From the NCBI RefSeq assembly GCF_000619845.1, contig NZ_JHUX01000007.1, forward strand, positions 1 to 32,000: a stretch of DNA of 32,000 nucleotides, read 5' to 3'. This document shows, piece by piece, positions 1 to 32,000 of this stretch; the first letter of the stretch is position 1; each line of letters opens with the position of its first letter. Below the pieces are notes generated by a model. That model did no database searches and was not told where the DNA came from. It worked only from the letters and a program-made list of their open reading frames with translations. The stretch comes from Alkanindiges illinoisensis DSM 15370 (GTDB lineage Bacteria; Pseudomonadota; Gammaproteobacteria; Pseudomonadales; Moraxellaceae). The position numbers and the translations under genes are program-made.

Positions 1-127
1 AAACCTTATGCTTGATTCAAGATACTAGTGACAAATATCAGACTCCATTGATTCATGACTAAATCTTAAAGCTAGTCTTTAAGTACAGCATTGGGTACTT
101 TGACCATAAGATCAAAGACCAACCAGT
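1..127 (+). other. rRNA operon spacer upstream of 5S (23S-5S intergenic spacer; the first bases, aaacctt, may be the extreme 3' end of 23S)
   Basis: Lies directly upstream of a clear 5S rRNA gene and has no ORF. The position is typical of a 23S-5S spacer. The 23S end itself cannot be verified from 7 nt. Confidence 0.4.
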
Positions 128-247
128 TGTGCTGGCGACCATAGCACGTGTGAACCACCTGATCCCTTCCCGAACTCAGAAGTGAAACCACGTTGCGCCA
201 ATGGTAGTGTGGCATTCGCCATGTGAGAGTAGGGCATCGCCAGCTCA
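128..247 (+). rRNA. rrf: 5S ribosomal RNA
   Basis: About 120 nt that align by eye to the E. coli 5S. The conserved core CCGAACTCAGAAGTGAAAC...GCGCC.ATGGTAGTGTGG...GAGAGTAGGG is present. Helix I pairs gctggcga (131-138) with tcgccagc (237-244). Ends are accurate to about +/-3 nt. Confidence 0.93.
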
Positions 248-257
248 TTATTCCTAA

Positions 258-289
258 GGGGATCAGTTCAAGACTGATCCCCTTTTTTA
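258..289 (+). terminator. Rho-independent terminator T1 of the rRNA operon
   Basis: Perfect hairpin ggggatcagt/actgatcccc (258-282) followed by a T6 run (283-288). Confidence 0.8.
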
Positions 290-348
290 TTTAGGGGTCG
301 TGACCTACAGGACTTGCGTGGCACTGCCACTCACAGCTCATTATTCAA

Positions 349-380
349 CCCCCATCAGTTAAACTGATGGGGGTTTCTTT
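349..380 (+). terminator. Second terminator-like hairpin T2 (a diverged duplicate of the T1 module)
   Basis: Hairpin cccccatcagt/actgatggggg (349-373) followed by tttcttt. It is preceded by the same 13-mer, cagctcattattc, that ends the 5S gene. Confidence 0.65.
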
Positions 381-460
381 ATGCCTAAAAATATACTCTC
401 AGCAAGCCTCGCCTTTAGAGGTAATCTGGCTGTGCTTTCAACGAGCTATAAATCGTCATT

Positions 461-488
461 AAAAAGCCCGCTTTACAAAGAGCAGGCT
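461..488 (-). terminator. Rho-independent terminator of the dioxygenase/condensation operon
   Basis: On the minus strand, agcctgct...agcgggct forms an 8 bp stem (one G-U pair) followed by ttttt. It lies 32 nt past the stop codon at 520. Confidence 0.6.
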
Positions 489-519
489 GTGCATCAGACT
501 GGAAAAATATAAATAACGC

Positions 520-1584
520 TTAAGCCCGAAACTGACTGGCATCAAATGCATTGGCCTGAATCTGTACCAGCTTACGATTGCCCTGTTCACCATTCATGCG
601 CCAGTGGCCAATCTTGATATTATCCACTAAAGCAATATCGCCTTTTTGCCAGTTCATTAAATAAGCCTTGTTGAAAATATTATCGAAAAGCTGGCGCTGT
701 TCAGTTGTACTCCAGTCTAGGCTATGGCCTTTGGCATCACATAATTCCCAGGTTAGATTCATCCCATCAGCGGTTGAATCTTTATTGATTTTTCCTCGAT
801 TTGGAAAAGCTTGAACTGCTGCTGCATGCGAAATTTCATTGGTATTTTTAGCAAAAGCCCAAGGCTGAATACAAAGCTCGCCAGTTTCAGGAACGCGGCA
901 AACTGCTGGACAAGGTGTCAAAGCCAAGTGTGCTTTGCCATCCGGGCGGACCAGCATGGTAAATGGGCTGCGTTTCAGCAGGATTTTGTCTACTAACCCG
1001 ACCTTGCGTTGTGAGATATAATAAAAACGGTTCCATGCCTTATAGTATTTTTCCTGTATCTTACTGGGCAGTTCCCGATAAACCTGACCCAAATCGACCA
1101 TGCCTGTTTCCGCTAGGTATGGCGCAGGCTCAAAACAGCAGAGTGCCAAATAGCGCGAGCGTTCAGAACGTACCCCACCTTCTACATGGGGTCCTTGGAT
1201 TGATGACTCAACCGGGCCAAGTTGCACGGTATTTTTGTCCAGATAGCGGCGATAGTCGCCAGCGCCCAATAAGCCTTCACTATATTTACGCAGCCAGCTG
1301 GCAATAAAAGCAGGCATATTATTATTGTTAAATGAGTTCCACGGTTCTAAGCCTAATCCCTGTGTAACCAGCTGATGAAATTCTTCGGTGCTGCACGGCG
1401 TAAATCCACGAAATAACAGCACACCGCGCTGGGCGATTTTTTCAATAAAATAATGCCGGTTAGCCTGCAAGATATGAATTAGTGTGGCTGTACTACAGGA
1501 CGTTTTAGGACTAAAAACCGTAATAAAATCGTGGCTGTCGATACTGTCAAGCTGATCTAGTGTTGGATTAAAAGCAGCGGTCAT
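520..1584 (-). CDS. Fe(II)/2-oxoglutarate dioxygenase, TauD/TfdA - clavaminate synthase-like (SyrP/AsnO-like)
   Basis: 354 aa. The N-terminal segment GVLLFRGF is typical of the family. The facial triad is H133-V-E135 (GPHVEGG) plus distal H327 (IGHWR), with R337 about 10 aa downstream as a candidate 2OG-binding Arg. Its ATG overlaps the upstream stop codon (ATGA). Confidence 0.75.
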   Translation of the reverse strand: MTAAFNPTLDQLDSIDSHDFITVFSPKTSCSTATLIHILQANRHYFIEKIAQRGVLLFRGFTPCSTEEFHQLVTQGLGLEPWNSFNNNNMPAFIASWLRKYSEGLLGAGDYRRYLDKNTVQLGPVESSIQGPHVEGGVRSERSRYLALCCFEPAPYLAETGMVDLGQVYRELPSKIQEKYYKAWNRFYYISQRKVGLVDKILLKRSPFTMLVRPDGKAHLALTPCPAVCRVPETGELCIQPWAFAKNTNEISHAAAVQAFPNRGKINKDSTADGMNLTWELCDAKGHSLDWSTTEQRQLFDNIFNKAYLMNWQKGDIALVDNIKIGHWRMNGEQGNRKLVQIQANAFDASQFRA

Positions 1585-2927
1585 GTTGATATCTCATCAA
1601 GCTTTAAAGTAATGGTTGCCTGTTCAGGCAAGGCAGTATTCAGGTTGGCTAAGTAGCGCTGGATAAATGTTTTAATCAGGGCGGGTTGCAAGGCTGGCAC
1701 ATTGTATGAAAAGGTAAGTTGTACCCGTCCTGCAAATGTAGTGGTTGCCAGGCAAATCAACGGCTTATCCAGATAATTCAAGCTAGGTAGGTTGATAAAG
1801 CGCTGTAGGGTAAGTTCACCATACTGCTGCTGATAATTCACCCGGCCCATATTGGTAAAGTGAACACTATTGCGCGAATTCTTGTTAATAATCTCAAGCA
1901 GTTGCTGAGGCTGTTTTTTAAGGGACATGATTAGGCGGCGAAGCCACAAGCCAAAAGCAATGTGTTCACGTGACAGCTTCTGCTTAAAGTCCTGATTAAC
2001 CAGTTGGCTAATTTGCCAGATATCAGCCGCGGGCGTTACCTGAAACATCCCGTCAATGGCAGAGGCAAAATAACCCACTTCCTGATGGCACGGTTGTTTA
2101 AGCTTGGGTAATACACTAATGGCCGTACTCAGCAAAATGGGCTTGCTGTCAGAGTCATTAATAAACTCGGCAGCCGTTAACAATAGGGCACTGCTTAGCA
2201 AGCCATGCATGCTGCTTTGTTTGGTCTTGCAGGCATGAACCAGTCTTTGGGTGAGCGCTGCGTCCAGCCAGTGTTCCTGAAAACAGGTTTGAGTTTTTTG
2301 GAATGGGGCTAGGGTCGGAACAGAAAATTGTGCCACAGCCTGCGGACGTAACAGTTTGCCAATGGTCTTCAGGTTATGGCGGATGGAATGCCATAAACTG
2401 CCGTCTTCCAATAACTCATCATAGGGTGGCAATGGTGCACGCGGTTGCAGATAAGTGGGAGAGCCTGAATAGCAATGCAGAATCTCACTAATCATGGTGT
2501 CTACCGACAAGCCATCCATCAGCGCATGATTAAACGAAAATAGTAGCTCTGAGGTATTGTGACCATGCACTAGTACAAAATGGCATAAAGGCTTGGCAGG
2601 CTGGTTAATAGGCTGATTCACCTGTTGTTCTGCTACACTGTGCCAGTGCTGATCTGACTCGCGCTTAATACGAATAAGGGGAATGTCCACTACCTGTGGA
2701 AAATGAAAACTGGGCGGTGACTGCTCAATAATCTGGGCGCGCAGCATAGGGAAAATATAGCTAACATGCCGAATGGCCTGTTGTAGTCTGAACGGATCAA
2801 TTGATCCATCAATCTGGGCGATAACCACCCCGGTATTGGATGCAGCCTGACTCATTCGCCACCATAACAGTTCTCCTGAACCCAGTGGACGATTGGCAAA
2901 CGCAGGTGCTGACGCTAAAAATGTCAT
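1581..2927 (-). CDS. Stand-alone condensation-domain / PapA5-like HxxxDG acyltransferase
   Basis: 448 aa. The active-site motif is N133-H134-ALM-D138-G139 (FNHALMDGLS), an HHxxxDG variant that keeps the catalytic second His. An N-terminal C1-like segment (RPLGSGELLWWRMSQ) is present. The size equals one C domain. No A or T domains are present. Confidence 0.7.
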   Translation of the reverse strand: MTFLASAPAFANRPLGSGELLWWRMSQAASNTGVVIAQIDGSIDPFRLQQAIRHVSYIFPMLRAQIIEQSPPSFHFPQVVDIPLIRIKRESDQHWHSVAEQQVNQPINQPAKPLCHFVLVHGHNTSELLFSFNHALMDGLSVDTMISEILHCYSGSPTYLQPRAPLPPYDELLEDGSLWHSIRHNLKTIGKLLRPQAVAQFSVPTLAPFQKTQTCFQEHWLDAALTQRLVHACKTKQSSMHGLLSSALLLTAAEFINDSDSKPILLSTAISVLPKLKQPCHQEVGYFASAIDGMFQVTPAADIWQISQLVNQDFKQKLSREHIAFGLWLRRLIMSLKKQPQQLLEIINKNSRNSVHFTNMGRVNYQQQYGELTLQRFINLPSLNYLDKPLICLATTTFAGRVQLTFSYNVPALQPALIKTFIQRYLANLNTALPEQATITLKLDEIST

Positions 2928-2979
2928 GGCGAAGACTCAATCTGTTATCTGCCGTACCGGCAATTTTTGTTGTTTTTAG

Positions 2980-3004
2980 GTTATCATATCGCCAATATGA
3001 TAAC
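2980..3004. promoter_or_regulatory. Candidate operator: perfect 10-5-10 inverted repeat GTTATCATAT-cgcca-ATATGATAAC
   Basis: Read directly from the sequence. It lies 53-77 bp upstream of the condensation-gene ATG (2927, minus strand), in the promoter zone. Confidence 0.35.
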
Positions 3005-3100
3005 AAGATCAGGCCTTCAAGCCAGTTTTTTGACGGGAAAATTATTAAAAAAATTTTAAGATTCAATAACCTTTGAAAATATAATTCATGCTTTTCTGTT

Positions 3101-3136
3101 TTTATCACTGAGTGATAAATATATTCTGATTTATCA
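3101..3136. promoter_or_regulatory. Array of TTATCA/TGATAA inverted repeats (TTTATCAC-tga-GTGATAAA, then TGATAAAT-N8-ATTTATCA)
   Basis: Read directly from the sequence, in the AT-rich divergent spacer between the condensation operon and the DUF805 gene. Confidence 0.3.
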
Positions 3137-3326
3137 AGCAACCCATGGCATAAAAACTCATTGTTGAATACCTTAAAGTGCGCTATATATTTTTTAACCA
3201 GTTTTAAATAAATAAGCTGGCCAGGTGAAGGTTTTTTGAGCACAAGCGTTTCACTGTAACCGCTATCAAAAGAATAATGACGATAACAACAGTGAAATAC
3301 TGACAAAGAAACACGAGAGGTGGGTG

Positions 3327-3710
3327 ATGAACTGGTATCTCAAAGTGGTTAAGGATAATTACGCCAACTTCAAGGGCAGAGCCAGACGGCATGAATACTG
3401 GATGTTTGCCTTTATTAATTTAATGATTGCAGTGCTACTGAGCATTATGGATGCAGTGGTATTCGGCCCGGGTAATTTCATGCTAAGCAGCTTATATATG
3501 CTGGTTGTACTTATTCCGGGTATTGCCGTAGCTGTACGGCGCCTACATGACACTGGCCGTAGTGGCTGGTGGATGCTGCTGGCATTGATTCCAGTGGTTG
3601 GAGTCGTGGCCTTAATTGTGATGATGTGTGTAGATAGCACGCCTGCACCCAATCGCTATGGCGCAAATCCTAAACGCGTCGGCAATCATATGCAGCCACT
3701 GCATCCTTAA
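3327..3710 (+). CDS. DUF805 family inner-membrane protein (YhaH/YhaI-like)
   Basis: Carries the family signature: N-terminal F.GRARRHEYW, TM helices, and RRLHDTGRSGWW. I prefer the ATG at 3327 (RBS gagagg 3315-3320) over the GTG at 3324 used in the ORF track. Confidence 0.8.
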   Translation: MNWYLKVVKDNYANFKGRARRHEYWMFAFINLMIAVLLSIMDAVVFGPGNFMLSSLYMLVVLIPGIAVAVRRLHDTGRSGWWMLLALIPVVGVVALIVMMCVDSTPAPNRYGANPKRVGNHMQPLHP

Positions 3711-3753
3711 AGTCTTAATAGCTGATAAATACGTTTTAAGGATAGGCTGGCAG

Positions 3754-3786
3754 AAAAAATAAGGTGAAACTCATGGTTTCACCTTA
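3754..3786 (-). terminator. Rho-independent terminator (minus strand; hairpin shared by the convergent genes)
   Basis: Perfect 11 bp stem TAAGGTGAAAC/GTTTCACCTTA (3760-3786) with a 5 nt loop. On the minus strand it is followed by T6 (complement of A 3754-3759). Confidence 0.75.
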
Positions 3787-3816
3787 AGTATGCTGACTAT
3801 TGCCGCAATGCTATCA

Positions 3817-4617
3817 CTAGCGTCGTGCCTGCTGATAAAGCGGCATGACTTTGGGCAATAGCGTTTGAATGGTACGAATACGGGTTTGCGACCCGGGGTG
3901 AGTACTCAAAAATTGGGGCGGCTCACCCTGACTGGCGGCTGACATCTTGTTCCACAGGGTAACCGCAGCCTGAGGATTATAGCCTGCCCGTGCCATGAGT
4001 TCGAGCCCCAGTGAGTCGGCTTCGCTTTCCTGACTGCGGCTAAAAGGCAGGTCAAGACCAAGTTGGGTGGCCATACCCGCAAGCTGGGTTTGTCCTTCAG
4101 TCAGGCCCACTGCTGAAGCCAGCACACTCAAGCCAAGCTGGGTGGCACTGCTACGCGAAGCACGCTCACGTCCATGTTCACGCAAGGCATGCGCCATTTC
4201 ATGACCCATAATTGCTGCAATTTCATCATCGGTTAATTTTAGACGGTCAATGATGCCAGTATAGAACATGATCTTGCCACCGGGTGCACAATAGGCATTC
4301 AGCTCATTGCTCTTGATGGTATTAACCTGCCAGTTCCAGGTGCGTGCATCTGGCCGGTAGACATTGACCTGTGGGATCAAACGATTGGCAATGCGCTGTA
4401 CTCGCTGTAGCTGGGCAGGATTAGGATTTAATACCCCTTTTTGCCGTGCTTCGGTCAGTACTTGCTGATAGCCCTGTGCAGCAGTCTGGTTAATTTCATC
4501 ACTGGACACTAGCAACAGCTGGCGACGGTCAACGCCTGTGGCACTATTCATGGTGGAGCTGGCACAACCAGACAGGGCAATGGCAGCCGATAAGCTAAGT
4601 AAAGTTAAAATACGCAC
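3817..4617 (-). CDS. M48 family zinc metalloprotease lipoprotein (YcaL/LoiP-like)
   Basis: Has a signal peptide with lipobox LSGC, the HEMAHALREH (HExxH) motif, and a downstream E in SQESEAD. At 266 aa it is similar in size to E. coli YcaL. Confidence 0.85.
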   Translation of the reverse strand: MRILTLLSLSAAIALSGCASSTMNSATGVDRRQLLLVSSDEINQTAAQGYQQVLTEARQKGVLNPNPAQLQRVQRIANRLIPQVNVYRPDARTWNWQVNTIKSNELNAYCAPGGKIMFYTGIIDRLKLTDDEIAAIMGHEMAHALREHGRERASRSSATQLGLSVLASAVGLTEGQTQLAGMATQLGLDLPFSRSQESEADSLGLELMARAGYNPQAAVTLWNKMSAASQGEPPQFLSTHPGSQTRIRTIQTLLPKVMPLYQQARR

Positions 4618-4872
4618 GGAAGAATCCTCTACAATGGGCTATTTTTAGTGTGAGCTGGCAGGCGGCTGGCAAAACGCATGATAATTGGATCTGTTTTTAG
4701 CCAGGATACTGACCAGATTGCTGTTTTAAATCTTGGGGTTAACATAAAACCAAATCAGCAGGGGATTCCATAGGGTTTTTGTAGGTAAATCACAAATTCT
4801 CTTTAAAATAGATGAATTATTGATAGGTTTGACTATAAAAACGCCATTTGCAGTGAAAAAATCTGAAAATGC

Positions 4873-4900
4873 TTGACTCAGCTTCATTACAGGTTAAGAT
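4873..4900 (+). promoter_or_regulatory. Sigma70-type promoter of tRNA-Gly
   Basis: TTGACT (4873-4878), a 16 bp spacer, then TAAGAT (4895-4900). A GC-rich discriminator (agcggcc) follows, just before the tRNA 5' end. Confidence 0.6.
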
Positions 4901-4910
4901 AGCGGCCTAC

Positions 4911-4986
<76 letters not shown>

Positions 4987-5019
4987 GATTTTATGTGGTG
5001 CCAAAATTCCACAGCTAAA

Positions 5020-5046
5020 GGCCAGACGATGTTCTGGCCTTTTTGT
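5020..5046 (+). terminator. Rho-independent terminator after tRNA-Gly
   Basis: Hairpin ggccaga/tctggcc (5020-5039) followed by tttttg. Confidence 0.8.
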
Positions 5047-5222
5047 ATTGTTTTTTGCACTTTATGCTGATGGTTATTGTTCTAAACTAAAGTGAATTTA
5101 ACTTGTGTTTAGCCCGTGGGTTTTTTACCATTTGCATGTTTGATCACTCATGTTTAATCACCCCATCCATTCACTATTTTTATCGTGTTAGTGCTTGATG
5201 GCGATACAGGATATATAAAAAA

Positions 5223-6131
5223 ATGACGCAACAGGCAACCTCCATTCATGGCTCAATTGTCGCATTGGTCACGCCAATGCATAACGATGGTAGCGTGGAC
5301 TGGGACGCGTTGAAGAAGCTCGTCGAGTGGCACATTGAGCAGGGAACACACAGTATTGTCGCGGTAGGAACCACGGGTGAATCCGCCACGCTGGATGTTG
5401 AAGAACATGCCCAAGTGATTGAGGCTGTCATTAAGGCAGCAGCAGGCCGTATTCCAATCATTGCAGGCACTGGCGCCAATTCAACCCGTGAAGCCATTGA
5501 GCTGACCGAAACTGCCCGGAAACTGGGTGCTGATGCAGCCCTGCTGGTTACACCCTATTATAATAAACCCACGCAGGAAGGCCTGTACCAGCATTATAAG
5601 GCGGTTGCCGAAGCAGTAGACCTGCCGCAGATTTTATATAATGTTCCTGGCCGTACTGGTGTGGACATGCATAATGACACCGTAATCCGCTTGGCTGATG
5701 TAGACCGCATTGTCGGGATTAAGGATGCCACTGGTGACCTGAATCGTGGCCATGATCTGATTAATCGCCTAGACCAGAAAATTGCCGTGTATTCCGGTGA
5801 TGATGCCACAGCCTATCGCCTGATATTGCTGGGGGCACAGGGCAATATTTCGGTAACTGCAAATGTGGCGCCAGGTGTGATGAGTCAGGTTTGCGAAGCT
5901 GCAAAAGTAGGAAATCGTGAACAAGCTGAACAAGCTGAACAACTTAATAACAGCATTGCCGTGTTGCATCAGATATTATTCTGTGAATCGAATCCAATTC
6001 CGGTAAAATGGGCGTTAAGTGATATGGGCCTGATTGGCACCGGAATTCGTCTGCCACTCACTGTTCTGGCAGAGTCTTATCAGCCACAGGTTCATCAGGC
6101 ATTGTTGGACAGTGGTGTTATTGTGCGCTAA
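5223..6131 (+). CDS. dapA: 4-hydroxy-tetrahydrodipicolinate synthase
   Basis: 302 aa. Motifs GSIVALVTPM, GTTGESATL, YNVPGRTG, GIKDATG and NPIPVKWA are collinear with E. coli DapA. Confidence 0.95.
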   Translation: MTQQATSIHGSIVALVTPMHNDGSVDWDALKKLVEWHIEQGTHSIVAVGTTGESATLDVEEHAQVIEAVIKAAAGRIPIIAGTGANSTREAIELTETARKLGADAALLVTPYYNKPTQEGLYQHYKAVAEAVDLPQILYNVPGRTGVDMHNDTVIRLADVDRIVGIKDATGDLNRGHDLINRLDQKIAVYSGDDATAYRLILLGAQGNISVTANVAPGVMSQVCEAAKVGNREQAEQAEQLNNSIAVLHQILFCESNPIPVKWALSDMGLIGTGIRLPLTVLAESYQPQVHQALLDSGVIVR

Positions 6132-6155
6132 CACGCCCTTATTTGAGGATTAACC

Positions 6156-6767
6156 ATGCTGTATCGCGTTGGGCTTGTATTGGGTTTATCACTGCTAACC
6201 CTGGCTGTTACCCCGGGCTGTAGCCGCTTTAGCGTTGACAATCATTCGCTGGCCTATAAAGAGGCAACCGTATTGCCGCCCTTGCAGTTGCCTGCTGGTG
6301 AAACCCGTCCAATGACTGCTATCTATCCGGCTCCTGCCATTAGCCCTGCTGCCATGCAATCTGCACCAGACTTTGCCAACAAGAAAGGCAACCGGTTTGA
6401 AATGCCCCGTCCACAAAACAGCGGCGTCGTGAATGCAGATAATGCCAGTGTGGGCATTGGTGCGCCATCGCGTCCTGCACTGGTGACCGATGGCAATGGT
6501 TATCCGCTATTAAAGATTGAAGGTGATGCCAACCGGATATGGGATCTGCTGGCAGCAACTTTAAGTGTGGTCAATATCACAGTGGTTGACCGTAACCAGA
6601 GTGCAGGCTGGGTTTCTATTAAAACCAATAACCAAACTGTTTATCTACGTCTGAACCGTGCCGGTACCATCACCACGATTACCGTGCAGGATGAAAAAAA
6701 TGCGCTGATTGACAAAAATCTGGCGTCTGATGTGCTTGTTCAACTTAACCAAAATTGGCCGGCCTAA
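6156..6767 (+). CDS. Lipoprotein, probable BamC/NlpB-like (short form)
   Basis: Has a signal peptide ending ...AVTPGCS (a weak lipobox). It occupies the conserved slot between dapA and purC where nlpB/bamC sits in E. coli. It is only 203 aa against 344 aa in E. coli. The call rests mainly on synteny. Confidence 0.5.
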   Translation: MLYRVGLVLGLSLLTLAVTPGCSRFSVDNHSLAYKEATVLPPLQLPAGETRPMTAIYPAPAISPAAMQSAPDFANKKGNRFEMPRPQNSGVVNADNASVGIGAPSRPALVTDGNGYPLLKIEGDANRIWDLLAATLSVVNITVVDRNQSAGWVSIKTNNQTVYLRLNRAGTITTITVQDEKNALIDKNLASDVLVQLNQNWPA

Positions 6768-6797
6768 CGCGGTAATCTCTTTTTAAAAGGTCCTGTA

Positions 6798-7520
6798 ATG
6801 GAAAAGCAATCCTTACTTTATACGGGTAAAGCAAAATCAGTTTATGAAACCGAAGATGCTGATCATTTAATTCTGGTGTTTCGTGACGATACCTCTGCCT
6901 TTGACGGTAAAAAAGTTGAACAACTGGCACGCAAGGGTAAGGTCAACAACCGCTTCAATGCATTTATCATGCAAAAGTTGCAGGAAGCCGGAATTGAAAC
7001 CCACTTTGAAAAACTGCTATCCAGCAATGAAGTGCTGGTCAAGCGTTTAAAAATGATTCCGGTTGAATGTGTCATCCGCAATTATGCAGCCGGTAGCCTG
7101 TGCCGTCGTCTGGGTATTGAAGAAGGGACAGCACTGACCCCGCCTACCTTTGAGCTGTTCTATAAGGATGATGCGCTGGGTGATCCGATGGTGAATGAGT
7201 CACTGTCAGTGACCATGGGCTGGGCCACTGAAGACCAGTTAAAGCAGATGAAGGCACTCACTTATCAGGTGAATGAGGTGCTAAGCAAGCTGTTTGATGC
7301 CGGCAATATGCTGCTGGTGGATTTTAAGCTGGAGTTTGGCGTATTCCATGACCGCGTGATTCTGGGTGATGAATTTTCACCGGATGGTTGCCGCCTGTGG
7401 GACAAGGACACCAAGAAAAAACTGGATAAAGACCGTTTCCGTCAGGGGCTTGGCAGTGTGGTGGAGGCGTATGAAGAAGTTTCCCTACGTCTGGGTGTGA
7501 ATTTAAGCGATATTGATTGA
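6798..7520 (+). CDS. purC: Phosphoribosylaminoimidazole-succinocarboxamide (SAICAR) synthase
   Basis: 240 aa. [30 protein letters not shown] and DKDRFR are collinear with E. coli PurC. Confidence 0.95.
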
Positions 7521-7578
7521 GTCTATTGACTAGGCCTATTGGCTTGGCGATGAAAATGACCTGATTTATTCAGGTGCT

Positions 7579-7616
7579 AAAAAACCGTGGTTCTGACTGG
7601 AATTGCGGTTTTTTTA
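7579..7616 (+). terminator. Probable terminator after purC
   Basis: aaaaccg...cggtttt stem extended by G-U pairs, followed by a T7 run (7609-7615). Confidence 0.55.
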
Positions 7617-7627
7617 TGGGAAAAACT

Positions 7628-7643
7628 GACAATATTTATTGTC
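7628..7643. promoter_or_regulatory. Operator O1: GACAATA-tt-TATTGTC (same half-sites as 26573-26588)
   Basis: Perfect 7-2-7 palindrome 65 bp upstream of the esterase ATG. A further half-site-like TcTTGTC lies at 7648-7654, overlapping a possible -35 TTGTCA (7650-7655). Confidence 0.55.
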
Positions 7644-7707
7644 TAAATCTTGTCAAAATGAACTGGGCAGTTCAATATAACGGCAGTTGACGTTTCAGGA
7701 AGCAATA

Positions 7708-8790
7708 ATGTCTGTCGTAAAAACAATTCGTCGCCAGGTTTCTAATGCAGGTGGCAAGGCACGCGGAGATGCAGCACGCTTATTGGCACATCTGCCAGCG
7801 CCTATGCAGTTGCGTCTGGCCCGCTTAATGGGCTATCAGTATGAATACGCAGGCCTTGATCCCCACATTCGCCTGTTGCTGGCATTCCGCCAGCTGGAAG
7901 GTGGTGGCAGTCTGGTTACACGCGATGCAGTGAAAAGCCGTCGCCATTTTCGCCGTGAAATGCTGTCGATTGCTGGAAAGCCCACAGAAGTGGCCCAGGT
8001 TAAGAATTTCCAGATTGATGGGCCTGCTGGCAAGTTAAATGTACGCCATTATCTTCCTGAACAGCATCAGGGCGCGCCATTGCTGGTGTTTTATCATGGC
8101 GGTGGTTTTGTGGTCGGTGATCTGGATACTCATGATGAAGCCTGTCGCTTGCTGTGCCACCATGGCCGCATGCAGGTGCTGAGCATTGATTACCGTCTGG
8201 CACCGGAATATCCAGCGCCAGCGGCAGTGGATGATTGTATTGCAGCATTGAAATGGGCCAAAGCCCATGCAGCTGAACTGGGCGCTGATCCGGCTCGCAT
8301 TTGTGTGGGCGGTGATAGTGCTGGCGGTAACCTGTCTGCGGTAGTGAGCCAGCAAACCAAAGGAACGCCTGACGCACCTGCCGCGCAGCTATTGTTTTAT
8401 CCGGTGGTTGATCTGGTGAATGAGTACCAGTCACGTAAAGCCTTTACCCAGGGCTTGTTCTTAAGCGATCTGGATATTGAAGAAGCCAATTATGCTTATG
8501 TGGGACTGAGTGACTTGACGCTACAGGACCCACTGGTGACACCAATGCTGGGCGATATGACCAATCTGCCGCCAGCACTGGTGGTGAGTGCTGCCTATGA
8601 TGTGCTGTGTGACGAAGGCGAAGCCTATGCACATCGCATGCGTGAACTGGGCAACCGGGTGATTCTGGACCGGGTAGAAAGTCATGGTCATGGCTTTATT
8701 AACCTGACCTATTTGAATCCTTCGGCCAAGCAAACCACCATCCGGGTGGCACAGGATTTCCGCGTGTTTCTGGACAGTCTGCCTGCCTGA
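7708..8790 (+). CDS. Alpha/beta hydrolase, hormone-sensitive-lipase (HSL/Aes) family esterase/lipase
   Basis: Oxyanion motif HGGGF (VFYHGGGFVVGD), nucleophile elbow GDSAGG, an Asp in DVLCDEG, and a His in HGHGF. I prefer the ATG at 7708 (RBS aggaag 7697-7702) over the TTG at 7687 in the ORF track. Confidence 0.85.
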   Translation: MSVVKTIRRQVSNAGGKARGDAARLLAHLPAPMQLRLARLMGYQYEYAGLDPHIRLLLAFRQLEGGGSLVTRDAVKSRRHFRREMLSIAGKPTEVAQVKNFQIDGPAGKLNVRHYLPEQHQGAPLLVFYHGGGFVVGDLDTHDEACRLLCHHGRMQVLSIDYRLAPEYPAPAAVDDCIAALKWAKAHAAELGADPARICVGGDSAGGNLSAVVSQQTKGTPDAPAAQLLFYPVVDLVNEYQSRKAFTQGLFLSDLDIEEANYAYVGLSDLTLQDPLVTPMLGDMTNLPPALVVSAAYDVLCDEGEAYAHRMRELGNRVILDRVESHGHGFINLTYLNPSAKQTTIRVAQDFRVFLDSLPA

Positions 8791-8895
8791 ATATCTTGCC
8801 AGAATGACTGACAGGTCAGGGCGGCTTAGACTAAAGTCTAATTAATTCGGCTAGGCTGCCTACTGCACTTTGCGTATGATTGCGCGCTTTGAAAT

Positions 8896-8927
8896 AAGGC
8901 TTGGAACAAAATTCTAAGCCTTTTTTA
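8896..8927 (+). terminator. Rho-independent terminator after the esterase gene
   Basis: Stem aaggcttgg/ctaagcctt (one G-U pair) followed by ttttt. Confidence 0.7.
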
Positions 8928-8993
8928 TTGCCAATTCTGATGCTGCATAAGAGTCATGATCTGACTTGCTGCGGCGATTAACGCGATAGGTGT

Positions 8994-10163
8994 GTGGTGA
9001 AGCAAAAGCAAAGTGTAATTTCGCTGTTGGTCTGTTTACCGCTATGGCTGGCCAGTCAGGCTGGGCATGCGGTTGAGGTGGCGATGGATGGGCCGGGCAA
9101 GCTGGAGATTGGCGGGGCAATTCGTGCCAAATACCAGTATCAGGATTTTGCCCAGACTGACAAGAGCAAGCTGGAGTTTGCAGACAGCAAGCTGGTGATT
9201 AATTATAGCTCGCCCACCTGGCTGGCTTATGCCGATTATCGCTGCTACCGTACGGAAGAACTCTGTGATTTGAGCATGCTGGTGGATGCATGGGTGGGTT
9301 ACCAGCTTGATCCACAGCAGCAATTAAGTATTGGCATGATGCCAGTTCCTTTTGGCCCGGGTCAGTATTGGGGCAGTACCTATTACGAAGGCACGGCTTA
9401 TAATCTGGGGCTGGAAGACACGCATAATCCGGGTATCAAGTACCAGTACAAGACCTCTGGCAACGAGTTGTCACTGGGTTTTTACCCGCAGGATGGCGGT
9501 AATTATATTGGTCAAAGCAATGATGCCAGCCGCTTTAGCGCTAATTTGGCCCAGGCTGATGACCTTGCCAACGGCACCAATATTGAAGAAAAAAACATGC
9601 TGATTGGCCGGGTTAGCCATCAGTTTAAGCAAAATGCGCAACTTAATCATACTGTAGGTGCATCGTACTGGCATTCAATACTGGAAAATCAGCAAAATGG
9701 CCAGTCCGGTGACCGTAATGCCTGGAATGTGTTTAGCAGTAGCAACTGGAAACAGTGGAATACCACCCTGGTAGCCGGGCAGCATCGTCTGGACAATCAG
9801 GACATGCAAATACCGGACATCAGTACATTTGGTGCCTTTGACTATAGCTACAATCTGGCCAATGATTATGATTATTACAGTGCCGAGCTGTCCTATAGCT
9901 TTGCCAGGCCGTATGGTAAGTTTAGCAATATCAAGCCCTATTTAAACTATAGCGTGATGGACAAGCAGCCAAAAGGTTTTGCCACGTCACAGCGGCTGAT
10001 TTCCGGGATTGGATTTAATTATGGGCCAATGGGTATTTTTGCTGAATATATGATTGCCAAGAATGACGCCATGGTGGGTGGTGATGCCAACAGCTATGCG
10101 CAGGGCAGCGCCGATGCCGACTGGAAAAAGCTGCTGTATATTTCGATTGGTTATTATTTTTAA
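8994..10163 (+). CDS. Putative outer-membrane beta-barrel porin
   Basis: Has a signal peptide (...LASQAGHA-VEV) and alternating aromatic/polar strands rich in Y/G/N. The C-terminus ISIGYYF has the terminal Phe typical of OMPs. The start is GTG at 8994 or 8997. The subfamily (OprO/P-like or other) is not resolved. Confidence 0.6.
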   Translation: MVKQKQSVISLLVCLPLWLASQAGHAVEVAMDGPGKLEIGGAIRAKYQYQDFAQTDKSKLEFADSKLVINYSSPTWLAYADYRCYRTEELCDLSMLVDAWVGYQLDPQQQLSIGMMPVPFGPGQYWGSTYYEGTAYNLGLEDTHNPGIKYQYKTSGNELSLGFYPQDGGNYIGQSNDASRFSANLAQADDLANGTNIEEKNMLIGRVSHQFKQNAQLNHTVGASYWHSILENQQNGQSGDRNAWNVFSSSNWKQWNTTLVAGQHRLDNQDMQIPDISTFGAFDYSYNLANDYDYYSAELSYSFARPYGKFSNIKPYLNYSVMDKQPKGFATSQRLISGIGFNYGPMGIFAEYMIAKNDAMVGGDANSYAQGSADADWKKLLYISIGYYF

Positions 10164-10183
10164 GGCGAATAAATCCTCGCCAC

Positions 10184-10220
10184 AAAAAAACACCCCGCTA
10201 TGATTGCCGGGGTGTTTTTT
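10184..10220. terminator. Bidirectional rho-independent terminator between the convergent porin and fkpB genes
   Basis: Stem aacaccccg/cggggtgtt (10189-10216), flanked by A7 upstream and T6 downstream. A second hairpin, agggcaaaa/ttttgccct, lies at 10225-10249. Confidence 0.8.
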
Positions 10221-10266
10221 CATCAGGGCAAAAGATGCTTTTTTGCCCTAGATTGCCTGCATTGCT

Positions 10267-10800
10267 TTAGGATGGTTTACTGGCATTGCTGGACAAAATG
10301 GATAAGCCGGATTGTCCTGCTGGTGTGACCCGGATGATTTCCACTTCAAACACCACATTGCGACCCGCCAGCGGATGGTTAAAGTCAATTTCAGTGATGT
10401 CATCATTAACTGATTTCACCACGCCGGGCAGTGTAGACTTGCTTTTGTCCTCAAATTCAATCATTTGATCGACTTGCGGACGCTCGGCAAACTTGACGGT
10501 ATCAAAGGTTTGCACATTGTCCGGGTTCCACGGCCCAAAGGCATCTTCCGGCGGCAGGTGCACGGTACGGCGGTCACCCGCACGCAGGCCCAGCAGCGCG
10601 TTTTCAAAACCGGGCAGCAAATTGCCATCGCCAATGGTCAGGCTCACAGGTTCTGGCCGGATGCGGGTGTTGTCCAGTTCAATGCCATTTTCCAGCGCCA
10701 CTGAAAAATGCAATTCAACCTTGCTGCCTTCACCAATACGGGTATCTTCATTGGGATTAACAAACTGCGATGTGCCAGCAGGATGGTTTGAATCAGTCAT
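10267..10800 (-). CDS. fkpB: FKBP-type peptidyl-prolyl cis-trans isomerase (FkpB/SlpA type)
   Basis: 177 aa. FKBP core with an inserted flap (LPGFENALLGLRAGD..., DFNHPLAG). It sits in the conserved position downstream of lspA. Confidence 0.8.
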   Translation of the reverse strand: MTDSNHPAGTSQFVNPNEDTRIGEGSKVELHFSVALENGIELDNTRIRPEPVSLTIGDGNLLPGFENALLGLRAGDRRTVHLPPEDAFGPWNPDNVQTFDTVKFAERPQVDQMIEFEDKSKSTLPGVVKSVNDDITEIDFNHPLAGRNVVFEVEIIRVTPAGQSGLSILSSNASKPS

Positions 10801-10803
10801 GCG

Positions 10804-11370
10804 TTACTCCTGAGCCTTAGAGGTATCAGCGCCATTGGAGGCGGCCTGTGCTGTTGCCTGTTGAATCCGGTACTTTTCCAGAAAAAACGTATCAATAATC
10901 AGCAGGATGGTGCCCAGTGTGATGGAACTGTCGGCAATGTTAAACGCCGGGAAATGATGGTTTTGGTAATACACATGAATAAAATCCACCACATAGCCCA
11001 GCGTAACCCGGTCAATCAGGTTGCCTAGTGCGCCGCCCAGAATCAGGGCAATTGCTAGCGGCAGCACTTTTAGCCGGGTTGGCATGCGCATGAGCCAGAT
11101 GGTAAATGCAATGGACACCAGTGCGGCCAGCCCAGTGAAGAAATAACGCTGCCAGCCGCCGGCATCTGACAGGAAACTAAATGCTGCGCCATAGTTATGC
11201 AGCAGTGTCCAGTTTAAAAAAGGCAAAACAGGCACTGGCTCGGCAAAAGTGAGCTGGGTACTGGCCAGATGCTTGGTGTACTGGTCCAGCACAATGGAAA
11301 CCAGCGCCAGCAGTAGCCACCACAGGTTGTGCAAGCGGAATGGATGAGCGGTAGACTGGTGATTAGGCAT
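10804..11370 (-). CDS. lspA: Lipoprotein signal peptidase (signal peptidase II)
   Basis: Motifs [21 protein letters not shown] and FNIAD. I chose the start at the ATG at 11370 (RBS ggtgaggag), which overlaps the ileS stop by 8 nt. The ORF-track 5' extension into ileS is not credible. Confidence 0.9.
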
Positions 11371-14212
11371 ATTGGCGCTCCTCACCCTGACCGACCACAT
11401 TGATAATGCAGCGTCCGCAAATGGTTGAATGCTCGGCGTGACTGCCAACATCCGGTAACACATGCCAGCAGCGCGCGCACTTGGTGCCTGCTGCTGGAGA
11501 AATTTTAACGTGTAAGCCTTCGACCTCGGTGGCTTCGCCCTGATTTTTATCGAATGAATGCAGGTTCACCTGACTGGTAATCAGTACAAAGCGCAGTTCA
11601 TTACCCAGCTGGTTTAGGATGGGGTACAGCGTGTCATTTGCCCACAGGTCAACCTGAGCCGATAAATTACTGCCCACCAGCTTGGCGTTACGTGCTGCTT
11701 CAATTTGCTTGTTGACCGCTGATTTCACACTCAGCAGGGCCTGCCAGTTTTCGGAACTAATCAGATTCGTACCAGTGGCTTGTGGCAAGTCATACCATTC
11801 GGCAGTAAACACATATTTTTCCGATTGCTCTGGAATCAGTGGCCACGCTTCCTGCGAAGTAAAGCTCAGGATTGGACTCATCCAGCGTACAAAGGCCTGT
11901 ACCAGATGATACAGCGCAGTTTGCGCCGAGCGGCGTGCATGGGAATCGGTTTTGGTGGTGTACTGGCGATCCTTGATAATATCCAGATAAAAACCGCCTA
12001 GATCATTAATACAAAAACCAGTGAGCTGGCTGCACACCACATGGAAGTTCATATCGTTATAGGCGGCAATAATGCTGTTTTGCACATCGCTGGCGCGCTG
12101 GATAATATATTGATCCAGTGCAATGAGCTGATCCACCGGCACCAGATCGGTACTGGGTTTAAAGCCGTTCAGGTTGGCCAGCAAAAAGCGCAGGGTATTG
12201 CGAATGCGGCGATAGCTGTCACTCACCCGGCTAAAGATTTCCTTACTGGCGGCAATCTCGTAGCGGTAATCACTGGATGCCACATACAGGCGCAGGCCAT
12301 CAGCGCCCAGCTGCTTGATGATGTCTTCCAGCGGAATGTAGTTACCCAGCGATTTGGACAGCTTGCGGCCGTTTTCATCCACGGTAAAACCATGCGTGAG
12401 CACATTTTTAAATGGCGCGCGCTGGTTAATGGCAATGGAGGTCAGCAGGGACGACTGAAACCAGCCGCGATGCTGGTCGGAGCCTTCCAGATACAGGTCG
12501 GCAGGTGACTGTAAATCGTCCCGCTGTTCCAGCACGGCATAATGCGTAGTGCCAGAATCAAACCACACATCCAGCGTATCCTTGATGGCATTGTATTGAT
12601 CGCTGTCACTACCCAGCAGGCTGGTTTTATCCAGTGAAAACCAGGCTTCAACGCCCTCCTGCTCAATGAGCTGGGCAACCTGTTCAATCAGTTCACTGGT
12701 ACGCGGATGAAGTTCATTGCTGTCTTTATGCACAAAAAACGGAATCGGCACACCCCAGGTGCGCTGACGGGAAATACACCAGTCCGGACGGCCATCTACC
12801 ATGGCTTCAATCCGGTTTTTGCCCCAGTCCGGAATCCATTGCACATCCTGAATGGCTGCCATGGCTTGCTCACGCAGGCCGCGCTGCTCCATGCTGATAA
12901 ACCATTGTGGTGTAGCCCGGAAAATAATTGGCGTTTTATGCCGCCAGCAATGCGGATAGCTGTGCTGGATGGGCTGATGCGCCATCAGCTTTCCAATGGT
13001 TTTCAGGTTATCAATGATTTGCGGATTGGCTTTATAAATATGCTGCCCGGCAAAAATCGGTGCAGTGGGTAAATACACCCCGTTGCTGCCAACCGGGTTG
13101 TCCACCGCCAGATTGTATTGCAGGCCAACCTTGTAGTCGTCCACGCCATGCCCCGGCGCAGTATGCACGGCACCAGTACCACTGGCAGCGGTGACATGCT
13201 CACCCAAAATGACCGGCACCTGACGCTCGGCAATTAATGGATGTTGCAACACCAGTTTTTCCAGTACGGCACCTTTAAATTCAGCCATTATTTTTGGGCT
13301 TGAAAGTTGGTAGCGCTCGCAGGCCGATGGCACTAAATCCTTGGCCAGAATCAGAGCCTGTTCACCCGTATCGTTGCTGACTTTAACCAGTTGGTAGTCA
13401 ATGTCTGGATGCAGGGCAACCGCCTGATTGGCAGGCAGTGTCCATGGTGTTGTCGTCCAGATGACGATATCAGTCGGTACATCAACCGTAACACCCACGC
13501 GCTGGCTTAAATCGGCAAGGTCAACCACGCCAAAGCCGACATCAATGGCATCGGATTTTTTATTTTCGTATTCTACTTCAGCTTCAGCCAGTGCAGAGCC
13601 ACAGTCCAGACACCAGTTGACGGGTTTTAAACCGGCCTGTACATGGCCTGCCGCCACAATCTTGCCCAGGGCGCGGACAATATCGGCTTCCTGCTTAAAG
13701 TTCATGGTCAGGTAGGGATTATCCCAGTCGCCCAGCACGCCTAGGCGTTCAAAGTCCTTGCGCTGGATAGCCACCTGACTGGCGGCATAGTCGCGGCATA
13801 ATTTGCGAAAGGTTCTGGCATCGACTTTGTCACCAACCTTGCCCACTTTTTCTTCAACTTTAAGTTCAATCGGCAAACCATGACAATCCCAGCCCGGTAC
13901 ATACGGCGCATCAAAACCGGACAAAGTGCGACTTTTGACAATAATGTCCTTGAGCACCTTATTCACGGCATGACCCAGATGAATGGAACCATTGGCATAC
14001 GGCGGGCCATCATGCAGGATGTATTTGGTTTGACCGGCACGCGCAGCACGAATTTGCTGATACAGGCCATCAGCCTGCCATTCATCCAGCCACTGGGCTT
14101 CACGGGTGGCCAGATTGGCCTTCATGGCAAAGGCAGTGTCCGGCAGATTCAGGGTACTTTTATAATCGACCCCTTCGGTAGTCTGGCTGCTGTCTTTAGT
14201 CGGGTTGCTCAT
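11363..14212 (-). CDS. ileS: Isoleucine--tRNA ligase
   Basis: 949 aa. HIGH-type motif ([11 protein letters not shown]), KMSKS-type motif (KLSKSLGN), and a C-terminal Zn-finger with C..C...C..C. Confidence 0.97.
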
Positions 14213-14265
14213 CAGTCACATCATCCTTTAGGCCAGCAGGACGACCCACTGGCAATGAAAACAGG

Positions 14266-15315
14266 TTAAATCATCAGAAAACTTAAAGCGTCACTGTCGG
14301 AAGCATCACTGTCAGAATATTGCTGGCGAAAGGCACGCACGTCATTGACGTCCTGCAAAATTCCAGCCTTGAGCGCTTCCAGTGAGGAATAATTTTTTTC
14401 ACCATGCAAATAATGCAAAAAAGTCACTCGCACCAGCAGGCCATACAGGTTGGCGCTTAAATCCGGGAAGTGCACTTCCAGCCGCCATTCCGGTTTTTCC
14501 TGTGCAATGGCAGGCCGCGTTCCCACATGCGCCGCACCCAGAATACTGTTGGGCTGGTAGCCGGCAATGCCATTTAAACCCGATGGCTGGCCATGGTGTT
14601 GCTGCGCCACCCGTTCTGGTAACGACGGCTCATAAATGGTTTGTACCTCGGCCACATAAATGCCATGCAGGCAAGGTGTCAGCCGTTTCAAGGCTACATT
14701 AATCGTGGGAAAATCAATGGTACGGCCAATCTGGTCACCATACTGAATCCGCCCGGTAATGCTATACGGCCGGCCCAGCAGTTGTGCTGCAGCCTTGAAA
14801 TCACCCTGTAACAGGCAATTGCGAATCCGGGTAGAACTCACCCGTTCGCCATGCACCAGCACCGTTTCCAGATTATCAATGGGAAAACCATAAGCACGCA
14901 AAAAATCACTGTCGCCAGCACGGTCACAACCAAAGCGGAAATCATCACCCAAAACCAGTGCCATGCCATTAAGCTGGAATTTCAGCAGGTCGGCAAACTG
15001 GCGCGCAGTGAGCGAACGAAAGGCCTGATCAAAGCGGGCAATCAGCACATAATCAATGCCCTGAGCACGCAGCAGTTCAATTTTTTCACGCGAGGAGGTA
15101 ATGCGGGGCGGGGCATCGCTGCCCTTGAAAAATTCCAGCGGCTGCGGTTCAAACAGCATCACCAGTGTCTTGAGGCCATCCGCCTGCGCGCGCTGTTTTA
15201 GCGTGTGCAGCATTGCCTGATGTCCCAGATGGACACCATCAAAGTTGCCAATGGTAATTGCCGTGGGCGGCAACTGCATATCGGCAGGCAAGGCATGCAA
15301 ATGAAGCAACTTCAT
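14266..15315 (-). CDS. ribF: Bifunctional riboflavin kinase / FMN adenylyltransferase
   Basis: TIGNFDGVHLGHQAML aligns with the E. coli RibF N-terminus, which sets the start at the second Met (15315). The riboflavin-kinase half (GRT.GFPT-like IGRTIDFPTINV, LEVH) is present. It carries an extra acidic Ser/Asp C-terminal tail. Confidence 0.93.
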   Translation of the reverse strand: MKLLHLHALPADMQLPPTAITIGNFDGVHLGHQAMLHTLKQRAQADGLKTLVMLFEPQPLEFFKGSDAPPRITSSREKIELLRAQGIDYVLIARFDQAFRSLTARQFADLLKFQLNGMALVLGDDFRFGCDRAGDSDFLRAYGFPIDNLETVLVHGERVSSTRIRNCLLQGDFKAAAQLLGRPYSITGRIQYGDQIGRTIDFPTINVALKRLTPCLHGIYVAEVQTIYEPSLPERVAQQHHGQPSGLNGIAGYQPNSILGAAHVGTRPAIAQEKPEWRLEVHFPDLSANLYGLLVRVTFLHYLHGEKNYSSLEALKAGILQDVNDVRAFRQQYSDSDASDSDALSFLMI

Positions 15316-15460
15316 ATCACAAATAAGCGGTCGCAATAAAGTCGCCTAGTTTGCCAGAAAATGCGCATTTCGTCCTGCTTTGTTGAAATTTTCAGCATGG
15401 CAAAGCGCAAAAATCCCAAAACAATGCATTTGTTTAAAAATAAATGGGGAAATCCAGGCT

Positions 15461-16840
15461 TTAAATCAAGCGCTGCACGGTTTTTTTCTTCCACACCAAC
15501 CGATAAAACCCGGTTTGCAGGATGCACATCAGGGTAAACGCCAGCGCATAGGCAAACCAGATACCCTGCAAGCCATACCAGTGGCTAAACAGCACCGCGC
15601 AAGGCAATTCAACCAGTACAATACAACCCACGCTAATCAGCATGGGTAGCAAGACAGTACCACTGGCGCGCATGATGCCTGCAAAAATCGAACCGGCACC
15701 AAATAGTAAAATGCTCCATAGCACAATGTGCAGCAGTTGCTGGCCCAGTTCAATCACACTGGGATCGGTAATAAACAAAGCCATCAGATGCCGTGAAAAC
15801 ACATAAGCCAGTACAATCAGCACGCCAGTAAAGGCCAGATTCATGATGAGTGCGGTACGGGTCACACAATTCAGGGCTTCATCCTTGCCGGCACCAATGG
15901 CTTGCGCCGCAAAAATAGAACCAGCAATGGCAATGGACATGGCTGGAAACTGCACATAGCTCAAGACCTGATTGATGGCCCCGTAGGCTGCTGTAGCCTG
16001 TGCGCCATAGTGATTGACCAGTCCAATAATCACAATGCCGGAAATAGAGCTGGTGACCATTTGCAGGGCGGTGGGCAGGCCAAGGCGCAGGATCAGCTTG
16101 GTAATTGGCCAGTCAAAGCGAATATGTGCAATCAGCTGCGCATCGGGTGCCAGCGGATGCTGCTTATGGCGCATATAAAAAAACAGATACGTCAGCACGA
16201 CCAAAAAGCCCACAATGGTGGCAATGGCAGGCGCCTGAATGCCCATTTGCGGCAGGCCCACCCAGCCCTTGATCAAGGCCGGCGTGGTAACAAGTCCGAC
16301 AATAATGGACAGTACCATGGTAATCATCGGTGTGATGGAATCACCTACGCCGCGCATCAGTGAGGTATAGACGATAAAAACAAACAGTAGCGGGCTACCC
16401 AGCAGCATCAGGCGTGAATAGTCAGCCGCCAGTGGTATAATTTCCGCTGGTACGCCCAGCAGGTTGAGCGCCTGATGGGTAAAGCTGACCCCAACAATGG
16501 CAATCACGATGCCCAGAGACATCACCAGTGCCAGTGTATTGCCGGTAATTTGCTTGACTTTCTCGACGTCATGCGCGCCCCACGCCTGACCAATCAGCAC
16601 ACTGGCGCCTGCTGCGAGACCAATCACAAAAGACAGCAGGAAAAACAGGATGGGAAAAAACACGGCTACCGCAGCCACCGCATTGACACCCAGCAACTGT
16701 CCCACAAAAATGGTGTTAATGGTGCCAGACAGTGACTGCAAGATATTGGTGATCAGCAGCGGCACCAGAAATAATAAAAATGGTTTCCAGAGCGTGGATA
16801 CCGAGGATAAGTGCTGGATGGATAAGGGACGGCTGGGCAC
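15461..16840 (-). CDS. MATE family efflux transporter
   Basis: 459 aa with about 12 predicted TM helices. The N-terminal pattern (P.L..N.LQ.L.G.I...FVG.LG...A.AAV) is typical of NorM/DinF-type MATE proteins, not MurJ. The GTG start has a weak RBS, so the start is uncertain. Confidence 0.85.
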   Translation of the reverse strand: MPSRPLSIQHLSSVSTLWKPFLLFLVPLLITNILQSLSGTINTIFVGQLLGVNAVAAVAVFFPILFFLLSFVIGLAAGASVLIGQAWGAHDVEKVKQITGNTLALVMSLGIVIAIVGVSFTHQALNLLGVPAEIIPLAADYSRLMLLGSPLLFVFIVYTSLMRGVGDSITPMITMVLSIIVGLVTTPALIKGWVGLPQMGIQAPAIATIVGFLVVLTYLFFYMRHKQHPLAPDAQLIAHIRFDWPITKLILRLGLPTALQMVTSSISGIVIIGLVNHYGAQATAAYGAINQVLSYVQFPAMSIAIAGSIFAAQAIGAGKDEALNCVTRTALIMNLAFTGVLIVLAYVFSRHLMALFITDPSVIELGQQLLHIVLWSILLFGAGSIFAGIMRASGTVLLPMLISVGCIVLVELPCAVLFSHWYGLQGIWFAYALAFTLMCILQTGFYRLVWKKKTVQRLI

Positions 16841-17001
16841 GGAATAATTACGCCTAAGATCAGTTTAAGGAATCATGAAAACTGTTATAACAGGCTGACC
16901 CAACCTAAGTCATTACTAAATCACTATTTTATAACCAACTATCAGGCTGGCTTAACACAGCACTACAAAATCAAAAAGCTCTGATCAATTTTGGTACAGC
17001 A

Positions 17002-18234
17002 TTACAGCATCAAATGAATCTGCATTTCGCCTATCAAAAAACCCAGTACCGCGCCCACAATAATCAGTGACCATTCATCTTCCTTGAACGCCGGGCGCAA
17101 CATGCCTTCAAACTCTTCCGGCGTCAGTTGCTGCATGCGGGTCACCAGCGTGTTGCGCACATCCATGGCATCTTCGGCATAGGATTCCACATGCTTCATG
17201 GTTTCCGGCAATTGCGCCATAATGCGGGTGGCCACCTGTTCCTTGAGGCGCTGGTATTTTTCACCGCCCATGGCATATACCACCAACGGACGTACAATGC
17301 CGGCCTGTAAGTCAATTTCCTGTTTCACATGGCGGCTCACCAGTTCAATCACCCGCGCTGAGTGCGTACCGGAAAACAGCTCTTCCATCATGTTGCGCGA
17401 GGTCAGCAGTTGCTTGGAAATGAGGGCAGCATAATCGGCAGCCACTTCATTTTGTCGCTTGATAAACAAACCCTGAATGGTAAAGCCCATGATTTTTTTC
17501 GGGCGCAACGGCCTAAACATCATTTGCAGCGCAATCCAGTCACTAAAAAAACCGACAAAACCACCAAAGGCCGGCAGCATCCACGGTTGCTTGAACAGCA
17601 CCCAGCACACCATTTGAACCACGCCAATGCCAAAACCAAAGAAAAACCCGGCATTGCTAAAAAACTTAAATTCCTGCTTGCCCACTTTTTTAAAAATATC
17701 ATTGAGCAAGCGTTTGTCTTTGAGCAGATTGCTGATCACCATGTGCTTGATGTCAAAATAATGCACCACATCTTTTTGTACTTCGGTCATGATGTGTTCC
17801 ACAATTTCCGGTGCCTTGGCCTGCACCCGGCGGATCAGGCGCTTGCGGGCAAATTCCGGCATGCCTTCCCACAGACCCGGCTGGTATTCCTGTGCCACTT
17901 CACGGGTAATTTCCGCTGCTGCCGCCATCATGGGCAGTTCAATTTCCTTGGCAATGCGCTTGGGGTCCAGCCGTGCAAAAATCTCCTCAGGGCGGATCAG
18001 CTTGCTGGTCATCAGCTCCACCGCCACAGTGGCCATTTTTTCAGCCTTGCGCGGCACAATGCCCTGCCAGCCAATCGGCAGGCCAAACAGCCGGATTCCC
18101 TTGAATTCCAGCGGCGCAAACATCATTTGAATGGCAATAACCTTGGTCACATAACCAATAAAGCCACTGATAAACGGAATGGACAGGTAAAGCCACAAAT
18201 GCTGCTGGAAATCAGCAATGATTGACTGGAACAT
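17002..18234 (-). CDS. DUF445 family membrane protein (paralog 1)
   Basis: 410 aa. N-terminal TM plus the segment GYVTKVIAIQMMF.P, a long helical middle region, and a C-terminal TM (EWSLIIVGAVLGFLIGEMQ). This architecture is typical of DUF445/YheB-YjiN-like proteins. Confidence 0.7.
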   Translation of the reverse strand: MFQSIIADFQQHLWLYLSIPFISGFIGYVTKVIAIQMMFAPLEFKGIRLFGLPIGWQGIVPRKAEKMATVAVELMTSKLIRPEEIFARLDPKRIAKEIELPMMAAAAEITREVAQEYQPGLWEGMPEFARKRLIRRVQAKAPEIVEHIMTEVQKDVVHYFDIKHMVISNLLKDKRLLNDIFKKVGKQEFKFFSNAGFFFGFGIGVVQMVCWVLFKQPWMLPAFGGFVGFFSDWIALQMMFRPLRPKKIMGFTIQGLFIKRQNEVAADYAALISKQLLTSRNMMEELFSGTHSARVIELVSRHVKQEIDLQAGIVRPLVVYAMGGEKYQRLKEQVATRIMAQLPETMKHVESYAEDAMDVRNTLVTRMQQLTPEEFEGMLRPAFKEDEWSLIIVGAVLGFLIGEMQIHLML

Positions 18235-18402
18235 GCAGGTGAATCCTGATTATTGTTGCTGTGAAAATGAGCGAATTTTTATCAAAAACAATATAAAAAC
18301 AGCTGGCCCGCTTTGACCTGAACGCATTATTGCCCATGCGTGCGCAGGCATTATCATCATTTTGATGAACACTGTCACATTTTAACGCTAAATATGACGG
18401 TT

Positions 18403-19710
18403 CTACATCGGAATATTTTCAACCAGCGCCCGGATTATTCCCAGAATCAGGCCAATGAATGCGCCCACCACCACGCCATTCACCCGGATCATGTGCAAAT
18501 CGCCACCCACTTCGCTTTCAATCTTGGCAATCATTTCGCGTGAATCCCATTCATGGATGCGCTGGCTAATATAGCGGATGACCTTGTCGGCATAATCGGT
18601 ACTAAAGGTTACTGCCAGTTTTTCAATTTCGCGGTTAAGCACCTGACGCACGTCCTGACTGGTTGTAATGTTTTTGCCCAGCCGGATAATGGCAGTTTTC
18701 AGGTTATGCGCAATGGCGGACTGCTCACTTTGCAAGTCGCCCTTAATGGCATCGCGTAAGATGACAATTGCCCCGGTTAAAAAGTTCACCACCGCCGGGC
18801 TGTCCAGCAGGGCATTCTTGGTGCTGTTGAGCTGTTGCGCAGCGGGTGATTCCGGGTCACGCAAGGCCAGCATCAGCTGTTGTGATTGCTGTTCCAGCCC
18901 AACGCGCAACGGATGTTCCGGGTTTTCCAGAATTTGCTCTACCTTTTGCATAAAGGCATTAATGATGCGGCGCTGTACGTCAATGCCTATCAGGCCAGCA
19001 CCCCATGCCAGTGTGCCCACACCCAGCTCGTTAAACATGCGGCTGGCCAGTGCCCGGGCTTTTTCCGGATTGTTTTTTACCCAGACATGGGCCGTATCCA
19101 GCCCGCGTTGCAGCACATCCTCATGGAAGTCATTTTCCAGTACTGCACGGATCAGCTCGCTACTAAGGTGATGCATGTCGGTATTTTTGGCCCATTGCAC
19201 GATATTTTTTTGCATGAACTCGCTAATGGTGTCCTGCCCAAAGAAATCCAGAATGCGCGGGGCAGTTTGCTGGAACAAATCGGTGATTTGCTGGGCATTG
19301 GCCGACTGGGCAAGCCAGTTACCCGCCATTAAAGTGACATCGGTACGTTGCAGCGACTGACGCACAATGTCCGGCGACAAAAAGTTTTCCTGCACAAAAC
19401 GGCCCATGGATTCAGCAATGCGGGCCTTGTTGCGCGGAATGATCTCGGTGTGTTCACGCAGCAGGCGCGGCAGCGGCATCTTGCCAAACGGATTGCGGAA
19501 CAGCACGGTAATGGCATACCAATCGGCAAGCCCACCCACCACACCAGCTTCAGCAGCCAGCATGAGAATATGCAGCAGCCAGGCATAGTCCGGCAAAAAC
19601 TTCACCAGAATCAGCAAAATAATCCAGCAGCTTGCAGCAATGATCAGGGCCATCTGGGCCAGTGCACGGCTGCGGGCAAGCTGGGGAACGGCATGGCTGG
19701 TTTCGGTCAT
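18403..19710 (-). CDS. DUF445 family membrane protein (paralog 2, YjiN-like)
   Basis: 435 aa. GGLADWYAITVLFRNPFG...IIPRNK, a helical middle region, and a C-terminal LHMIRVNGVVVGAFIGL. This is a DUF445 signature and architecture. Confidence 0.7.
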   Translation of the reverse strand: MTETSHAVPQLARSRALAQMALIIAASCWIILLILVKFLPDYAWLLHILMLAAEAGVVGGLADWYAITVLFRNPFGKMPLPRLLREHTEIIPRNKARIAESMGRFVQENFLSPDIVRQSLQRTDVTLMAGNWLAQSANAQQITDLFQQTAPRILDFFGQDTISEFMQKNIVQWAKNTDMHHLSSELIRAVLENDFHEDVLQRGLDTAHVWVKNNPEKARALASRMFNELGVGTLAWGAGLIGIDVQRRIINAFMQKVEQILENPEHPLRVGLEQQSQQLMLALRDPESPAAQQLNSTKNALLDSPAVVNFLTGAIVILRDAIKGDLQSEQSAIAHNLKTAIIRLGKNITTSQDVRQVLNREIEKLAVTFSTDYADKVIRYISQRIHEWDSREMIAKIESEVGGDLHMIRVNGVVVGAFIGLILGIIRALVENIPM

Positions 19711-19832
19711 GGCAAGGCTTCACCGCAAAAATTCTGGAGTGTTGATTTTAGTTATAGAGGAACATAGTTTCCTTGGCAATATGCAAATTCTTTTTAGAAT
19801 AATTGGTCAGATAATAACGCTTATAGGCAGGA

Positions 19833-20186
19833 TCAAGCAGTCATTATTAGAGAGGCCGCACGCCACTGGCCATTTTCAAGCTGCCATTTTTCTTCAATGC
19901 TGATTTGAATGGACATTGAATAAACTATTCCTGTCACATGGTATTCTGTAGCACTGAGTTGATAAAATTGCAGGTCTTTTTCCAGTAAGCGTTCTGGTTG
20001 CCATTTGCTCTGTTTAACTAAATTTTTAATCTGCTGATAACGCAGATCGTTGTTAGTCATGTGATTGTTTTCCTGAACAAAAAACTCATCAGTTTCCAGC
20101 ATCTCAAGCAATGCATGGTTGCCTGAATAATACGCTTCAATCCATTGATTCCGGGTATTTTTAAGTGTCTGCATGATTGTGCTCAT
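19833..20186 (-). CDS. Small NTF2-like / DUF4440-like protein (hypothetical)
   Basis: 117 aa ORF, visibly AT-richer than its neighbours. The pattern W.EAY..G....L..L...EF....N is reminiscent of SnoaL/DUF4440 folds. There is no clear RBS. It lies 74 nt downstream of phoR. Confidence 0.4.
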   Translation of the reverse strand: MSTIMQTLKNTRNQWIEAYYSGNHALLEMLETDEFFVQENNHMTNNDLRYQQIKNLVKQSKWQPERLLEKDLQFYQLSATEYHVTGIVYSMSIQISIEEKWQLENGQWRAASLIMTA

Positions 20187-20260
20187 TATTTTAATATCAA
20201 AAATTATAGACAGGATTAAATCACTTGCCTATACAAGATTTACGTTGTTAATGATCAGTT

Positions 20261-21631
20261 TTATTCCACCAGCCGGGACTGGGCAAATACTGCTTTAAAG
20301 ATGGTGCCCTGACCGATTTTAGACTGGATATCCAGATAGCCTTCATGTTGCGCCAGTACGTGCTTGACAATTGCCAGCCCCAGTCCTGTGCCACCAGAAT
20401 CACGGCTGCGCGCACTATCCACCCGGTAAAAGCGTTCGGTGAGGCGTGGAATATGATAGGCCTCAATACCAATGCCGTTGTCTTCTACATAAAAATAGCC
20501 ATGTTCCTGATCTGACGACCAGCCAATATGAATGACGCCGCCCTTGGGGGTGTATTTAATAGCATTGGTAATCAGGTTGCTAAAGGCACTGGCAATTTCC
20601 AGCTTTGATCCCAGCAGGTTGCAATGGCTTTCAATATGCAGATTCAGGGTATGGCCATAGTCGCTGTTATAGGCTTGCGCATCATCAAACAATTCATTGA
20701 GCAGGGATGCCATGTGGATTACCTGATCCTTGTTGGTCAGTTCCTCATTTTCCAGACGTGACAGCAGTAGCAAGTCATTAACCAAGGCATTCATGCGCCG
20801 GGTTTGCTGCTGCATTTGCTTGAAGGCGCGTTGCCAGCGTGCACTGACATCCTGCTGCTCACCGAGCATTTCCAGATAGCCACTAATCACCGTTAATGGC
20901 GTGCGCAGCTCATGCGACACATTGGCCACAAAGTCCTTGCGCATTTGTTCCAGCCGGTGCAAATGGGTAATGTCATAGGCCAGCAGCAAGAATTCATGGT
21001 CACCGAATGGGGTCACTTCACACTGGATAAAATGCTGCGGTTTTACCCAGGAATCCAGCTTGATTCCATTCGGATAGTCATGCAGGTTTTCAAAATAATG
21101 GGCAAATTCCGGGTCCCGGATAATATTGAGTACCGGACGCTGCACATCCACGGCTTTTAAGCCCAATACTTGTTCGGCAGCCGGATTCCACCATTCCAGA
21201 TGCTGCTTGCTGTCAATCAGTACCACAGCATCCTGTAATGCAGAGATCGAGGTTTGTGCGCGGGCAATGGTATTGATCAGCTCGGTCTTGGCCTGCTTTT
21301 CCTGACGCTGGTAGCGATACAGCAAATACAGGATTTCGCCCAGCACACCAGACAGCTCGGGCGGGTTTTGCTCGGGCTGAAAACGGATCCAGTAATAAAT
21401 CTGGTAAAACGCGCGAAACTGCAAACCAATAAACAGCACCAGTGCAATCACCAGACAGGGCCACAGCGCATGGCTCAGCAAGCCAATCACGGCAGCAATA
21501 ATAAGCAGAACCAGACACAGCCGCAGGTCTTTCACCAGATCACGCCAGATGGGCAGGGTGTTAAGGGGAAGACGTTGCGGTGGCAGGTTTTTCAGGTTAA
21601 AACGCTTGAAGTTAAGGCTTTTAAGATTCAT
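20261..21631 (-). CDS. phoR: Phosphate regulon sensor histidine kinase
   Basis: Two N-terminal TM helices, a PAS-like segment, an H-box FVANVSHELRTPLTVI, and N/G1/G2 boxes (NAIKYT, DNGIGI, GGTGLGLAIV). It lies immediately downstream of phoB. Confidence 0.9.
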   Translation of the reverse strand: MNLKSLNFKRFNLKNLPPQRLPLNTLPIWRDLVKDLRLCLVLLIIAAVIGLLSHALWPCLVIALVLFIGLQFRAFYQIYYWIRFQPEQNPPELSGVLGEILYLLYRYQRQEKQAKTELINTIARAQTSISALQDAVVLIDSKQHLEWWNPAAEQVLGLKAVDVQRPVLNIIRDPEFAHYFENLHDYPNGIKLDSWVKPQHFIQCEVTPFGDHEFLLLAYDITHLHRLEQMRKDFVANVSHELRTPLTVISGYLEMLGEQQDVSARWQRAFKQMQQQTRRMNALVNDLLLLSRLENEELTNKDQVIHMASLLNELFDDAQAYNSDYGHTLNLHIESHCNLLGSKLEIASAFSNLITNAIKYTPKGGVIHIGWSSDQEHGYFYVEDNGIGIEAYHIPRLTERFYRVDSARSRDSGGTGLGLAIVKHVLAQHEGYLDIQSKIGQGTIFKAVFAQSRLVE

Positions 21632-21698
21632 GCAGGATGTGTTCTGGCCCTAGGGTATTCGCTTGCTTATGCAAGGTATTATAAAGATCTATAGCCTA

Positions 21699-22406
21699 TC
21701 AGGTGTATTGATCGGTACGGGTGGAAAAACGGTAGCCTGTACCGCGCACGGTTTGCACAAAACGCTCTACGCCATACGGTTCCAGAATCTTGCGCAGGCG
21801 ACGGATATGCACATCAATGGTACGGTCTTCAATATACACATTGCCGCCCCACACCTGATCCAAGAGTTGCGCACGGGTATAGGCCCGTTCCGGATGGGTC
21901 ATAAAAAATGCCAGCAGCCGGTATTCGGTAGGGCCAATATCAATGATTTTGTCCTGATAGCTTACACGCTGACTGACCGGGTCCAGCAGTAAATCTTCGG
22001 CTTCAATCAATTTTTCATTGTTCAGTGCATTGCTGCGGCGCAATACGGCCTTGATGCGTGATACCAGCTCGCGGGTGGAAAACGGCTTGGTCATGTAATC
22101 ATCGGCACCGGCATCCAGACCCTGCACCTTGTGGTCTTCCTCGCCCCGTGCAGTCAGCATGATCACTGGAATTTCGGCCAGTGTTTCATCGCGCTTAAGG
22201 CGGCGGCACAAATCCACGCCACTGGTGCCGCCGGGCAGCATCCAGTCCAGCAGGATAATGCAGGGACGCTGGTCTACAATCATCTGGTGTGCCTGTTTGG
22301 CATCACCGGCCTGCTGACAGCTAAAGTCAGACATTTCCAGTGCGGTGTGAATCATCTCGCGGATTGGTGATTCATCATCCACGATTAAAATATAATCATC
22401 TTTCAT
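21699..22406 (-). CDS. phoB: Phosphate regulon response regulator (OmpR family)
   Basis: Receiver domain (ILIVDDE...DWMLPG...MLTA) plus a winged-helix domain (RTIDVHIRRLRK, VRGTGYRF). The start is set at the ATG at 22406 (MKDDYILIVDDE). The 21-codon 5' extension in the ORF track is unlikely. Confidence 0.93.
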   Translation of the reverse strand: MKDDYILIVDDESPIREMIHTALEMSDFSCQQAGDAKQAHQMIVDQRPCIILLDWMLPGGTSGVDLCRRLKRDETLAEIPVIMLTARGEEDHKVQGLDAGADDYMTKPFSTRELVSRIKAVLRRSNALNNEKLIEAEDLLLDPVSQRVSYQDKIIDIGPTEYRLLAFFMTHPERAYTRAQLLDQVWGGNVYIEDRTIDVHIRRLRKILEPYGVERFVQTVRGTGYRFSTRTDQYT

Positions 22407-22527
22407 TGTTATGCCCTTATTGGAACCACCTGTGTTCGATTCCGCTATGCTAATTTTGCTATGGATCATGCAGCGATTAATAAAGCCACCTGATGGGTTC
22501 AGGGTTTAGGCTTGTGATATGACAGTC

Positions 22528-22563
22528 CTATTACAAAGGCAAAAGATGACAGTTTTATTGCAA
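22528..22563 (-). promoter_or_regulatory. Pho-box promoter of phoBR
   Basis: The minus strand reads TTGCAAT-AAAA-CTGTCAT (22563-22546), then 12 nt, then TAATAG (22533-22528). This is the same layout as the E. coli phoB promoter, where the Pho box replaces the -35 element. Confidence 0.5.
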
Positions 22564-22648
22564 AAATCCCCATTTGCCTGAAATAAGCCATTTTTTAGCA
22601 AAATAAAGCACAGGTATACGCCAATCCCGCAGGGCAATATGGCTCGAA

Positions 22649-23467
22649 TTACTCCTGCGGTTCCTTTTCCATCCACTGCAATATGGACAAATAGGCCACT
22701 TGACAGGCTGCCAGTACCTGCGGCAGTGGCTCACGAAAGCCACCAATCACCCAGCGCATGGCAATGTGGGTGACAAAACCATTTAAGCCAGTAGACAATA
22801 GCGACAGGTCAGCCTTGGGCACTGGTTTCTTGGGAAACATCAGCATCATAAAAGCCTGAATCATGCGATCAAAGCGGGATACAGCTTCACTAATGGTGTT
22901 GCCATGCATTTCATGCACTAAAATCGCATCAATAAACAGGATACGGGCCATGCGTGGATCATCCTGCAGAGACTTGAACATGGCGGTTAAGCCTGCCTCA
23001 ATCATCAGGCGTGCTTCAGCCTTGCTTTGCATCACCGCTGCCAGAATATTTTGCTGCAGCTGTTCAATCAGGCGCAAATAAATGGTCTTAAATAACTCTT
23101 CACTGCGCTTGAATGACTCATAAAAGTAGCGTTCGGTCAGCTTGGCCTCATTGCAGACATCACGCACGGTCACCGAAAAAAAGCCTTGTGTACCATACAC
23201 CTGCAAGCCTGCTTCAATCAGCTTTTCACGCCGCTCATTCTGGCGCTGCTCCAGACTCAGGCCCTTAAAACTGCGGCGCTTGCTCACACTGCGGCTGCCG
23301 GGTTTTTTGCTGGCCGGCTTTGCTGGCGTGCCTTTATCTTGATCATCGGGCACAGTGTCTGGCTGATCCGTTGTATCGGATTGGGCTAGTGGCATGGGAG
23401 GCAGGGTGTTTTCCGTAACAGGCACAACAGGTGAAGTGCCTTGCGGTTTGGATTGATCATCAGTCAT
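22649..23467 (-). CDS. TetR/AcrR family transcriptional regulator with a long low-complexity N-terminal extension
   Basis: The HTH region is REKLIEAGLQVYGTQGFFSVTVRDVCNEAKLTERYFYESFKRSEELF. It is preceded by about 90 aa rich in P/T/D/K/S. The start is uncertain: 23467 is preferred, and 23395 and 23551 are alternatives. Confidence 0.8.
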   Translation of the reverse strand: MTDDQSKPQGTSPVVPVTENTLPPMPLAQSDTTDQPDTVPDDQDKGTPAKPASKKPGSRSVSKRRSFKGLSLEQRQNERREKLIEAGLQVYGTQGFFSVTVRDVCNEAKLTERYFYESFKRSEELFKTIYLRLIEQLQQNILAAVMQSKAEARLMIEAGLTAMFKSLQDDPRMARILFIDAILVHEMHGNTISEAVSRFDRMIQAFMMLMFPKKPVPKADLSLLSTGLNGFVTHIAMRWVIGGFREPLPQVLAACQVAYLSILQWMEKEPQE

Positions 23468-23679
23468 TGTCTTGGTGCTGGTCTCTGGCAACACGAGGTT
23501 GAATAGGCAATTCAGCATGCCATATTCTGCCCGGACTGTCATCTTTCTCAATAAATGCCAGATTTTGTGTGAAAGTACGCCGCTTAAAAAGCATTAAGAA
23601 AATACTTTTAGCAGAAAAATTAAGACAGCTATGCACATATAACGCTACAGTTAAACGTCTTTAGCCATGCATCCATATG

Positions 23680-23728
23680 CAAAAGCCGCAATTCCCTTGA
23701 AATACCCGAAGATCAGGTGGGAATTGCG
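23680..23728 (-). terminator. Terminator-like hairpin after the HDO gene
   Basis: Perfect 10 bp stem cgcaattccc/gggaattgcg (23687-23696 / 23719-23728) with a 22 nt loop. On the minus strand it is followed by GCTTTTG. Confidence 0.55.
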
Positions 23729-23776
23729 ACCAAGTCATTGACCCTGTCAGGCTTAAACTATTCAGGCTAAAACCAG

Positions 23777-25246
23777 TCAGGATTGAACCGGCAAATTGGC
23801 TTCCTGATTAAGCAGACCAACAAACTGCCGGGTGGCCCATAAGCCCACCACACTGGTGTGTAATGATGGCGCAAGGTATGGGATTAACAGGTAAAACGCC
23901 TGTTCAGAGTTATCGCGTTCTACCAGTTTTTGCGCGAGATCGGCCAGATCAGCATTTTTACTGTTGAGCGCCTGCTGAATAGTCAGGGTTTGTGATGGCG
24001 CAATCTCGACATGGCGATGCACTGCCCGATAACGGCGAATGCGTGGCGCCTCAGGGCTGTTAAGCCAGTCACCAGCAATCCAGTCATAGATAATTTGTTG
24101 TTCGGCATTGCTAAATACACCAAACATGACTGCTTTTTCACCATGAATCAGGTGCCAGAAGCGGCTGTTTTCCGGATTTTCATGGCGCTTGATCCAGCCT
24201 GCTTCTTCCAGTACGTCAATAAAGCGGCCCATGTCATCGCTGTTGGACAGCCATTCATTAATCGAATGGCCTGCCAGACGGCAATAATTACCATGGGCAA
24301 ACTGGCCAACTACTGCCTTATGTTTGAATACATCGGTAATGGCTTCTTTAAGATCAATTCTCTGAATGATTTGTTCAGTGCCCATGCCCAGATTATTAAG
24401 CATATAACCGCGTCGGATGCGCTGATAAAACTCGTCGCGTTCCTTAAATAACGGCAGCATGGCATACACGGCTTCAACCGCCTGCTGGGCATGGCCATTG
24501 TGCGCATTATCTACAGTCACATGCAGGCTAAAATAATAAGGGTCAATGCCCAGTTCATCCAGCTCATAAGTGGTAATCAGCAAATGCAGTGGCATTTGTT
24601 CATAACCCAGATTAAAGCCAATCACTTCCGGCATAAAATCCTGACCCAGCAAACCCAGCGCCAGCTGAATGCAGCCCTGATGATAATATTCATCCGGCAA
24701 ATTTGTAGCCAGTGGAATACCTTCTTTTGACATCAGTTGCTGATAGAGCAATACATGGTTCTGGGCGGATAGGCCATTGCCCAGCTCATCCAGATAGGTG
24801 CGAATTAACTGGTGGCAATTGATGTCATGCCAGGATTGCAAGGTGCCGTATAGCCATGAACCATCCACGCGCTTAGTGGGTTCAACATGCTGTAAAAACA
24901 GTAAGGCTTCGCTCTTGTTGGCAAAATAGCGACGTGGCGCGCCCTGCTTGCGGGATTTTAAATATTGCTGGTAGGCATAGCCGGTACGCTCGGTATGCTG
25001 CTGCATCCATTGTGGTAAATCTTCCGGGTTTTCCGGCAGGTCACAATGCTGTTTGGCCACCCAGCCCAGTTGCTGCTGCAAAAAGGCCTTGGCCTGACGA
25101 ATGGTGGACGCCCCGGGATAAGCCTGTAAAAAATTCTGATAAAACTGACGATAGGTTTGAGGTTGTGCTGCATCTGCCTGTGGCACGTTGCCGGGCAACT
25201 TCCCCAAAAAGAAATGATTCAAAATATTCTTTTGCAAAGCTAGCAT
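23777..25246 (-). CDS. Heme-oxygenase-like diiron oxidase/oxygenase (HDO; iron-containing redox enzyme family), long form
   Basis: 489 aa from the ATG at 25246 (RBS aggaac). The motifs are PTKRVDGSWLYG; DE154LGNGLSAQNH164 (E-x9-H); GYE216Q; and SLH242VTVD246NAH249 (H-x3-D-x2-H). Together these give a 3-His/3-carboxylate set spaced as in CADD/SznF-type HDOs. No cupin domain or other recognisable extra domain is present. Confidence 0.75.
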   Translation of the reverse strand: MLALQKNILNHFFLGKLPGNVPQADAAQPQTYRQFYQNFLQAYPGASTIRQAKAFLQQQLGWVAKQHCDLPENPEDLPQWMQQHTERTGYAYQQYLKSRKQGAPRRYFANKSEALLFLQHVEPTKRVDGSWLYGTLQSWHDINCHQLIRTYLDELGNGLSAQNHVLLYQQLMSKEGIPLATNLPDEYYHQGCIQLALGLLGQDFMPEVIGFNLGYEQMPLHLLITTYELDELGIDPYYFSLHVTVDNAHNGHAQQAVEAVYAMLPLFKERDEFYQRIRRGYMLNNLGMGTEQIIQRIDLKEAITDVFKHKAVVGQFAHGNYCRLAGHSINEWLSNSDDMGRFIDVLEEAGWIKRHENPENSRFWHLIHGEKAVMFGVFSNAEQQIIYDWIAGDWLNSPEAPRIRRYRAVHRHVEIAPSQTLTIQQALNSKNADLADLAQKLVERDNSEQAFYLLIPYLAPSLHTSVVGLWATRQFVGLLNQEANLPVQS

Positions 25247-25425
25247 CTTGTTGTTCCTACTACAATTCCTGAACATGATTACAGCTTTATTTTTAAAAAT
25301 AGGGTGTAAAGTTTTGTGGTACAGACTCAGCAATATCAGTGTTGCTGTTACGTTTAATACCCGGCAGTTTGATCGTGCTTAACGGTTTCCCTTTTAAAAA
25401 TCATGCCTTAACAGGAAAAAAGCAG

Positions 25426-26397
25426 ATGAACCAGATGCAGGCCTTACAACATAGTGTCACGGGACTACAACAGGATGTAAGGCAATTTTTACACTGGCTA
25501 CAAAGCCAGGATTATCAGTTCACCACCATTAGCCCCACCAGTCATACTGCCTATCTTAAACGCAGTGGCAAAACTCAGGCAGCCAATTTAACTGATGTTT
25601 TTGGCTGGTCGTTGCCATTTAAATCCAGCCTGCTGCCAGATTTTATTTTTAGATTATTGCTCAATAACCAATTGCTTACCCAAAAGCAAAATTTATGGTG
25701 CAGCCAGATTCGGGTGTCCAGCCTGAATAGTCATTTGCTGGTGCATTCCGCCTATCCCACGGCAGAGGAAAATGCGGTGTTTTTTGGGCCAGACACCTAT
25801 CGTTTTATTTATGCCCTGCAACATCACCTCAACCAGCATCGGCCTGCCATTACACGGGCTATTGAGCTATGTAGCGGAGCAGCACCTGCCACCATCAGTC
25901 TGGCCCATTATGCCCCCAAAGCCGAGATTTTTGCGGCTGATATTAACCCGCTGGCGCTGACCTATGGCGCGATTAACAGCAGTTTGAACGGCGCCGAACA
26001 GGTACAGGCCGTGCATAGCAATTTGTTGCAGCAGGTAGAGGGACAGTTTGACCTGATTACCGCCAATCCGCCTTATCTGGTAGATCGGCACCAGCGTTTG
26101 TACCGGCATGGCGGTGAGTTGCTGGGTGCTGAACTGGCGCTAAATATTGTGAAGCAATCTCTGCCACGGCTTAGCTTGCATGGCACCTTGCTGCTTTACA
26201 CTGGGGTAGTGATTGCGCATGGCAAGGATTTGTTGCAACAGGCTGTGCAGCAGCATCTGGCAGGGTTTGGCTCGAAATTTTCCTTTAATTATCAGCTCAT
26301 TGATCCCGATATTTTTGCTGACGAACTCAATGAACAGGATTATCCGGGTGCGGAACGAATTGCAGCCGTGGTTCTGACCATTAGCCGCAATACCTGA
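25426..26397 (+). CDS. Class I SAM-dependent N-methyltransferase with NPPY motif (HemK/PrmC/RsmC-like MTS fold)
   Basis: 323 aa from the ATG at 25426 (RBS agga). Motif I-like AIELCSGAAP, an acidic post-I residue in IFAADIN, and motif IV DLITANPPY. About 140 aa at the N-terminus form a domain of unknown function. It is transcribed divergently from the HDO gene. Confidence 0.8.
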   Translation: MNQMQALQHSVTGLQQDVRQFLHWLQSQDYQFTTISPTSHTAYLKRSGKTQAANLTDVFGWSLPFKSSLLPDFIFRLLLNNQLLTQKQNLWCSQIRVSSLNSHLLVHSAYPTAEENAVFFGPDTYRFIYALQHHLNQHRPAITRAIELCSGAAPATISLAHYAPKAEIFAADINPLALTYGAINSSLNGAEQVQAVHSNLLQQVEGQFDLITANPPYLVDRHQRLYRHGGELLGAELALNIVKQSLPRLSLHGTLLLYTGVVIAHGKDLLQQAVQQHLAGFGSKFSFNYQLIDPDIFADELNEQDYPGAERIAAVVLTISRNT

Positions 26398-26559
26398 GCA
26401 GTCTAAATTGCCTGAAAAACAGTCTAAAAACCAGCCTGCTTTATAGCAAGCCTTGTCCATGCAGGGCTGACTGCTAAAACTGATGGCGGCATGACTGGTT
26501 TTGAAAATTTCTGCCATCGACAGCCCGCAGTAATCTATTACCCTTGCAGATCATTGGCG

Positions 26560-26599
26560 CATAATATTTATTGACAATAGGTATTGTCAAAATTATAGT
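26560..26599 (+). promoter_or_regulatory. Near-consensus sigma70 promoter overlapped by operator O2 (TTGACAATA-gg-TATTGTCAA)
   Basis: -35 TTGACA (26571-26576), a 17 bp spacer, and -10 TATAGT (26594-26599). A perfect 9-2-9 palindrome at 26571-26590 covers the -35 and the spacer. A degenerate overlapping copy, CATAATA-tt-TATTGAC, lies at 26560-26575. Confidence 0.65.
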
Positions 26600-26659
26600 G
26601 CTTAACCATGTAGCAGGTTTTCTTCGACACCGTGTACGGTTTAACCAGGAAAGTTCAGT

Positions 26660-27502
26660 ATGAAAGATTTTAACAATAAAGTGGCGGCCATTACTGGCGC
26701 AGGTTCAGGGATTGGTCAGCAGCTTGCCATATTACTGGCCAAACAGGGCGCACACCTGTCCTTGAGCGATATCAACGAGCAGGGACTGGCTAAAACCGTT
26801 GAGCTGGTCAGCAGCTACCCGGTTAAAGTCACCACGACCAAGCTGGACGTATCCAGCCGTGACGGGATCAAGGCCTGGGCTGAACAAACTGTACAGGATC
26901 ATGGCAAGGTAAACCTGATTTTCAACAATGCTGGCGTTGCGCTAGGCAGTACTGTTGAAGGCATGAGCTATGAAGAACTGGAATGGCTGATGGGCATTAA
27001 CTTCTGGGGTGTGGTATATGGCACCAAAGAATTTTTACCCCATCTGAAAGCCAGCGGTGACGGCCACATCATTAATATTTCCAGCCTGTTTGGCCTGACT
27101 GCCCAGCCAACCCAAAGTGCTTACAATGCCAGTAAATTTGCCGTACGTGGCTTTACCGAAGCCTTGCGTCAGGAGCTGGACATTCAAAACAATGGCGTGA
27201 GTGCTACCTGTGTGCATCCGGGCGGTATCCGTACCAACATTGCCAATGCAGCACGCATGAACGACAGTATTCGTAGCCTGGGCATGAACCCGGAAAAAGC
27301 TGGTAAGCAGTTTAACAAGCTGCTGCGTACGCCACCTGAAGAAGCCGCGCGCCAGATTCTGGAAGCAGTTCGCAATAATGACCGACGCCTGCTGATTGGT
27401 AATGATGCCAAAGTACTGGAACTGATCCAGCGTATCATGCCAGCTGGCTATCAAAAGGTGGTGGCATTTGGGACTAAGCTGCAACAGCGTGGTGCCAAGT
27501 AA
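26660..27502 (+). CDS. Short-chain dehydrogenase/reductase (classical SDR) oxidoreductase
   Basis: 280 aa. Cofactor motif TGAGSGIG, NNAG, and catalytic S...YNASK. The RBS is aggaaag. Confidence 0.9.
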   Translation: MKDFNNKVAAITGAGSGIGQQLAILLAKQGAHLSLSDINEQGLAKTVELVSSYPVKVTTTKLDVSSRDGIKAWAEQTVQDHGKVNLIFNNAGVALGSTVEGMSYEELEWLMGINFWGVVYGTKEFLPHLKASGDGHIINISSLFGLTAQPTQSAYNASKFAVRGFTEALRQELDIQNNGVSATCVHPGGIRTNIANAARMNDSIRSLGMNPEKAGKQFNKLLRTPPEEAARQILEAVRNNDRRLLIGNDAKVLELIQRIMPAGYQKVVAFGTKLQQRGAK

Positions 27503-27586
27503 GGCTTGAATCAGCAAAATTTGAATCAGCTTTGAAATACAGCTAACACCGGTTGAAGCAGGGCTAAACCAGTGTAAATAAAAAAA

Positions 27587-27616
27587 GGCAGCATAGCTTA
27601 GTATGCTGCCTTTTTA
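27587..27616 (+). terminator. Rho-independent terminator after the SDR gene
   Basis: Stem ggcagcata/tatgctgcc followed by T5. An upstream A-run makes it potentially bidirectional. Confidence 0.85.
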
Positions 27617-28044
27617 CATTAACATTCATGCGCGGTGACAGCCATAGAAGCCCTGTTAAGCCAGTCTTCTAAGACCAAATGCCAATGTTGAGCAGACAGT
27701 GTTGTGGTTAAAATCATATTTTTAACAGGCATTAGGATAAAAACTGCTCATAACTGTTAAGTTTTACTCAAACAGTTCAAAAAAAATTAAATTAAAGTAA
27801 AAAATTAAGCAATTGAGCATTTAAACTATTGTCATAGGTGATTTATAAGTTGAATATATATTCGCTTTTTGCTTGATATACTTCTTCAAGTAACAAAGGG
27901 GAAAAGATCAATTAAACTGATCTGATTTCAAATGCTTGAAAATTAGGTGGGTTGAGGCGTTAAACATTATGACAAGTGTCGATGATAAAAGTAGATGCTT
28001 GCATATCTGTCAATCAAGCCAGTTAATCAAATAGCGAGTCATTC

Positions 28045-28076
28045 AAATCAGTGGTGACTTAAAGCACTACTGATTT
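28045..28076. promoter_or_regulatory. Inverted repeat just upstream of the second TetR gene (candidate auto-operator or 5'-UTR hairpin)
   Basis: aaatcagtggtg-N8-cactactgattt: 12 nt arms with one mismatch (a G-U pair in RNA). It ends 9 nt before the RBS agggaggg. Confidence 0.35.
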
Positions 28077-28100
28077 AAATAACTAGGGAGGGTTATTGTT

Positions 28101-28694
28101 ATGCGCAAGCAGCCACAGCAAAAACGGGCCAGAGAACTGGTCAACCGGATTTTAAAAGCCACTGAAAACTATATTGGCTTGCATGGTCTTGAAGACTTAA
28201 CGACTCCCAAGATTTCTGAACATTCTGGTATTAGCGTTGGGTCTATTTACCAGTATTTCAGCAATAAGCAGGAAATTATTGAAAGCCTGCTGGAATATAA
28301 AAGCCACGAGCTTGGACAGGATTTTAAGCAGTTTGTGCTGTGTCACAGTTTTCCGGATTTAAAAAGCATGATTACGGCCAGTATTGATTTTGGCTTCGAA
28401 CAGCTCCAGGCCAACAATGGCTATTACCTTGAAATTCTGCGTCACTGGCACAGCTTAAATGGCCAAAAATCCATACAAATTCTGCAAACGCATTTTTCAG
28501 AACTATGCATGTACATTCTAGGCAAGTTTTATACCGGACAACATCCGGAACGTCTGGAGCTTAAGGTATTTATTGTGGTCAACAGCACAATCCAAACCAT
28601 CATGAGCTATTGCTCGCAGGGCATCAATAAATATAGTGAACAGGACATCAAGCAGGAGCTGACCGAGATGATTACAGGCTATCTGGAAAAATAA
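28101..28694 (+). CDS. TetR/AcrR family transcriptional regulator
   Basis: 197 aa. The N-terminal HTH is TTPKISEHSGISVGSIYQYFSNKQEI. It has a strong RBS and is visibly AT-richer than the window average. Confidence 0.85.
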   Translation: MRKQPQQKRARELVNRILKATENYIGLHGLEDLTTPKISEHSGISVGSIYQYFSNKQEIIESLLEYKSHELGQDFKQFVLCHSFPDLKSMITASIDFGFEQLQANNGYYLEILRHWHSLNGQKSIQILQTHFSELCMYILGKFYTGQHPERLELKVFIVVNSTIQTIMSYCSQGINKYSEQDIKQELTEMITGYLEK

Positions 28695-28724
28695 AAAAGC
28701 TGACTAAAACACAGCCAGCTTTTT
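28694..28724. terminator. Probable bidirectional terminator between the convergent TetR and SPOR genes
   Basis: aaaaagctg...cagcttttt stem with A/T-run flanks on both sides. Confidence 0.55.
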
Positions 28725-28748
28725 AAATAGGGTATTACGTGGTTTGAT

Positions 28749-29402
28749 TTACTTGCGTTGTTCCACCACCAGTGAATCAATCCCGCTGTTTTGCAGCAGG
28801 CTTTGGGCATTCAAGGCTTCGGCGCGGTTGGCAAATGGCCCGGAAACTACCCGGAACCAGGTTGAACCATCGGCCAGCGTGCTTTGACGCACATCGGCAG
28901 GCAAGCCTACCAGCAGGATTTCAGCGCGTCGTGCGTCGGCATCATCCGGATTCTGGTAGCTGTTCACTTGCAGAATATACTGTGGCAGGGTGGCCGTGGT
29001 GATTTCTACCGGGTCACTGTGATCCGCATTAATATCATCTGGGACAGTGGGCTCAACAGCAGGGGTACTGGGCGTTGCAACAATGATATTGTCCGCCGCG
29101 TTGTTGGGATTGGCAGGTACGGCTTCATCCGGCACAGGCGTGACTTGTTGCTTGGGCAGCAAATCGTAGAACTGGTAGTCCTTGTTGGTTTCATCCGCAC
29201 TGGATTCGGTCGATGTTGTCCGGGTCGCGTCAATGGGCCGATTGGCAGGACGCCAGGGTTGCCATAAATACAGCAGCACCATAATAAACAGCCCCAACAG
29301 CATGCCAAAAATCATCCATAACCATCCGGGGATCAATTTCTGGTTGCTGGGTTCTTTAACCGGTGGACGCTGGGTCGCGCCCCGTGGAGCTTTGCCAAAC
29401 AC
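28749..29402 (-). CDS. SPOR-domain cell-division protein (FtsN/DedD-like)
   Basis: Short cytoplasmic N-terminus, one TM helix (WLWMIFGMLLGLFIMVLLYLW), a Pro/Thr-rich linker, and a C-terminal SPOR domain (YILQVNSY...WFRVVSGPF..R.EA). The start is GTG with RBS gaggaa. It sits downstream of argS, as I recall for Pseudomonas. Confidence 0.85.
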   Translation of the reverse strand: MFGKAPRGATQRPPVKEPSNQKLIPGWLWMIFGMLLGLFIMVLLYLWQPWRPANRPIDATRTTSTESSADETNKDYQFYDLLPKQQVTPVPDEAVPANPNNAADNIIVATPSTPAVEPTVPDDINADHSDPVEITTATLPQYILQVNSYQNPDDADARRAEILLVGLPADVRQSTLADGSTWFRVVSGPFANRAEALNAQSLLQNSGIDSLVVEQRK

Positions 29403-29452
29403 AGTCTATTCCTCAATGAACAACTATTTTTCTAACCCAAAATCGGGATTTC

Positions 29453-29653
29453 TGGTCTTGCGGCAAGGTGAAGCAGGGCTTCATTATTCTTGCCGTTTTA
29501 CATCGCTATCTCAGGCATAGCCTTCAGTCTTGCGACCATGCTCTATGCCTTGTGAATGGGCAGATGAGGCATGTATGCCGCAAGACGAAGTGGTTTTGCT
29601 AATCCATTCTCATTACATGGCCATCTCAGGCATAGCCTTCGATCTTGCAGCGA
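29453..29653. repeat. Cluster of direct and inverted repeats in the argS-SPOR spacer
   Basis: A direct repeat of about 36 bp at 29498-29533 and 29613-29648 has an 18 bp perfect core, atctcaggcatagccttc. An 11 bp inverted repeat pairs gtcttgcggca (29453-29463) with tgccgcaagac (29577-29587). The ggcata/tatgcc and tcttgc motifs occur several times. Confidence 0.6.
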
Positions 29654-29671
29654 TACGAAACAATGTTTCGC

Positions 29672-31477
29672 CTACATCGCTTCAGGTGCGGAGACGCCCA
29701 ATAAAGATAACCCATTTTTAAGCACTTGTTGTACGCAATATGCTAATAACAGACGAGCTTTAGCCAGTTCAGGCTGTTCTGCAAAAATCTTGATAATCGG
29801 GTGGGTGTCATACCAGCCATGTAACTGTCCGGCCAGCTCTTTTAAGTAATTGCCCAGTTGATGTGGTTCATACTGCTGGGCAGCCCGGGCCAGTACATCA
29901 GGATAAGCCGCCAGCTTAGTAATCAGTTCACTTTCTGCCTCACTGGTAAGCTGGGCTTTATGTGCATTTAATTCATCAAACTGAATTTCGCCGAGCTGGC
30001 TGCTAAAATTATTGAACAGCCTGCAAATCCGCGCGTGCGCATACTGAATGTAGTACACCGCATTGTCCTTGCTTTGCGACACGGCAAGATCAAGGTCAAA
30101 GTCAATATGCTGCTCGCTCTTGCGCATTACATAATAAAAACGTGCTGCATCGTTGCCCACTTCTTCACGCAATTCACGCAAGCTGACAAACTGGCCAGAA
30201 CGCGATGACATTTGCACCATTTCACTGCCACGCCACAGGCTGACAAACTGTACCAGCAGCACGGTGAGCTTTTTGGAATCAAAACCCAGTGCATCAATGG
30301 CCGCTTTAACCCGGCTAATATAACCGTGGTGGTCAGAACCCCAGATGTTAATCACTTCATCAAAGCCACGCTGGAACTTATTCAAGTGATAGGCAATGTC
30401 AGCAGCAAAATAAGTGGTCTGGCCATTGGCACGCTTGACCACACGGTCTTTTTCATCGCCAAAATTAGTGGACTTAAACCAGATATTGCCATCTTTCTCA
30501 TACAAAAAGCCATTTTGATCCAGTACTTCCAAGGCTTCGGTGATTTTGTCCTTTAAGGTGGCTTCACTAAACCACTGGTCAAAGGTTACGCCAAAATCAG
30601 CCAGGTCGTCCTTGATGTCATCCAGAATCACCTGCAATGCAGTCTGGTGAAACAGCCGATAATCCTCTGCACCCAGCAATTGCTGTGCGTTATGGATCAG
30701 GCCATCAATATGTTTTTCCTTGTCGCCGGACAGCAGCACCTTGTTGCCATCTTTGTCCAGTTCCGCAGCATACTCGGCGTCACTGGGCACATTGGCAAAC
30801 AGCGCATCTACCGGGCGGTTAAACTGGTTGCCATACTGATCAAAAATTTTCTGGGCAATATCTTCGGTCACATACGCGCCACGATAGCCATTGGAAGGAA
30901 ACGTCAGGCTTTGGCCGCACAATTCCAGATAGCGTAAAAAGGTACTGGTGGCCAGAATATCCATCTGGCGACCGGCATCATTGACATAATATTCGCGCTG
31001 TACCGTCCAGCCAATTGCTTCAAGCAGGTTAGCCACCGTCATGCCATAAGCAGCACCCCGGCCATGTCCCACATGCAGGCTGCTGGTCGGGTTGGCGGAC
31101 ACAAATTCAACCTGTGCTTTTTTGCCATTAAACTGCTGGCTGCGGCCAAACTGGCTGGTTTGCGCAATAATTTGATCCAGCACGGCAAAACGCTGGTCAT
31201 CATTTAAAAAGAAATTAATAAAACCGGGGCCTGCAATTTCAGCCTTGCTGATTACATCCACCTGCGGCAGGGCAGTCAGTATTTTTTCGGCCAGATCACG
31301 CGGTTTTAAACCTGCAACCTTGGCGGCAATCATGGCCACATTGGAGGCAAAATCACCATGACTACGATCACGGGTTCGGCTCAAGCTGCTATTGTTTTGA
31401 AAGTCCTGTGGCAAAACGCCCTGCTGTTTCAGGCTATCGATGGCAGTATCAAGTGCGGATTGGATCGCAGTGTTCAT
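29672..31477 (-). CDS. argS: Arginine--tRNA ligase
   Basis: 601 aa. HIGH-type motif (SANPTSSLHVGHGRGA), MSSRSG (the KMSKS equivalent) and a DALR anticodon-binding C-terminus. Collinear with E. coli ArgRS. Confidence 0.97.
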   Translation of the reverse strand: MNTAIQSALDTAIDSLKQQGVLPQDFQNNSSLSRTRDRSHGDFASNVAMIAAKVAGLKPRDLAEKILTALPQVDVISKAEIAGPGFINFFLNDDQRFAVLDQIIAQTSQFGRSQQFNGKKAQVEFVSANPTSSLHVGHGRGAAYGMTVANLLEAIGWTVQREYYVNDAGRQMDILATSTFLRYLELCGQSLTFPSNGYRGAYVTEDIAQKIFDQYGNQFNRPVDALFANVPSDAEYAAELDKDGNKVLLSGDKEKHIDGLIHNAQQLLGAEDYRLFHQTALQVILDDIKDDLADFGVTFDQWFSEATLKDKITEALEVLDQNGFLYEKDGNIWFKSTNFGDEKDRVVKRANGQTTYFAADIAYHLNKFQRGFDEVINIWGSDHHGYISRVKAAIDALGFDSKKLTVLLVQFVSLWRGSEMVQMSSRSGQFVSLRELREEVGNDAARFYYVMRKSEQHIDFDLDLAVSQSKDNAVYYIQYAHARICRLFNNFSSQLGEIQFDELNAHKAQLTSEAESELITKLAAYPDVLARAAQQYEPHQLGNYLKELAGQLHGWYDTHPIIKIFAEQPELAKARLLLAYCVQQVLKNGLSLLGVSAPEAM

Positions 31478-31612
31478 AAGTGATTAAAATGCAAAAACGG
31501 AAAGCTGCACAATATAGCAAATTTGCAGTAAAAAAGGGCAGCCTCGTCCGACAGGCCTATAAAACTCATCTTATATTAGTAATAAAATAGATATATCTTT
31601 TTAGAAAAATAA

Positions 31613-31657
31613 TGCTATAGTGCCCAAGCAATCTCTCAATTGCCGTAAACGTTTACG
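31613..31657 (+). promoter_or_regulatory. Extended -10 promoter (TGcTATAGT) followed by the 14 bp perfect palindrome CGTAAACGTTTACG
   Basis: TG at 31613-31614 and TATAGT at 31616-31621. The palindrome at 31644-31657 ends 44 bp before the DUF2798 ATG. Its core, AAACGTTT with a central CG, is typical of LacI/GalR-family operators. Confidence 0.35.
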
Positions 31658-31700
31658 TGAATCAACGTATTAATGATTAAAGCGGTTAAGGAGCATTAAA

Positions 31701-31988
31701 ATGATGTCAAACCCAAAAAAACCAGTGATGCTAAATTCTTCATCAAAATTTAAAAAATTACCTGCGCGTTATATGGCTGTTGTCATGCCACTGATTCTAT
31801 CCGGCATGATGAGTGCCGTGGTGTCGCTCATCAGCACCCTAAAAAGCCTAGGGCTACAACCTGATCTGCCAGGAATCTGGTTGGGTACCTGGCTGATTTC
31901 ATGGATTGTGGCATTTCCCACGGTGCTTATTGTACTGCCGATTGCGCGGCGCTTTGCCTTACTGTTTGTGCAGGCGCCGCAACCTTAA
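31701..31988 (+). CDS. DUF2798 family small membrane protein
   Basis: 95 aa with two TM helices and the pattern (P.R....MPL.LS..MS...S...) followed by W......AFP........P. The RBS is aaggag. The family assignment is from memory of the DUF2798 signature. Confidence 0.6.
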   Translation: MMSNPKKPVMLNSSSKFKKLPARYMAVVMPLILSGMMSAVVSLISTLKSLGLQPDLPGIWLGTWLISWIVAFPTVLIVLPIARRFALLFVQAPQP

Positions 31989-32000
31989 GCCAGGAGCCAG

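Follow-up and report, generated by a model that had tools for sequence, protein, structure and literature searches.

A predicted DtpC-family dimetal oxidase and its recurrent gene partner, a putative N-methyltransferase, as a possible two-enzyme module for stress protection

Two head-to-head, divergent genes in the window, that is, the whole 32,000-nucleotide (32-kb) stretch of Alkanindiges illinoisensis DNA analyzed here, specify a heme-oxygenase-like dimetal oxidase (HDO) that, judged from its sequence, belongs to the DtpC family, and a putative nitrogen-directed, class I SAM-dependent methyltransferase (MT). The same two genes recur as a self-contained two-gene unit that travels together across Pseudomonadota and into Abditibacteriota. 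This conserved pairing, previously unreported, suggests that both enzymes belong to one pathway, and we tentatively favor the idea, which we judge plausible if slightly short of probable, that the two form a stress-protection module combining N-methylation with N-oxygenation, the chemistry of which we infer. DtpC itself is already known as a protection factor; what is new here is the methyltransferase partnership of the DtpC-type HDO.

The HDO gene (23777..25246, minus strand; assigned by PF14518, Foldseek and DtpC identity) lies within an open frame spanning 23777..25333(−), in which homologues support an ATG start at 25246, preceded by a conserved AGGA Shine–Dalgarno block, for a protein of 489 aa. 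The MT gene (25426..26397, plus strand; assigned by PF05175, the AerE match and Foldseek) occupies an open frame of 25339..26397(+), with a homologue-supported ATG at 25426 and a 323-aa product. The genes, their lengths and the 179-bp divergent spacer (25247–25425) are as an earlier, sequence-only reading of this DNA had described them. Alignment of this intergenic region, to which no strand is assigned, with the spacers of loci L001, L002 and L086 reveals conserved blocks 5′ of the HDO start, at about 25303–25319 and 25247–25285, which contain a −10-like TGTAAT with a preceding C, plus the AGGA ribosome-binding site; a consensus scan of the spacer returned no strong sigma-70 site. On the 3′ side of the HDO stop, a stem-loop at about 23688..23728 (minus strand) is followed by a short U-run, CUUUUG, and the 121-nt region 23660–23780(−) folds with −42.6 kcal/mol (z = −3.9). 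The hairpin proposed earlier is therefore real and, on this RNA fold, likely an intrinsic terminator, which a simple terminator scan overlooked because of its large loop. An Rfam scan of 22000–29000 gave sub-threshold matches only, and the intergenic regions of the window held no plausible precursor-peptide candidate.

The assignment of the larger protein to the HDOs, made earlier from motifs, stands at the level of both profile and fold. The protein matches PF14518 over residues 117–281 (E = 2e-24; 86.8 bits against a cut-off of 28.9), and its partner matches PF05175, the profile check proposed for the MT, with E = 3.3e-11 (43.5 bits; cut-off 23), so that a chance motif match is not at issue for either. 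A first search returned 2033 HDO homologues; representatives at E ≤ 1e-30 number 411. The core extends over about residues 30–290 and is followed by a highly conserved, family-specific C-terminal domain of about residues 290–489, the 200 aa of which are helical in the AF2 model (pLDDT 83). Foldseek ranks RohS, HrmI, SznF and CADD at the top, followed by FlcD, PolF, BesC and UndA, with probabilities of up to 1.0 (reached against RohS, HrmI, SznF, CADD and FlcD) and TMt values of 0.54–0.64; against these solved HDOs no E-value is better than 4.6e-3, a modest level, and the matches cover the N-terminal ~300 residues only. The modeled structure resembles those of the N-oxygenases RohS, HrmI and SznF. 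At the level of sequence, neither single-sequence nor profile searches against PDB chains gave a significant match, the best alignment being a 45-residue stretch around E154–H164 against RohS (hmmsearch E = 0.17), and the mapping of residues to solved HDOs therefore rests on spacing and published numbering. A search of 150 representatives for HDO–MT fusions turned up none: the long relatives (640–1030 aa) have only the HDO domain with unannotated tails, and one of them bears a trypsin domain. PADLOC defence-system models did not match the HDO.

The sequence-only reading had known of no characterized system with this architecture, a statement that is overturned by full-length homology to the published DtpC (ABUW_2437 / A1S_1385) of A. 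baumannii, to which the window HDO is 38.6% identical across 458 aa (E = 4e-104). With the A. vivianii protein it shares 39% identity, and the alignments with these two Acinetobacter proteins span about 440–460 aa; overall, the window HDO is nearer to proteins of Pseudomonas and Stutzerimonas (45–50%) than to the Acinetobacter clade. The A. baumannii locus used for comparison matches the published 54-bp dtpC–katE gap and the numbering E143/H153/H232. DtpC, or desiccation tolerance protein C, is a factor that protects against desiccation and oxidative stress (PMC13232832; bioRxiv 10.1101/2021.08.11.455981); in dried A. baumannii cells it keeps H2O2 accumulation, iron-dependent killing and mutagenesis in check (PMC13232832). 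According to its authors it is too early to put forward a mechanism, and the MT is not mentioned in the DtpC papers (PMC13232832; bioRxiv 10.1101/2021.08.11.455981).

The predicted metal-site codons of the HDO fall within 24491..24865 on the minus strand and were delineated by invariance in 121 sequences, alignment with DtpC and spacing. Invariant throughout the alignment of 121 relatives are E154 (24785–24787), H164 (24755–24757), E216 (24599–24601), H242 (24521–24523), D246 (24509–24511) and H252 (24491–24493), of which E154, H164 and H242 align with DtpC E143, H153 and H232. Substitution of these three DtpC residues by alanine abolishes desiccation protection, and the metal-ligand residues of DtpC are reported to converge on one site (PMC13232832). 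An E154/H164/E216/H242/D246/H249 ligand set had been read from the sequence, and all six residues are indeed present, the first five of them invariant; H249 (24500–24502), however, does not hold as a conserved ligand, as its position is variable among the relatives (D73/S24/H11/A7/G6), and H252 takes its place. The third-helix motif is consequently HxxxDNxxxGH (H-x3-D-x5-H) rather than the canonical HxxxDxxH, and the predicted E/H/E/H/D/H metal-site motif is intact and invariant. The PTKxVDGxWL segment noted earlier is present as PTKRVDGSWL at residues 123–132 and includes the invariant D128 (24863–24865), a candidate seventh ligand around which (VDG) the AF2 model breaks a helix at residues 126–129.

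The smaller protein carries NPPY as its motif IV, as had been read (residues 214–217, nt 26065–26076); in the family alignment N214, P215 and P216 never vary, Y217 shows at least 90% conservation, and the FFGPDxYRF and YRHGG motifs are invariant as well. Its best PDB sequence match is 7RC2-6 (E = 4e-8), which is AerE (PMC9060474). With an AF2 model of pLDDT 87, Foldseek likewise returns AerE (E = 1e-15, TMq 0.64–0.71), followed by GenN (TMq 0.60) and PrmC (TMq 0.50). The nearest solved relatives all methylate nitrogen, be it the Asn amide (AerE), an amine (GenN), the Gln amide (PrmC) or a carbamoyl N (Asc-Orf2), which together with NPPY upholds the earlier proposal of an activity directed at nitrogen, and the protein is best described as a predicted N-directed class I SAM methyltransferase of AerE/GenN/HemK structural type. 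Orthology to a known rRNA or protein methyltransferase, which the sequence-only reading had set against its own interpretation, was rejected, because the NCBIfam bit scores fall far below the equivalog cut-offs (PrmC 62.4/199.1, PrmB 49.6/229.7, RsmC 23.8/295, PrmA 16.9/183). In PADLOC the MT matches mad2 over the MT core only (residues 140–233, E = 1.7e-11), with no defence-system assignment.

The suggestion that the two genes might co-occur elsewhere is borne out in both directions. In 69 of 80 representative genome loci an MT is encoded no more than 6 kb from the HDO gene (the other 11 have none at this distance), and a PF14518 neighbor was found for all three MT homologues looked up. Usually the MT directly follows the HDO gene, the two running on the same strand in that order in 61 loci and overlapping by 4 nt in 11; in P. 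putida the called genes share a boundary base. Elsewhere the arrangement varies (divergent, convergent, or 1.2–1.4 kb apart) and adjacency is kept. The pair is present in Abditibacteriota as well as Pseudomonadota, and since the Abditibacteriota HDO and MT are nearer those of Stutzerimonas (52–63%) than the window's are (41–44%), joint transfer is implied. Beyond within-genus synteny, no third conserved ORF of at least 70 aa adjoins the pair, nor is any small ORF within 1.5 kb of it conserved across genera. In Acinetobacter, a neighboring MT is missing in three of the four species examined, with none within 13 kb of dtpC in A. baumannii and none near the HDO gene in A. radioresistens or A. chinensis. 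In these species DtpC may act without an MT, or the MT may reside elsewhere in the genome.

In other lineages the genes around the pair are those of stationary phase, desiccation or oxidative stress, and biosynthetic clusters are not its setting. KatE, KGG, DUF421 and CinA occur near the pair or the HDO gene in Acinetobacter and Methylobacillus, Ku in P. putida, LigD in P. fluorescens, and cyanophycin genes in Oxalobacteraceae; among the loci examined, katE adjoins the HDO gene in those of Acinetobacter only. In five loci a YbdK carboxylate-amine ligase comes directly after the MT, which hints at an amino-acid-like substrate. In the window itself, no catalase or other stress gene adjoins the pair, and no catalase gene is found anywhere in the 32 kb. 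The flanking genes that had been offered as accessory do not hold up as general partners. The TetR-family regulator (22649..23551, minus strand; PF00440, E = 1.1e-5), which has a long low-complexity N-terminal extension, is adjacent to the HDO only in the window and in its closest relatives, five loci in all (W, L001, L002, L086 and L087), and is possibly a local, lineage-specific regulator. The classical short-chain dehydrogenase (SDR; 26660..27502, plus strand; PF00106, E = 8e-49), 3′ of the MT, keeps this position only in the two closest loci, L001 and L002; as a third member of the unit it was rejected, being generic and only 33% identical between the window and A. vivianii (31–33% for other loci). 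A Zn-alcohol dehydrogenase near the pair in 34 loci was likewise set aside: it is only distantly related to FdhA (185 bits; cut-off 637) and, apart from one locus each in Abditibacterium and an unclassified Pseudomonadota MAG, occurs only in Pseudomonas and Stutzerimonas.

How might the two enzymes cooperate? In the module that we tentatively favor, HDO and MT would act on one substrate. The MT would methylate a metabolite that is abundant in the cell on an amine, amide or guanidine nitrogen, and the O2-activating dimetal center of the HDO would then N-oxygenate that or a neighboring nitrogen, although the reverse order is possible. The product, an N-methyl hydroxylamine, hydroxamate or nitrone-type compound, would be kept inside the cell and would lower oxidant- and iron-mediated damage during starvation or drying. 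A bolder version, that the pair represents a widespread, unrecognized pathway converting a common nitrogenous metabolite (e.g., Arg-, Lys- or amide-derived) into an N-methyl-N-oxygenated intracellular antioxidant or iron-taming protectant of the hydroxylamine, hydroxamate or nitrone type, we regard as doubtful.

It is also conceivable, if rather unlikely in our estimation, that the HDO protects by itself, either using its dimetal site to consume O2, H2O2 or superoxide, or simply sequestering iron, with the MT standing outside its catalytic pathway in a maturation, regulatory or unrelated co-regulated role. The Acinetobacter loci that lack a neighboring MT would fit such a division, as would the complementation of the A. 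baumannii double mutant by dtpC alone, in a species without an adjacent MT (PMC13232832), and iron sequestration and ROS scavenging are among the options named by the DtpC authors (PMC13232832). Yet the complementation strains kept the rest of their genome, which may carry an MT at another site; DtpC gives no protection against acute H2O2 (PMC13232832); and two iron atoms per protein make for a poor iron sink. Adjacency has also been maintained through four arrangements, with 4-nt overlaps and co-transfer between phyla, as would hardly be expected of genes that have no function in common.

Less probable again is a macromolecular target: the MT would methylate Gln, Asn or Lys in some protein or peptide, perhaps the HDO itself, and the HDO would hydroxylate or oxidatively remove that mark or modify the same target. 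AerE and PrmC, the closest solved MT relatives, do methylate side-chain amides of peptides and proteins, but GenN, an equally close fold match, works on a small molecule. The conserved extra domain of about 200 aa in the HDO could bind a macromolecule through its weak MarR/winged-helix-like motif (residues 335–364), although that match stays below the Pfam cut-off (16.8 against 24.6 bits). The limiting of desiccation-induced mutagenesis by DtpC (PMC13232832) would be in keeping with such a target; against it, no conserved precursor-peptide or target gene adjoins the pair, and characterized HDOs are all small-molecule enzymes, save the self-sacrificing CADD. Finally, a SznE/SznF-like secondary-metabolite cassette for a secreted bioactive N–N or N–O compound (toxin, antibiotic or siderophore) is highly improbable, for although an N-MT with an N-oxygenase-like HDO follows the same logic and few structures match more closely than SznF and RohS, the pair is found in hundreds of species in core regions of the chromosome with a housekeeping or stress character, no conserved NRPS, PKS, transporter or tailoring gene lies nearby, the cupin domain is absent and the phenotype of the homologue DtpC is intracellular protection.

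If the N-methyl-N-oxygenated protectant is real, it would explain in biochemical terms how DtpC confers desiccation tolerance, an explanation so far missing, and would represent a new class of stress metabolite in bacteria; if HDO and MT are not functionally linked, the window protein is simply another DtpC homologue. Few known factors contribute as strongly as DtpC to the survival of A. baumannii on dry surfaces, and a family that is mostly locked to an AerE/GenN-type N-methyltransferase and has N-oxygenase features makes the DtpC question experimentally concrete. The HDO superfamily in turn gains a large clade of about 2000 sequences in which the ligand motif of the third helix is shifted and an additional domain is present, and whose role would be one of physiological stress protection rather than secondary metabolism.

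Compared with known systems, the MT shares NPPY and the MT core with PrmC/HemK, its top NCBIfam match; the N-terminal domain of PrmC/HemK differs, the fold match reaches only the TMq given above, and the two are not orthologues. The matches to AerE (the aeronamide Asn N-methyltransferase) and GenN (the gentamicin 3″-N-methyltransferase) cover the whole MT including its N-terminal subdomain, and the NPP[YF] catalytic motif and the (V/F)F(I/F)GPD(S/T)Y segment before motif I are common to all three. Identity, however, is only 16–18%, the YRHGG loop that follows NPPY in the MT family is absent in AerE, and no proteusin precursor or aminoglycoside genes lie near the MT, unlike AerE and GenN. In the Szn pathway, too, an N-methyltransferase works with an HDO, just as an N-MT gene is here paired with an HDO gene, but the streptozotocin analogy drawn in the sequence-only reading survives as a chemical one only, given the housekeeping or stress context of the pair outside any biosynthetic or natural-product cluster. 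Moreover, SznF has a C-terminal cupin fused to its HDO domain, whereas Pfam finds none in the window HDO, which, as was surmised, is therefore no SznF orthologue; the C-terminal domain of about 200 aa also sets it apart from SznE/SznF, RohS and HrmI, as does HxxxDx5H on core helix 3, in place of HxxxDxxH in SznF, RohS and HrmI. The E-x9-H spacing on core helix 1 is the same as in RohS and SznF, and D128 precedes E154 by 26 residues, the spacing of E189/E215 in SznF and E98/E124 in RohS. An extra carboxylate on a β-turn interrupting auxiliary helix 2 is a mark of the SznF/RohS-type N-oxygenating HDOs (subgroup 1); the likeness of the candidate seventh ligand, Asp rather than Glu, is one of spacing and predicted helix break only. 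The closest counterpart remains DtpC, whose gene in A. baumannii is co-transcribed with katE and lacks an adjacent MT, whereas the window HDO gene diverges from an MT and has no catalase beside it. Nevertheless, the two proteins are of similar length, have the same two-domain architecture and hold all the invariant metal-site residues in common.

First, the two divergent genes are well delimited. The open reading frame of the putative heme-oxygenase-like dimetal oxidase (HDO; 23777..25333, minus strand) starts at the ATG at 25246, as supported by alignment with 16 homologues and by a conserved AGGA located 8 nt before it, and encodes 489 aa; that of the methyltransferase (MT; 25339..26397, plus strand) has a homologue-supported ATG at 25426 and encodes 323 aa, across a 179-bp spacer (25247-25425). 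All residues named in the sequence-only reading are present, namely PTKRVDGSWL at 123-132, E154-x9-H164, E216, and H242-x3-D246-x2-H249 in the HDO and NPPY at 214-217 in the MT. The terminator hairpin ascribed to the HDO gene is also borne out: RNA folding places a strong stem-loop, followed by CUUUUG, at about 23688-23728 downstream of the stop codon, in a 121-nt region of -42.6 kcal/mol (z = -3.9 vs. shuffles), which a simple terminator scan missed because the loop exceeds 8 nt. Alkanindiges hydrocarboniclasticus H1, the nearest genome in the collection, carries both proteins at 95% (HDO) and 89% (MT) amino acid identity. Otherwise the window carries unremarkable chromosomal genes (IleRS, RibF, a MATE pump, two DUF445 genes, PhoR/PhoB, a SPOR protein, and ArgRS), and neither a catalase nor a biosynthetic cluster is present in the 32 kb. 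Elsewhere in the window, a TauD-like Fe/2OG dioxygenase gene (520-1584) overlaps by 4 nt that of a 448-aa condensation/PapA-type acyltransferase (1581-2927), forming a small two-gene unit on the minus strand (520-2927), and a 389-aa ORF at 8994-10163 (plus strand) matches no Pfam family at E<=1e-5.

Second, the HDO and MT are tightly coupled in evolution, and the module first read from this one locus is real. By tblastn, an MT lies within 6 kb of the HDO relative in 69 of the best 80 genome loci. ORF calls on 70 sequences, these 69 loci and the window, place HDO then MT on the same strand in 61, with a 4-nt overlap in 11 of the 61 and a gap of 2-55 nt in most others; the remainder are convergent (4), divergent (3), or have the MT 1.2-1.4 kb upstream (2). 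Approached from the MT side, each of the three homologues inspected (A. vivianii, P. putida, and Methylobacillus gramineus) has a PF14518 neighbor, and the pairing is present in three further HDO contexts as well. The pair also occurs in Abditibacteriota, whose two proteins share 52-55% and 53-63% identity with those of Stutzerimonas, vs. about 42-44% for the window proteins; that both are nearer to Stutzerimonas than the window's indicates joint transfer of HDO and MT between phyla. Clustering of all ORFs of at least 70 aa around the pair, and separately of 25-95-aa ORFs, yielded no third conserved gene and no conserved small flanking ORF beyond within-genus synteny; in this clustering the pair has no conserved companion, whether a precursor peptide, a transporter, or a further enzyme, and no HDO-MT fusion was found among 150 representatives. 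The TetR and SDR genes, once thought perhaps accessory, lie outside the conserved unit, the former being confined to the five closest loci and the latter to the two closest. The TetR protein (22649-23551, minus strand) is extended at its N terminus by about 70-100 aa, Pro/Asp/Thr/Lys-rich and of low complexity, and gene calling also gives the long form (about 297-300 aa) in a related metagenomic locus, L086. Between MT and SDR (26398-26659) lie overlapping near-consensus sigma-70-like sites on both strands (11/12 matches) and a terminator-like hairpin; just past the SDR, a sub-threshold Rfam "Thr_leader" match (27578-27648; 31.5 bits vs. 55) is probably merely a terminator hairpin.

Third, the HDO is a predicted dimetal oxidase with an intact metal-site motif. 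The expected PF14518 (Haem_oxygenas_2) profile matches residues 117-281 at E=2e-24 (86.8 bits vs. a cut-off of 28.9), and each of the top solved-structure matches of an AlphaFold2 model built from 17 homologues (mean pLDDT 83, pTM 0.84) is a heme-oxygenase-like dimetal oxidase: RohS, HrmI, SznF, CADD, FlcD, PolF, BesC, and UndA (probability up to 1.0, TM-score on target 0.54-0.64, spanning only ~300 residues). The C-terminal 200 residues form a family-specific, strongly conserved helical domain. Within the protein, residues 335-364 (window 24155-24244) are an invariant segment, LEEAGWIKRHENPENSRFW, with weak likeness to a MarR recognition helix and wing (E=0.0065 for Pfam MarR, under the cut-off; E=0.2-1.3 for PDB MarR chains); the extra domain may thus harbor the vestige of a winged helix. 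Five of the six proposed ligands, E154, H164, E216, H242, and D246, are invariant in an alignment of 121 relatives, as are D128, N163, E207, H221, E228, N247, and H318; the sixth requires correction, since position 249 varies (D73/S24/H11/A7/G6) and H252 is invariant instead, so that the core helix 3 motif of this family is HxxxDNxxxGH, not the canonical HxxxDxxH that is critical in RohS (PMC13133933). In the model, residues 246-251 form a break between two helices, a predicted feature that recalls the unwound apo core helix 3 of SznF and RohS. In those two enzymes a seventh ligand (SznF E189, RohS E98) sits on a beta-turn interrupting auxiliary helix 2 and precedes the first core glutamate (E215, E124) by exactly 26 residues, a feature put forward as marking heteroatom oxygenases (PMC7848743). 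In the HDO, D128, invariant and part of a VDG turn, stands the same 26 residues ahead of E154, with a modeled helix break at 126-129; this likeness, drawn from spacing and secondary structure, may point to a place in the N-oxygenating branch.

The MT, for its part, is nitrogen-directed. It matches PF05175 (E=3.3e-11), and its top NCBIfam scores, PrmC/HemK (62 vs. a cut-off of 199), PrmB (50 vs. 230), and RsmC (24 vs. 295), all fall far under the curated cut-offs; it is therefore orthologous to none of the known rRNA or protein methyltransferases, and one outcome that would have counted against the sequence-only reading does not arise. Among solved structures, the closest in sequence (E=4e-8) is AerE (7RC2-7RC6), which iteratively N-methylates Asn side chains of aeronamide (PMC9060474). 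An AlphaFold2 model (pLDDT 87) matches AerE over the whole chain (TMq 0.64-0.71), then GenN (0.60) and PrmC (0.50), with N6AMT1/KMT9 and the carbamoyl N-methyltransferase Asc-Orf2 ranked lower. Its close relatives all methylate nitrogen, and FFGPDxYRF, NPP(Y), and YRHGG are invariant in the family alignment.

The HDO belongs to the family of DtpC (ABUW_2437), the A. baumannii desiccation tolerance protein C, which is HDO-like, uncharacterised, and encoded on one transcript with katE (PMC13232832, PLoS One, June 2026). Either dtpC or katE singly restores desiccation survival of the double mutant; in dried cells DtpC curbs H2O2 accumulation, iron-dependent killing, and mutagenesis, and protection is lost in each of E143A, H153A, and H232A (PMC13232832). 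An earlier study placed the same gene under CsrA control (bioRxiv 10.1101/2021.08.11.455981). Matching the publication, the A. baumannii locus encodes a 468-aa PF14518 protein, with E143, H153, and H232 at the published positions, and, after a 54-bp gap, KatE. The window HDO aligns with it over 458 residues (38.6% identity, E=4e-104), E154, H164, and H242 corresponding to the three mutated residues, and this full-length alignment with shared essential positions establishes membership. The family is large (2033 matches in a first search; 411 representatives at E<=1e-30 in a 50%-clustered library). Dozens of proteins of 640-1030 aa (P0401, P0426, P0432, P0440, P0447, P0465, and others) join a complete DtpC-type core, with PTKxVDGAWL, EELGxG..NH, GFNxGYE, and HxTxDNxxxGH kept, to long tails without annotation, of which some seem to include transmembrane segments; these proteins have a eukaryotic appearance.

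What might the pair do? We infer that both enzymes act on one substrate. If the HDO is N-oxygenase-like, as E-x9-H, the acidic residue at the seventh-ligand position, and RohS, HrmI, and SznF as nearest structures would suggest, if the MT, like its relatives, targets an amide, carbamoyl, or amine nitrogen, and if the pair suffices without a further gene, the simplest model would be N-methylation and O2-dependent N-oxygenation, in either order, of an abundant metabolite. The product would be a compound of the N-methyl hydroxylamine, hydroxamate, or nitrone type that stays inside the cell, for which radical quenching or iron binding is plausible and would fit the effects of DtpC. We advance this two-enzyme reading tentatively, as something approaching an even chance. 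The sequence-only interpretation as a whole is partly supported, in that the two genes do co-occur as a module and the MT is no known housekeeping enzyme.

Gene neighborhoods bear on these possibilities. Among four Acinetobacter loci, only that of A. vivianii has an MT beside dtpC-katE, between SDR and katE. In A. baumannii no MT lies within 13 kb of dtpC, the SDR following katE directly with no MT remnant, and none is near the HDO of A. radioresistens, where an amine oxidase and a CMAS-like MT follow instead, or of A. chinensis; these three loci would favor an HDO that protects on its own, the main rival, which we consider unlikely. The HDO neighbors are KatE, CinA, KGG-repeat, and DUF421 genes in Acinetobacter; KGG, DUF4142, and DUF421 in Methylobacillus; and a Dyp peroxidase, a YbdK-type carboxylate-amine ligase, and Ku in P. 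putida (L082, 8981-9829: an HDO-MT operon, then the ligase, a PNP_UDP_1 protein, a Cys-rich protein, and Ku). In P. fluorescens C2 (L037, 7392-10007), LigD directly follows an HDO with no MT nearby, and LigD and Ku link the module to NHEJ and dormancy genes. In five Oxalobacteraceae loci without a nearby MT, cyanophycin genes directly follow the HDO in the same orientation, the synthetase in L040, L049, and L064 and an S51 cyanophycinase, after a gap of ~7 nt, in L067 (7315-8181) and L080 (7306-8172); this adjacency may reflect an Arg/Asp-related substrate, or no more than a common stationary-phase regulon. Together with YbdK, it offers weak hints of an amino-acid-like substrate. Beside the Stutzerimonas HDO lies a small, very acidic ORF (L005, 5591-5806, and about 20 Stutzerimonas loci), divergent, highly charged, roughly 70-100 aa, hydrophilin-like, and without a family match, recalling the disordered desiccation proteins near A. 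baumannii dtpC. Overall, the neighbors are stationary-phase, dormancy, and oxidative or DNA-damage survival genes, not natural-product clusters, a thematic but patchy pattern that serves as supporting evidence only. That the pair acts on a macromolecule would accord with the MT relatives AerE and PrmC and with the weak MarR-like motif, but no target gene is conserved, and we regard it as quite improbable. A secreted natural product in the style of SznE/F is very hard to credit, given the missing cupin and the gene context.

Finally, the sequence-only reading named no characterised counterpart of this architecture, yet the family of its oxidase is already named and has a phenotype. The DtpC authors, who list Acinetobacter, Stutzerimonas, and Pseudomonas proteins as its nearest relatives, state that a mechanism cannot yet be proposed (PMC13232832). 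The pairing of a DtpC-type HDO with an AerE/GenN-type N-methyltransferase goes unmentioned in the two DtpC papers (PMC13232832; bioRxiv 10.1101/2021.08.11.455981), and it renders the chemistry of DtpC directly testable.
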